Shown here one piece after another: positions 1-42,730 of a stretch of DNA of 42,730 bases. A program made the position numbers and the translations under genes. Under the pieces are notes generated by a model, which saw only the letters and a list, made by a program, of their open reading frames with translations, had not been told where the DNA came from and did no database searches. The stretch is from positions 1-42,730 of the forward strand of contig JBFHWZ010000002.1 in assembly GCA_041599235.1 (NCBI GenBank), in the 5' to 3' direction. The DNA comes from Candidatus Woesearchaeota archaeon (GTDB lineage Archaea; Nanobdellota; Nanobdellia; Woesearchaeales; ARS49). Within the stretch, counting starts at the first letter, position 1. The number at the start of each line of letters is the position of its first letter.

Positions 1-168
1 ACCTTGGCAGTCCAGAATGCTTTTGGTATTATGGTCGATAACGATAAAGCCACCATCAAGGTCGTGGTGCTTGAATTCTCTCAGAGCAATGCGCGGCAAT
101 TGATTGTAATGCATCTTGCCAAAGTAAATGCTGCTGTCCTTTATCACTATAATATGCACAAAACTCAT
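1..168 (-). CDS. Hypothetical protein, 5' part only (runs off window edge)
   Basis: ATG at 168 on the minus strand opens a frame to position 1 (MSFVHIIVIKDSSIYFGKMHYNQLPRIALREF...). It is co-directional with the upstream operon. No family recognised. Confidence 0.3.
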   Translation of the reverse strand, partial: MSFVHIIVIKDSSIYFGKMHYNQLPRIALREFKHHDLDGGFIVIDHNTKSILDCQG

Positions 169-219
169 GATTAAACTGAGTTTTCCTGCTTCTTATGCAT
201 TACTGTGCAAAAACCGGAA

Positions 220-468
220 TTAATCCGAAAACTTCAGCAGTTTTTCGTGACTGCTCAAGCCTGATTTAAGCTGCACATGCTTTTTGGTGAGCTTGGCAAA
301 GAACTTGTACACTTCAAGATTTGCTTTGCCTTTTGTCGCAGGTGCAGCAATAGCGACTTTGAGCGCTTGCCGTGCTTCATCCCAGCCAAGAATCTCATTC
401 TTAGCAGCATTGGGCTTCACTAGAATCTTAAGAACGCCGTTCTTGATGTACTGCTCAAAGTCAGTCAT
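220..468 (-). CDS. DUF167 (YggU/UPF0235) family protein
   Basis: 82 aa. The pattern LKVAIAAPATKGKANLEVYKFFAKL...V.L.SG..S..K is typical of DUF167. The start overlaps the upstream stop as ATGA. Confidence 0.65.
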   Translation of the reverse strand: MTDFEQYIKNGVLKILVKPNAAKNEILGWDEARQALKVAIAAPATKGKANLEVYKFFAKLTKKHVQLKSGLSSHEKLLKFSD

Positions 469-776
469 CTATACTCACGCCAGGTATGATTGCATTTTTC
501 ACACTTGAAGAACTTAGTTGCAGCTTCATCAGCAGCACGTGTCTGGATTTCCCAGGTATATGCCTTGCTGTGCTTGCATTTTGGGCATTCCTGCTCAACC
601 AAGGGATACACCGTGGGGGTTTCTTCAATCACTTCAATCTTCTTGGTTTCCTTGCCTTTTTCCCTGATTGCAACAGCTTCAGTACCTTCTTTGTGGCCGC
701 ATGAACAAGCCAATACTTTCTTGCCCTTCACAGCCTTGGGCATCATAAGAGAACCGCATTTTGGACAAAACATCAT
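465..776 (-). CDS. tfs: Transcription factor S / RNA polymerase subunit M (TFS)
   Basis: 103 aa. N-terminal CPKCG...C.C zinc ribbon plus a C-terminal CPKC...QTRAADEA.T.F.KC.KC..WR motif (TFIIS-type acidic DE loop). Confidence 0.85.
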   Translation of the reverse strand: MMFCPKCGSLMMPKAVKGKKVLACSCGHKEGTEAVAIREKGKETKKIEVIEETPTVYPLVEQECPKCKHSKAYTWEIQTRAADEAATKFFKCEKCNHTWREYR

Positions 777-1399
777 ACTACTCCTGATACTTTTAATAAC
801 TCAACAAAGCCAATCTTGATCCAGCCAAGGAACGGAATTCTGAACAATGCCTTGCCAATTTGATTTTCTTGCCTTACTGCGCGCTCAAAATCTGCACTGC
901 CGCAGTTATGATCGCCCTTGGTCAAATAGCTCTTGTGATCACCAAGCTGGTCAACAGCAACAACGCGGTGAATGATGGGGTCAAGGCGGTTATCAGCCCT
1001 GAACACCAGAATGTCTCCAATAGCAATATTTGCTGGCCGCCATAAGATCATAATGTCGCCTTTGTTAAAGCCGTTCTTGAATGGAAACTGCTTGAATTCT
1101 ATTTGGTTAATGCCCAGCTTTTCATATAATTCGCCTTGCGGTATTTTCTCAGAACAGTCTGCATTAGCACAGCAGCTGGGCGAGCCCCACCAATTATCAA
1201 AGCCGCCTGGGTGCTCCATGCTGCCTGAAACAACAGCAACAATCGGATGGCTGGTTCCTAAGACAAATCCTGCAGCTGGATAAAAGATGAACTTGATGAT
1301 AACAAATGCCAGTATGATATTGGCGATCCAGCTCCAAATACTATTGTCTTCCCACAAAAACCACCAGAGCTTTTTCCAGAACTGCTTACTCATACTCAT
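773..1399 (-). CDS. Signal peptidase I, archaeal/ER Sec11 (S26B) type
   Basis: N-terminal TM helix, then the catalytic motif VVSGSMEH, the His box PIIHRVV and TKGDHN. I use the internal start MSMSKQFW at 1399, because the longer ORF (to 1687) would overlap the divergent gene at 1445. Confidence 0.8.
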   Translation of the reverse strand: MSMSKQFWKKLWWFLWEDNSIWSWIANIILAFVIIKFIFYPAAGFVLGTSHPIVAVVSGSMEHPGGFDNWWGSPSCCANADCSEKIPQGELYEKLGINQIEFKQFPFKNGFNKGDIMILWRPANIAIGDILVFRADNRLDPIIHRVVAVDQLGDHKSYLTKGDHNCGSADFERAVRQENQIGKALFRIPFLGWIKIGFVELLKVSGVV

Positions 1400-1444
1400 C
1401 AAGCGAACGGCAAGTATTAAAAAGCTTTTGGTTATAGTTCGTGC

Positions 1445-1888
1445 ATGCTCAAACTGCCGCACTCGAGATATTATGAAGGAATTTTGCAGCTGCGCAACCC
1501 CACGCCCGAACTCATTGCCTGGGTGCGCAAAACAGTCAAAGCAGAAGGCAAATCCCTTATTTGCGAAGAAAAAAAAGTGACTAATGGCATTGATATGAAG
1601 TTCAGTTCTCAAAGATATCTGCGTGCCTTGGGCAAGCGGCTCAAAGAACGCTTCACAGGCGAGCTCAAGCTCAGCAGGACCCTGCATACAATCAGCAAAG
1701 TGACTGGCAAGCGGCTGTATCGTGTTACAGTCATGTTCAGACTGCTCAAATACAAAAAAGGCATGATTTTAGAGATTGATGGTGAACAATGGCAGATCAT
1801 AGCAGTAGACCATCGTGCCCGTATTAAGAATCTCACGTCAGGCGAGAAAAAAGAATATGCGCTGCATGAATTAGACCGTTATGTCTGA
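1445..1888 (+). CDS. NMD3-related protein, short form lacking the N-terminal Cys clusters
   Basis: 147 aa. YEGILQLR...GIDMKF matches the NMD3 core motif (YEAIIQLR). No CxxC zinc clusters are present. Confidence 0.5.
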   Translation: MLKLPHSRYYEGILQLRNPTPELIAWVRKTVKAEGKSLICEEKKVTNGIDMKFSSQRYLRALGKRLKERFTGELKLSRTLHTISKVTGKRLYRVTVMFRLLKYKKGMILEIDGEQWQIIAVDHRARIKNLTSGEKKEYALHELDRYV

Positions 1889-3027
1889 CGCTCATGCTGG
1901 TATTGCTCAACAATCTTTCGCAGCAGGTCCTTGTTTTTCCGTGCTTCTTCAAACGCGCCTTTGTTGACAAAGCCAAAGAGCTCTGTTTCAGTCAAGTCAA
2001 ACTGGCTGCTGTCAATGAGAATCATATTAAGCGCATTCTCAGCCTGCTTGCCAACAGCTTTCTTGTATACGATGATAGCAACCAGGCCGTGCAAGTACTC
2101 AAGTGCTTTGGTGCTGAATTCATTTACATCATCCACTAATAGCACATCCCCTTTTTCCAGCTGCAGTGCTGTGCGCTTTCGCTGCAATTCTGTCCAGCCA
2201 AGATTTTTCAGGCGCTTCAACACAGTCTTGGTCTTCATCTGCGCAAGCGCATTTTGCAATTCACGCATTTTACCCTGCACGCGTTTGGCATGAGCAGTTT
2301 GCTCTTTGAGCTGCTTTGTCAGCACCTGGATCTTCTGGTCCTTGAAGCGCAGGCGCTCATCAGGCTTTATTTCTTTTTTGATAACTGGTTTCTGGGCGTT
2401 TCTCAGTTTTTCTTCCAGCAGGCGAATGCGCTGCTTAAGCAACGCAGTGTTCTTGTTAGCATCCTGCAGGGCATCGTACAGTTTGGTGAAGTCTTTTTCA
2501 GCAAGCTTTTTTTCCTCAATAACTGCTGTCATTATCTGCGCTGGCTCTGCTTCTGGCTTTTCAACCAAGGCAAGCGCAGCATACATGCTCAGTTCGTGCT
2601 TGACCACTAACTCAGCAACTTTGGAGAATAACTGCAGCTTATCGCGCGTAGCCAAGAAGCTGTTAATCCGTTTCAAGAGGGGCTGCATTTTCTTAAATGC
2701 AAACACTGCTGAGGCCAGCGCATCCCGTTCATGATTGTTTTTGGGATTGCGTGCAGCAGTGAGCTTTCGTTTTTCTTCAACTTTCAGGTCTTCTTGCGGA
2801 ATGACTAGTTTGGCTCGAAAGCGCGCACTGAATTTTTCAACAAAAAAGGGTGTTTTGTACTTATCACAGCCAACAAGTATGGGTGTTCCTTGAAGCCGCG
2901 CCTGCTCAACAACAGCATCAAGGGGCATTTCCTTTGCACTGCCAAGGTGTATGAGTTTTCCAGTAAGATCAAGAAATGCATAACCAACAGTGGTGCCGGG
3001 ATCAATGCCTGCGATGAGCAGCTTCAT
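1879..3027 (-). CDS. DUF460 protein (archaeal RNase H/RuvC-like fold) with coiled-coil middle
   Basis: N-terminus MKLLIAGIDPGTTVGYAFLDLTGK is typical of DUF460 / RNase H-like nucleases. The central region is K/E-rich coiled coil. Confidence 0.6.
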   Translation of the reverse strand: MKLLIAGIDPGTTVGYAFLDLTGKLIHLGSAKEMPLDAVVEQARLQGTPILVGCDKYKTPFFVEKFSARFRAKLVIPQEDLKVEEKRKLTAARNPKNNHERDALASAVFAFKKMQPLLKRINSFLATRDKLQLFSKVAELVVKHELSMYAALALVEKPEAEPAQIMTAVIEEKKLAEKDFTKLYDALQDANKNTALLKQRIRLLEEKLRNAQKPVIKKEIKPDERLRFKDQKIQVLTKQLKEQTAHAKRVQGKMRELQNALAQMKTKTVLKRLKNLGWTELQRKRTALQLEKGDVLLVDDVNEFSTKALEYLHGLVAIIVYKKAVGKQAENALNMILIDSSQFDLTETELFGFVNKGAFEEARKNKDLLRKIVEQYQHERQT

Positions 3028-3695
3028 TGTAAGATGATGATATTGCCCCTCCCCTTTTTAATTTTCTTTATGATGCCTTTTGCTTCAAGCTCTGAAATCA
3101 TAAGGCTTATTTTTGCCTCGCTTTCAGGAAATTGCTTGCGGATATCCTTCTGTGTTGTCCTGCCACCTTCTTTTTTGATAAATGCAACAACTTTTTCAAG
3201 TTCGCCCAATACTTCCAGCTTTTTTGCTGGCTCTTTTGTTTCAGGTTTCTTGAGCAAAGATTGTCCTATAAGGAAGCCAACAAGCAGTATGAGCGCAAAT
3301 CCAATCAGGTATTTCCAAAGGGGTGTTTGTTCCTCAAAGTACTCTGCGCTAAAGTCAAGGTCTGATTCGCTTAACAGCTCTTCCTCAAGGCTGATGTCTT
3401 CGAATAGTATGAGATCAAGCACAAAGCTGCCTTCGTTCTTGACTGTGACCTGCTCAGTTATGCTGAGGCCATTTGCCTTAGCTTTGAGCGTATAGGTGCC
3501 TTGTGGGACAATGAACTCATAGGTTCCGTTTTTAGAAACTAATACTTGTTTGGGGCTGGTGCTGATCTCAACTATTGCATTATTGATATTATTGAGTTCA
3601 AGATCATAGACGTTTCCGTAGATAGTTACTGCGCTTACCAAGGTAGTTAAGCACAACATACAAGCTAATAGGCAAAATATGCTTTTCCACCCCAT
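3024..3695 (-). CDS. Membrane-tethered winged-helix protein with extracellular prealbumin/CarboxypepD_reg-like domain
   Basis: Hydrophobic signal/anchor (MGWKSIFCLLACMLCLTTLVSA), a beta-rich segment (GTYEFIVPQGTYTLKAKANGL), an acidic linker, a TM helix (YLIGFALILLVGFLIG) and a C-terminal wHTH (VVAFIKKEGGRTTQKDIRKQF..SLMISELEAKGIIKK). Confidence 0.55.
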   Translation of the reverse strand: MGWKSIFCLLACMLCLTTLVSAVTIYGNVYDLELNNINNAIVEISTSPKQVLVSKNGTYEFIVPQGTYTLKAKANGLSITEQVTVKNEGSFVLDLILFEDISLEEELLSESDLDFSAEYFEEQTPLWKYLIGFALILLVGFLIGQSLLKKPETKEPAKKLEVLGELEKVVAFIKKEGGRTTQKDIRKQFPESEAKISLMISELEAKGIIKKIKKGRGNIIILQ

Positions 3696-3719
3696 ATCTG
3701 AGTATAGAGCCCATTAACC

Positions 3720-3735
3720 TATATAAACCTTTCGT
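3720..3735 (-). promoter_or_regulatory. BRE/TATA (acgaaaggtttatata), 25 nt upstream of ATG 3695
   Basis: Read on the minus strand. The same 16-mer consensus recurs at 13717 and 13791. Confidence 0.6.
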
Positions 3736-3774
3736 AAAGTAAAAGGGGACTAAAGAGGACTCTATAAAGTTTTA

Positions 3775-3793
3775 AAAGCCCTCTTTGGGCTTT
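3775..3793. other. Perfect 7-bp-stem hairpin / inverted repeat aaagccc-tcttt-gggcttt flanked by tttaaa
   Basis: Read directly from the sequence, in the 276-bp divergent intergenic region. Confidence 0.5.
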
Positions 3794-3816
3794 AAATTAA
3801 GTGTTTTGCAAGCAAG

Positions 3817-3826
3817 TATATAAATA
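3817..3826 (+). promoter_or_regulatory. TATA-like box (tatataaata) for the 3972 gene, implying a leader of about 120 nt
   Basis: AT-rich TATA match in the divergent intergenic region. The distance to the ATG implies a long 5' UTR. Confidence 0.4.
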
Positions 3827-3875
3827 AGCTTGCCCATAGAGGTTGCTAGGGAGCTTACCGCCTCCCGAGAACTAA

Positions 3876-3934
3876 ACGGCTATCTTTGCTGTGCGGAGCA
3901 CAAGGCTTCGCACAGTAAATATTATTACAGCCGT
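3876..3934 (+). other. Nested stem-loop in the 5' leader of the 3972 gene
   Basis: Outer stem acggct (3876-3881) pairs with agccgt (3929-3934). Inner stem ctgtgcg (3889-3895) pairs with cgcacag (3909-3915). An alternative pairing joins gctatctt (3879-3886) to aagatagc (3945-3952), just upstream of the SD. Confidence 0.35.
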
Positions 3935-3971
3935 TCAAAAAATCAAGATAGCTGAATTGGAGGAAAAAACC

Positions 3972-5348
3972 ATGAACCTAAAGAAAGTAATGAGTTTGTT
4001 TGTGATGGTGGTGTTCATCGTGAGCCTCATGCCGGCAGCATTTGCTGATGACGGCGCTGATCACAATGACGCACCTGACGCAGACACCCCTGTTGATGGC
4101 GATGTTGCTGAAGACGGGGCTGGTGATGCAGATGATACTGCTGCCTCACCAACCGATGTGGGCATAACTGAGCATGAAATCCGTAAAAAGAGAGAAATGC
4201 GAAGTGATGCCTTTGAAAAAAGCAGAGAAGCACGCATGAAGCAGGCTGAAGATATCCGCAAGGATAAGATGAAAGCACGCGATAGAGTTCTTAAGAAAGC
4301 GCTCAAAGTGCGCCATACTGAACTTAAGGAACAGTACAAGCATGACCGCAAGCTTATCAGAGAGCGAGCAGCAAAAGCAAAAGAAATGCACAAAGAAGCT
4401 CGAGAGCGACATAAAGAAGCTCGAAAAGCCCTGAAAGAACGACGCGGCAATCTCAAACAGCACGCACGTGATTTCTTAGCTGGATCAGCTGATGATATCA
4501 TTGCCCTGCTTGAGAAGACTATAGAGCGCATTGAAGCAAGTGACTTGTCAGAAGGCGAGAAAGCTGAAATGATCGCATCTCTTGAAGCACGCATTGGCGA
4601 AGTTGCTGCAGCTCAGGACTCAGTAGCTGACCTTGATGACGAAAGCGCTGAAGACCAGTACAAAGAAGCAGCCGGCATTATCAAAGGCGCTTGGAAAGAT
4701 GCTCGACATCAGATCAAGCGCGGCGTTGGCAAAGCTGCAAGCCACCGAATGGGCGGCATACTGGTTAAAGCAGAACGCCTTGGCGCAAAGCTTGAAAAAA
4801 CAGTTGCACGTCTTGAAGCAAAAGGTTATGATGTGAGCGTAGCAGCAGAGCACATTGCCACGTTTGAAAGCTTGATTGCACAAGCAAAGAGCAAGCAAGC
4901 TGAAGCAAGCAGGCTCTTTGAAGCAGGCGATGCTCCAGCAGCAGCTGAACATGTCAGAGAAGCGCACGCACTCTTCAAAGAAGCACACCAAGCTCTGAAG
5001 AATGCAGTCCGTGCAATCAAAGGCATTGAGACTGGAACCACTGAGCTCAGTGATGCAGATGATGGTGCTTCAGATGATTCAGACGATGCTGATGAAACCG
5101 AAGCTGAAGAAGAAACTGAAGCTGAAGAAGAGTCAGAAACTGAATCTGATGAAGAAGAAGCTGAGGAAGAATCTGAAGCTGAAGAAGAGTCAGAAACTGA
5201 ATCTGATGAAGAGTCTGACGATGAAATGTCTGACGAAGCTGAAGATGATGCAACTGATGACAGCGCTGACGAAGGCGATGCATCAGATGACGACAGCTCA
5301 GATGACAGCTCAGATGAAACAGCTGACGACGAAACAACTGGGGCTTAA
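3972..5348 (+). CDS. Secreted coiled-coil protein with poly-acidic D/E/S/T-rich C-terminal tail
   Basis: GGAGGA lies 8 nt upstream of ATG 3972. The signal peptide is MNLKKVMSLFVMVVFIVSLMPAAFA|DD. A K/E/R coiled-coil core is followed by about 110 aa of an almost pure acidic tail. The ORF-track start at 3891 (GTG) precedes the signal peptide and is rejected. Confidence 0.6.
   Translation: MNLKKVMSLFVMVVFIVSLMPAAFADDGADHNDAPDADTPVDGDVAEDGAGDADDTAASPTDVGITEHEIRKKREMRSDAFEKSREARMKQAEDIRKDKMKARDRVLKKALKVRHTELKEQYKHDRKLIRERAAKAKEMHKEARERHKEARKALKERRGNLKQHARDFLAGSADDIIALLEKTIERIEASDLSEGEKAEMIASLEARIGEVAAAQDSVADLDDESAEDQYKEAAGIIKGAWKDARHQIKRGVGKAASHRMGGILVKAERLGAKLEKTVARLEAKGYDVSVAAEHIATFESLIAQAKSKQAEASRLFEAGDAPAAAEHVREAHALFKEAHQALKNAVRAIKGIETGTTELSDADDGASDDSDDADETEAEEETEAEEESETESDEEEAEEESEAEEESETESDEESDDEMSDEAEDDATDDSADEGDASDDDSSDDSSDETADDETTGA
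5116..5212 (+). repeat. Perfect 40-nt direct repeat (5116-5155 and 5173-5212), period 57 nt, inside the acidic tail
   Basis: ctgaagctgaagaagagtcagaaactgaatctgatgaaga occurs twice and encodes EAEEESETESDEE. Confidence 0.85.
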
Positions 5349-5357
5349 AACCCCTTA

Positions 5358-5373
5358 TTTTTTCTATTTTTTT
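5358..5373 (+). terminator. Oligo-T tract (archaeal-type termination signal)
   Basis: ttttttctattttttt lies just after the stop at 5348. Confidence 0.4.
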
Positions 5374-5389
5374 ACACAAAGTTTAAATA
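5374..5389 (+). promoter_or_regulatory. BRE/TATA (acacaaagtttaaata) for the lipobox protein gene
   Basis: tttaaata at 5382-5389, with an SD and the ATG about 45 nt downstream. Confidence 0.55.
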
Positions 5390-5433
5390 GAAGGAAGAGA
5401 GACTCTACCCAATAATAACAACAAGGTGACTAT

Positions 5434-5670
5434 ATGAAAAAAATCCTAGCAATTTTGTTTGTTGTCAGCATTCTAGCACTGCTTGTTGGCTGCGGCCCAA
5501 AAGCATCAAAAGTAGCACCAGAAGCTGGACCAACACCTGTTGACGCAGAAGTCAGCACCATTGATCAAGATGTTTCTGAAATTGATTCACTTGAAGCAGA
5601 GCTTGACACCAGCGAACTGGATGAGATTGATCAAGCTCTTGCTGAACTAGAATCGCTTGATCTAGAGTAA
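5434..5670 (+). CDS. Small acidic lipobox-containing protein (putative lipoprotein)
   Basis: MKKILAILFVVSILALLVG|C has a bacterial-type lipobox L-V-G-C. AGGTGA lies 5 nt upstream of the ATG. The mature part is very acidic. Confidence 0.6.
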   Translation: MKKILAILFVVSILALLVGCGPKASKVAPEAGPTPVDAEVSTIDQDVSEIDSLEAELDTSELDEIDQALAELESLDLE

Positions 5671-5693
5671 TTTTTTTATATTCTCTTTTTTTA
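5671..5693 (+). terminator. Oligo-T tract after the lipobox gene
   Basis: tttttttatattctctttttttat lies directly after TAA. It overlaps the putative rtcA TATA. Confidence 0.4.
5674..5681 (+). promoter_or_regulatory. TATA-like box (ttttatat), 24 nt upstream of rtcA ATG
   Basis: The spacing matches the 22-25 nt leaderless pattern seen throughout the window. Confidence 0.4.
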
Positions 5694-5704
5694 TTGCTTC
5701 TTAT

Positions 5705-6763
5705 ATGATAGAACTAGACGGCTCATACGGTGAAGGCGGCGGCCAGATTGTCAGAACTGCCTTAGCACTTTCTACACTTACGCAAAAGCCTTTTCATGTA
5801 ACCACTATACGTAAAGGCAGGAAAGATGCAGGCCTTAAGGCACAGCATGTGCACTGCATCAAGGCACTGCAAGAACTCTGCGATGCAAAAGCAGAAGGAG
5901 CAACCTTGGGCAGCACAGAACTTACCTTCTACCCTGGCACTATCAAGAAACGAAAGCTTGACGTTGATATTGGCACAGCAGGCTCAATAACCTTATTTTT
6001 GCAAGCACTGCTTATGCCCTGCTTTTTTGCACCCAAACCAGTCAAGCTCAGTATTACGGGCGGAACCAATGTTGCCTGGTCAATGCCTGTAGAATACCTG
6101 CAAGAAGTGTTTGCGCCACACCTAAACAAATACTGTGATAAACTGAATATCAAGCTCCTCAAACGCGGCTATTATCCTAAAGGCGGCGGAAAAATTGAAG
6201 TCAGCATAACTCCAAAATACACTATGGAAACAGTTGCCGAAGCACAGCCTATTATGCTTCTTGAGCAGCAGCACTTGCTGTACATCAAAGGAGTCAGCCA
6301 TGCTGCCAAGCATCTTGAGAACGCAAAAGTAGCTGACCGGCAAGCAGCAACGGCACAACAGCAGCTTGAAGCATATGGCGTGCCTATCACGATCCGCACA
6401 GAATATGTAGACAGCCTTAATCCTGGCAGCGGCATAACGCTCTGGGCAGTGTTCTCGCAAGACAAAGAAGAACTTGATCAAGTCAATCCCGTTAGTTTAG
6501 GCAGCGATGCGCTTGGCGAGCTGGGCAAGCCTTCAGAAACTGTTGGGCAAGAGGCAGCACAACAACTTAAGACAGCTATTGACAGCAAAGCTCCTGTTGA
6601 TGCTCACTTAGCAGACAATCTCATTCCGTGGATGGCACTTTTCAAACCCAGTGCTATCAAAGTGGCTCAAGTGACTGAGCATACAAAAACAAACATCTAT
6701 GCTGTTGAACAATTCTTAGGTAGGACGTTTACTATAGAAGGAAACATAATCTCAAGCAAGTGA
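5705..6763 (+). CDS. rtcA: RNA 3'-terminal phosphate cyclase
   Basis: 352 aa. The N-terminus IELDGSYGEGGGQIVRTALALS, and the length and domain order, are typical of RtcA. Confidence 0.9.
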   Translation: MIELDGSYGEGGGQIVRTALALSTLTQKPFHVTTIRKGRKDAGLKAQHVHCIKALQELCDAKAEGATLGSTELTFYPGTIKKRKLDVDIGTAGSITLFLQALLMPCFFAPKPVKLSITGGTNVAWSMPVEYLQEVFAPHLNKYCDKLNIKLLKRGYYPKGGGKIEVSITPKYTMETVAEAQPIMLLEQQHLLYIKGVSHAAKHLENAKVADRQAATAQQQLEAYGVPITIRTEYVDSLNPGSGITLWAVFSQDKEELDQVNPVSLGSDALGELGKPSETVGQEAAQQLKTAIDSKAPVDAHLADNLIPWMALFKPSAIKVAQVTEHTKTNIYAVEQFLGRTFTIEGNIISSK

Positions 6764-8797
6764 CGCAAGCTTAATGCTGGTCTTCAAATCGCGGATGTCA
6801 TAATCAAACAACTGGCGGTCTTCTTTTGACAACCGCAATTGATCCATCAGAACCTCAACTTCAGCAACTGCGCGCACAGCATGATCAACATTGCCCTGCA
6901 CCAACAGATCTTTTGCGCGCTCAATCATGGTGCGCACTTCAGGAAAGCGCGCTTCTTCAGGAGCGTGCGCGCCGATTAAGGGGCTGCGTTCTTTGCGCAA
7001 ATATTCTTCAAATGCTTTTTCCTTGCGTTCTTCAAGTGCTTCCAGCTCTTCTTCGCGGTGCGCTAAGATATCAACGCCTTTTGCCAGCCCTTGTTCACGC
7101 TCGCGAATATCTGCTTCTTTGCGCAGTAGTTCGCGCATGCGCTGCTTAGGCTTCAGGCCTTGCACCAGCAATTCCTTTTCAGCGTTATCGATAAGTTTCT
7201 GCAGTTCAAAATAGCGCTTTTCAAGTTTTGGAATTGCTTTTTTCATATCTTTTGCTCGAGCAAGCTTGAACTTTTCAGCATCTATTTTTTTCTTCTGATT
7301 CTCAGCATAGGCCAAAAGCTTTTTGGCCATTTTTTCCTGCTTGACAATTGCTTTCTTTTCAAGTGTGAATTTGGCATAGCGGCTGCCATACTCATCTTGC
7401 GCTTTTTCAAGCTGCTTGACGCGGTCAATGATTGTTTTTTCTTCTTTGAGCAAGCGTGCCTTGTCTTTTTCAAGCTGCTTGATGCTGTCGAGAATCTCCT
7501 GCTCTTTTTCTTCCAGGGCTTTTGAGTCTGTTTCAATAAGCGCTTTAACTTTCATGCGCACTTCGCGAATATCTTTTTTTTCATCTTTGAGCAAGGCGAG
7601 CTTATTGTCCCACTCGTGCTTCATGTTCTCAATCTCAGCGCGCCGTGCGTGCGTTTCGCGCTCAAGCGCTATTTTTTCCTGTGCCAGCTCAGCAATAGTG
7701 TCTTTGAGCTCCTTGTTGTGCTTGAGCCATTCCATTTCTCGCCGCACCATGTCTTTTTGCTTGAAGTCAATCTCTTTGAGTTTCCTGTCAACGTCCTTCT
7801 GCCGAAGCAGCACTTTTTTGTCAACTGCAAGCAAGACGTGCTCTTTTTTGCGCAACTCAATCAGCTGCGCGTTCTTTTGCTCAATGGTTTGGTTAAGCTC
7901 CTGAACCAGTTTTTTCTTATCTGCTAATGAGCGCTCTGTTTGCGCTTTAAGATCATCAAGGTGCTTGACTGCTTGCTCTTTCCGAGCAAGGTCGCCTTCC
8001 TGCTTGCGCAAGTAGGATTCTTGGGTGGCTAACTTCTTCTCCCATGCTTTGAGCTTTTTGCTGACTGATGCAAGCTTGGCATTTGCCTGCACAATATCGC
8101 TCTTATGCTTTTTGAGTTCCTCAAAGCCCTTCAGGTCGCGCTTTAATTGCTTGAGCTTCTTTTGTTTTTCGTCAATATCCTGCTCAAGCTTTTTGCTGAG
8201 CGATTCATAATGCGGCAAGCGTTTCTCTTTAAGGGAGAACTCTGCCAGCTTACTGCGCACTGCTTTTTCCTTGTTTGCAAGCTGTTCTTGCATGAGCTTT
8301 AGCTGGGCCTTCAAGGCCTTTTCCTGCTTGAGAATGGTGTTTGCGCTGCGCATCTCTTTGTTTTTTTGTGCAACAGTTGCTTCTAGCTGTTTAGCTTCTT
8401 TGCGCAATGCAGCAACTTTTTCTGCAAGAACTGGTTCCTGTTTCAGCAGGCGCTTTACCGTGCGCAGCTCAGCTTCCTGCTTGCGCACACTTGTTTCCCG
8501 CGCAGTAAGTTCGCTGCGCAGCTTCTTTTCCTTTTTGATTATCGTGAGTGCACTGGATGATTCGCGCTGGTGTTTTGCTTTGGCAGCTTCAAGCTCCCTG
8601 AGCTCTTGCTTGAGTGACGTGACTTTAGTGCGCAGCGCCTCTTCGTCTTCCATAAGCTTTTCAGCTTTTCTGAGAATGCGTTCGCGCTCTTTCAGCTCCT
8701 GGGCTTTTGCAGTAAGGTCTTTAGCAGTTGGTGTCTTGCTGAATAATGCTGCAACTACCAGTATATCTGCAAGTCCCCCAAGTACCCTCTTTTGCAT
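6752..8797 (-). CDS. Large K/E/L/Q-rich coiled-coil protein
   Basis: 681 aa, almost entirely heptad-like low complexity. Short hydrophobic N-terminus (LGGLADILVVAALF). No NTPase motifs seen. Confidence 0.6.
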   Translation of the reverse strand: MQKRVLGGLADILVVAALFSKTPTAKDLTAKAQELKERERILRKAEKLMEDEEALRTKVTSLKQELRELEAAKAKHQRESSSALTIIKKEKKLRSELTARETSVRKQEAELRTVKRLLKQEPVLAEKVAALRKEAKQLEATVAQKNKEMRSANTILKQEKALKAQLKLMQEQLANKEKAVRSKLAEFSLKEKRLPHYESLSKKLEQDIDEKQKKLKQLKRDLKGFEELKKHKSDIVQANAKLASVSKKLKAWEKKLATQESYLRKQEGDLARKEQAVKHLDDLKAQTERSLADKKKLVQELNQTIEQKNAQLIELRKKEHVLLAVDKKVLLRQKDVDRKLKEIDFKQKDMVRREMEWLKHNKELKDTIAELAQEKIALERETHARRAEIENMKHEWDNKLALLKDEKKDIREVRMKVKALIETDSKALEEKEQEILDSIKQLEKDKARLLKEEKTIIDRVKQLEKAQDEYGSRYAKFTLEKKAIVKQEKMAKKLLAYAENQKKKIDAEKFKLARAKDMKKAIPKLEKRYFELQKLIDNAEKELLVQGLKPKQRMRELLRKEADIREREQGLAKGVDILAHREEELEALEERKEKAFEEYLRKERSPLIGAHAPEEARFPEVRTMIERAKDLLVQGNVDHAVRAVAEVEVLMDQLRLSKEDRQLFDYDIRDLKTSIKLASLA

Positions 8798-8818
8798 ACG
8801 CTCAAGACACCTTTTACC

Positions 8819-8827
8819 ATTTAAAAT
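8819..8827 (-). promoter_or_regulatory. TATA-like box, 22 nt upstream of ATG 8797
   Basis: attttaaat on the minus strand. Confidence 0.45.
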
Positions 8828-8878
8828 GCTTTGTCATTCCTGGTTGATGAAGACTTTGGCACTGTTCAGAACATAACA

Positions 8879-8886
8879 TTTAAAAA
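8879..8886 (+). promoter_or_regulatory. TATA-like box (tttaaaaa) for the Zn-ribbon/ef1b operon
   Basis: Followed by SD GGAGGGG at 8909-8915 and ATG 8921. Confidence 0.4.
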
Positions 8887-8920
8887 TACTGTGCTGCCTC
8901 ACCTATGTGGAGGGGTTTTT

Positions 8921-9088
8921 ATGAAGAAAAGTTGTAACTCATGCAAGAAAGTGCTGGTCAATGCCCAAGGCTCGACTAGCTTCATGTGCCCTAACTGCAG
9001 CAAATATGAGATCAACCGCTGCGCCTACTGCCGCAAGCTTGCAGCAAAATATTCCTGTCCTGAATGCAATTTTGAGGGTCCGAACTAA
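8921..9088 (+). CDS. Zn-ribbon protein (COG2888-like), conserved neighbour of aEF-1beta
   Basis: 55 aa with four CxxC pairs (CNSC, CPNC, CAYC, CPEC). GGAGGGG lies 6 nt upstream of the ATG. The stop overlaps the ef1b start by 1 nt. Confidence 0.6.
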   Translation: MKKSCNSCKKVLVNAQGSTSFMCPNCSKYEINRCAYCRKLAAKYSCPECNFEGPN

Positions 9089-9363
9089 TGGCAACAGTGA
9101 TAGTAACTGTGAAACTTATGCCTGAAAGCGCTGACATCAGCCTTGCTGATATACAGAAAGCTGCAGAACAAGCTATCACAGCCTTTGGAGCTGAGCCAAG
9201 CAAAGCAGATATTGAGCCAGTTGCATTTGGCCTTAAGGCGCTTAATCTTATCTTTGTCATGGACGAAGCCAAAGGCAGCACTGAACCGCTTGAAGCAGAG
9301 CTGGCAAAAGTCCCGGGTGTTGCGTCAGTGCAAGTAACTGATGTCCGCAGGACACTTGGCTAA
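9088..9363 (+). CDS. ef1b: Elongation factor 1-beta (aEF-1beta)
   Basis: 91 aa. VKLMPES...IEPVAFGLKAL...VQVTDVRR is typical of archaeal EF-1beta. Confidence 0.85.
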   Translation: MATVIVTVKLMPESADISLADIQKAAEQAITAFGAEPSKADIEPVAFGLKALNLIFVMDEAKGSTEPLEAELAKVPGVASVQVTDVRRTLG

Positions 9364-10305
9364 ATGGCAGCAAAAAAACAAAACAAAAACTGGATTATTA
9401 TTCTTGGAATTCTCATAATTGCACTTCTGATATATATTCCACTGCAACCAAAAGAACCAACTGCAGTGCCAGAGAATATCACTAACCTCACCAAAGAACC
9501 AGTACTAGCAGGCATTCAAAAAGGGGACTTGGTAACTCTTAATTTTGTGTTATCCTTAGAAGATGGCACGGTTGTTGACACTAATAATGCAGATCTTGCC
9601 AAGCAGTATGAGCTGGAGAACTATGCCACAGGGCCTGTCAAGTTGATCGTGGGCAAAAGCGGCAAAGTCAAAGGCTTTGACAATGCACTCATAGGACTTG
9701 CTGAAGGAGCATCAGCGCAAAAAAGCATAGAACCAAGCGAGAAAATACTTTTTATTGAAAAGCCTATTCGCGAAAAAATAGTGCGCCAGCAAGCACTGCC
9801 GCGCGTGCAGAAGTTTCCCCTCGCAGCCTTTAAGGGCTTATTTGGCAAGCCCGCCATCAAGGGCACAGTAGTGTACAACCCTGAGCTTGTGTTCAAGTAC
9901 CAAGTGCTTAATGTGACTGAAAAAAACGCATGGGCACAAGTGCTGGTGAAGCAAGGCGAGGAATACACCTTGCAAGGCAACCAGTGGTCATCGCACGTGC
10001 TTGAGGTTGGCGAAAAAGTATTTACTGTTGTGCACAATCCAGAAGACAATCAAACTTTTGAAACAGACTTTGGCATAGCAGTTATTGAATTGAAAGATCG
10101 CAGCTTTTATCTTAACCATCGGCCTGAACTGAACAGGGTTCTCAGCCAGGCTGTTGACATAGGCAAAGAGTTCAATCCTCTTGCTGACTTTAAAATTACT
10201 GAGGTCAGTGAAACAGCGTTCTTATTGCGACGCGTAAACTACCTGCCGCAAGAACACCTGACCTTGGATGTTGAAGTTCTCAGCATAGAAAAAATCAATT
10301 CTTAA
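9364..10305 (+). CDS. Membrane-anchored FKBP-type peptidyl-prolyl isomerase-like protein
   Basis: N-terminal TM helix (WIIILGILIIALLIYI), then GDLVTLNFVLSLEDGTVVDTN...KLIVGKSGKVKGFDNALIGLAEG, which resembles an FKBP core. Confidence 0.5.
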   Translation: MAAKKQNKNWIIILGILIIALLIYIPLQPKEPTAVPENITNLTKEPVLAGIQKGDLVTLNFVLSLEDGTVVDTNNADLAKQYELENYATGPVKLIVGKSGKVKGFDNALIGLAEGASAQKSIEPSEKILFIEKPIREKIVRQQALPRVQKFPLAAFKGLFGKPAIKGTVVYNPELVFKYQVLNVTEKNAWAQVLVKQGEEYTLQGNQWSSHVLEVGEKVFTVVHNPEDNQTFETDFGIAVIELKDRSFYLNHRPELNRVLSQAVDIGKEFNPLADFKITEVSETAFLLRRVNYLPQEHLTLDVEVLSIEKINS

Positions 10306-11395
10306 GCAGCTTGGTGAATGCTGCTGCAGGCATGGTTGTTCGAATACCATACGGGCTGAAATGCGACAGTGCAGCGCTGTAGCCTTTTTTTCGCATTGCT
10401 GCTAACACCCGGTCGTGCTTAGGCACAGGGCGTTTCACTTTCTTGCAAAACGTGTGCAGGTCTAAAAAGCCAACTACTGGAATCTGCGCTTCTTTGGCAA
10501 ACACTGCCAGTTCTGGATTTGCTTTTGCCATTTTTTTGGCAAGCTGCTTGTCCCAGAGCGGACCAAGCCAGAGCGGGCCTGCTGCATGCATGCGTTTCTT
10601 GCAGCACTGGCCAGCATTGTCACCACTTGCTTTTCGCGAGAGGCATGCAGCGCAGTAGAGCAGATAGCTATGCTGCTTGAGCAGGGCATCTACTGCAGAT
10701 TTTGATTTTGTGCACGAAAAATAAACCCGCATATAATGCGCAGTGCTGTGAGAAAAGATCGGCACAAGCGCTTTATCGTATTGTGCGCCAATCAACTGCG
10801 CTTTGCGTATCAAAATACGTATACCTATTTCGTGCATAAGCTCATTGCGCAAGGGCTGCGCCCAATACTTGCGCGTACAGCTTTTAGGATAGCTGCCTGC
10901 CAAGGCACTGACATCAGTTGCCGTAACAGCAAGAATGCCCTGCCGGGACAATCTCTTTATGGCTGCATCTAAAAAAGGATTGGGGCTGCCAAAGGGATCA
11001 ATATCAATATACTCCATGCCTGAAGCGTCAAGCAGAAACTGGCTTGCCTCTTTGCAGGAAACTGTTGCGTTCACTTTATTTTTTGCAAGATTTTTTTTAA
11101 GCAGTTTTACTGCTGCAGGATTTGCGTCATTAGCAAACAGTTCTTTGATGATGCCTTTGTTGAGTTCTTTTCTGAACCGAATGCTGCGTATGCCCGAGCC
11201 AGCAAGCAGATCGCAGAGGCGCAGCTTTTTTGGGTTGAGCGCATTAAGCAGTGCAATAGCAACGTCCCTGTTGAACTTCATCTGCGGATTATAGAAAACT
11301 GGCAAGGCCTTTGACACAACTGTTGCTGTCGGAACAGTGATGGTGGCAGCGCCTTCCTTAACTTGTTGAAGCTTTGCCTTTTGCTGCACACTCAT
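10295..11395 (-). CDS. trm1: tRNA (guanine(26)-N2)-dimethyltransferase Trm1
   Basis: EGAATITVP...VFYNPQMKFNRDVAI...DLLAGSGIRSIRF and a Cys cluster are typical of Trm1. Start taken at MSVQQK (11395). The longer ORF start at 11440 is possible. Confidence 0.85.
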   Translation of the reverse strand: MSVQQKAKLQQVKEGAATITVPTATVVSKALPVFYNPQMKFNRDVAIALLNALNPKKLRLCDLLAGSGIRSIRFRKELNKGIIKELFANDANPAAVKLLKKNLAKNKVNATVSCKEASQFLLDASGMEYIDIDPFGSPNPFLDAAIKRLSRQGILAVTATDVSALAGSYPKSCTRKYWAQPLRNELMHEIGIRILIRKAQLIGAQYDKALVPIFSHSTAHYMRVYFSCTKSKSAVDALLKQHSYLLYCAACLSRKASGDNAGQCCKKRMHAAGPLWLGPLWDKQLAKKMAKANPELAVFAKEAQIPVVGFLDLHTFCKKVKRPVPKHDRVLAAMRKKGYSAALSHFSPYGIRTTMPAAAFTKLLKN

Positions 11396-11732
11396 TGGAA
11401 CAGAAAAAGTGCGGTGTGTGATCAATCTCCCGCTCAACAACCTCGTCTTGATTCTGGCTTAAGACTTTGCCACAGTGCGCGCATGTGCCTTGGCTGCCGC
11501 GTCCTGCTGCACCTTCACTGAAGGCTTCTTCAGCTGGCGACACTTGATCATCTTCAAGCAACTCTTCTCGTCCTTCCTCAGAATACACATCAGCGTCTTT
11601 TTCACCAGTGTGCATTTTTGTTTCAACTTCATCGCTGGACTCTGTGTGCTCGTTTTCCAAGAACTGCTCTTTTTCACTGTTCACGTCTTCTTTTTTCAAG
11701 TCGCCTTCAAAAATAGTCTTCTTTTCAGCCAT
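11358..11732 (-). CDS. Acidic protein with C-terminal TRASH/FCS-like zinc finger
   Basis: MAEKKTIFEG..., E/D-rich, ending in CAHC-x23-FCSNEC (a C-x2-C...C-x3-C pattern). A TATA box lies 23 nt upstream of ATG 11732. The 3' end overlaps the trm1 start. Confidence 0.5.
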   Translation of the reverse strand: MAEKKTIFEGDLKKEDVNSEKEQFLENEHTESSDEVETKMHTGEKDADVYSEEGREELLEDDQVSPAEEAFSEGAAGRGSQGTCAHCGKVLSQNQDEVVEREIDHTPHFFCSNECAAKGKASTS

Positions 11733-11754
11733 GCACAAACTGGTTCGTGCTGAG

Positions 11755-11762
11755 TATTTAAA
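11755..11762 (-). promoter_or_regulatory. TATA box (tttaaata), 23 nt upstream of ATG 11732, overlapping the xpd stop codon
   Basis: The minus strand reads aaaaagtttaaata. The xpd TAA is at 11758-11760. Confidence 0.5.
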
Positions 11763-13599
11763 CTTTTTGCTGGAAGAATGAGCTGATTTCTTTCTGGTAG
11801 TCAACTGCAATTTTGATGTTCCAGTCGCTGGGGAAGCACTTGAAGTAGCGCGGCCACGTATAGCGCTCATCCAAGAACACAATCACGCCGCGGTCTGTTT
11901 CGCTGCGAATGCACCGCCCTGCATTTTGCATGCACTTAGTTAATGCAGGCAGGATGTAGCCATAATCCCAGCCTTTGCTGAACTTGTGATCATAATATTC
12001 GATCAACTGCTTGGTCTCTAAATCAGGCCGGTCAAGAGGCAAGCCAACAACAATGACGCAGTCAAGGACGCCCGGCAGGTCAATACCCTCGCCAAAACTG
12101 CCTGCTGCGACACCCAATAACACAGCCCCTTTGTCTTTGTATGCCTTGAATTTTTCAAGCAATTCCTGCTTTTCTTCCTTGGAAAGCTTGGGGTGCTCTA
12201 AAAACACGGGCTTGGTTGTTGTCAGGTGATTATTGACTGCATCGCGGAGCTGATAGCTGGGGAAAAAAATAGCGCAACAGCCTGGCACTGTTTTGATGAT
12301 ATCGCTGCAATGCTGTGCAATGCGCTTAAACTGCTCTTCGCTCCGCAAGGTAAATTTGGTTGAGGTCCGTGGAATAACCAAGGCCAGCTTGTTCTGCTGA
12401 GGAAAAGGATTGGGCAATTCAATCTGCTTTGTCGCATCAGGAAACCCAAGAATGTCGTAATATTGTGCAGTGGGGCTTAAGGTGCCTGACATCAAAATAG
12501 TTGCATACGCAGTGTCAAGAACAGTGGTGCTGGCAACTGACGGGTCAAGACAGCGATGATTGATCTCAATGCGCTCATCATGCTTTGCCAGAATGCGCGC
12601 AAAGCCAAGATTATTTTCTGGCCAGTATTCTAAGAAGGTTGCAATGGTTCCCAAGCTGCTTGTTTTCTGCTCTTCACGTATGTGGTCAGCTGCAGCTTTG
12701 AGTTCAGTGATGAATGCGTCATAGGGCTTGGCAGCAGTCACGCCGTCAACCAATGCATCTTTGCGCACCAGCTTTTCAGTGCCTGCACTGATGCCTTCTG
12801 CAAGCGCGAACAGCAGCGCATCAAGTTCTCGCAAGGGCAATAGCAGCTCATCATAGGAATATTTTTGCGCTTCTTTGATTGCGCGCCGTATGAGTTGCGT
12901 GCTCAGTTTGTTGGTGAACAATTCGCGCAAGCGCGAAGGCAGGTTATGGCCTTCATCAACAATCACAATTGCTTTTTCCAGTGTTTTGCCGGTTTTGGTC
13001 AGGAAACTGTCGCGGATACTGGGGTTGAAGAGATAATAATAATCGCATATGATAACTTTTGATTTTTCAGCAAGCATCAAGCTCATCTCATACGGGCAGA
13101 CTGCGCCTTGCTTGCTGAGCTCCATAACGTCTTCTGTTGGCAAGGGACTTTTCTTTTCAAGATCTTCAAGCACAACCAGTGCTTTGGCATTATTTTTGCC
13201 GCGCGCATTCAAATAATATTGGCACTTGCCATCTTCACGCATAGCTTTGCAAAACTCAGTAAAGTCATTTGAGTACATGGTGTGCGTGCCTGGAAACAAG
13301 CACATCCATTTTTTGCCGATGATGGAGGTTGCTGCAGTGGTGAGATTATACTTGCGCTTGATGTCTGTTATGGTATCAAGCACGATCTTGTGCTGGGTGT
13401 GCCGTGAGGTCAGAAAAAAGACTGTCAAGCCGTGCTTGATGGCATAGGTTAAGGCAGGCGCAAGGGTTGCAGCTGTTTTGCCCAAGCCGGTTGGCGCGTG
13501 CGCTATGAGGTTCTGTTTGCGCTCAAGCACTTCCTGAACGCTGCGCACAAGCTTGTCCTGTATAGGCCTGATTTTTTCATGGGGAAAAAAGAGCTGCAT
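11758..13599 (-). CDS. xpd: XPD/Rad3-family Fe-S DNA helicase
   Basis: Walker A APTGLGKT, DEAH-type box VDEGHNL, and four Cys between them (CLFPG, C, C, CPYE) fit an Fe-S domain. 613 aa. Confidence 0.85.
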   Translation of the reverse strand: MQLFFPHEKIRPIQDKLVRSVQEVLERKQNLIAHAPTGLGKTAATLAPALTYAIKHGLTVFFLTSRHTQHKIVLDTITDIKRKYNLTTAATSIIGKKWMCLFPGTHTMYSNDFTEFCKAMREDGKCQYYLNARGKNNAKALVVLEDLEKKSPLPTEDVMELSKQGAVCPYEMSLMLAEKSKVIICDYYYLFNPSIRDSFLTKTGKTLEKAIVIVDEGHNLPSRLRELFTNKLSTQLIRRAIKEAQKYSYDELLLPLRELDALLFALAEGISAGTEKLVRKDALVDGVTAAKPYDAFITELKAAADHIREEQKTSSLGTIATFLEYWPENNLGFARILAKHDERIEINHRCLDPSVASTTVLDTAYATILMSGTLSPTAQYYDILGFPDATKQIELPNPFPQQNKLALVIPRTSTKFTLRSEEQFKRIAQHCSDIIKTVPGCCAIFFPSYQLRDAVNNHLTTTKPVFLEHPKLSKEEKQELLEKFKAYKDKGAVLLGVAAGSFGEGIDLPGVLDCVIVVGLPLDRPDLETKQLIEYYDHKFSKGWDYGYILPALTKCMQNAGRCIRSETDRGVIVFLDERYTWPRYFKCFPSDWNIKIAVDYQKEISSFFQQKV

Positions 13600-13620
13600 G
13601 GTCCTAGCAAGCGCGGCTTG

Positions 13621-13628
13621 TTTAAATC
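13621..13628 (-). promoter_or_regulatory. TATA-like box about 22 nt upstream of xpd ATG 13599
   Basis: The minus strand reads aaaagatttaaac. Confidence 0.4.
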
Positions 13629-13716
13629 TTTTGCGGCGACGAGTACGGAACTGTTACGGAGCGTTGTTTCCCCTCGGGAGTTACTGCTTTACACTTTTTG
13701 AAAAATAAATTGGTTT

Positions 13717-13732
13717 ACGAAAGGTTTAAATA
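13717..13732 (+). promoter_or_regulatory. BRE/TATA 16-mer acgaaaggtttaaata (distal copy)
   Basis: Exact duplicate of the 16-mer at 13791. No ORF lies at leaderless distance. Confidence 0.5.
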
Positions 13733-13790
13733 GAACATTGAATTACTGAAAATCACAACTAAGTCTTTGTTTGTCTAAAAAATTTAACAA

Positions 13791-13806
13791 ACGAAAGGTT
13801 TAAATA
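13791..13806 (+). promoter_or_regulatory. BRE/TATA 16-mer acgaaaggtttaaata (proximal copy) for the wHTH regulator gene
   Basis: 33 nt upstream of TTG 13839. Confidence 0.6.
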
Positions 13807-13838
13807 TATCCCGTAATATAACCATTAAAGAAAATAGA

Positions 13839-14120
13839 TTGGGTGGTTGCGTGAAAAACAAGGAAATATTCAAAGTTTTTTTCCGAGAGAAACCGGCTAT
13901 GATGCTGGTCGAGCTTCGCAACAATAAAAGTGAGGTGTATGCCTCAGCGCTTGCAAAGCAAATTGACTGCACCTATTCTCATGTCGTTAAAATTCTGCAA
14001 GAAATGGAGCGCGAAGGACTTATCAACTTTGATAAGCAGGGGCGCCTGAAGCTTCTGACCTTAACCAAAAAGGGACAAGAGATTGCCAGCAGAATTGATG
14101 ACGTCCGATCAATATTGTAA
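13839..14120 (+). CDS. Small winged-helix transcription regulator (MarR/ArsR-like)
   Basis: 93 aa. YASALAKQIDCTYSHVVKILQEMEREGLINFDKQGRLKLLTLTKKG is HTH plus wing. TTG start at 13839; the alternative GTG at 13851 is preceded by GGTGG. Confidence 0.6.
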   Translation: MGGCVKNKEIFKVFFREKPAMMLVELRNNKSEVYASALAKQIDCTYSHVVKILQEMEREGLINFDKQGRLKLLTLTKKGQEIASRIDDVRSIL

Positions 14121-14142
14121 AAAAATAAGAAGTTCTTTTTTT
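14121..14142. terminator. Shared A-run/T-run between convergent genes (bidirectional oligo-T signals)
   Basis: aaaaataagaagttcttttttt lies between the stops at 14120 (+) and 14141 (-). Confidence 0.35.
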
Positions 14143-14596
14143 ATTCTGTATACATCTTGACGTTCTTAGGATCGTACTTCCATTCAACAGGAATGGTTCC
14201 AGCCTGCTTGTGATATTTGACCAAGCGGTTGATCTTGCTTTCAGTTAACTGCAAGCCGCGCTTGGCAGTCATATCCTGTTTGTTTAATTCCATGTGAGAA
14301 CGAATCTTGTCAACGCGCCGCATAAGCGCAATAACTTCATCAGGCAGCTCTTTGGTGAGCTTTTTTTCTTTGAGTATGTCAGTGATTGATTTTTCGGCAA
14401 TCAGTTTGACATTAGGAACACCATAGCTGTCCCGCAATACAACACCAATTTCACTGGCAGCTTTGCCTTCTTTAGCAAGCTTGACCACCAACAAGGTGAC
14501 TTCATCAGCACTGTATCTAAGCCAGGTTGGTTTTGACGGCTTCATAGGCCGCTTGCTTCCAGATTTTCCTTTCTTTCTTGAATAGAGTCTTGCCAT
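14141..14596 (-). CDS. rps15: 30S ribosomal protein S15 (uS15, S13e type)
   Basis: MARLYSRKKGKSGSKRP... is a typical archaeal S15 N-terminus. The internal ATG at 14596 is preferred over the ORF-track start at 14632. Confidence 0.85.
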   Translation of the reverse strand: MARLYSRKKGKSGSKRPMKPSKPTWLRYSADEVTLLVVKLAKEGKAASEIGVVLRDSYGVPNVKLIAEKSITDILKEKKLTKELPDEVIALMRRVDKIRSHMELNKQDMTAKRGLQLTESKINRLVKYHKQAGTIPVEWKYDPKNVKMYTE

Positions 14597-14680
14597 AACC
14601 CACCTTGGAGAACACGTCTCCAGCATACGCAAGCCATAACCGGCGTATCTTTCGTGATATGGTGCATTAATAGAGGAGCG

Positions 14681-14695
14681 TATTTAAACCTTTTG
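14681..14695 (-). promoter_or_regulatory. BRE/TATA (caaaaggtttaaata) for rps15, overlapping the upstream gene's stop codon
   Basis: Minus-strand read. It implies a leader of about 55-60 nt containing the hairpin ggagacgtgttctcc. Confidence 0.5.
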
Positions 14696-16117
14696 ATTGT
14701 GTGGGGGCTTGTGTTTGATATCCATGTGCTTGGAATGCGCGCTCGGCGCGTGCTTTTTTTTCTTTGGCTTTTCAGGATACCGCCAGACGATGATCAGGGC
14801 TGCTATGAGCAGAAGTAAGATGAGCATCCACGGCCAGAGGGTCTTTTCCTTTTTTTCTGGAGCCTCTGCGCCTGGCAGGGGCCTGCGTGTTGTTGTTTTT
14901 TGAGAAGGCTCTGGCGGTGCGCTCACTATAGGAGTGTCATCTTTAGTGTCGCACTGATCGCCAATGCCATCAGCATCAGCATCTTCCTGGTTGGGGTTTG
15001 GCTCAGTTGGACAGTTATCTTCAAAATCAATCACTGCATCATTGTCTGCGTCAATGCCCTTCACCTGGCGTATGACGACATCATCTGAATCACCATCATT
15101 ATTCAAATCGCCAGCGAGCTTTTCATGGGTGGCAAAAACAATGCGTTCGCCAAAGCGTGCTGGCGTCGTTCCCTGGAAACTGCTGACTGCATACGAGTTT
15201 GTTATGAGATTGTATGATGCAATGGTATTGTCCTGGACAAACAGCACTGCAGTATCTGCGCTGAACGGCTGCGCTGCACTTATTTTTGTGTTGGTTGGCG
15301 TATTGCTGTTAGCATCATAGAGGTAGAGGATTTCATCCTCAAAATCACCGTCAGCATTCAGGTCATTGCCTGCTAAGGCTTCAACAGAGGTGAAAGCTGC
15401 AATGCCTTTTGGATTAACACTGGGCTGTTCGCCGACAATAAACGTGTTGATTATCTGCACTGAAGGAATAGCATAATAGCGTATCACCACATCGTTGAGC
15501 ACGCCATCCCTGTTCAGGTCTTCATTGAGCATTGCTTCGCTTGTTTGGAAAAAAATAGTTGTGCCTGACATGGCAGGATACTCGCCAACTGCTTTGGTGT
15601 TTTTCACTTCTTTTTTGTCAAGGCGGTAATAGCGGATAATATGATCTGTTGTGTCGCCGTCACCGTTCAGGTCCTTTCCTGATTCAGGTGTTGCAAACGC
15701 AATTTGGTTGCCGGCAATGCTCGGATTGACGCCAAGCAGCTTGGTGCTTACCAGTTTGTCTGCTGCGCTGTCATAGTACATGATGACGCTGTCTGTTTGG
15801 TCGCCATCATCATTTAAGTCAAGGCCAGCCATTGCTTCATCTGCGTGAAACGTAATGATGTCGCCAAAGATTGCAGGATGCTCGCCAACACCGACTGTTT
15901 TGGTTGTTTCTTTGTTAAGGTCAAAGACGCGAATGATGCTGTCAGTTGCATCGCCATCATTATTCAGGTCTCCTGTTTCCTGCTCGTATGCTTCAAAGGC
16001 AATCAGATGGCCATGGATGACTGGATTTCTGCCAAGCTCTTGGGTGCTGGTTGCAGAAAAAGCAAGAGCTTGCGCTGCCAGCAAAAGCACCATGATGGCC
16101 AGCACTTCTTTTTTCAT
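14684..16117 (-). CDS. Surface protein: 7-blade FG-GAP/integrin-alpha-like propeller, TSP3-like Ca-binding repeat, C-terminal TM anchor
   Basis: Signal peptide MKKEVLAIMVLLLAAQALAFS. About seven repeats of roughly 48 aa follow, each G..P.i.G..I.F...E...G.DLN.DGD..D.VIRYY (one is degenerate). Then come DNCPTEPNPNQEDADADGIGDQCD, a TM helix (WPWMLILLLLIAALIIVW) and a basic tail. Confidence 0.65.
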   Translation of the reverse strand: MKKEVLAIMVLLLAAQALAFSATSTQELGRNPVIHGHLIAFEAYEQETGDLNNDGDATDSIIRVFDLNKETTKTVGVGEHPAIFGDIITFHADEAMAGLDLNDDGDQTDSVIMYYDSAADKLVSTKLLGVNPSIAGNQIAFATPESGKDLNGDGDTTDHIIRYYRLDKKEVKNTKAVGEYPAMSGTTIFFQTSEAMLNEDLNRDGVLNDVVIRYYAIPSVQIINTFIVGEQPSVNPKGIAAFTSVEALAGNDLNADGDFEDEILYLYDANSNTPTNTKISAAQPFSADTAVLFVQDNTIASYNLITNSYAVSSFQGTTPARFGERIVFATHEKLAGDLNNDGDSDDVVIRQVKGIDADNDAVIDFEDNCPTEPNPNQEDADADGIGDQCDTKDDTPIVSAPPEPSQKTTTRRPLPGAEAPEKKEKTLWPWMLILLLLIAALIIVWRYPEKPKKKKHAPSAHSKHMDIKHKPPHNQKV

Positions 16118-16140
16118 TGCAAGTATGCTCAGGACAAGTT

Positions 16141-16155
16141 CTTTTAAACTTTTCG
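16141..16155 (-). promoter_or_regulatory. BRE/TATA (cgaaaagtttaaaag), 24 nt upstream of ATG 16117
   Basis: Minus-strand read, at leaderless spacing. Confidence 0.55.
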
Positions 16156-16171
16156 TGCAAAGAGCATAAGA

Positions 16172-16179
16172 TTTATAAA
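16172..16179 (+). promoter_or_regulatory. TATA box (tttataaa), 23 nt upstream of rps8e ATG 16202
   Basis: It forms a back-to-back divergent promoter pair with 16141-16155. Confidence 0.55.
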
Positions 16180-16201
16180 TGCTGCACTGTTCTTTTTGAC
16201 T

Positions 16202-16585
16202 ATGGTTTTTAATCATAGGGGCAGAACTCAGAAGAAAGAATCTGGCGGTAGATACCGGGCTGCCCGAGGAAAGCGCCTATTTATGAAAGGTTCAGCTCCT
16301 ACGCTTACCTTTATTGCAGAAAAACACAAAATCAAGACAGTGAGGACCAAAGGTGCTGGCCAGAAGTCACGGGTGCTAGCAGCTAACCAAGTGAACTTAT
16401 TTGATCCCAAGGCGAAAAAATTCGTGCAGGCAAAGCTCACGAGCGTTACTGACTGCCCTGCAGATGACCATTATATTCGACGTAATATTTTTGTGAAGGG
16501 CGCAGTTGTTGAGACTGACAAAGGCAAGGCACGCATTACCTCTCGCCCAGGCCAAAACGGCTCTATCAACGCAGTATTAATATAA
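16202..16585 (+). CDS. rps8e: 30S ribosomal protein S8e
   Basis: RGRTQKKESGGRYRAARGKR...VRTKGAG.K.RVL...N is typical of S8e. ATG 16202 lies 23 nt downstream of a TATA box (leaderless). Confidence 0.85.
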   Translation: MVFNHRGRTQKKESGGRYRAARGKRLFMKGSAPTLTFIAEKHKIKTVRTKGAGQKSRVLAANQVNLFDPKAKKFVQAKLTSVTDCPADDHYIRRNIFVKGAVVETDKGKARITSRPGQNGSINAVLI

Positions 16586-16607
16586 CTACTTTCTAGTGGT
16601 GAAGAAT

Positions 16608-16621
16608 CGAAAGTTTTATAA
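16608..16621 (+). promoter_or_regulatory. BRE/TATA (cgaaagttttataa) for the 16653 gene cluster
   Basis: 32 nt upstream of ATG 16653. Confidence 0.55.
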
Positions 16622-16652
16622 GGAGTAAAATCAACCATACTTTGAGTGAACA

Positions 16653-17072
16653 ATGGCAAAAAGAGCACGACCATTTAATGGAAAACAATACCAGAATTAT
16701 TGGGACTTCTATAAACAGGTCAGCGTGGCAACAGTAAATCCTGATGACATCTTCACAGATGAACCTGCAGCGCTTCGAGAAAAAGCACGCGCGCTTGCCA
16801 TCATGCATCCCTTTGGATTAACTGTTGGCGGCGGGGTAACCATGCCCTATGACGACCTCAAACCAGGCAGAATCAACCAAGCCTATAAAGAAACATATCA
16901 TCGCGCCATGCAAAGAGTGCCTGAATTTGAGCAGCTGGTCAAAGCAGGCATCCAAGCAGACGCACGCAAGCGCGGCATCACCATGACTGATGAAGACCTT
17001 GAAGAACGCGTATGCATTGTCCTTGAAGGATGCACTGCTGCAGAGCTTGACTCATGGGTGGGCGAAGCATGA
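16653..17072 (+). CDS. Hypothetical protein (139 aa)
   Basis: A BRE/TATA box lies upstream, the ORF is long, and its stop overlaps the next start as ATGA. No family recognised. Confidence 0.5.
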   Translation: MAKRARPFNGKQYQNYWDFYKQVSVATVNPDDIFTDEPAALREKARALAIMHPFGLTVGGGVTMPYDDLKPGRINQAYKETYHRAMQRVPEFEQLVKAGIQADARKRGITMTDEDLEERVCIVLEGCTAAELDSWVGEA

Positions 17073-17398
17073 GATGCTATGATGTCAGCGAATTCTTTGC
17101 AAATGCAATAACCTATGCAAAGCAAAACGATGAACTTGCTATCACTGTTGAAAAACGCAATGTGCGTCCAAACGGCAGCAGCGGCGAATACGTTTATGAT
17201 CTTCATTATCAGTGCGATACAGCACATGACCTGCTCGAAGCAACACAAGAACAATGCCTTGCAGACAATCCGCGCGAAATAGAAACAGATCTTGCTGATG
17301 CAGCACAATCACTTGCAACCAGATTACAAAAAGCACTGCCTGACTTTACCATTGATACTCTTGCAAACAAAGTCACTGTGTCAAAAGATTTAAAATAA
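17069..17398 (+). CDS. Hypothetical acidic protein (109 aa)
   Basis: ATG 17069 overlaps the upstream stop (ATGA), which suggests translational coupling. No family recognised. Confidence 0.5.
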   Translation: MRCYDVSEFFANAITYAKQNDELAITVEKRNVRPNGSSGEYVYDLHYQCDTAHDLLEATQEQCLADNPREIETDLADAAQSLATRLQKALPDFTIDTLANKVTVSKDLK

Positions 17399-17419
17399 GC
17401 TCGCTGATTTCTTTTTAGT

Positions 17420-18496
17420 ATGGCTGGAAAAGGAGTGATAGAACGCAACATAGAGAATATTCTCTGGAGTTATTCCCGCTTAACAACGGCAAAACAATGC
17501 CTCAAAGCATATTATTATGACAAAATAAGGAAACCAAAACCGAAAATTCATTTAACGCCTGACATTGTTGCGGGCAGTGTATTGCATGAGCGTATTGAAG
17601 GTTTGTATCACCCACGTGATGTCTTTAAAGAATTAAAGAGCGGGCCAAAACTGATAAAGAAAAAAGGCACGCCAAAAAAAGAAAGCGCTGAAGATTTTGC
17701 TGACGCGTCGCAGGGGCTCTGGTTTCGGTATACTCAATGGCACGATGAAGGGCTTTTTGGCAGACGGCCTATTCGCTGGAAAAGCAAGCAGGAGCGATTT
17801 GTCTGGGGGCATATCATTCATGAACTTGCATACACTATTTATGAAAACTATTCCCAACAAGAACCGCCGTTGTTCACAGAATTTAAGCTGCCCGTCTTAT
17901 GGATTGATGGCCTGCGCATGCATGGCATTGCAGATGAAATACGCTATCCGCTGACCATCCGCGATCATAAATCACGTAAGCAGCGCATTTCTGATTTGGA
18001 TTTGAAATATGACATGCAATTCACTATGTACGCTGCAATCTTAAGCATCAAATGCAGTGAAAGCGAAAAGTTTGCACGGTATATTGGTGCAACAGATGAA
18101 CATATTGCAGGATTGCAAGAGGATCCATTATACCTAATGGATAAATTCAACTGCGAGCATCATTGGCTGCAAACAGGCTGGGTGCAAAAAGGAGAAAAAC
18201 GAAAAGTGGAAGTGATTACTGCACCACCACGAACACGGCAGCATCTTGACGAGATTATTGAAACAATGCATGAACTTGATGGGAAAATAAAAGATGTTGA
18301 TTTCAAAGCAGAACGCGGACGTCACTGCAATTGGTGTTTCTTCCAAGAAGTGTGTGATTCTGAGCGAGACAATAACATTGTGCCAAATGTGCCGTATCAG
18401 CACCGGCTCTTTGATCCTGCACCGCCACCACAGCGACGAAAAGCAGGCCATCGACAATACCGCTTGTTCCCACCACAGCGGCGAAAGGTGAGTTAG
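17420..18496 (+). CDS. PD-(D/E)XK nuclease, Cas4/AddB-like with 4-Cys Fe-S cluster motif
   Basis: One N-terminal Cys (KQCLKAYY) plus C-terminal C-x2-C-x5-C (HCNWCFFQEVC). Nuclease motifs GIADEI...IRDHK and Q-x3-Y (MQFTMYAA). The proline/basic tail carries a duplicated PPQRRK. Confidence 0.7.
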   Translation: MAGKGVIERNIENILWSYSRLTTAKQCLKAYYYDKIRKPKPKIHLTPDIVAGSVLHERIEGLYHPRDVFKELKSGPKLIKKKGTPKKESAEDFADASQGLWFRYTQWHDEGLFGRRPIRWKSKQERFVWGHIIHELAYTIYENYSQQEPPLFTEFKLPVLWIDGLRMHGIADEIRYPLTIRDHKSRKQRISDLDLKYDMQFTMYAAILSIKCSESEKFARYIGATDEHIAGLQEDPLYLMDKFNCEHHWLQTGWVQKGEKRKVEVITAPPRTRQHLDEIIETMHELDGKIKDVDFKAERGRHCNWCFFQEVCDSERDNNIVPNVPYQHRLFDPAPPPQRRKAGHRQYRLFPPQRRKVS

Positions 18497-18544
18497 CAGT
18501 AACTTTTTTAAACTCAGCATCGTTTGTATGGTCGGGGGAGAACA

Positions 18545-19747
18545 ATGAGAATTTCACATCCATTCTATGGCATGATTGAGTTCAATGGCGTGCATGCAGC
18601 GCTGATTGACACAACAGAACTTGCACGGCTGAAATGGGTTTCGCAATTAGGATTGGTGTTGCTGGCATTTCCTGGAGCAAAAAATTCTAGATTCACACAT
18701 TCACTTGGTGTTGCGCATATCGCAGGCAAGATTGCAGATCACTTAGAGCTGGACAAAAAAGAAAAAGATATTGTGCAATGCGCAGCATTATTGCATGACA
18801 TTGGCCACGGGCCCTTTTCGCACACACTTGAAGACTTGCGCACTGACGGCTCGGACCATGAACTGTTTGCGCACGATACTATTGTCGGCAAACGAGCATT
18901 TAATCTGCCCGGCGCAGGAGAAGTGCATAAAATTCTTGATGATTTTGATATTCCCAAAGGGATGGTTGGCAAATTAGTTGTTGGGAAATTTGAAGAAAAA
19001 CCGTATCTGCAATCAATTATCAGCGGGCCTATTGATGCAGACAAGCTTGATTACCTCATGAGCGATTCACATTACACAGGTGTCAATCTCGGAAAAATAG
19101 ATGTTGATTATGCTATCAGTGTCATGGCTATAAAGGATGACACATTGGTATTTTTGGACAAAGGCAAGCCGGTCATTCATGCAGTCCGTGCAGCGCGCAG
19201 CAACATGATGGCAGAAGTGTACATCCACCACAACCCGCGTGTTGGCGAAGCCATGCTGCACAAAGCAGTTGAGCTGGCGCTTGCAGCAGGAGAAATTCCC
19301 AACTTCCATGAATATTATGACGGAAAATTAATCACCAAGCTGGAAGAAAGCAGCAATGCGTGCACGCGCGATCTTGTGCACAGGTTGGTGTATAATTATG
19401 GCGAGCCTGCGCAACGCACAGGTCGTAATATGTATAAGATTGCGTATCAAGTGCGCACTGACAATGGCGGCAGTGCAGCGCAGCATGTACCGCGACTCAA
19501 AAAACTCGGCAAACGCTCTATCGAAGATATCTTATCAGAAGCAGTGGGGGTTCCTGAAGGCATTGTGCTGGTTGATTTCCCTGACACAAAACCGGTGTAT
19601 TCAGAAACAGTGTTTGCTGAAGCCGGCATTGAGTTCACTGATAAAGGCGGCAAATCAAATTATGCTGGCTTTGCAGTGTACTGTCCTGCAGAATACAGGG
19701 ACCGCGTGAAAGAAGCTGCGCAAGCATTTGTTGAGCGCGATGCATAA
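18545..19747 (+). CDS. HD-domain dNTP triphosphohydrolase, SAMHD1/EF1143-like
   Basis: NSRFTHSLGVAHIA, LLHDIGHGPFSH and DADKLDYLMSDSHYTG match the SAMHD1-type HD signature. GGGGGAG lies 7 nt upstream of ATG 18545. Confidence 0.8.
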   Translation: MRISHPFYGMIEFNGVHAALIDTTELARLKWVSQLGLVLLAFPGAKNSRFTHSLGVAHIAGKIADHLELDKKEKDIVQCAALLHDIGHGPFSHTLEDLRTDGSDHELFAHDTIVGKRAFNLPGAGEVHKILDDFDIPKGMVGKLVVGKFEEKPYLQSIISGPIDADKLDYLMSDSHYTGVNLGKIDVDYAISVMAIKDDTLVFLDKGKPVIHAVRAARSNMMAEVYIHHNPRVGEAMLHKAVELALAAGEIPNFHEYYDGKLITKLEESSNACTRDLVHRLVYNYGEPAQRTGRNMYKIAYQVRTDNGGSAAQHVPRLKKLGKRSIEDILSEAVGVPEGIVLVDFPDTKPVYSETVFAEAGIEFTDKGGKSNYAGFAVYCPAEYRDRVKEAAQAFVERDA

Positions 19748-19757
19748 GCTCAAGAAA

Positions 19758-19767
19758 AATATATAAA
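19758..19767 (+). promoter_or_regulatory. TATA box (aatatataaa), 23 nt upstream of ATG 19790
   Basis: Leaderless spacing. Confidence 0.5.
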
Positions 19768-19789
19768 CTCGAAACCTTCTTGTTGTGCT

Positions 19790-20464
19790 ATGGCAGCAGG
19801 CACTGTTTTTTTTATTGTTCTTATTGCAATTATTGTGATTACTGTGCTGCTGAGTTTTTTCAGCAAAGTCTTGCGCTTTGTGCTCCCTATACTATACTTT
19901 ATCCTGATTATTGTTGGCACTGTTATGGTCTTCAGTGATGCAGCTGACCTAAGAGATAACTTCCTCAAAGAAGACAAATTATTTGTTCTTGAAATGAACA
20001 ATGAAGCCACTGCAGCGTTTACAGTCAAAGGAACTGACCCTGCAGACATCATAACAGACCTTACCAACATCAAAGCAGTGCCATATGAAGACCTTGGCTA
20101 TTACAAAGTGCTGGTATTTACCTGGGATAGTTTTGAAACTATTGATAGTGTTCCTTTTAGCGGCAGAACCTTAACACGTGCAGAAGCACAACAAATTATG
20201 GATGCAGCTGAACCGCGTGCTTTGCTTGCGCAGCAATCCGATGTGCCTATTGCAGCAGTTAACCAAGCATATGTTTCTGATGACATGGTCAGAGGCGACT
20301 TGTTTGCGAATCTGGCAAGCGCAGCAGCTGATGAAGAATCAGTGGTTGTTGCACTTCATCAAGGAACTGTTTCGATTGTGCCTGAAACAATAAGCTTTAA
20401 ATTAATCAAGATCTTGCCATTAAGCATTGTAAAAAAATTATTGCCTGAAGATGACTTGGTTTGA
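19790..20464 (+). CDS. Hypothetical membrane protein (2 N-terminal TM helices)
   Basis: A TATA box lies 23 nt upstream (leaderless). The hydrophobic N-terminus is FFIVLIAIIVITVLLSFF / VLPILYFILIIVGTVMVF. The remainder is unrecognised. Confidence 0.55.
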   Translation: MAAGTVFFIVLIAIIVITVLLSFFSKVLRFVLPILYFILIIVGTVMVFSDAADLRDNFLKEDKLFVLEMNNEATAAFTVKGTDPADIITDLTNIKAVPYEDLGYYKVLVFTWDSFETIDSVPFSGRTLTRAEAQQIMDAAEPRALLAQQSDVPIAAVNQAYVSDDMVRGDLFANLASAAADEESVVVALHQGTVSIVPETISFKLIKILPLSIVKKLLPEDDLV

Positions 20465-20861
20465 TAAAATAAAATTTTGGAAAAAAGAGCCTGAGCTTTC
20501 ATTGCCTGAGGCAGTTGGTGCGCCACCGTTAGGGGGACCATCAGATTTAGACCGGCCTGCGCCATGGGGAGGTCCTTCAGCAGATGGACCGTCACCCTTA
20601 GGAGGCCTGCCTTCAGAAGGTCCGCCGCCATTAGCGGATGCAGAATCAATCCCCTTGCAGGGCAGAGGACAACCTGGATTTGGGCCTGCTGAGCGGCCTG
20701 TGCTTGGTGTTACGCCAAAACCAGAAGGCGGCAGTGTTGACAAAGAACTGCAATTAGTCAATGCCAAACTGGACACTATCAAAGCAGTAGTAGAAAGTAT
20801 CAATCAACGTTTAGAACGCATGGAAAAACCGCAGGAAAAAGAAGTTATTCAATGGCGCTGA
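20451..20861 (+). CDS. Pro/Gly-rich low-complexity protein with C-terminal amphipathic helix
   Basis: 136 aa with degenerate P-[PS]-L-G-G-x-[PS]-[SD] repeats, then KELQLVNAKLDTIKAVVESINQRLERMEK. It overlaps both neighbours (14 nt and 10 nt). Confidence 0.5.
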   Translation: MTWFDKIKFWKKEPELSLPEAVGAPPLGGPSDLDRPAPWGGPSADGPSPLGGLPSEGPPPLADAESIPLQGRGQPGFGPAERPVLGVTPKPEGGSVDKELQLVNAKLDTIKAVVESINQRLERMEKPQEKEVIQWR

Positions 20862-21301
20862 CAAAACCAGTAACTTTCTTTGGCATTAGTTCTCTGGTGG
20901 TTATCCTTGATGTTATTACTAAATACCTGGCAACTACCAGCTTAACCTTTGGTGAAAGCATAGCAGTAATCAAAAATTTCTTCCATATAACGCTTGTACA
21001 CAACTATGGGGTGAGCTTTGGCTTGTTCAATGACGCAAGCTTGCGTTGGCTCTGGGTTGGTGTAGGCATTGGCGCCATTATACTAATATTCTATTATTAT
21101 ACGCGCATTGAGAACATGATGCTTCTTATAGCAGCATCTTTTATTGTTGGCGGTGCTATAGGCAATGTCGCAGATCGTATTCTGCACGGCTTTGTCATAG
21201 ACTTTATTGACTTCCGCTTCTGGCCTGCGTTTAATATAGCAGATAGTGCCATAACAGTGGGGGCTGCCCTGCTTATTATATATTGGTGGGCATCTAAATA
21301 A
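20852..21301 (+). CDS. lspA: Lipoprotein signal peptidase (signal peptidase II)
   Basis: 149 aa with four TM segments. Signature motifs NYGVSFG and GGAIGNVADRI..GFVIDFIDF..WPAFNIADSAI are present. Confidence 0.85.
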   Translation: MALTKPVTFFGISSLVVILDVITKYLATTSLTFGESIAVIKNFFHITLVHNYGVSFGLFNDASLRWLWVGVGIGAIILIFYYYTRIENMMLLIAASFIVGGAIGNVADRILHGFVIDFIDFRFWPAFNIADSAITVGAALLIIYWWASK

Positions 21302-21316
21302 TAGACAAGCAAAACA

Positions 21317-21324
21317 TTTATATA
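21317..21324 (+). promoter_or_regulatory. TATA box (tttatata) of paralog-array promoter module 1
   Basis: aaaacatttatata, then about 30 nt, then aaacgaggtga SD, then the ATG. The same layout is seen at 21915 and 23192. Confidence 0.6.
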
Positions 21325-21369
21325 TTACTAGAGCAAAAGCTTAGTATATCCAAACGAGGTGAAAGTAAT

Positions 21370-21879
21370 ATGGCAGATGAAGGCAAAGGCATTGCATTAA
21401 CAATTCTAGGTATAGTGGCTGTTATAGCAATTGTAGGTCTAGTGCTCTTATTTACCGGCGCTGGCAGCGGCGGCGTTTCTGTACAAGAGAGAGCAATCTA
21501 TGGCGGACCAGTAAGTGACAGACTAGGGCTTCCTGTAGTTGAGTCCCGACAGCTCAGCGGCGGTCCACGAACAGAAGAAACAACCTATGGTCTCAAGCCA
21601 GGCAGCTTAGAAACAACTTCAAGCATTGAAGCTTACCGAGCACGAGATGTGTCAGAGAAAAAAGGCCTGACTGAAAGCTTCTTGATCAAAACCTGTCCAG
21701 GACTTGTTGAAATTGGCGAAGCGCGCGCAGGCAGAACCTTTGATGTAAACCAGCGACAAATTGACAGCGGCCAATTCAAAGCAGCAAACTGCCAATCCAC
21801 TACATTCAGCGGCTGGCCAATCTACCAAGTAACTGGCAATACATACTGCTGCAGCAAAGACGGCTTTGCAGTAGTATAA
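21370..21879 (+). CDS. Pilin-like Cys-motif paralog 1 (169 aa)
   Basis: MADEGKG|IALTILGIVAVIAIVGLVLLFTGAGSGG, IYGG, then TCPG...ANC...TYCC near the C-terminus. It has its own TATA (21317) and GAGGTGA SD. Confidence 0.7.
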   Translation: MADEGKGIALTILGIVAVIAIVGLVLLFTGAGSGGVSVQERAIYGGPVSDRLGLPVVESRQLSGGPRTEETTYGLKPGSLETTSSIEAYRARDVSEKKGLTESFLIKTCPGLVEIGEARAGRTFDVNQRQIDSGQFKAANCQSTTFSGWPIYQVTGNTYCCSKDGFAVV

Positions 21880-21907
21880 ATTTTTTCTTTTCTCTCTTCT
21901 TTTTTTA
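21880..21907 (+). terminator. T/C-rich oligo-T tract after paralog 1
   Basis: attttttcttttctctcttcttttttt, followed by the next TATA box. Confidence 0.45.
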
Positions 21908-21914
21908 CAAAACA

Positions 21915-21922
21915 TTTATATA
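21915..21922 (+). promoter_or_regulatory. TATA box (tttatata) of paralog-array promoter module 2
   Basis: aaaacatttatata, followed by an SD-like gaggt at 21957-21961. Confidence 0.6.
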
Positions 21923-21968
21923 GAAGAACGTGTGATATTCTCTCACTACTAAAAAAGAGGTTGATCAC

Positions 21969-22370
21969 ATGGCAGAAGACAAAAGCATTTCACTTGTAAT
22001 TCTAGGTATTGTTGCTATTTGCGCAGTAGTTGGTTTAGTGCTGCTGTTCAGCGGCGCTATTGGCGGCAAAGGCGTGTATGTCTTTGGCGAAGGCGGCAAA
22101 GGCACGTATTCACGCTATGTTAAAGCAAGCGGTGACGTGCCAACCTATGAAGGACCGCGCATCAGCGGCATTCAACACGGCGATCCTTATGCAGCAAGCA
22201 GCCCTGCAACAGCAAATCAAAGAATTGCGCCTTACAAAACAGCAAGCCAAGCAACCAATCCCTGCACGCCAGGTTCAGTTGCGCGACGCGCAGACGTAGC
22301 AGACTATTATGTAACTGACTTGCAAGGCGAAGAATGGGCTTGCACTTTCGCATTTTCATCAGGCGAATAA
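21969..22370 (+). CDS. Pilin-like paralog 2 (133 aa, divergent C-terminal motif)
   Basis: MAEDKSISLVILGIVAICAVVGLVLLFSGAIGG..., NPCTPG...WAC. It lacks the CC doublet. It has its own TATA (21915) and SD. Confidence 0.65.
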   Translation: MAEDKSISLVILGIVAICAVVGLVLLFSGAIGGKGVYVFGEGGKGTYSRYVKASGDVPTYEGPRISGIQHGDPYAASSPATANQRIAPYKTASQATNPCTPGSVARRADVADYYVTDLQGEEWACTFAFSSGE

Positions 22371-22371
22371 A

Positions 22372-22689
22372 ATGGATGACAAAGGCATTTCCTTAACCAT
22401 ATTAGGCATTGTTGCAGTTATTGCCATAGTCGGTCTAGTGCTCTTGTTCACAGGAGCAGGCACTGGCGGCATTATTATAGGTCAAAAAGCGCCAGTACAA
22501 ACCTGGGGCAAGGCAATACGAACAGTTTCTGCACAGCAATCCTGCTTCTTAAGCTCAGGAGCTCTTGGAACAGTTGTTGATGCGCTTGAATACCAGCAAC
22601 GCATAGCCAAAGGCCACTTCTGTGAAGCACGCCAAACAGTGTCAGGAATACAATCACAACAATGGTGCTGTGCGGGAGGAACTGCATGA
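22372..22689 (+). CDS. Pilin-like Cys-motif paralog 3 (105 aa)
   Basis: MDDKG|ISLTILGIVAVIAIVGLVLLFTGAGTGG, then SC...FC...QWCC. It starts 1 nt after the paralog 2 stop. Confidence 0.7.
   Translation: MDDKGISLTILGIVAVIAIVGLVLLFTGAGTGGIIIGQKAPVQTWGKAIRTVSAQQSCFLSSGALGTVVDALEYQQRIAKGHFCEARQTVSGIQSQQWCCAGGTA
22429..22470 (+). repeat. 42-nt segment, 41/42 identical to 23307-23348 (paralog 3 versus paralog 5 N-terminal helix/linker)
   Basis: gtcggtctagtgctcttgttcacaggagcaggcactggcggc. Confidence 0.85.
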
Positions 22690-23183
22690 ACGAAAACCAC
22701 ATAGCAATGACCATCTTGATTTCAGTTTCTGTTGTAGCAGCCTTAGGCTTAGTATTTCTCTATAGCTCAGAACAAACAGCACAAGTAGTGCTGTATGACT
22801 ATGGTGTGCAATCTATTTATGGCGGTGCAAAACGCCAAGCATACACGCCGCTTGGCCCAGCTCTTGAACAGCAAGAAAGCAGAAGGCTTGGAAGCCACTC
22901 TCAACAATACACGCCTGATGTAGTTTATGCAACAGCATCGCCAGGAGCGCACATTGCAACCTATGGCAAAGAATGGAGCAAGATTCCGGCCTGGGTAAGC
23001 GAAACAGGCTTCTGTGGCGTTTATGCAAATGGCCAGCCCCGAACAGGGCGTATTGATACTGCTGACAGGGCAGAGAAAAAAGATGAAGACTGCCTTCAGC
23101 TGGTTGGATTCGATGGCAGAGCTGTAGCGGGCAGAGTGTGCTGTCTAGATTCAGGACAGAGTAGTTTGCCGGGCAGTATTTGA
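22686..23183 (+). CDS. Pilin-like Cys-motif paralog 4 (165 aa, divergent N-terminus)
   Basis: MNENHIAMTILISVSVVAALGLVFLY, IYGG, FCG...DC...RVCC. ATG 22686 overlaps the paralog 3 stop as ATGA. The ORF-track start at 22662 is rejected. Confidence 0.65.
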   Translation: MNENHIAMTILISVSVVAALGLVFLYSSEQTAQVVLYDYGVQSIYGGAKRQAYTPLGPALEQQESRRLGSHSQQYTPDVVYATASPGAHIATYGKEWSKIPAWVSETGFCGVYANGQPRTGRIDTADRAEKKDEDCLQLVGFDGRAVAGRVCCLDSGQSSLPGSI

Positions 23184-23191
23184 GCAAAAGA

Positions 23192-23199
23192 TTTATATA
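23192..23199 (+). promoter_or_regulatory. TATA box (tttatata) of paralog-array promoter module 3
   Basis: aaaagatttatata, followed by aaacgaggtga at 23230-23239. Confidence 0.6.
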
Positions 23200-23246
23200 G
23201 TACTATTAGTAAAAGCAGTAATTATCTTAAACGAGGTGACCCTATT

Positions 23247-23657
23247 ATGGCAGAAGACAAAGGTATTTCACTAACAATTCTAGGAGTGGTTGCTGTTATA
23301 GCAATTGTCGGTCTTGTGCTCTTGTTCACAGGAGCAGGCACTGGCGGCTATGTAGCGCCAGGCAATAAAGTGTATGGAGGAGCAATCCAAGAAAAGCCAT
23401 ACCCATACTTGCAAGGCAGAAAAGTATCTGGCGTTGCAGGTGACCAGTACTCAGCACAGTACACATCAATACCAAGCATACCACAATCACGAGACCAGTA
23501 CAAAATTCCAAATCCAAGCGGCTGCCCAGCAGGAACTTATGGCTACACATCAACAGAAGTGCAGCTTGGCAGAGTGGATGCAAGCGCCTGCACTCCTAAT
23601 GAGATTGTTGCAGGAACATACTGCTGCACAGATCCACGCAGCGAATACATCAAATGA
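23247..23657 (+). CDS. Pilin-like Cys-motif paralog 5 (136 aa)
   Basis: MAEDKG|ISLTILGVVAVIAIVGLVLLFTGAGTGG, VYGG, GCPAG...AC...TYCC. It has its own TATA (23192) and GAGGTGA SD. Confidence 0.7.
   Translation: MAEDKGISLTILGVVAVIAIVGLVLLFTGAGTGGYVAPGNKVYGGAIQEKPYPYLQGRKVSGVAGDQYSAQYTSIPSIPQSRDQYKIPNPSGCPAGTYGYTSTEVQLGRVDASACTPNEIVAGTYCCTDPRSEYIK
23307..23348 (+). repeat. 42-nt segment, 41/42 identical to 22429-22470
   Basis: gtcggtcttgtgctcttgttcacaggagcaggcactggcggc. Confidence 0.85.
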
Positions 23658-23666
23658 GGTGATTAA

Positions 23667-24110
23667 ATGGCTGAACAAAAAGGACTATCATTAACTATTC
23701 TTGGCATTGTAGCAGTAGTAGCAATCCTCGGATTAGTGTTATTGTTCAAAACAGCAGTAACTGGCGGCTATGCATCTTCGTATGGCGCAAACAAGCTCTA
23801 TGGCGGCGGCATTGCTGTTGCAGGCGGAGCAAATGAGCCATGGACCCCAAGCTGGGTTGATGCAACTCCAATTACGTCTGAAGGAAATGTGGTTACTGTT
23901 GGTGGCCATGATGAAACCCGCGGCATAACAACTGCACGAAGCAACATCAAATCAGCTACCTGGAGACAAGCAGCAGACTTGACCCAGCCATGCGGTGCAA
24001 GCGGCAAAATTGAAGTTCCTTACAATCGCATCGGAGCATATGCCAACTGTGCTGGTCCTAATGCAAATGACCAGTACTGCTGCGATCCAATTGCGCAGCG
24101 AAACGTATAA
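23667..24110 (+). CDS. Pilin-like Cys-motif paralog 6 (147 aa)
   Basis: MAEQKG|LSLTILGIVAVVAILGLVLLFKTAVTGG, LYGG, PCGASG...NC...QYCC. GAGGTGA lies upstream. Confidence 0.7.
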   Translation: MAEQKGLSLTILGIVAVVAILGLVLLFKTAVTGGYASSYGANKLYGGGIAVAGGANEPWTPSWVDATPITSEGNVVTVGGHDETRGITTARSNIKSATWRQAADLTQPCGASGKIEVPYNRIGAYANCAGPNANDQYCCDPIAQRNV

Positions 24111-24131
24111 TTTTTTTATTTCCTCTTTTTT
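24111..24131 (+). terminator. Oligo-T tract after paralog 6
   Basis: tttttttatttcctctttttt. It may also hold a TATA-like tataattt for a leaderless paralog 7. Confidence 0.4.
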
Positions 24132-24479
24132 ATGGCAAAACACAATGAATTTATTATTCTAGGAATTGTTGCAGTTATTGCTGTTCTTGCCCTTGTTCTC
24201 TTGTACAAAATGCCTCAAACAGGCTATGGCATATATTCTGGCGGTGCAGAACCTGGCAGAGCAGCAGGTGTGCTGGTGCAAGAACGCTTAGTGGTTCCGC
24301 CAAGCACTCAAGGTGTTCCTGTATCTTATCAGCTGCGCAAAGGGGCTTTGCCTGAATTTGCTTCTGAACCATGCCCGCCTGGCTATAAACTGAGTGAATA
24401 TGCGACATTTGGTTGCCGCGAGCCAGCAGCTGCTGACTACTATGTTGGCGTTATGTGCTGCCCGTTCAGCAGTAAATAA
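24132..24479 (+). CDS. Pilin-like Cys-motif paralog 7 (115 aa, divergent leader)
   Basis: MAKHNEFIILGIVAVIAVLALVLLYK, IYSGG, PCPPG...GC...VMCC. Confidence 0.65.
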   Translation: MAKHNEFIILGIVAVIAVLALVLLYKMPQTGYGIYSGGAEPGRAAGVLVQERLVVPPSTQGVPVSYQLRKGALPEFASEPCPPGYKLSEYATFGCREPAAADYYVGVMCCPFSSK

Positions 24480-24533
24480 ACTCTTTAAGAGTAGTGTCAA
24501 ACCTTTTTATAGGCATAACCTCCTGATTGCACT

Positions 24534-26321
24534 ATGGAACCAAAAGCAGAGGTGTGTTTTGAGATCTCCTGGGAAGTCTGCAATAAGGTCGGTGGCATCT
24601 ATACTGTTGTGAAATCCAAAGCAAACCGCATGCTTGAACAGTACAAAGAAAACTACTTTCTTGTTGGACCGTATTTTCCCCAAAAAGCATTTGGCATATT
24701 TGAAGAAACCATGCCGCCAGAGCACTGCAAGCCCTGCTTTGAGAAACTTAAACAAGAAGGCATTGAAGTGCATACCGGCAAATGGCTGATCAAAGGCGAG
24801 CCTAATGTGCTGCTCATTGATTTTACAAACTTTAATAAAAACACCAACGGCATCAAAAAAGCGCTGTGGGACACATATCAAGTTGATTCGTTAGGAACAG
24901 ACTATTATGACTTTGATGAGCCAGTTGTGTGGGCCTGGGCAGTTGGCAAAGTAATCGAAGAGCTTTCTGCAGTGTATGAAGGGAAAAAAATAGTTGCGCA
25001 TGCTCACGAATGGATGTCAGGAGCAGCACTGCTGTACTTGCGCTCAAAAAATGCGCCTGTTGGAACAGTATTCACCACCCATGCGACCATGCTGGGCAGA
25101 ACCCTTGCCAGCCAAAATGTAGATATCTATGGAACAACAATAGAAAATCCTGCTGAGGAAGCCAAAAAGCACGGTCCAGGCGTTAATGCCAAGTACCTTA
25201 TGGAAAAAACCTGTGCTAAACAAGCGCATGTGTTCACTACTGTCAGCGAGATAACAGGCATTGAAGCAGAAAAACTGCTGGGCGTCAAGCCGCAAGTATT
25301 GCTCTTTAATGGCTTAGATATTGAGAAATTCCCCAGCTTTGAAGAAGCAAGCACCCGACACCGCTTGTTCAAGAACAGAATCCAGGAATTTCTCATGTAT
25401 TATTTTTTCCCCTACTATCATTTTGACATAAAAAATACGCTCATCTATTTTATTGCCGGCAGATATGAATTCCGCGACAAAGGCGTTGATGTTTTTATCA
25501 AAGCGCTTGGCAGGCTTAATGAGATTCTTGTGAAAGAAAACTGCGAGACCACTATTGTTGCATTTTTCTGGATTCCTGGCAATGTGCGCGCCATCAGGCC
25601 AGAACTGCTTGAAAGCAAAACCTATTTTACTGACCTCAAAGACTCCCTTGCTGACGTTCGTGATTCTGTGCTGAATGAATTGCTCTACTTACTGGCAAGC
25701 GGCAATGAGATTACCAAAGAATCATTGTTAGATAAAGAGTTTCTTGCTGAAGTACGCCCAAAATTATTGCGGCTTAAGCGCAAAGGCAATCCGCCCTTAA
25801 GCACGCACGTGCTGCATGATGAAACCAATGATCAAATAGTGCAAGCATTGCGCGCAGTTGGCCTCGACAACGGGCCAGAAGACAAAGTGAAAGCAGTGTT
25901 TTATCCTATTTACCTGACTGGTGCTGATGGCTTGCTTGATACCAGTTATTATGAAAGCATGAGCGGTTCGCACCTTGGCGTTTTCCCGAGCTATTATGAG
26001 CCTTGGGGCTACACGCCTTTAGAAGCAGCAGCGCTTGGCGTGAGCTCAGTAACTACCGATCTTGCTGGATTTGGCAGGTATTTGTGCACTGAATGTGACC
26101 AAGGAAAATATCCTGGTGTTTTTGTCCTGGAACGCTTTGGCAAATCAGAAGATGAAATACTGCAGCAGCTTACTGAATTTCTGAGCAGGTTTGCGCACTT
26201 TTCTAAAAAAGAACGCGTAGAAAACAAAATCCAGGCGTATAAAACTGCTGCAGCTGCAGACTGGAAAAACTTTGTTGAACGCTATGTTAAAGCTCATAAC
26301 CTTGCTGTTCAGAACCAGTAA
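24534..26321 (+). CDS. Glycogen synthase, eukaryote-like GT3 family
   Basis: The N-terminus CFEISWEVCNKVGGIYTVVKSKA....YKENYFLVGPY matches the GT3 glycogen(starch) synthase signature (FEVAWEVANKVGGIYTV). 595 aa. Confidence 0.8.
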   Translation: MEPKAEVCFEISWEVCNKVGGIYTVVKSKANRMLEQYKENYFLVGPYFPQKAFGIFEETMPPEHCKPCFEKLKQEGIEVHTGKWLIKGEPNVLLIDFTNFNKNTNGIKKALWDTYQVDSLGTDYYDFDEPVVWAWAVGKVIEELSAVYEGKKIVAHAHEWMSGAALLYLRSKNAPVGTVFTTHATMLGRTLASQNVDIYGTTIENPAEEAKKHGPGVNAKYLMEKTCAKQAHVFTTVSEITGIEAEKLLGVKPQVLLFNGLDIEKFPSFEEASTRHRLFKNRIQEFLMYYFFPYYHFDIKNTLIYFIAGRYEFRDKGVDVFIKALGRLNEILVKENCETTIVAFFWIPGNVRAIRPELLESKTYFTDLKDSLADVRDSVLNELLYLLASGNEITKESLLDKEFLAEVRPKLLRLKRKGNPPLSTHVLHDETNDQIVQALRAVGLDNGPEDKVKAVFYPIYLTGADGLLDTSYYESMSGSHLGVFPSYYEPWGYTPLEAAALGVSSVTTDLAGFGRYLCTECDQGKYPGVFVLERFGKSEDEILQQLTEFLSRFAHFSKKERVENKIQAYKTAAAADWKNFVERYVKAHNLAVQNQ

Positions 26322-26792
26322 TCATTCTATCAGAATGATAGCATAAGGCGGCACAGCACTTTCCTTGGGCAGTGGCTCATTTTTCTTGAACCGCCGCACA
26401 GTTGCCACAATATCAATACCCATCAAATTCAAAGACGGCCTTCTGCGCAATTCAGGATTTAAGTCAATGCTGCTGCAGAAATCGCACGGCCCATTGATGA
26501 GCGCCAATGCCTTGTAAAAACCATGAGCCTGTAATTCTTTTTCCATCAGCAGCAGAGCCTCTTTGAACTGCTCAGATTTTTTGCCAATAACCAGCAGTGC
26601 GCGCTTATACTCCTGCAGAATAGTTCTTGTTCGTAAGGGATTTACTACGTGCGTGCAGCCATCAGTGTTATCATATGCATATCTCAGACCGACCCATTCC
26701 TTGACTTCGATTTTAGAGGTATAGATGGGAAGCGCTTCATCAACCCCAAAATCTTTGCCGACCCGCAAGGCAATACGCAACTCTTTACTCAT
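26322..26792 (-). CDS. Hypothetical Cys-containing protein (possibly DUF2284-like metal-binding)
   Basis: A TATA box lies 23 nt upstream of ATG 26792 (leaderless). The segment GPCDFC...RRRPSLNLMGIDI is reminiscent of DUF2284, but this assignment is tentative. Confidence 0.45.
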   Translation of the reverse strand: MSKELRIALRVGKDFGVDEALPIYTSKIEVKEWVGLRYAYDNTDGCTHVVNPLRTRTILQEYKRALLVIGKKSEQFKEALLLMEKELQAHGFYKALALINGPCDFCSSIDLNPELRRRPSLNLMGIDIVATVRRFKKNEPLPKESAVPPYAIILIE

Positions 26793-26814
26793 GGAGAATA
26801 GAGAGCGCACTATC

Positions 26815-26822
26815 TATATAAG
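26815..26822 (-). promoter_or_regulatory. TATA box (cttatata), 23 nt upstream of ATG 26792
   Basis: Minus-strand read. It lies immediately downstream of the gpmI stop. Confidence 0.5.
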
Positions 26823-26823
26823 T

Positions 26824-28314
26824 TTAACGAATCAAGCTCTTGCTCATGACTGCAGGTTTTTTTATGCCCAGCAATTGCAGAATAGTGGGCGCAATGTTGT
26901 ACAATGCACCAGACCTGAGCTTGAGCTTTTGTTCATTTATAACAATGCAGGGAACCTTGTTGGTTGTGTGCGCTGTGCAGACACTGCCATCAGGATACAG
27001 CATTTGCTCAGCATTGCCATGATCAGCAGTAATCACAACAGCATAACCCTGCTTCTGAGCATACGCGGCGAGCTCTTTCAAGCAGCGGTCAACAACCTGC
27101 GCAGCAGTCACAGTCTTGCGAAGTCTGCCAGTATGACCGACCATGTCAAGATTAGCATAATTGATGAGCACAAACGCATAGGTGCCTTTTTGCAATGCTT
27201 TTTTAGCTGCACGGGTGATCTGCACTGCTTTCATTGCTGGCTGTTGGTCATAGGTCTTGATGTTAGGGCTGGGAATAAGCAAGCGGTCTTCATTGTTGAA
27301 TATTCTGCCGCTTAAGCCATTGAAAAAATACGTGACATGCGCCCATTTTTCTGTTTCAGCAAGCCTGAACTGTTTAAGCTTGTTTTTTGCAAGAACCTCC
27401 CCGAGCGTATCCTTGATACGCACTGGCGGATAGGCAACAGGAGCCTTAATAGCAGGATCATATTGGGTCAGGCAGGCAAAATACAAGTTAATAATCTTTT
27501 TACGCTTGAACTTATTGAAACGGCCTTGGACAAACGCCCTGGTGAGCTCACGTGCGCGGTCACTGCGGAAATTAAAAAAAACAACAGCATCGCCAGGCTT
27601 CACCGTACCTGCGCTGCCAATAACACTTGGAATAATAAACTCATCTGTTTCGCCGCGCGTATATGCTTCCTGCACAGCGTCGCGCCATGAAGCATGCTGG
27701 CGTCCTTTTGCGTGCACCATAGCAGCATATGCCTTATGCTCGCGATTCCAGCGGTTGTCTCGGTCCATAGCATAATAGCGTCCCATGACTGTTGCGATCT
27801 TCCACTGCTTATTGTACTTTGCAAGTTCGCGTTCAACCTGCTGCAGGTATTTTGCAGTGCTTTTTGGCGGTGTGTCGCGTCCGTCAGTAATAGCATGCAC
27901 ATACACTTGTTGCACTTTGCAGCGATGCGCCATCTTGATCAAAGCAAACAAGTGGCCAAGGTGGGAGTGCACGCCAGCATCGCTTACCAAGCCAAGCAAA
28001 TGCACAGTGCCTCGCTTCATGGCTTTAACCAGTACTTTGTTTCTAAAGAACTTCTTTGCTTTGATATCGTCAAAAATGCGGACCAGGTCTTGTTTTACCA
28101 GCCTGCCAGCACCTAAATGCAAATGGCCTACTTCTGAATTGCCAATATAGCCAGGCAAAAGCCCAACAGCTTTTCCTGCAGCCTGCAATTGCGTGTGAGG
28201 ATATTTTTTGAGCAAAGAATCCATAAACGGCGTACGCGCCTGCTTCAGCGCATTGCCCTTGCCTGCTCGTGCTAAGCCACACCCATCAAGAACAACCAAA
28301 ACTGCTTTTTTCAT
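26824..28314 (-). CDS. gpmI: 2,3-bisphosphoglycerate-independent phosphoglycerate mutase, bacterial GpmI type
   Basis: VLVVLDGCG...GNA...A.TP.MD.L...........GLLPGYIGNSEVGHLHLGAGRLV. 496 aa. Confidence 0.9.
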   Translation of the reverse strand: MKKAVLVVLDGCGLARAGKGNALKQARTPFMDSLLKKYPHTQLQAAGKAVGLLPGYIGNSEVGHLHLGAGRLVKQDLVRIFDDIKAKKFFRNKVLVKAMKRGTVHLLGLVSDAGVHSHLGHLFALIKMAHRCKVQQVYVHAITDGRDTPPKSTAKYLQQVERELAKYNKQWKIATVMGRYYAMDRDNRWNREHKAYAAMVHAKGRQHASWRDAVQEAYTRGETDEFIIPSVIGSAGTVKPGDAVVFFNFRSDRARELTRAFVQGRFNKFKRKKIINLYFACLTQYDPAIKAPVAYPPVRIKDTLGEVLAKNKLKQFRLAETEKWAHVTYFFNGLSGRIFNNEDRLLIPSPNIKTYDQQPAMKAVQITRAAKKALQKGTYAFVLINYANLDMVGHTGRLRKTVTAAQVVDRCLKELAAYAQKQGYAVVITADHGNAEQMLYPDGSVCTAHTTNKVPCIVINEQKLKLRSGALYNIAPTILQLLGIKKPAVMSKSLIR

Positions 28315-29195
28315 CGTAATGCCTGCGCAATCAGCCCTGACACATCTATTTTGGAGACAGGATTAGTGATGGTATTTGTTGAAAGGACAGTAGCACCCAC
28401 GTTCTTGAGTTTCTGCAGTGCACCTTCAGCAAACAAGCCGTGTACACAGATGCAATAAATCTTCTTTGCGCCCATTTTCTTTATTTGCTTGATAGGCTCA
28501 ATCATGGTGTGGCCTGTGCTGATAATATCATCAACCAAAACCACCTTCTTGCCTTTGAAATCAATACCTTTTTTCACAATAATGCGCACTTTTCGCGCAG
28601 TGTACCTTTTTTTCTTAAGGACGGTGGCATGTACTTTTATGTGCTGTGCAATATTTTCAGCCCACTGATAGCTTTCACTATCAGGACCAACAATAGCAGC
28701 ATTTTTGATGTTCTTGCCAATGTACTCTGCAATGACTGCATTTGCTGTCAGCTTGGTTGTTTTAGTCTTAAAGACTTCGCGCATGCTTTTGACGCGATGC
28801 AAATGAGGATCAATGGTGATGACGCGGTCTGCTATGCCCAATAACTTAGCCATGATGGTGTTTGACTTACACTCGCCTGGATGGAAACGCTTGTCTTGAC
28901 GCATATACGCAAGGTAGGGCGCTACAATCGTGACTGACTGCGCGCCCAGCTCTTTAGCAGTGTGCGCAGCAAATACCAATTCAACCAAACTTTCATTAGG
29001 GTGGGGGTGCATGGTGTTAACGAGAATAATATCTTTTTTCTTGACTGTTGTCTTGAAGCGCAGGTATGATTCGCCATCAGGAAAATGCGTGCTGAACAGC
29101 TCGCTATATGGCGCTTTAAGTTTACGGGCTATTTTCTTTGCCAGTTCTTTGCTGTTTGTTCCGCCAATGATAAGCTTAGCCAAAGGTGCCTCCAT
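28311..29195 (-). CDS. prs: Ribose-phosphate pyrophosphokinase
   Basis: LIIGGTNSKELAKKIA..., VVLVDDIISTGHTM (PRPP-binding loop). Start at 29195 (MEAPLAK), or 29222 in the longer ORF. The gene overlaps the eno 3' end. Confidence 0.85.
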   Translation of the reverse strand: MEAPLAKLIIGGTNSKELAKKIARKLKAPYSELFSTHFPDGESYLRFKTTVKKKDIILVNTMHPHPNESLVELVFAAHTAKELGAQSVTIVAPYLAYMRQDKRFHPGECKSNTIMAKLLGIADRVITIDPHLHRVKSMREVFKTKTTKLTANAVIAEYIGKNIKNAAIVGPDSESYQWAENIAQHIKVHATVLKKKRYTARKVRIIVKKGIDFKGKKVVLVDDIISTGHTMIEPIKQIKKMGAKKIYCICVHGLFAEGALQKLKNVGATVLSTNTITNPVSKIDVSGLIAQALR

Positions 29196-30435
29196 AAGGT
29201 AGTTTTGGATGCGCCTGCTCAATTCGCACCAGTTTGTTGTATTTAACTAACCGCTCGCCCCTGCAGGGCGCGCCTGCTTTTATCTGTCCTGTGCCAAGCC
29301 CGACTGCAAGGTCAGCAATAAAATCATCAGTTGTTTCACCGCTTCGGTGGCTGACCATGATGTTCCAGCGCGCTTTGCGGGCCAGCCTTGCTGCTTCAAG
29401 CGCTTCAGTGATGGTGCCAATCTGATTGATTTTCAGCAGCAAGCACGTACAGGCTTTCAGGTTAACTGCTTTTTTGATGCGTGCAGGATTGGTAACAGTT
29501 AGGTCATCGCCTACAATCTGCACGCCCTTTATTTTTTTAGTGAGCTGGGCAAAATGAGTGAAATCATCTTCTGCAAAAGGATCTTCAAGTGAAATAAGCG
29601 GGTATGCCTGCGCTGCTTCAAGGTACTTTTCAGCCAGCTCTTTTCCTGAATGCGCACTATTCTCCAAATAATAGCGATTATCTTTGAAAAAAGTTGTTGC
29701 TGCAGCATCAATACCGAGCTTTATTTTTTTGTAATAGCCTAATTCCTGAACAGCATCCATGATCTCATCAAACGGCTCTTCAAAACAATGCATGGGGGGC
29801 GCAAAGCCGCCTTCATCACCAACATTAGTTGCAGCTTTACCGTGCCGTTCCTCGATGACTTTTTTCAGGTCATGATACACTTCACTGCCAATCTGCAGTG
29901 CTTCAGCAAAACTTTTTGCGCCTGTAGGCAAGAGCATGTATTCTTGGATATCCAGATTATTGCCTGCATGCTTGCCGCCATTGATAATGTTAAAGGCAGG
30001 TACTGGCATGCGCTGTTTAGTGATGCCTGCCATGTCTGCAATGTATTGATGCAAGCCGCTACCCTGTGCACCAGCACCGGCACGTGCCAAGGCCATGCTC
30101 ACTGCAAGAATAGCATTTGCGCCAAGCTTTTTTTTGTTCTGTGTGCCGTCCAGCGCTATCATGAGCCTGTCCAGCACTGCCTGCTGCGCAGGATTTTTCC
30201 CAGCAAGCTTTTTTGCAAGAATGGTGTTGATATTCTTAACTGCTTTTAGCACACCTTTACCCATAAAGGCACTGCCGCCATCGCGCAATTCAAGCGCTTC
30301 ATGCACGCCGGTGCTTGCACCGCTTGGCACACTTGCTGTGAATATGCCATCAGTTGTTTTCAGAGCACACTCAACTGTAGGATTGCCTCTGCTGTCAAGA
30401 ATCTGGCGCGCTTTAACTGCAGTTATCTTTGACAT
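29176..30435 (-). CDS. eno: Enolase
   Basis: KARQILDSRGNPTVE...SGASTGVHEALELRDG...SHRSGETTD are canonical enolase motifs. Confidence 0.95.
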   Translation of the reverse strand: MSKITAVKARQILDSRGNPTVECALKTTDGIFTASVPSGASTGVHEALELRDGGSAFMGKGVLKAVKNINTILAKKLAGKNPAQQAVLDRLMIALDGTQNKKKLGANAILAVSMALARAGAGAQGSGLHQYIADMAGITKQRMPVPAFNIINGGKHAGNNLDIQEYMLLPTGAKSFAEALQIGSEVYHDLKKVIEERHGKAATNVGDEGGFAPPMHCFEEPFDEIMDAVQELGYYKKIKLGIDAAATTFFKDNRYYLENSAHSGKELAEKYLEAAQAYPLISLEDPFAEDDFTHFAQLTKKIKGVQIVGDDLTVTNPARIKKAVNLKACTCLLLKINQIGTITEALEAARLARKARWNIMVSHRSGETTDDFIADLAVGLGTGQIKAGAPCRGERLVKYNKLVRIEQAHPKLPYGGTFG

Positions 30436-30471
30436 TCGACCTCTTTTTCAAGCAGAATGAACTAAAAATGG

Positions 30472-30480
30472 TATTTAAAG
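30472..30480 (-). promoter_or_regulatory. TATA-like box (ctttaaata) upstream of eno
   Basis: Minus-strand read, 37 nt upstream of ATG 30435. Confidence 0.4.
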
Positions 30481-30498
30481 GTTTGCTTATCCACGAGC

Positions 30499-31278
30499 TT
30501 ATCCGATGTAATTTGTTTCCCGTTTTTTCCTGAGCTTCGGCAGTTTTCCCACGCCTTTGTCTTTCATAGTCTCAATTTCTGATTCAAGCTCTTGCAATTC
30601 TTTGTCAAGCGCAGCTATGTTCAGCTTAAGCTTGAGCTTTTTATCCAACACGTGGATAATCTCTCGTGCGCCGCCCACACCAATATACATCGGATGCGCA
30701 TAGGTTTCAGCCAGCAGGGTTATAGCAGGTATGTTGTATTTGCTTGCGCCGCCCAGCAGTACGCCTGAGACGCCAACAATAGGGCCAACCACACCGTACA
30801 AGTTTGCATCAACCTGTGTGCCGCTGACATAGTCCTTGATCATGCGCTTGTTGTTGCCTGTGCAAAAAACACGCGGCTTTTTAGGTGCGGCGCGCAAGGC
30901 AACACCTCCCAAGGTAATGACTTTAGCAACCTGCAGCTTTTTTGCCAATTCCAGCACTACGTGCGAGAATTCGTAACAGGACACTTCGTCTAAGGGCTGG
31001 ATGTCACCAGCTAAAAAAAGCAAATCATGCGGCTTATTTCTGAACTTTTTATAATAGACTTCGATAGTCGGCAGCTCAATTAGATTCTCTTCATTCACAA
31101 AAACTGAATTAGGAAAGCTCGGCGAGACCAGTTCAAGAAGCTTCTTTGCACCAAGTTCATCAATAATAAAATCCAAGGCAACCTTGCCCACATTGCCGAT
31201 ACCGGGCAGACCCTCAATTAACACCGGCTTGTTCAGCGTGGGAAGCTTTTCAGCATACTCGATTTTCCAGGTGCTCAT
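30499..31278 (-). CDS. PAC2-family proteasome assembly chaperone-like protein
   Basis: PVLIEGLPGIGNVGKVALDFII is typical of archaeal PAC2/COG1938 proteins. Its position after eIF2a and nop10 is conserved. Confidence 0.7.
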   Translation of the reverse strand: MSTWKIEYAEKLPTLNKPVLIEGLPGIGNVGKVALDFIIDELGAKKLLELVSPSFPNSVFVNEENLIELPTIEVYYKKFRNKPHDLLFLAGDIQPLDEVSCYEFSHVVLELAKKLQVAKVITLGGVALRAAPKKPRVFCTGNNKRMIKDYVSGTQVDANLYGVVGPIVGVSGVLLGGASKYNIPAITLLAETYAHPMYIGVGGAREIIHVLDKKLKLKLNIAALDKELQELESEIETMKDKGVGKLPKLRKKRETNYIG

Positions 31279-31448
31279 ACTAAACCTCGTTTTTGCAGTT
31301 CTGCTTTGCGCGCTTTGCGCCGATAGGGCCCATACTTATCATCAGGTGCGTATTTTGCTGGTCGCGTTGTTTCTGCCTGAGCGCCACAGGAGCATTGCTC
31401 CTGCATGGTGTACTTTTTGCAGTGCTTGCAGTACAATATGTGCTTCAT
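31275..31448 (-). CDS. nop10: H/ACA RNP protein Nop10 (57 aa; absent from supplied ORF track)
   Basis: My own translation of the minus strand gives MKHILYCKHCKKYTMQEQCSCGAQAETTRPAKYAPDDKYGPYRRKARKAELQKRGLV. It has a zinc ribbon C-x2-C...C-x-C plus P.KYsPDDkYg.YRR. ATGA overlaps occur at both ends. Confidence 0.8.
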   Translation of the reverse strand: MKHILYCKHCKKYTMQEQCSCGAQAETTRPAKYAPDDKYGPYRRKARKAELQKRGLV

Positions 31449-32224
31449 TCTAGTTCAATACGCTCGAATTTTGCAGTGACTTTTTCTTTGCGCGCATTTT
31501 CAAGCGTGCTTTCGACTGCGGTTTTAAGGCTTTTCTCAGCCTTTTTGTAATCATCACTGGTTATCTGCAAGCCATAGGTGCCTGCTCCTTTGTACTTGAT
31601 GGTTGGCTTGCCTGCCCCTGCTTCTGCTTTTTGCAAAAGCGCCTTAACAACATTCACTCCGTCGCTTGCGTAGCTCACTAAGGTCAGATTGCCGCCAATA
31701 GTCACTTCAGGCGGGGTGATGCGCTGCTTGATGCTCTCAGTCAATTCTTTGGCAAGCTTTTTGTCAAAGAACTTATCGAGCTTGAGCTTGTCATGCACTA
31801 CATCCTCAAATGCAGCAAACAAGGTCGGATAGTTCTTAAACAGCTTGTCAGTTATTTCATTATACAATTTTGGAAAATCTTTTTTTTCCTGCTTGGCAAT
31901 GTTCTCAACAATGCGCTCTGCCAACTGTTCCTGCTTGATCTGGTTGAGCTTCTGCCTTTTTTGCGATTCATTGACACGGCGCAAAGAAAGATCTATATGG
32001 CCTTTTTCCTTGCTGATCTTCAGAACCTTGCAGACAACCTTTTTGCCTTCAACAACATAATCGCGAATGTTTCTGATTCTTCCCGGAGCAACTTCAGAAA
32101 TATGAATCAAGCCGGTGCGGTCAAACTCATCAAGCTTAGCGAACACTGAATGATACTGTACTGCAGTTACGGTGCAGAGAACAAGCTCGTCTTCTTCAGG
32201 AAAGCCAGACTTTTTGAACAACAT
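31445..32224 (-). CDS. eif2a: Translation initiation factor 2 subunit alpha (aIF2-alpha)
   Basis: The N-terminal S1 domain (PEEDELVLCTVTAVQYHSVFAKLDEF...GLIHISEVAPGRIRNIRDYV) and the 259 aa length are typical. Confidence 0.9.
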   Translation of the reverse strand: MLFKKSGFPEEDELVLCTVTAVQYHSVFAKLDEFDRTGLIHISEVAPGRIRNIRDYVVEGKKVVCKVLKISKEKGHIDLSLRRVNESQKRQKLNQIKQEQLAERIVENIAKQEKKDFPKLYNEITDKLFKNYPTLFAAFEDVVHDKLKLDKFFDKKLAKELTESIKQRITPPEVTIGGNLTLVSYASDGVNVVKALLQKAEAGAGKPTIKYKGAGTYGLQITSDDYKKAEKSLKTAVESTLENARKEKVTAKFERIELE

Positions 32225-32410
32225 TTATTCGAGCACCTCAAGCACTCGCGCTTTAACCTTGCTTTTGCCGCCTGTTGGATCTGCCAATACTTTGCTGCAG
32301 ACCAGGCAGTTCACTTTAGATGAAGCCTTGCCGAACATAATCTGTTCATTCTTGCATTTTGGGCAACGTACCTTAATAAACTTTGAACTGGTCTCTTGTG
32401 GTGCTTTCAT
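32225..32410 (-). CDS. rps27e: 30S ribosomal protein S27e
   Basis: 61 aa. FIKVRCPKCKNEQIMFGKASSKVNCLVCSKVLADPTGGK is a C4 zinc ribbon. Confidence 0.9.
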   Translation of the reverse strand: MKAPQETSSKFIKVRCPKCKNEQIMFGKASSKVNCLVCSKVLADPTGGKSKVKARVLEVLE

Positions 32411-32721
32411 TTGAACTCTACCCTCTTAGCCCGCCAGGCACTGCCTGATATGTGCATTTTCTTGCAGCCCATGCACTGATAGCGCAGATCCACCTTCTTG
32501 GTCTGCTTTCTGCCAGTCATACGCCACTTGCTCAATGCAGGCTTGGAATACCGACCCATGCTGCCCGAGTTCAGCCTACCTCTGCGCTTAGCTCGCTTCT
32601 TGCTGCCATAGCTCATCGGATGCGCACTGTTTGGTGTCTTCTTCTTAGCTTCAGTCACCTTATGCTCAGTATGCTTCTTACACTTTGGACAGTAGGTCTT
32701 TTTATTCTTAGGAATCTTCAT
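32407..32721 (-). CDS. rpl44e: 50S ribosomal protein L44e (eL42)
   Basis: MKIPKNKKTYCPKCKKHTEHKV...C..CKK. ATG 32721 is preferred; the GTG at 32727 in the ORF track is an alternative. Confidence 0.9.
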   Translation of the reverse strand: MKIPKNKKTYCPKCKKHTEHKVTEAKKKTPNSAHPMSYGSKKRAKRRGRLNSGSMGRYSKPALSKWRMTGRKQTKKVDLRYQCMGCKKMHISGSAWRAKRVEFK

Positions 32722-32756
32722 AATCACTACCCCTATCGACTAAAGAACCAATGGCC

Positions 32757-32766
32757 ATTTAAAAAG
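32757..32766 (-). promoter_or_regulatory. TATA-like box (ctttttaaat) for the rpl44e-rps27e-eif2a-nop10-PAC2 operon
   Basis: Minus-strand read, 30-36 nt upstream of the rpl44e start. Confidence 0.4.
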
Positions 32767-32776
32767 CTTTTGGTGT

Positions 32777-33463
32777 CTATACTTCCTCAGCATCCTTATT
32801 ATGTATAAGCGGCTGGGCCACTTCTGCAGGCAGTTCTGCTACTGCGCCTTGCTCATACGGGCCATACGATTCCAGTTCTTTGCCAATAAAGGCCTCAACT
32901 GCTTTTAAGAACTTGACTTTTTTAGTGCTCAGAGCAGGTGCTGGCGTGAGTTCTGTAGGCTGTTCTGGCTCAGGTGCTGGCTCTGGCGCAGGCTGTTCCA
33001 TTGCTTTTGGCGCTGTTTCAAGCGCACTGGCTTCTTTTAATTCAAGAATTTTCATCAATAAGCGCTCCCGATAGGAATCAAGCGTGCTGACCATGCTCTC
33101 AAAAAAGGTTTTTTCCTGGTCAAGCAGGTTTGAGGTATCCATTATGTTGGAGTTGGTCTTTGATTTGTTCATTGCCATCTCCAGAATTTTCTTTTCCCTG
33201 CGCTCATATAATTCTTTGATGACCCTGCGGATATTATACAGCTGCATCTGGGTTTTTTCGCGCTCATCAACTGAGAACAGGTCAGTTTTGCCAGCAGCAT
33301 TATCATAAATGCGCTGCTTTTGCGCTAAGTAAGTGAACACATCATTAAAGAAATTCGGGTCAAGCCGTTGGAGCTCTTCATTGCTCTTCTCTCTACGCAG
33401 AATCTCAAACAATGTTTCATATGTTATGAGCACTTCTTTAGAAGCTTCCAACCTACCACCCAA
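32777..33463 (-). CDS. GINS-like DNA replication complex subunit (tentative)
   Basis: ITYETLFEILRREKSNEELQRLDPNFFNDVFTYL...LYNIRRVIKELYERREKKIL resembles the archaeal GINS A-domain. TTG start (33463 or 33451), 20-30 nt from a TATA box. Confidence 0.45.
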   Translation of the reverse strand: MGGRLEASKEVLITYETLFEILRREKSNEELQRLDPNFFNDVFTYLAQKQRIYDNAAGKTDLFSVDEREKTQMQLYNIRRVIKELYERREKKILEMAMNKSKTNSNIMDTSNLLDQEKTFFESMVSTLDSYRERLLMKILELKEASALETAPKAMEQPAPEPAPEPEQPTELTPAPALSTKKVKFLKAVEAFIGKELESYGPYEQGAVAELPAEVAQPLIHNKDAEEV

Positions 33464-33482
33464 TAATACAAAGACTGGCTTC

Positions 33483-33491
33483 TATATAAAA
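33483..33491 (-). promoter_or_regulatory. TATA box (ttttatata) for the GINS-like gene
   Basis: Minus-strand read, 20 nt upstream of TTG 33463. Confidence 0.45.
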
Positions 33492-33527
33492 GTATTCCCT
33501 CCTTTTTCGGAAACATACCAACGCAAG

Positions 33528-33535
33528 ATTTATAA
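33528..33535 (+). promoter_or_regulatory. TATA box (atttataa) for the DoxX gene
   Basis: Followed by SD GGAGGTGG at 33562-33569 and ATG 33574. Confidence 0.5.
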
Positions 33536-33573
33536 GTAAGCTTTACAAAAAGTGTAAAATCGGAGGTGGTTTT

Positions 33574-33966
33574 ATGAAAAAAGACTGGAACAATTGGAGC
33601 TTATTCTTTCTCCGCATAGTTGTTGCTGCTATTTTTCTCTATCATGGGTGGCCAAAAGCAACTGACTTTACCATGGCTATGGAGAAATTTGTCGGCATGG
33701 GATTCCCCGGATTTCTCGGTCCCGTCGTTGGCATCGTAGAAGTGATTGCAGCAGTGCTTATCTTGCTTGGCATATGGCATGCATGGGCAAACTATGCTCT
33801 GGCGGTCATCATTGTTGTTGCCATTGCAGGAGTCCAAATACCAGGAGCAATCAGCGCAGGCAAACTGCTCCCTGCAGGACTTGAACGAGACTTGCTCATA
33901 TTAGCAGGAACACTGGTGCTTGCCTTGCACGGTCCAGGAGCGTGCACAGTAAAGAAAAAGAAATAA
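33574..33966 (+). CDS. DoxX-family membrane protein
   Basis: 130 aa with four TM segments. FLRIVVAAIFLYHGWPK is the DoxX signature. GGAGGTGG lies 5 nt upstream of the ATG. Confidence 0.75.
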   Translation: MKKDWNNWSLFFLRIVVAAIFLYHGWPKATDFTMAMEKFVGMGFPGFLGPVVGIVEVIAAVLILLGIWHAWANYALAVIIVVAIAGVQIPGAISAGKLLPAGLERDLLILAGTLVLALHGPGACTVKKKK

Positions 33967-33971
33967 ATTTT

Positions 33972-34586
33972 TTATTCTTTTTTATTTCCGAAATACTTGT
34001 AGATTGGCTGCTGTTCTTTGACCAGTTCTTTGTTGGCATGCCTGCTGAGGACATGGAATAAGGAACTGAGCCTATTAATATAGCGTAGAATGTCAGGATT
34101 GATGTTGTAATATTTGGTCAAGCGTACAATCAAACGCTCTGCGCGCCTGCACGTGGTCCTGCATAAGTGCAAAAAGCTTGCTGAAGTTGTGCCGCCCGGC
34201 AAGATAAATGCTTTTTGTATGGGCAGGTTTTTTTCTAAATCATCAATAAGCTGCTCAAGCTCATCAACATGGTCTGTGGTGACCACGGGCAAGGGCTTGC
34301 TCATGGATTGCGCTTTTTGGCACACGCTCGCCAGCTCTGCACCTAAGGTAAAGAGATCATTCTGCACAGTGCTCAGCGTTTGCCGAGCGTGCTCATCCTC
34401 GATAAATGCCAAGGTGACGCCAATGACTGCATTGAGCTCATCAAGCGTGCCATAGGCTTCAATGCGAATATCATCCTTTCTAACACGCTCGCCACCAACA
34501 AAACTGGTTTCTCCAGCATCACCTGTTCGGGTGTATAAACTCAACTGCACCCTCCGGTAGCACCGCATACATCGCAGATGGTGCAC
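33972..34586 (-). CDS. ATP:cob(I)alamin adenosyltransferase, PduO/MMAB type
   Basis: [41 protein letters not shown] is the canonical PduO-type N-terminus. The true start is probably nearer 34544-34568: ATG 34568, GTG 34550, or TTG 34544 forming a TTGA overlap with the nrdJ stop. Confidence 0.8.
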
Positions 34587-37525
34587 ACGCCGTTCTGGCG
34601 AACCATTTTAGCGCCGCAGCTGTGGCAGGACTCATCGCCTTTATAGCCTGCTGCTTTCACATCGCCAATTTCTGCTTCAGAACCATTGCTGGCAACAGCG
34701 ACCATAGGCCGTATGTCTTCTTCAGCTTCTTCCACGACCAGGGATGGTTCAGCCTGTTCAACAACCATTGACTCGTCTATCTGTTCGTTGCTTTCCAGCA
34801 AGCGCTTGAGCTCAGGATGATCCTGGAACGTAGTATTCAATGGCTGTGACAACTTGCTGCTGTCCCTGTAAAGCGCCACTGCTTTGCTCATGTGCTTCCA
34901 GGCAAAAGAATATGCTTCTTTGATATCTTCAACAGAAGAATCCCGCGACATGTTGATTGTTTTGCTGATTGCGCCTGAGATAAAGGGCTGTACTGCAGTG
35001 ACCATCTTCAGGTGGCCGTACGGGCTAATGTAGCGCTGGCCGTGAGCACCGCACTTGTTTGCGCAATCGAACACGGGCAAGTGCTCTGCTTTAAGGTGCG
35101 GTGCGCCTTCAACAGTCATGGTGCCGCAGACATAATCATTTGCTATGCTGATGTGTTCTTCAGAAAAGCCCAGTTCCTTGAGCATGTCAAACTCAGGATT
35201 GTTTAATTGTTCGTCGCTAAAGCCTAACTGCCTACAGAAGTCAGTGCCAAGCACCCATTGCGTAAAGGCGTACTTGATTTCAGACACTGTTGGCAATTGC
35301 TTTTCTAATGCTGCAAGCTGCTCATCGCCAAAGCCTTTTGCTTTCAAAATATCGGGGTTAATGGTTTCGCAGCCTGCAAGCGTGCCGCGTCCTAAGCAAT
35401 AGGTAATGACATCATTGATTTGTTCAGTGGTATAATCCAATCGCTTCAAGGCATTAGGCACTGACTGGTTAACGATCTTCAGATACCCGCCCCCTGCAAG
35501 TTTCTTGAACTTAACCAAGGCATAATCAGGCTCAACACCGGTGGTATCACAGTCCATGACCAGCGCAATGGTTCCTGTTGGCGCAATGACGGTCACTTGC
35601 GCATTTCGGTAGCCATGCTGTTCACCCAGCTCAAGCGCTTTGTCCCATGCATGATGCGCTGCCTCCAGCAATGCTGACGGGCACGTGTTTTGATCTAATG
35701 CATCTGGCTTGATGGTCAGACCCTCATAGGAGTCGTCATTGTAGGCAGCGCGGCGATGGTTTTTGATAACGCGCAGCATATGCTGCTTGTTTGGCTCATA
35801 GCCATCAAAGGTGCCCAGTTCGCGCGCCATTTCTGCACTGGTTGCATATGATTCTCCGCACATGATTGCAGTGATGGCGCCAGCAATTGCACGGCCCTTG
35901 TCACTATCGTATGGAATGCCCATGCGCATCAGCACACTGCCAATGTTCGCATAGCCCAAGCCAAGTGTCCTGTACTTGAAGGTCTTGAGCGCAACTTCTT
36001 TGCTTGGCAGTTGCGCCATAAGAACGGAAATCTCCAAAATAAGTGTCCACAAGCGCGTTGCGTGCTTAAAGCCCTCGATGTCAAACTCGCCTGTTTCGTC
36101 ATTGAATAAGGTGCCGAGATTAATACTGGCAAGGTTGCAGGCAGTATCGTCTAAGAACATGTATTCGCTGCACGGATTGCTTGCATTGATTTTGCCATCT
36201 TCTGGGCAGGTATGCCATTCATTGATGGTGGTGTCATACTGCACACCTGGATCAGCTGATGCCCAGGCGCAGTAGCCAACTTCTTCCCAGAGCTGCCGAG
36301 CAGGGATTTCTCTCATGACCTCGCCTGTTGTCCGCGCTTTGAGCTGCCACATGGTGCCATCTTCCACAGCAGCAAAGAATGCGTTGGGAATGCGTATGCT
36401 GTTGTTGCTGTTCTGGCCGCTGACCGTGAGGTATGCCTCATTGTTGTAGTCAGTGTCAAATGTTTCCAGCAACAGTTTTTTGTTTTGTTTACCAAGATCC
36501 ATGGCTCGCACAATGTAATTGAGCGGTACATGGTCATGTGCAGCAGCGCGCACTGCATGCGCAAGCGCCCTGTTATTGGTGATATCTGCATTTTCCTGCG
36601 CCAATGCAGTTACTTTGTCAAGATGCGCCTTCATGGTCGCTGCGCCAGTGACCAAGCTTGCCACTTTTTCTTCTTCCTTGACTTTCCACCAGATAAAGGT
36701 CTGGATTTCCGGATGGTCCATATCCAAACAGACCATTTTGGCAGCTCGTCGTGTTGTGCCGCCTGACTTGATGGAGCCTGCTGAGCGGTCAAACACTTTC
36801 AGGAATGACATAAGCCCTGATGAAACGCCGCCGCCTGAGAGCCGTTCTCCTGCGCCGCGCAAGGTTGAGAAGTTTGTGCCTGTTCCTGAGCCGTACTTGA
36901 AAATGCGTGCTTCGCGTGTTAAGACATCAAAGATGCTGCCTTCGTTCAGCAAGTCATCCCTGATCTTCTGAATAAAACACGCGTGCGGCTGCGGTCTGGT
37001 GTATGCATCCTTTGAGCGCGTGAGCTCTTTGGTATCAGGATCAACATAATAATGGCCTTGCGATGGACCGGTGATGTCATAGGCATACTGCAGGCCAGTA
37101 TTGAACCATTGCGGTGAATTAGGTGCAGCCATTTGGTGCAAGAGCATATACACCACTTCATCATAAAATGCTTTTGCATCAGCATCAGAAGCAAAGTACT
37201 TGTACTGATAGCCCCAACTTGCCCAGCAGCCTGCCAAGCGATGCACAACCTGCTTTACGCTTTGCTCAGCGCCATAGGTGGTGGTGCCTTTTTCATCAGT
37301 ATAGGGAACGCCTGCTTTGCGGAAATATTTTTGTGCAAGAATGTCAGTTGCCACTTGCGACCAGAACGTTGGCACTTCAACATCAGTCATCTCAAACACA
37401 ATGCTGCCATTAGGATTGCGAATAATAGAGCTGCGCTTCTCATAGGTCACGCTTTCGTACGGGTCAGTGCCATCTTTGGTGAAATACCGCGGTATTGCTA
37501 GTCCTCTATTTTTCTCGTCTGTCAT
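34541..37525 (-). CDS. nrdJ: Adenosylcobalamin-dependent (class II) ribonucleotide reductase, long form without ATP-cone
   Basis: 994 aa. The N-terminus is [19 protein letters not shown]...[24 protein letters not shown]. Redox Cys at PHACFI, the finger loop ASNPCSEY...ACNLASINL is intact, and there is a C-terminal Cys-rich tail CHSC...CTICDVCG. Confidence 0.9.
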
Positions 37526-37528
37526 TCT

Positions 37529-39577
37529 CTACACCTCTATTTTTAGCTTTTTTTTCGACTGTTGTGAACGCGAATGAATCAACTGCTGCTGGCTGCTGCC
37601 ATCGCGATACACGTGCACACTCTTGCAGCCCAGGGCATAGGCTCTTTTGTACACGTCCTCTATTTCATGTATGGTGGCTGTGGCTGGCAGGTTGATGGTT
37701 TTACTCACGCCATTATCAGTATGCTTTTGGAATGCTGCTTGCATGGCCAGATGCTCGCCAACACTGCAGTCTTGAGCAGTTACAAACAGACTGCGCCATT
37801 TTTCAGGAATTTCCTTGTTGCTGCGCACGCTGCCGGCAAGCGCAATTTTTTTCATAAGATCTGTTGAATAAAATCCTTCTTTGCGCGAAACAGTATCAAA
37901 GAGCGGAATCAGTTCAAAGGTTTCTGCTGTTGGCCCGCGCTTCAAGTAGCTGATAGCAAAATGGGGTTCAATGCCCTGGCTGCAGCCAGCAATGATGCTG
38001 GTGATGCCGCTTGCGCAAATGGTGGTCCTGCTTGCATTGCGCACTTTCTCGTTTTTACGCACATAGGTGCTTTTTCGGTAATGCGCGAACGTGCCCCTTT
38101 TTTTGGCAAGCTCCATGCTTGCGTTTTTTGCTTCAGTGCTCACATAGCGCATCACTTTTTCAGCAAGCTTCAGCGCTTCAGGATGATTATAGGGTATGCT
38201 TATTTTTATCAGCGCATCTGCCCAGCCAATGACGCCAACGCCAATACGCCGCGAGCCCTCCATGGCTTCTTTCATCTTCGGCAATGGATACAGGCAGACA
38301 TCAATAGCATTGTCAAGCAGGTGGACAGTGGTATGCACTGAGTGCCGCAGCTTTTCCCAATTGAAATCATCTTGCGCAACATGATTTGCGAGATTGATGC
38401 TTGCAGTAAAGCAGCCCTCATAGGGCAAGAGCGGATGCTCGCCCGTAGGGATGGTTGCTTCGATCAATGAGTCATCGAAAGGATTGGTCGGTGCCTTGTT
38501 CATGTTATTCAGAAAAACCGCTGCTGGATCGCCTGTTCGCCAGGCAAGTGTTGCCAGCATGTCCAGCACGCTCCTGGCACGAAGCTTATTCACTTCCTGC
38601 TTGGTGTTGGGGTCAATCAACGGATAGTCCCGGTCTTCAGCAACTGCTTTCATGAACTCTTTGGTGAGCAGCACTGAAAGCCCAAAGCTTTGCAGGTTTT
38701 CACTTTCTTTTGCAGTGATGAAGCTGATAATATCAGGATGGTGCACGCTCAAAAATGCCAAGTTGGTACCGTGCGGGTTTATCTGGTGCAAAGCCCGATC
38801 ATACAACCGCAAGAAGGCAACAGGACCTGAGGCGCCAGCGCCTTGCGTGATTGAGCTGCCTTTTGCCCGTACTGGTGAAAAGGAAAGGCCCAGGCCAAAG
38901 CCGCGCTGCTGGTTTTTGTGCAGCAATGATGCTTGCTTGAGCGTATCAAACAGTCCTGCAATGTCATCGTGTACTGGCAGCACAAACCCATCGCTCAGCA
39001 GGGGCTGATCAGTGCCTGCATGGCGCAGTATGCTTATGCTGGGAATCATATCGCGATTAGTCATGAGGTTAGCAAACAAGTGCTCTGTTTTCTGCTGGTC
39101 GCCGCTGTATTTTTTTTCTGCCTGCGCCAGTGCTGCTGCAACGCGCTCAAACATCTGCCGTGGCGTCTCTTGCTTGTTGTTCTTGGTTTGCAGCAAGCCA
39201 TACTGCCTGAGAATCTTCAGCGCATCAAAGGAAAGCTTGAGATCATCTTCCACGCCGAGCGCTGATTTGGTTTCGCGCAGTTCCTGGCGCTTTTGCCGGT
39301 ACAAGATATATGACTTGGCAGTCTGGCTGTGCCCATGCTCAATCAGCGCTTCTTCAACACTGTCCTGCACATCTTCAACTGCAGGTATTTTATTTTTGAA
39401 CTTCTGCTCAACTTTTTTGACAACCAGCTCAGCTACAGTGATCACTTCATCAGGCCCGCCTTCACCTGTTGCTGAAAATGCCCGCTCAAGCGCATACGCT
39501 ACTTTGGTGGGGTCAAATGGCACAACGCTGCCATTACGCTTTCTGACTTTTGTTAATGTTGGGCTGTTAAGGTCCAT
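37529..39577 (-). CDS. Class II RNR paralog with N-terminal ATP-cone but substituted catalytic residues (putative pseudo-enzyme)
   Basis: ATP-cone: VRKRNGSVVPFDPTKV...VEDVQDSVEEALIE...AKSYILYRQKR. The RNR core aligns well, but SDGFVLPV replaces SACFV.PV and EATIPTGEH...GCFTASINL replaces sTNPCGE...aCNLgSINL. Confidence 0.75.
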   Translation of the reverse strand: MDLNSPTLTKVRKRNGSVVPFDPTKVAYALERAFSATGEGGPDEVITVAELVVKKVEQKFKNKIPAVEDVQDSVEEALIEHGHSQTAKSYILYRQKRQELRETKSALGVEDDLKLSFDALKILRQYGLLQTKNNKQETPRQMFERVAAALAQAEKKYSGDQQKTEHLFANLMTNRDMIPSISILRHAGTDQPLLSDGFVLPVHDDIAGLFDTLKQASLLHKNQQRGFGLGLSFSPVRAKGSSITQGAGASGPVAFLRLYDRALHQINPHGTNLAFLSVHHPDIISFITAKESENLQSFGLSVLLTKEFMKAVAEDRDYPLIDPNTKQEVNKLRARSVLDMLATLAWRTGDPAAVFLNNMNKAPTNPFDDSLIEATIPTGEHPLLPYEGCFTASINLANHVAQDDFNWEKLRHSVHTTVHLLDNAIDVCLYPLPKMKEAMEGSRRIGVGVIGWADALIKISIPYNHPEALKLAEKVMRYVSTEAKNASMELAKKRGTFAHYRKSTYVRKNEKVRNASRTTICASGITSIIAGCSQGIEPHFAISYLKRGPTAETFELIPLFDTVSRKEGFYSTDLMKKIALAGSVRSNKEIPEKWRSLFVTAQDCSVGEHLAMQAAFQKHTDNGVSKTINLPATATIHEIEDVYKRAYALGCKSVHVYRDGSSQQQLIHSRSQQSKKKLKIEV

Positions 39578-40041
39578 TTTTTCTTCTTCTTGTTGGTCTT
39601 GAGCTTTTCAACTTCTTTAGCAAACTCAGCTGCGCTCTTAAAGCCCTTATAGACTGAGGCAAAGCGCACGTACGCAACATGATCAAGCTCTTTCAGTGCT
39701 TCAACAACCATGCTGCCGATTTTCTTGCTCGGAACATCAGTGGTGTTCATGAGGCGAATCTGCGCTTCAAGATGATCAACTGTCTTGTGTATTTTGCTCA
39801 TGCTGACTGGGCGCTTTTCACAGGCTTTGAGAATGCCTGCCATCAGCTTCTGCTTCTCAAACGGCACTTTCTTGCCATCCTTCTTGAGTACTGAGATGCC
39901 CAGCACTTCAGTGCGTTCATAGGTAGTGAAGCGTTTGCTGCACTTCTCACAGGACCGCCTTCTGCGGATGCTGTCCAAGCGGGATGTCATGCGCGAATCT
40001 AGGACTCGAGTATTCATATGAAGACAATACGGGCAACGCAT
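39553..40041 (-). CDS. nrdR: Transcriptional repressor NrdR (Zn-ribbon + ATP-cone)
   Basis: MRCPYCLHMNTRVLDSR....IRRRRSCEKCSKRFTTYE, then an ATP-cone (VLKKDGKKVPFEKQKL...VAYVRFASVYK). The 3' end overlaps the next gene by 25 nt. Confidence 0.85.
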   Translation of the reverse strand: MRCPYCLHMNTRVLDSRMTSRLDSIRRRRSCEKCSKRFTTYERTEVLGISVLKKDGKKVPFEKQKLMAGILKACEKRPVSMSKIHKTVDHLEAQIRLMNTTDVPSKKIGSMVVEALKELDHVAYVRFASVYKGFKSAAEFAKEVEKLKTNKKKKKWTLTAQH

Positions 40042-40074
40042 ACAATCACCTTTTTGTTATTTTATAGTCAAAAA

Positions 40075-40090
40075 ACACCACATATTGTGG
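40075..40090. promoter_or_regulatory. Candidate NrdR box (ACACCACATATTGTGG)
   Basis: 13 of 16 positions match the published NrdR-box consensus acaCwAtATaTwGtgt. The arms accaca/tgtggt form an inverted repeat. The site lies between a TATA-like box and the nrdR start. Confidence 0.4.
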
Positions 40091-40126
40091 TTTGCTGGCT
40101 TCTAAAGTACTAGAAGGGGTGGGAGC

Positions 40127-40134
40127 TATTTAAA
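40127..40134 (-). promoter_or_regulatory. TATA-like box (tttaaata) for the nrdR-RNR operon
   Basis: The minus strand reads gtttaaatag. It would place the candidate NrdR box in the 5' leader. Confidence 0.35.
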
Positions 40135-40229
40135 CATTATTAGGTGAAAAGCTATAGTCCGCAACATAGTTTTTTCATTGGGTTACCATTACTCAATAGA
40201 ATCCTTTGTTTGTAACAATAAGAAATAGA

Positions 40230-40237
40230 TTTATATA
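40230..40237 (+). promoter_or_regulatory. TATA box (tttatata) for the nth operon
   Basis: 21 nt upstream of GTG 40258 and 27 nt upstream of ATG 40264. Confidence 0.55.
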
Positions 40238-40257
40238 ATCTTTAATTATTTTCAATA

Positions 40258-40902
40258 GTGAAAATGGGGGCTCAAAAAAAACCAATTGTACCAATACTGA
40301 AAACACTCAAAAAACAGCCAAGCTACACTATGCTGGGCAATTTCCAAAACAAGAGATATGATCCCTTTAAAATTCTCATTGGCACCATCTTGAGCGCTCG
40401 CGCACGCGATGAAGTCACTGAGGTCATCACTGAACAACTGTTCAAGAAATACAAGAACGCCAAGCAATTAGCAGCTGCCAAGCAGCGCGATGTTGAAAAG
40501 ATTATTAAACAAATAGGGTTTTACCGCAACAAAGCAAAGCATGTCATAGGTGCTGCACAAGCAGTGGTCAAGCACGGCAGTGTGCCTGACACTGAAGCAG
40601 GCCTGATGGCACTGCCTGGTGTTGGCAGGAAAGTGGCTGGCTGCGTGCTGGTATATGCATTTAAGAAAGATGCTATCCCTGTTGACACGCACGTGCACAG
40701 AATCAGCAACAGGCTTGGCTTGGTGAAAACCAAAACGCCTGAAAAAACAGAGCAGGCACTGCGCATACTGACGCCACGAAAATACTGGCAGGATGTCAAT
40801 GACTTGCTGGTGCATCATGGCAAGACGGTCTGCAAGCCCATAACGCCGCTGTGCCACAAGTGTGCAATAGAGAAATACTGTAAAAAAGTTGGTGTAAAAT
40901 GA
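40258..40902 (+). CDS. nth: Endonuclease III (HhH-GPD, Fe-S)
   Basis: LIGTILSARARDE, LPGVGRKVAGCVL, VDTHVHRI, and the cluster C-x6-C-x2-C-x5-C (CKPITPLCHKCAIEKYC). Start is GTG 40258 or ATG 40264. Confidence 0.85.
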   Translation: MKMGAQKKPIVPILKTLKKQPSYTMLGNFQNKRYDPFKILIGTILSARARDEVTEVITEQLFKKYKNAKQLAAAKQRDVEKIIKQIGFYRNKAKHVIGAAQAVVKHGSVPDTEAGLMALPGVGRKVAGCVLVYAFKKDAIPVDTHVHRISNRLGLVKTKTPEKTEQALRILTPRKYWQDVNDLLVHHGKTVCKPITPLCHKCAIEKYCKKVGVK

Positions 40903-41474
40903 TTGATATTATAATGGTTTTAGCAGGAACCTTTGTGCTCTTGTTTTTCATAACGTTTTTTTACTTATCCAAAGATATCTTTCTCACAGGTGTATTGAAA
41001 GTCAGAAAAGAAAAAGTGAGGCGCAAAGAGCCTTTTTACATTCTCTTCAGCGCATGGCTCATAACCATAGTGTTGCTTATAGGTGAGTTTGTCAAAAATA
41101 AGCCTGAACTGTCATTCTGGACCTTTGTTGGAGCAGGCTTAGTTCTTTTTGGCGGCATCCTGCGCATTAAAGCAAAAAAACAATTGCACCGATTTTATTC
41201 ATTTCACGTGCTGATACAAAAAGATCACAAAATAGTAAAAAAAGGGGTATATAGAACCCTGCGGCACCCTCTTATGGCAGGCGTTATACTAATGATCGCA
41301 GGGCTGGCAGTCATGGCGCAAAGCACCTATGGCTCGTTGCTGCTGGTTGTTGCGTTTATCCCAGCATCAATCTATTACACGAGCCAGGAAGAAAAAGCAC
41401 TCATAGAAGAATTCAAAGATGAATATCTTACCTATATGAACCAAACTAAAAAATTCATACCCGGAGTCTACTGA
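40899..41474 (+). CDS. Isoprenylcysteine carboxyl methyltransferase (ICMT/PEMT) family membrane protein
   Basis: Multi-TM protein with GVYRTLRHPLMAGVILMIAG, the family signature. ATGA overlap with nth. Confidence 0.7.
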   Translation: MIDIIMVLAGTFVLLFFITFFYLSKDIFLTGVLKVRKEKVRRKEPFYILFSAWLITIVLLIGEFVKNKPELSFWTFVGAGLVLFGGILRIKAKKQLHRFYSFHVLIQKDHKIVKKGVYRTLRHPLMAGVILMIAGLAVMAQSTYGSLLLVVAFIPASIYYTSQEEKALIEEFKDEYLTYMNQTKKFIPGVY

Positions 41475-42181
41475 TGGAGCCATTGTATCAAGAAGATAGC
41501 TATGCTAAAGAATGCACGGCAATTGTTGCCTCAGTACAAGATGACACGTATGTTGTGCTTGACAATACTATCTTTTATCCAACCAGCGGCGGCCAGCCCT
41601 GCGACACTGGCAGCCTCGTTCGCGAAAGTGATGGAAAAGAATTTCCCGTTGTCTATGTTCGCAAAGTAGAAGGCAAAATCAGCCATGAAATAGGCATGCC
41701 GGGCTTGCAGCAAGGCGACACAGTCATGTGCAAACTTGACTGGGAGCGCAGATACAAACTGATGCGAGCGCACACAGCAGCGCACGTACTGAGCGCAACT
41801 ATTAATAAACTCACGGGCTCGCTCGTTACAGGCAAGCAACTGGACATTGAGCGAAGCAGAATTGATTTCAATCTTGACAACTTTGACAAGTGCATTGCAG
41901 AACAGTTCCTTGAGGAAGCAAACAAGACCATTGCTACTGGCGCACCAGTCAAAACCTATACCCTGCCACGGGAAAAAGCACTGGAGATTCCAGGCGTGGT
42001 TAAGCTCGCAGATAAAATGCCGCCAGAGGTTGCAGAGCTGCGCATTGTTGAAATTGAAAACATTGACGCTCAAGCGTGCGGCGGAACCCATGTAAGCGAC
42101 ATTAAAGAAATAGGCCCTTTGAGCCTTGTCAAGACTGAAAATAAAGGAAAACACAACAGGAGGATATACTTTGCCGTATGA
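41474..42181 (+). CDS. alaX: Alanyl-tRNA editing protein AlaX (AlaX-M type)
   Basis: FYPTSGGQPCDTG, the zinc motifs HTAAHVL and CGGTHV, and the 235 aa length. Confidence 0.85.
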   Translation: MEPLYQEDSYAKECTAIVASVQDDTYVVLDNTIFYPTSGGQPCDTGSLVRESDGKEFPVVYVRKVEGKISHEIGMPGLQQGDTVMCKLDWERRYKLMRAHTAAHVLSATINKLTGSLVTGKQLDIERSRIDFNLDNFDKCIAEQFLEEANKTIATGAPVKTYTLPREKALEIPGVVKLADKMPPEVAELRIVEIENIDAQACGGTHVSDIKEIGPLSLVKTENKGKHNRRIYFAV

Positions 42182-42543
42182 GACAACCACCCAAATACAC
42201 GTTATTTGAATACGTTCTGTACACCATTGCCATTTTGGTATTTGCCTTGCCCATAGAATATTATGAATACCGCTCTTTTGGCCAAGCAGAAGCAATTAGC
42301 ATCGGCCTCATCATTGCCTGGTTTGTTATTGCAGGCATCAGCTATGCGCTCTTTTACTATACCAAGAAAAATCCTATTTACACAACGGTCGCTTTTGGCG
42401 TGCTGGGATTCATCTATGAATTTTTTGTCAACCCTGTTGGTACTGCGCCATGGTTAGCCTGGATCATCACTTGGATCTTTGTTGTAAGCCTCATACCAGC
42501 AGGAGTCTTATGGGTGTTTAACCAATACTTTGAGCCAGATTAA
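42178..42543 (+). CDS. Hypothetical membrane protein (about 4 TM)
   Basis: ATGA overlap with alaX. The sequence is hydrophobic throughout and matches no family I recognise. Confidence 0.5.
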   Translation: MRQPPKYTLFEYVLYTIAILVFALPIEYYEYRSFGQAEAISIGLIIAWFVIAGISYALFYYTKKNPIYTTVAFGVLGFIYEFFVNPVGTAPWLAWIITWIFVVSLIPAGVLWVFNQYFEPD

Positions 42544-42730
42544 TGAAAGAAAAGCAGCCTCGATTGTGGTACAGAAGCCGCGGGCTCCATAAGATGGAAG
42601 CTCGCTTTGTTGGAACTGCACCTATTCAGAGCTTTATCCGAAAGCGGCTAAAAACAGAAAAAACGGTGCGTGTTCTTGAGTTTGGCTTTGGAGAAGGAAA
42701 GTGTCTTTTAGACTTGAGAAAAGTGTTTCC
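42543..42730 (+). CDS. Class I SAM-dependent methyltransferase, N-terminal fragment (runs off window)
   Basis: The ATG overlaps the upstream TAA by 1 nt. VRVLEFGFGEGKCLLDL resembles methyltransferase motif I. Confidence 0.45.
   Translation, partial: MKEKQPRLWYRSRGLHKMEARFVGTAPIQSFIRKRLKTEKTVRVLEFGFGEGKCLLDLRKVF

Follow-up and report, generated by a model that had tools for sequence, protein, structure and literature searches.

The window, a 42,730-nt stretch of DNA, carries seven tandem + strand ORFs between positions 21370 and 24479 (P1–P7, Table 1). Our check of its open reading frames found all seven of the genes that the sequence-only reading had grouped under one architecture, and alignment and residue maps confirmed the details. 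Each gene encodes a small protein with a short leader (4–7 residues), a 21-residue hydrophobic helix, a stretch rich in Gly, Tyr and Pro, and a C-terminal C..C..CC module. As that reading also stated, the array directly follows lspA. P2 and P3 are separated by 1 nt, and the P4 start codon overlaps the P3 stop codon as ATGA. This overlap, together with the MKENH start of P4 orthologues, indicates that ATG 22686 (MNENH...) is most likely the true P4 start, rather than the longer 22662 start of the mechanical ORF list. The motif WTTTATATA occurs six times in the window, compared with 0.42 expected, and three of the six sites are 54–56 nt 5ʹ of P1, P2 and P5. T-rich runs lie 3ʹ of the stop codons of P1 and P6.

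Table 1. Features of the seven-gene array and its upstream flank (Cys numbering is by residue of each protein).
Feature	Position	Strand	Details
lspA	20852-21301		directly 5ʹ of the array; PF01252, E 2.6e-37
TATA-box-like element	21316..21324	+	ATTTATATA; 54 nt 5ʹ of P1 ATG
Shine-Dalgarno-like GAGGTGA	~21356-21362	+	between the P1 TATA-box-like element and P1; read from sequence
P1	21370-21879	+	169 aa; leader MADEGKG; helix 21391-21453; stalk 21454-21693
P1 Cys module	21694-21876	+	Cys 109, 141, 160, 161
TATA-box-like element	21914..21922	+	55 nt 5ʹ of P2 ATG; start of putative P2-P3-P4 unit
P2	21969-22370	+	133 aa; leader MAEDKS; helix 21987-22049, with one Cys inside
P2 Cys module	22263-22367	+	two Cys only (99, 125)
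P3	22372-22689	+	105 aa; leader MDDKG; helix 22387-22449
P3 Cys module	22543-22686	+	Cys 58, 84, 99, 100
P4	22686-23183	+	165 aa from ATG 22686; leader MNENH, lacks [KR][GAS]; diverged helix 22701-22763
P4 Cys module	23013-23180	+	Cys 110, 136, 152, 153
TATA-box-like element	23191..23199	+	56 nt 5ʹ of P5 ATG; start of putative P5-P6(-P7) unit
GAGGTGA	~23234	+	ahead of P5; read from sequence
P5	23247-23657	+	136 aa; leader MAEDKG; helix 23265-23327; stalk 23328-23522
P5 Cys module	23523-23654	+	Cys 93, 115, 126, 127
P6	23667-24110	+	147 aa; leader MAEQKG; helix 23685-23747
P6 Cys module	23991-24107	+	Cys 109, 128, 138, 139
P7	24132-24479	+	115 aa; leader MAKH(NE), lacks [KR][GAS]; diverged helix 24144-24206
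P7 Cys module	24372-24476	+	Cys 81, 95, 109, 110

The N-terminal helix had been described as nearly identical between copies. This holds for P1, P3, P5 and P6, which are 81–95% identical over the 21 residues and all carry the K-G-[IL]-[SA]-L-T sequence attributed to four of the seven copies; identity is lower between P2 and these four (71–81%) and wherever P4 or P7 is one of the pair (43–62%). The 17-residue helix core, ILGIVAVIAIVGLVLLF, is at least 87% identical at each position but the tenth (I/V) among the 118 best hits, and small residues recur at every third position. Helix residues are kept while synonymous sites are near saturation: pS in the helix comparison is 0.39–0.81 between window paralogues, and dN/dS for leader plus helix is 0.02–0.15 between orthologues (dS 0.5–3) and 0.12 in 49 closer pairs. 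Hence, the helix sequence is maintained by purifying selection on the protein and not by gene conversion. Pilin H-domains are likewise under strong selection at the amino acid level.

The window paralogues cannot be aligned in the region that separates the helix from the Cys module, as the sequence-only reading had found for the ectodomains. Its two linker motifs are each present in part of the array, TGAG[ST]GG in P1, P3 and P5, and [IVL]YGG in P1, P4, P5 and P6. Its Cys counts were correct: six copies have four post-helix Cys and end in YCC, WCC, VCC, YCC, YCC and MCC, and P2 has two, in addition to the one within its helix. The Cys spacing is C-x(8-50)-C-x(9-42)-CC, with the first Cys of four-Cys members at least 16 residues past the helix end. 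An AlphaFold2 model of P5 predicts a high-confidence helix at residues 5–28 that stops at the Gly-rich break TGAGTGG, a low-confidence stretch at residues 29–90 (pLDDT 44–61), and a strand-helix-strand-strand mini-domain at residues 91–130 (pLDDT 83–90). Orthologues are 53–86% identical in the stalk, compared with 24–67% in the Cys module; since the stalk is conserved, “disordered” may be the wrong word for it.

Clustered at 50% identity, the family forms 487 clusters within a set of 1.84 billion proteins, and its members usually lie in tandem arrays of 2–12. Woesearchaeota/Nanoarchaeia MAGs are the source of almost all named members, and the organism is supported as a DPANN archaeon of Woesearchaeota type. 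The shared pattern is far beyond chance, since a profile finds hundreds of relatives and the helix is conserved despite synonymous differences; P3 is included in one subfamily alignment, A4. Searches of Pfam and NCBIfam gave no match with E <1e-4 and none above any family's own cut-off, PDB sequences gave only chance transmembrane-helix matches (E ≥0.69), and Foldseek gave no match below E 1. None of the 487 clusters matches Pfam, NCBIfam or PDB. Judged from these comparisons, P1–P7 belong to an undescribed, unnamed family of putative surface proteins, which bears out the earlier impression that the ectodomains and CC motif fit no described family.

Orthologous copies occur in the same order on two related contigs, from both of which P7 is absent. 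P2 has orthologues in L001 and L002. P1 is 75–77% identical over its full length to its orthologues P0007 and P0004. Orthologous copies evolve under purifying selection (dN/dS 0.1–0.7). Given the conserved order and these ratios, the label “hypervariable”, which the sequence-only reading gave to the ectodomain repertoire, is misleading: the paralogues are old and distinct, and each is kept by purifying selection.

Where is the C-terminal part located? The number of post-helix Cys is even (0, 2, 4, 6 or 10) in all 265 distinct members, and exactly four in 193 of them. Of 113 independent representatives, 112 likewise have an even number, and the lone exception looks frameshifted. In addition, N-x-S/T sites are depleted ~9-fold in the family (16, compared with 142±11 expected), with control motifs at normal levels; the independent representatives have 10 such sites, compared with 68±8 expected. 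By contrast, these sites are enriched in large surface proteins of the same loci (197 vs 73 expected), and number 268 vs 201 expected in other proteins with a hydrophobic N-terminus. Even Cys counts and depleted N-x-S/T sites together support a C-terminal part that lies outside the cell and is disulfide-bonded, and hence the disulfide-bounded region proposed earlier.

The best reading of P1–P7, which we hold tentatively and at somewhat less than even confidence, is that they are membrane-tethered, single-pass surface proteins that have an assembly helix in common. The hydrophobic run of the family (21–23 residues) is longer than the cores of lipoprotein signal peptides in the same loci (~10–15 residues, judged by eye), which argues for an anchor rather than a cleaved signal, and the P5 model argues for a stalk plus a head. 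Like type II (signal-anchor) surface proteins, the family has a hydrophobic N-terminal segment long enough to span the membrane, a flexible stalk next to the membrane and a probably extracellular C-terminal domain with paired Cys. Unlike them, it is arranged in tandem, with as many as 12 copies per array, and strongly avoids glycosylation sites; ordinary anchors also do not keep an invariant sequence through hundreds of paralogues. A plain anchor would need no near-invariant sequence, and helix–helix assembly is an assumption. The mean charge of the leader (-0.48) and of the 12-residue stretch that follows the helix (+0.71) does not clearly favour a leader inside the cell. Position -1 is G in 48% of members and position -2 is K/R in 86%, which exceeds a simple positive flank and fits class III processing.

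True type IV pilin-like subunits are the live rival, a possibility we consider doubtful. A PibD/FlaK-type peptidase would remove the 5–7-residue leader after [KR]-[GAS], the conserved helix would form the filament core, and the disulfide-stapled head would play the role of the bacterial pilin D-region; the paralogues would be alternative major subunits or a minor-pilin set, with the ATPase and platform protein encoded elsewhere. According to a review (PMC4371748), archaeal class III processing requires a charged residue at -2 followed by G/A/S at -1. [KR][GAS] directly precedes the helix in 151 of 271 family members (56%), these members have the most conserved helix (identity to consensus 0.83 vs 0.60 in the others, p 2e-28), and 73 of 90 arrays hold at least one of them. 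The class III signal, noted earlier in four copies, is present in five of the seven window copies; it fails for P4 and P7 and for 44% of the family, including whole arrays of 11–12 copies. There is a precedent in Haloferax volcanii, whose six PilA pilins (PilA1-6) have an almost identical H-domain that is required for assembly, and whose pilA genes are not linked to pilus genes (PMC4371748). The family resembles these pilins in the leader, motif and ~21-residue helix of its canonical members, in its near-identical helix across paralogues with differing C-terminal parts, and in having several paralogues per genome, unlinked to assembly genes. Paralogue operons in conserved order also resemble minor-pilin sets, and type IV filament systems have been reported in some DPANN and Nanoarchaeota (bioRxiv 10.64898/2026.04.22.720090).

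Nonetheless, no secretion-ATPase Walker A or A24 peptidase motifs were found in the 78 loci (~1.15 Mb around 90 arrays), so that no peptidase or ATPase is tied to the family there, and the recurrent neighbours have no pilus-related Pfam domain. This missing pilus context, together with the members lacking G/A/S at -1, counts in favour of a membrane tether. The likeness to type IV pilins drawn earlier does not extend to sequence or fold: the family matches no Pfam/NCBIfam pilin, archaellin or class III model, PDB matches at E ≤10 include no solved pilin, and the predicted helix leads into a Gly-rich break and low-confidence stalk, rather than the β-sheet domain of a helix-on-sheet pilin fold. 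N-glycosylation sites, which the family avoids, are usual in characterised archaeal pilins (tabulated in PMC4371748). As in the D-region of bacterial type IVa pilins, the C-terminal Cys-bounded part evolves fastest; however, the family would have two disulfides and a vicinal CC instead of one loop, and a separate mini-domain on a stalk. Homology was not detected, and this comparison is an analogy only.

Alternatively, P1–P7 could be secreted, disulfide-rich small proteins, the N-terminus being a long conserved Sec signal peptide cut by signal peptidase I after the helix (e.g. after TGA); we consider this improbable. A small-residue motif, [TKS]-G-A, then T-G (that G in 241 of 271 members), does follow the helix, and the P1 ectodomain alone has only P0007 and P0004 as relatives in 5.8 billion proteins. 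Conotoxin superfamilies of cone snails combine a conserved hydrophobic N-terminus with a fixed Cys framework, CC pair included, and a mature region that varies; by analogy, the C-C-CC framework and variable part of the family recall such conserved-signal toxins. However, the hydrophobic segment of the family is of transmembrane length, exceeding the lipoprotein cores, and is conserved by amino-acid-level selection that is hard to explain for a discarded segment; orthologues are under purifying selection, and about a quarter of members have K at what would be position -3.

It is very unlikely that the array products are substrates of the neighbouring LspA-like aspartyl peptidase, with the conserved LLF-[TS]-G-A acting as a Cys-less lipobox. 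lspA is directly upstream and co-oriented in ~37 of 78 loci, and both catalytic Asp motifs, GNVADR and FNIAD, can be read in the translated LspA of the window. However, the helix end lacks Cys in every member, and LspA has normal substrates, since 36 ORFs of the same loci have classical lipobox signal peptides. Where lspA adjoins an array, it does so within an extended stretch of conserved housekeeping genes that also contains glycogen synthase, iPGM, PRPP synthetase and enolase; many arrays are located elsewhere, without lspA. Equally remote is a reverse topology with the short N-terminus outside and four metal-binding Cys in a cytoplasmic C-terminal part: the acidic leader and basic post-helix flank would suit it, but it leaves the N-x-S/T depletion unexplained, the Cys spacing is unlike that of metal-binding knuckles, and 2- and 6-Cys variants exist with no odd-numbered ones among the 265 distinct members.

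For the membrane-tethered reading, we propose that the helix inserts in the membrane with the leader inside and the remainder outside, and is retained as an anchor. Its near-invariant sequence would be a common docking module through which paralogues pack together or onto a shared membrane partner. On the cell exterior, a stalk that is rich in Gly, Tyr and Pro, free of glycans and marked by the conserved TG and YGG motifs would bear a 35–60-residue head, closed by two disulfides that would link C1 and C2 with the C-terminal CC. Each copy would presumably owe a binding specificity of its own to its paralogue-specific head and stalk, e.g. for attachment to partner cells or surfaces.

All seven plus-strand ORFs proposed by the sequence-only reading are present in the window as tandem paralogues (P1 to P7), and alignment and residue maps bear out the four-part architecture that it described: a leader of 4–7 residues, a helix of 21 hydrophobic residues (e.g. 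ISLTILGIVAVIAIVGLVLLF), a stalk rich in Gly, Tyr and Pro, and a C-terminal Cys module, the last two making up the ectodomain. A Gly-rich break, TGAG[ST]GG, follows the helix in P1, P3 and P5, and [IVL]YGG lies near this position in P1, P4, P5 and P6. The closing Cys-Cys-CysCys motif is likewise present in six of the seven copies, with P2 having two Cys. We place the start of P4 most likely at the ATG that overlaps the P3 stop codon (ATGA), since this is also where its orthologues start. Of six consensus TATA-like elements (WTTTATATA) in the window, where 0.42 are expected, three are found 54–56 nt upstream of P1, P2 and P5, and T-rich runs follow P1 and P6. Together, these elements suggest three transcription units: P1, P2-P3-P4 and P5-P6(-P7).

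As had been claimed, the array follows an operon of overlapping genes that ends in lspA (Table). Pfam scans of the window, which spans the whole 42.7-kb contig, identified genes for XPD helicase, DUF460, RtcA, Trm1, GINS, aIF2-alpha, two ribonucleotide reductases, enolase, iPGM and a GT3-type glycogen synthase. These genes indicate an archaeon. No tRNA genes or Rfam families were found in the window. The eukaryote-like glycogen synthase gene occupies the same position in ~31 related loci. The barrel domain of the 994-aa class II-type ribonucleotide reductase is matched in two separate stretches, which may reflect an insertion such as an intein. We rejected a mobile element or viral origin of the array: viral contigs in IMG/VR contain no relatives of the family, and there is no compositional anomaly across the array.

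Table. Coordinates of the array, its neighbours and associated genes in other loci.
Feature	Sequence	Coordinates	Strand	Remarks
Membrane protein without assigned function	Window	19790–20464		Upstream operon
Pro/Gly-rich coiled-coil protein	Window	20451–20861		Upstream operon
lspA	Window	20852–21301		Upstream operon; both catalytic Asp motifs
P1–P7	Window	21370–24479	+	Tandem paralogues
Most likely P4 start (ATG)	Window	22686	+	
GT3 glycogen synthase	Window	24534–26321		Directly downstream of array; PF05693, E 2.6e-153
Ribonucleotide reductase	Window	34541–37525	−	Adjacent to the next
Ribonucleotide reductase	Window	37529–39577	−	
GAF-GGDEF diguanylate cyclase	L071	10558–11547		PF00990, E 6.5e-45
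~1300-aa sequon-rich protein	L060	15276–19295		C-terminal membrane anchor; cluster 67

A profile of the seven copies matched 364 proteins at E ≤ 1e-3 among 8000 candidates scored from a 5.8-billion-protein collection. None of them contains a Pfam domain, and the few with names are called “hypothetical”. When 1.84 billion representatives were scanned exhaustively with an HMM, 487 clusters reached E ≤ 1e-3, of which 212 also reached E ≤ 1e-10; proteins of the 150 clusters listed are 51–240 aa long, and the match in them begins within the first 14 residues, mostly at residue 1 or 2. Pfam and NCBIfam scans of all seven proteins yielded no E-value below 1e-4 and no match at a family's own cut-off. 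A PDB sequence profile search yielded only chance matches to the PsbJ transmembrane helix (E 0.69 and above), and full-text literature searches yielded no description. As far as the searched libraries and literature go, the family thus seems not to have been described before, as first supposed.

Scanning one genome for each species gave 75 loci. Counting members with a local N-terminal HMM in 78 loci, including the window and two syntenic contigs (L001 and L002), gave 271 members in 90 arrays, of which 23 are singletons, 30 are pairs and the remainder have 3–12 copies. Single MAGs hold several arrays (11, 3 and 4 copies in WJJT01), and the copies in one MAG reach at least 18. Nearly all named relatives are from Candidatus Woesearchaeota or Nanoarchaeia MAGs; one record is titled Aenigmatarchaeota and many TPA records “uncultured Methanosarcinales”. 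The latter MAGs share the Woesearchaeota order of lspA, array and glycogen synthase (L004, L006–L011, L015, L020, L022 and others), and their titles are probably placeholders or wrong taxonomy. Scattered among the array members are other small Cys-rich proteins that begin with a hydrophobic segment and escape the family HMM (L011, L012, L014, L018, L021, L026, L030 and others; clusters 10, 35, 50, 52, 53 and 100), one example having 171 aa and 12 Cys. These are probably more distant relatives, and the superfamily is probably larger than counted. In ~7–8 Woesearchaeota loci (L047, L058, L063, L064, L066, L067 and L071), a single family member directly adjoins a GAF-GGDEF diguanylate cyclase gene, and genes for a DHH/DHHA1 phosphoesterase and a PhoU/AbrB-like protein lie on the other side. 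To our knowledge, GGDEF proteins are rarely reported in archaea; in bacteria, c-di-GMP often controls adhesion.

In the best 118 matches to the family, each position of the 17-residue helix core, ILGIVAVIAIVGLVLLF, is at least 87% identical except the tenth, which is I or V. Leader plus helix has a dN/dS of 0.02–0.15 in comparisons with the L001 and L002 orthologues, at dS of 0.5 to above 1, and of 0.12 in 49 independent closer pairs. The helices of P1, P3, P5 and P6 are 81–95% identical at pS of 0.39–0.81. Since synonymous sites are near saturation, gene conversion was rejected as the source of this conservation; the helix is kept by purifying selection on its amino-acid sequence. Mere anchoring or targeting would not constrain a helix so strongly, which argues that it must make sequence-specific contacts.

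The ectodomain had been described as hypervariable, a label that did not survive the syntenic comparison proposed alongside it. L001 and L002 have six orthologues, in the same order and likewise flanked by lspA and the glycogen synthase gene, against seven copies in the window, where P7 is the extra one. Between orthologues, the stalk, taken from the helix to the first Cys, is 53–86% identical (dN/dS 0.10–0.50) and the Cys module 24–67% identical (dN/dS 0.14–0.73), with dS saturated in both; the 49 closer pairs give a dN/dS of 0.17 for each part. The ectodomain is instead old and diverse, with dN/dS below 1, indicative of purifying selection. The Cys-bounded loops are its fastest-evolving part, and neither the distant nor the closer values support diversifying selection on the Cys module. 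A search of the whole database with the P1 ectodomain returned only its two orthologues and no link to any other family. Together with the conserved order, this indicates that each paralogue forms a conserved lineage with a narrow distribution.

The C-terminal part is placed outside the cell by two statistics on the sequences, each independent of the other. First, the Cys count after the helix is even in 265/265 distinct members: 0 in 18, 2 in 38, 4 in 193, 6 in 15 and 10 in one. The count is also even in 112 of 113 independent representatives, the odd one looking like a frameshifted P2 orthologue. The C-C-CC layout recurs in relatives; it is found in 143 of the four-Cys members, with median gaps of 29 and 14 residues, a median tail of 8 and mostly Y, W or F before the CC. 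Second, the ectodomains avoid N-x-S/T glycosylation sequons. Relative to sequence shuffles, the 265 family ectodomains have 16 sequons where 142 ± 11 are expected, a ~9-fold depletion, and the 113 independent representatives have 10 (68 ± 8 expected). By the same measure, all 875 neighbouring proteins have 1267 (1073 expected), other proteins with a hydrophobic N-terminus 268 (201 expected), and large surface proteins of the same loci 197 (73 expected; 2.7-fold enriched), while lipobox proteins of these loci are moderately depleted (27, with 47 ± 6 expected). Control motifs in the family ectodomains show no such avoidance: observed and expected counts are 165 and 142 for [ST]xN, 177 and 192 for QxS/T, and 188 and 160 for DxS/T. 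Sequon content seems to differ between surface protein classes in these archaea. The 11–12-copy arrays adjoin a gene for a ~1300-aa sequon-rich protein (in L060 and relatives) whose repetitive, Asn-rich sequence suggests a surface protein of the beta-helix-repeat type, possibly an S-layer protein or adhesin.

An AlphaFold2 model of P5, built with 119 family sequences, has a confident helix at residues 5–28, a low-confidence stretch at residues 29–90 (pLDDT 44–61) and a strand-helix-strand-strand module at residues 91–130 (pLDDT 83–90) that contains the four Cys. Foldseek found no PDB match to this model below E 1. The P3 model, built with its subfamily, is unusable beyond the helix (pLDDT 50.6).

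We tentatively favour the view that P1–P7-type proteins are tethered to the membrane and carry disulfide-stapled, glycan-free heads, and that the invariant N-terminal helix would be an assembly or docking module common to the paralogues. The main rival, which we consider rather doubtful, is that they are genuine type IV pilin-like subunits, as their helix and leader had suggested. In a pilin fold, the N-terminal helix is long, and its C-terminal half packs against a beta-sheet domain. In the P5 model, the N-terminal helix spans only residues 5–28 and is followed by the low-confidence stretch and then the small module, and the helix appears to end in the Gly-rich break rather than continue into a globular part. 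The helix, or H-domain, is conserved among paralogues and under selection, as in pilins. Indeed, Haloferax PilA1-6 are a precedent for paralogues with one common H-domain that are encoded away from the machinery (PMC4371748). The archaeal class III rule calls for a short, charged leader that has a charged residue at -2 and G, A or S at -1 relative to the helix (PMC4371748). The motif is present in P1, P2, P3, P5 and P6 and is absent from P4 (NH) and P7 (KH-NE). In the whole family, K or R is at -2 in 233/271 members and G at -1 in 131/271; the canonical [KR][GAS] occurs in 151/271, with at least one such member in 73 of the 90 arrays, and helix conservation is highest in the canonical members (0.83 versus 0.60 identity to consensus, p 2e-28). 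However, 44% of members, including P4, P7 and entire 11–12-copy arrays, have N, E, K, H or D in place of G, A or S at -1. Type IV filament systems have been reported in some DPANN and Nanoarchaeota. No ORF in the 78 loci, ~1.15 Mb around the 90 arrays, has a secretion-ATPase Walker A motif or an A24 motif (GxGDxK). Pfam found no assembly ATPase or platform protein among window genes or recurrent neighbours, which are housekeeping genes, and searches up to E 10 matched none of the pilin, archaellin and class III models of Pfam and NCBIfam. Sequon avoidance is also the opposite of what is seen in characterised archaeal pilins (PMC4371748). Of the pilin-like reading, then, the conserved H-domain stands, the cleavage motif holds for about half of the family, and neither homology nor linked machinery was found. 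The family works partly like a pilin family, with membership not established.

A cleaved Sec signal peptide is unlikely. In such peptides, a small-x-small cleavage site comes after a core of ~7–15 residues. In favour of this reading, the helix is followed by a stretch of small residues, [TKS]-G-A...T-G, and that G is present in 241/271 members. However, the hydrophobic run is 21–23 residues, a transmembrane length visibly longer than the lipoprotein signal-peptide cores of the same loci, ~25% of members have K where position -3 of the site would be, and such selection would not act on a segment that is discarded. The adjacent LspA is also an unlikely processing enzyme. In LspA substrates, a lipobox, [LVI][ASTVI][GAS]-C, closes the hydrophobic core of the signal peptide. 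The family has no Cys at the helix end, with the first Cys at least 16 residues downstream in four-Cys members, and the same loci encode 36 ordinary lipobox proteins. Furthermore, the adjacency to lspA (~37 loci) belongs to a longer conserved block, and other arrays adjoin ProRS/Alba, aIF2-gamma, OapC or GalT genes. The presence of a bacterial-type signal peptidase II gene, in a conserved operon with the membrane protein and the Pro/Gly-rich protein, and of the 36 ORFs with a classical lipobox (L007, L049, L051, L055, L065, L072, L074, L076 and others) points to bacterial-style lipoprotein processing in Woesearchaeota. Lastly, a cytoplasmic, metal-binding C-terminal part would be compatible with the ambiguous flanking charges (mean -0.48 for the leader and +0.71 after the helix), but is unlikely because such selective avoidance of sequons is meaningful only in a domain that the glycosylation machinery can reach.

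More speculatively, and with a low probability, these proteins would be the subunits of a surface organelle specific to Woesearchaeota. Between six and twelve different paralogues would assemble together by way of their near-identical helices, giving a filament or a bundle embedded in the membrane, whose glycan-free, disulfide-stapled heads would attach to partner cells. The builder would be a type IV filament machinery that is encoded elsewhere and is less strict about the leader, or an undescribed mechanism.

What is the significance of this family? Woesearchaeota, an abundant and still uncultured group of small-genome DPANN archaea, presumably live attached to other cells, and no surface molecules are known to have been described for them. 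The family is lineage-specific and lies behind strong promoter-like elements, and its paired Cys, sequon avoidance and invariant helix are the marks of an exposed, constrained surface protein. The combination of even Cys counts and sequon depletion could be reused to infer the topology of other uncharacterised archaeal proteins. With this family it can be tested whether a pilin-like helix is used together with pilus machinery or without it, and the family is a concrete candidate for the apparatus by which Woesearchaeota attach or assemble their surface.

Follow-up and report, generated by a model that had tools for sequence, protein, structure and literature searches.

An ATP-cone-bearing paralog of the class II ribonucleotide reductase (RNR) NrdJ, here designated nrdJ', is encoded directly upstream of an intact, cone-less NrdJ in Candidatus Woesearchaeota archaeon and appears to be catalytically dead. 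With a probability of roughly 0.5, it would serve the long NrdJ as an alpha' partner subunit that senses nucleotides but takes no part in catalysis. This sequence-based reading draws on the catalytic losses, purifying selection, the invariant pairing of the two genes, their coupling, the nucleotide-binding determinants that are kept and the pattern of a related operon. The window, i.e. the whole stretch of DNA that was analyzed, comprises 42,730 nt (assembly GCA_041599235.1, contig JBFHWZ010000002.1, positions 1 to 42,730 of the forward strand). Four genes form the operon in the order nrdR > nrdJ' > nrdJ > pduO (Table 1). The nrdR product was matched by the Pfam Zn_ribbon_NrdR and ATP-cone models, and its gene overlaps the start of nrdJ' by 25 nt. 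The true start of pduO is probably a TTG at position 34544, which overlaps the nrdJ stop. The palindrome upstream of nrdR is a putative site that was called NrdR-box-like against the NrdR-box consensus. A scan of the window with Rfam returned zero matches.

Table 1. Coordinates of the operon genes and of the features discussed in the text, in window positions
Feature	Position	Strand	Remarks
NrdR-box-like palindrome CCACAATATGTGGTGT	40075..40090	-	predicted site, 49 nt upstream of nrdR ATG
nrdR, Zn-ribbon + ATP-cone repressor, operon gene 1	39553..40041	-	TIGR00244 185.5 bits (cutoff 124.65)
nrdJ', 682-aa ATP-cone NrdJ paralog, predicted catalytically dead	37529..39577	-	ORF, profile, PDB alignment, AF2
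ATP-cone of nrdJ', residues 10-99	39281..39550	-	PF03477 83.7 bits, positions 2-88 of 88
Gly197 replacing first redox Cys (Tm C134), codon GGG	38987..38989	-	LSACFVVPV -> LSDGFVLPV
Helix alphaA + loop 1 region with D204, K221, R237	38867..38968	-	= Tm D141, K158, R171
Loop 2 remnant QINP----HGTN	38762..38785	-	4-residue deletion, Gln -> Pro, Arg deleted
Finger-loop tip A-T-I-P-T-G-E, residues 374-380	38438..38458	-	STNPCGE in T. maritima
Shine-Dalgarno-like GAGGTG within the final two sense codons (E-V) of nrdJ'	37532..37537	-	
Long cone-less NrdJ, 994 aa, catalytic motifs complete	34541..37525	-	PF08471 133 bits, PF02867 416.5 bits
PduO-type ATP:cob(I)alamin adenosyltransferase, last operon gene	33972..34586	-	PF01923 196.4 bits, TIGR00636 187 bits

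The nrdJ' open reading frame is intact. Besides the ATP-cone, its product contains the Pfam domains Ribonuc_red_lgN (50.7 bits) and RNR barrel (PF02867, 304.6 bits) and scores above the cut-off of the NCBIfam model TIGR02504 NrdJ_Z (485.3 versus 399.95 bits). Assignment to the 'ribonucleotide reductase-like protein' model NF005401 (PRK06948) was rejected at 196.6 bits (cut-off 906). A phmmer search of the PDB aligned residues 193-667 to T. maritima (Tm) NrdJ (1xje) with an E value of 7e-77, and the register was checked by recovery of the known numbering C134, N320, C322, E324 and C333. The AF2 model (pLDDT 88.8) gave T. maritima NrdJ as its top Foldseek match (TM 0.74/0.80). Profiles, model and structural match place nrdJ' in the class II RNR (NrdJ) fold and sequence family. 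With canonical archaeal ATP-cone NrdJs it shares 45-47% identity and the order ATP-cone, all-alpha N-domain and 10-stranded barrel; the nearest solved structure for comparison with these dimeric class II enzymes is that of T. maritima NrdJ (1xje/3o0o).

The residues of known RNR chemistry are largely replaced. Alignment to 1xje and reading of the codons showed that the radical Cys (Tm C322) is Thr378 (ACG, 38444-38446) and that Asn320 is Ile376 (ATC, 38450-38452). The finger-loop Glu (Tm E324) is kept as E380, and the second redox Cys (Tm C333) has an equivalent in Cys389 (TGC, 38411-38413). Loop 1 reads QRGFGLG, with a 3-residue insertion, in place of GGGVG/GGGTG, and the loop 2 segment SRRRGALMG has become P----HGTNLAF; roles of the loop 2 Gln and Arg are documented (PMC4728125, PMC3267527). 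The substrate-phosphate loops, defined along with the loop 2 motif in PMC8365446 and PMC4728125, are altered from PNSP to PSIS (apical) and from APTGTIS to CASGITS (distal) in the window.

Related proteins fell into 20 clusters at 90% identity (members 56-100% identical), which form a monophyletic group in 100/100 bootstraps and are referred to as the dead clade. All 20 carry Thr or Ser at the radical Cys position; the neighboring Asn is replaced by I, T, A, S or V and thus unconstrained, and the first redox Cys by G, S or A. At the second redox position C is found in 16, S in three and Y in one, and the variable C389 is the only Cys in the finger loop across the clade alignment. K267>N and Q268>P in loop 2 are fixed, and both phosphate loops vary within the clade. 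No member has a C-terminal tail Cys (0/20), whereas canonical cone NrdJs end in ...GGCxxxxC (CxxxC tail). Of the columns near-invariant in canonical enzymes, 33 have been lost; they are concentrated in the phosphate loops, loop 2 and the active site, and 15 of them are fixed to a new residue. The radical Cys, an intact redox Cys pair, the C-terminal Cys pair, the phosphate loops and the loop 2 Gln and Arg of an active NrdJ are all wanting. Chance or sequencing error is excluded, since each of the 20 clusters shows these replacements and the clusters were derived from independent metagenomes. It is strongly supported that nrdJ' would be unable to perform ribonucleotide reduction via the known mechanism. 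[quoted passage not shown]

Despite these losses, nrdJ' is maintained by purifying selection and about as tightly conserved as an active enzyme. The only unsaturated pair gave dN/dS values of 0.064 for nrdJ', 0.060 for long NrdJ and 0.040 for PduO, and mean pairwise amino-acid identities were 0.61, 0.72 and 0.62 for these proteins and 0.56 for NrdR. Identity within the dead clade was 0.64, compared to 0.67 among canonical enzymes, and reached 0.69-0.81 in alphaA, alphaB and around loop 2; for segment 546-600 the values were 0.66 and 0.57, respectively. Conservation of the whole 570-residue barrel equals that of the cone. The loss of essentially all catalytic residues would be expected of a decaying pseudogene or an assembly artefact, a concern attached to the original prediction. 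This explanation is refuted by full-length intact reading frames in 20 clusters from independent sources, by the low dN/dS and by the retention of 133 of 213 canonical near-invariant columns, and the conserved operon position and translational coupling of the genes also speak against it. P0351 (C134>E, C322>S) was considered as a distant clade member and rejected, as it branches elsewhere without close relatives; it represents an independent case, with no long NrdJ, NrdR or PduO nearby.

A survey of other genomes, suggested with the original prediction together with the phylogeny, showed that nrdJ' is repeatedly paired with a catalytic NrdJ that has no cone. The cassette nrdR > dead nrdJ > long nrdJ > pduO was found in 11/11 loci with enough flank (the window and 10 others), with differing outer neighbors. 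The nrdR gene lies directly upstream of nrdJ' in nine loci and is not upstream in L006, and pduO comes after the long nrdJ wherever the locus reaches that far. Unlike nrdJ', none of the 75 canonical archaeal cone-NrdJ loci showed the context of a second, cone-less NrdJ with NrdR and PduO, and neither a long NrdJ nor an NrdR gene lay within 10 kb of any of them. Sites resembling an NrdR box, predicted with the same consensus, precede nrdR in L001, L003, L004, L008, L009, L010 and L011, those in L003 being a tandem pair 32 bp apart. The nrdJ pair described in the original prediction is part of a four-gene, putatively NrdR-controlled operon.

From the nrdJ' stop to the long nrdJ start there are 3 nt in the window and 0-3 nt in 8/11 loci. 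A G-rich Shine-Dalgarno-like stretch, exactly GGAGGTG in most cases, precedes the start codon of the long nrdJ closely at all loci and lies inside the last sense codons of nrdJ' in 8/11; in the window, 6 nt (TAG + AGA) separate GAGGTG from the ATG. Short gaps and the embedded Shine-Dalgarno point to translational coupling of the operon genes. Although the two genes share a reading frame in 8/11 loci, stop-codon readthrough yielding a fusion protein was dismissed as a general mechanism, as the stops are TAG, TAA or TGA and three loci are out of frame or overlapping. The idea that a C-terminal 'KKKVKxEV' tail docks onto the acidic linker of long NrdJ was likewise discarded. Its E-V codons (GAG GTG) are the downstream Shine-Dalgarno, and where nrdJ' ends earlier, GGAGGTG sits in the spacer instead. 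The '...EV' C-terminus is thus largely an mRNA-level feature, an explanation that leaves the basic stretch uncovered.

The long NrdJ consists of Ribonuc_red_2_N, the barrel, an acidic linker and, at the C-terminus, a Cys-rich zinc finger; its NF005122 score is 1021 bits (cutoff 859). The motifs PHACFI, SNPCSEY and ACNLASINL (C, NPC, E, C) are intact and no ATP-cone is present, as had been stated in the original prediction for the gene 3 nt downstream. In comparison with outgroup long NrdJs, no cassette-specific interface changes were evident; only an IscU-like C-terminal domain has been lost and the N-terminus carries a short deletion. P0241 (1600 aa) and P0242 (1351 aa), the best two non-self matches of the clade profile, were rejected as fusions of a dead and a long NrdJ. 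They are tandem NrdJ-NrdJ proteins in which each half has an intact finger-loop Cys, and they score high because two stretches are matched.

A related operon in Woesearchaeota has the order nrdR-long nrdJ-cone nrdJ-pduO, in which the two nrdJ genes are reversed relative to the window. Its cone-NrdJ paralogs, marked by a 'T-N-Q-C-G-E' finger loop (e.g. L090:12125-14176 and L171:8001-10058), share the four operon genes and the ATP-cone and are approximately 41% identical to nrdJ' of the window. As in nrdJ', the C-terminal Cys tail is absent (118/118), and 36/120 have no second redox Cys. Unlike nrdJ', they have the radical Cys, and for the most part GGGTG, PNSP, the first redox Cys and an undeleted loop 2 are preserved as well. 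They have at least 21 contigs in common with the outgroup long NrdJs. The dead clade is the extreme form of this wider, partly degenerate Woesearchaeota cone-paralog operon.

Nucleotide-binding features of nrdJ' were largely retained. Residues K13, R14, Y93, R97 and R101 of the ATP-cone are invariant in the clade and resemble, in pattern and spacing, the nucleotide-coordinating K7/R8/Y83/R87/R91 of PcNrdD (PMC11226230), to which they were matched by spacing only. The ATP-cone signature VxKRDG (PMC3267527) reads V-R-K-R-N-G in the window, and KRDG is found in most of the clade. A full-domain match and this residue pattern identify the domain as an ATP-cone for which nucleotide binding is predicted. 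D204, K221 and R237, putative specificity-effector anchors placed in register by 1xje, are invariant in 20/20 clade members. Effector-anchoring roles of T. maritima K158 and R171 were reportedly described by Larsson in 2004. The E. coli equivalent of D204, D232, binds the effector 3'-OH (PMC4728125).

These features would fit an asymmetric dimer, in which nrdJ' pairs with the catalytic protomer via the conserved four-helix (alphaA/alphaB) specificity interface. The effector makes contact with loop 2 in one subunit and with loop 1 in its neighbor (PMC5819950), and a single chain holds the ribose and phosphates (PMC4728125). The effector-anchoring half-site of nrdJ' (D204, K221, R237 and loop 1) may therefore hold a dNTP effector that would be read by the intact loop 2 of long NrdJ; loop 2 and the active site of nrdJ' itself would be without purpose and hence discarded. 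The ATP-cone would sense ATP/dATP and exert overall-activity control in trans on the cone-less long NrdJ, either by nucleotide-dependent oligomerisation or by occlusion of the partner. A trans-acting partner or decoy that senses ATP/dATP, as put forward in the original prediction, is plausible and fits the residues kept and lost. Because loop 1 is remodelled with its insertion, effector binding by nrdJ' is not assured. Among class II ATP-cone enzymes, that of T. acidophilum, the only one cited as studied in PMC9669993, showed no activity regulation, and regulation in P. furiosus is cited in PMC3267527. Speaking against a partner role, long NrdJ is without evident interface changes, has a complete specificity site and could work as a homodimer.

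Operon membership, a further point against the partner role, would equally fit a cofactor-handling or an NrdR-linked function. A cobalamin-handling factor that keeps the AdoCbl pocket and loads, stores or exchanges cofactor between PduO and NrdJ is unlikely, yet has several observations on its side: the coupled operon ends with the PduO adenosyltransferase gene at every locus, conservation of segment 546-600 is higher in the dead clade than in canonical enzymes, and the betaJ strand motif SKTINLP (V624, S625, K626, T627, N629), which according to published text lines the adenosyl pocket of class II enzymes, is invariant. In a variant of this idea nrdJ' might swap in for a protomer in the manner of a reactivase. 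Diol dehydratase reactivase imitates a subunit of the enzyme it serves. Reactivases need ATP hydrolysis, however, which is not known for the ATP-cone, and PduO is also encoded beside apparently Cys-intact cone NrdJs (L090, L171 and L081), so that its presence needs no explanation beyond the active enzyme's need for cofactor. About as unlikely is a free-standing nucleotide sensor, with a cone that binds ATP/dATP and what is left of the specificity site perhaps binding dNTPs, that modulates NrdR rather than NrdJ, for example through cone-cone hetero-oligomers with NrdR. NrdR works via ATP-cone-mediated oligomerisation (PMC9110341), and the gene overlap in the window, the direct succession of nrdR and nrdJ' in nine loci and the predicted NrdR boxes upstream of the operon would suit such a link. 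Yet the cone paralog follows the long nrdJ, away from nrdR, in the related Woesearchaeota operon, L006 does not have nrdR upstream, and a function of the cone only would leave the equal conservation of the whole barrel unexplained.

It is improbable that nrdJ' is a neofunctionalised enzyme, with a remodelled, conserved pocket (T378, E380, C532, C604) that performs a different, non-radical nucleotide reaction. The fixation of new residues at 15 formerly invariant positions, without drift, the kept E380, the newly invariant C604 and the high conservation of former active-site elements could be accounted for in this manner. Variability of both phosphate loops and of the Asn position within the clade argues against a defined nucleotide substrate site, and Pfam and NCBIfam profile searches revealed no extra cofactor motif. 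No RNR-fold enzyme is known to work without a radical, which also counts against this explanation.

Carrying the preferred alpha' partner reading further, one may tentatively propose that two NrdJ paralogs assemble into a native hetero-oligomer as the class II RNR of Nanoarchaeia/Woesearchaeota-type DPANN archaea. The cone paralog would be a dedicated allosteric subunit, fully non-catalytic in the dead clade, which supplies half of the specificity site and ATP/dATP on/off control in trans. If this somewhat doubtful extension holds, no two-subunit class II RNR with a regulatory pseudo-subunit would have preceded it, and it would give a concrete answer to the role of the rare class II ATP-cones, described as unclear and 'cryptic' (PMC9669993).

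Within the searchable literature, no published description of a dead cone NrdJ paired with an active cone-less NrdJ was found, in line with the novelty claimed in the original prediction. One parallel is yeast Rnr4 (R4), a catalytically defective RNR-subunit paralog that is retained through a beta-beta' dimer with active Rnr2 (R2) (PMC3267527). Rnr4 is a eukaryotic, class I radical-generating ferritin-like subunit without ATP-cone, and its heterodimer is experimentally demonstrated, whereas that of nrdJ' and NrdJ is a prediction. Activity sensing is also placed off a cone-less catalytic subunit in the ATP-cone NrdB proteins of Leeuwenhoekiella blandensis and Facklamia ignava (PMC5794259; PMC9669993), and cone-bearing nrdB is typically upstream of the catalytic gene (PMC9669993). 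These are class I systems, in which NrdB is essential for catalysis and tetramerises in response to dATP. Like nrdJ', the betaherpesvirus R1 homologs M45/vIRA and UL45 have lost reductase activity and were repurposed, but they are viral, derived from class I, act in RHIM-mediated necroptosis inhibition unrelated to dNTP synthesis and show no operon pairing with an active paralog. Adjacent genes encode the two polypeptides of the class II NrdJa/NrdJb of Pseudomonas aeruginosa (PMC4520616; PMC5704485), one enzyme split into barrel and C-terminal Cys-rich domain; the window has two full-length barrels, one of them apparently dead.

The finding bears on the treatment of class II RNRs as single-subunit enzymes and on the occurrence of several NrdJ genes per genome, which has been called a puzzle (PMC8365446). 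A dead but conserved and selected cone-bearing NrdJ, translationally coupled to an active cone-less NrdJ, amounts to a natural experiment in which sensing is set apart from catalysis. If the partner model is true, it would provide a new RNR regulation architecture (an alpha-alpha' heterodimer for class II), a prokaryotic RNR pseudoenzyme and a tractable system of two proteins and AdoCbl for the study of ATP-cone shut-off without a radical-generating second subunit. As dead paralogs pass the NrdJ_Z cut-off, they are automatically annotated as active reductases, and RNR counts in DPANN genomes are consequently inflated.

In phmmer searches against the PDB, T. maritima NrdJ was aligned with residues 193-667 of the ATP-cone NrdJ-type protein of the window (hereafter the dead paralog; E 7e-77), in a register that recovers the known catalytic numbering of the T. 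maritima enzyme. The alignment confirmed in full the residue replacements that had been noticed in this reading frame: C134 of the redox pair is replaced by Gly197, N320 by Ile376 and the radical cysteine C322 by Thr378, and E324 and the second redox cysteine C333 are present as Glu380 and Cys389. The codons claimed for Thr378 (ACG, 38444-38446) and Gly197 (GGG, 38987-38989) are exact on the raw sequence. The GGGVG segment reads QRGFGLG, and loop 2 carries a gap of four residues. Both phosphate loops and the C-terminal Cys tail add to the losses listed in the original prediction. In the apical loop, the P-N-S-P motif that defines NDP reductases (PMC8365446) has become P-S-I-S, the distal loop has changed from APTGTIS to CASGITS, and the GGCxxxxC tail of canonical archaeal cone NrdJs, the Cys-intact enzymes with an ATP-cone, is absent. 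The AF2 model was confident (pLDDT 88.8), with disorder limited to the last 16 residues, and its top structural matches were T. maritima NrdJ entries (TM 0.74/0.80). By sequence and fold the dead paralog belongs to the class II ribonucleotide reductase (RNR) family, but its sequence falls short of the active enzyme in the radical Cys, the redox pair, the reductant tail and the substrate loops alike, and the claim that it is catalytically dead is strongly supported.

The dead paralog belongs to a cassette of four closely spaced genes on the minus strand, in which it overlaps nrdR by 25 nt. The downstream, cone-less long NrdJ retains all of the catalytic motifs, as had been claimed.

Features of the RNR operon in the window
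Feature	Position	Strand	Evidence or remarks
nrdR	39553-40041	(-)	TIGR00244, 185 bits
Dead paralog, 682 aa	37529-39577	(-)	ATP-cone, Ribonuc_red_lgN and RNR-barrel (Pfam); NrdJ_Z equivalog, 485 vs cut-off 400 bits (NCBIfam)
Long NrdJ, 994 aa	34541-37525	(-)	class II N-domain, no ATP-cone; NF005122, 1021 vs cut-off 859 bits
PduO-type cobalamin adenosyltransferase, 204 aa	33972-34586	(-)	Pfam/NCBIfam
NrdR-box-like palindrome CCACAATATGTGGTGT	40075-40090		49 nt upstream of nrdR; bacterial-type, by sequence
Archaeal TATA-like element TTTAAATA	40127-40134		about 40 nt further upstream than the palindrome

Between the stop codon of the dead paralog and the ATG of the long nrdJ, 8 of 11 loci leave only 0-3 nt, and a Shine-Dalgarno-like GGAGGTG is found within the final codons of the dead paralog ahead of the long nrdJ. 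In the window, GAG GTG at 37532-37537 encodes the conserved C-terminal E-V of the dead paralog and doubles as the putative Shine-Dalgarno sequence for the nrdJ gene that follows; at loci with an earlier dead-paralog stop, GGAGGTG falls in the spacer instead. The TTG start of pduO probably overlaps the nrdJ stop. This layout indicates that the genes of the operon are translationally coupled. Palindromes resembling NrdR boxes also precede nrdR in most related loci, and at L003 two of them are arranged in the classic tandem, 32 bp apart.

A search of 5.8 billion proteins yielded 19 further clusters (90% identity) with 56-72% identity to the window protein. Below this clade identity drops sharply and the next matches are only canonical cone NrdJs (≤47%). 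In all 20 clade members A-T-x-[PQA]-[TS]-G-[ED] replaces S-T-N-P-C-G-E and the first redox Cys is replaced by G, S or A; the second is unconserved. The clade is monophyletic in 100/100 NJ bootstraps and has a long stem. It is rare, being present in 5 of 185,579 GTDB species representatives, which carry the label Candidatus Nanoarchaeia or, in the case of three co-assembly MAGs, 'uncultured Methanosarcinales'. When proteins are clustered at 50%, one representative out of 1.84 billion stands for the whole clade.

The only locus pair with unsaturated synonymous sites (L001/L007) gave dN/dS values of 0.064 for the dead paralog, 0.060 for the long NrdJ and 0.040 for PduO. Mean amino-acid identity over all pairs places the conservation of the dead paralog (0.61) close to that of PduO (0.62) and above that of NrdR (0.56), with the long NrdJ at 0.72. 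Regional conservation within the clade parallels that of active enzymes (0.64 vs 0.67 overall). In an alignment of 68 canonical cone NrdJs, 213 columns reach ≥95% conservation; the clade keeps 133 of these and has lost 33, of which 15 have been fixed to a new residue. Most of the lost columns belong to the phosphate loops, loop 2 or the active site. The dN/dS value, the retained columns and the conserved 20-cluster clade refute a decaying pseudogene; the dead paralog is dead but selected.

The gene order nrdR, dead nrdJ, long nrdJ, pduO was found in 11/11 distinct loci with sufficient flanking sequence (the window and 10 others), and the genes flanking the cassette differ between loci. By comparison, neither NrdR nor a long NrdJ was encoded within 10 kb at any of 75 canonical cone-NrdJ loci in GTDB genomes, and all 75 kept C...N-x-C-x-E...C. 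The pairing of the dead paralog with a cone-less catalytic NrdJ is real. A folded IscU-like domain at the C-terminus, present in the Woesearchaeota outgroup long NrdJs, has been lost from the cassette long NrdJ. In its place, ahead of a zinc finger, is an acidic low-complexity linker (window 34628-34834) with a net charge of -13 (-10 to -20 across the clade); the dead paralog has a basic tail (+3 to +7). The cassette long NrdJ showed no changes at the interface that would make heterodimerization obligatory. Some cassette long NrdJs (1315-1347 aa; L001:10026-14069 and L007:2212-6159) harbor a LAGLIDADG intein, and in many representatives from profile searches inteins are located exactly at the N-P-C finger-loop site.

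The ATP-cone of the dead paralog is full-length, and K13, R14, Y93, R97 and R101 are invariant in the clade. They share the pattern and spacing, and are matched by spacing only, of Lys7, Arg8, Tyr83, Arg87 and Arg91, which coordinate the nucleotide in an experimentally characterized ATP-cone (PMC11226230). Three barrel residues, D204, K221 and R237, are likewise invariant. The latter two correspond to T. maritima K158 and R171, which Larsson et al. 2004 reportedly found to bind effector phosphates. D204, seven residues past the first-Cys position, is the counterpart of E. coli Asp232, to which the specificity effector is bound by its 3'-OH (PMC4728125). [quoted passage not shown] The effector touches one subunit at loop 2 and the neighboring one at loop 1 (PMC5819950), and the loop 2 so contacted adjusts the active site in the same chain. 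If an asymmetric dimer had one catalytic and one silent half, the silent half would be expected to look like this, with the anchoring half-site kept and its own loop 2 and active site deleted. Together with the invariant, coupled pairing of the dead paralog and a NrdJ that has no cone, this pattern makes it the best explanation, with a probability of roughly 0.5, that the dead paralog acts as an alpha' partner of the catalytic long NrdJ, to which it would supply in trans a sensor for ATP/dATP as well as the half-site that anchors the effector. This role as partner or regulator is plausible, though unproven.

Other roles were also considered. A cobalamin-handling function tied to PduO is unlikely, and it is rather improbable that the dead paralog is a sensor acting on NrdR. 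That the protein has gained a new enzymatic activity appears very doubtful.

Functional analogies to the dead paralog are offered by yeast R4, a beta' subunit that is inactive and pairs with R2 (PMC3267527), by NrdB with an ATP-cone encoded upstream of a cone-less NrdA (PMC9669993, PMC5794259), by the inactive betaherpesvirus R1 homologs and by split NrdJa/NrdJb (PMC4520616). None of these combines a dead full-length class II barrel with an active one, and full-text literature searches found no description of an inactive, pseudo- or RNR-like NrdJ. New here would be an RNR pseudo-subunit in class II with ATP-cone regulation placed in trans, a mechanism that is plausible but unproven. The role of class II ATP-cones has been called unclear, with possible selection for a 'cryptic function' (PMC9669993), and the presence of several NrdJ genes per genome a puzzle (PMC8365446). 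The finding is of high interest to RNR specialists, and two recombinant proteins suffice for a direct test of class II ATP-cone function.

The nearest outgroup long NrdJs (57-65% identity) are labelled Woesearchaeota or Micrarchaeota; at least 21 contigs carry one of them along with a member of a large cone-NrdJ family (120 clusters), and the operon that joins the two is widespread in Woesearchaeota-type archaea. One such locus, L171 (3188-10609), reads nrdR, long nrdJ, cone nrdJ, pduO with 4-nt spacing, and variants occur in L090 (cone NrdJ 12125-14176) and L170 (1649-10672); in the window clade the two nrdJ genes stand the other way round. This Woesearchaeota-type family keeps the radical Cys within an invariant T-N-Q-C-G-E finger loop. 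The C-terminal Cys tail is present in 0/118 of its members and the second redox Cys is lost in 36/120 (to Ile, Ser, Ala or Met). Since these paralogs are partly degenerate, the window clade is the far end of a graded catalytic loss in the cone paralog of a two-NrdJ operon.

Altered catalytic residues were also detected in unrelated cone-NrdJ-like representatives (P0351, P0258/P0263, P0275/P0283/P0301, P0291 and P0369), independently of the window clade. P0351 (L091:5496-7475) carries C134>E and C322>S, and no long NrdJ, NrdR or PduO was found near it at L091; others show TTD[TP]CG or TS[AP]C and are without the redox Cys pair. Two natural tandem fusions, P0241 (1600 aa) and P0242 (1351 aa), consist of two complete NrdJ barrels with N-x-C-G-E intact in both and, C-terminal to them, a TSCPD/IscU-like domain and a zinc finger; they look like a covalent pseudo-dimer. 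Adjacent ATP-cone NrdJ gene pairs are found in 'uncultured Methanosarcinales' MAGs at L078 (6148-8256, 9899-12079) and L088; both L078 copies keep the catalytic Cys, with the finger-loop variants N-L-C and N-V-C. In a 'Nitrospira sp.' MAG (L089:5602-11826), a 1275-aa product with duplicated Ribonuc_red_2_N and barrel matches adjoins a 554-aa barrel+TSCPD fragment. An artefact of assembly or gene calling could explain this, as could a further tandem NrdJ.

The remainder of the window is ordinary archaeal chromosome, encoding aIF2-alpha, Gins51, PAC2, Trm1, an XPD-type helicase, enolase and PRPP synthetase. The same 43-kb window also encodes an HD + HD_assoc_2 protein at 18524-19747 (+), an architecture typical of dGTPase/SAMHD1-like dNTP triphosphohydrolases.
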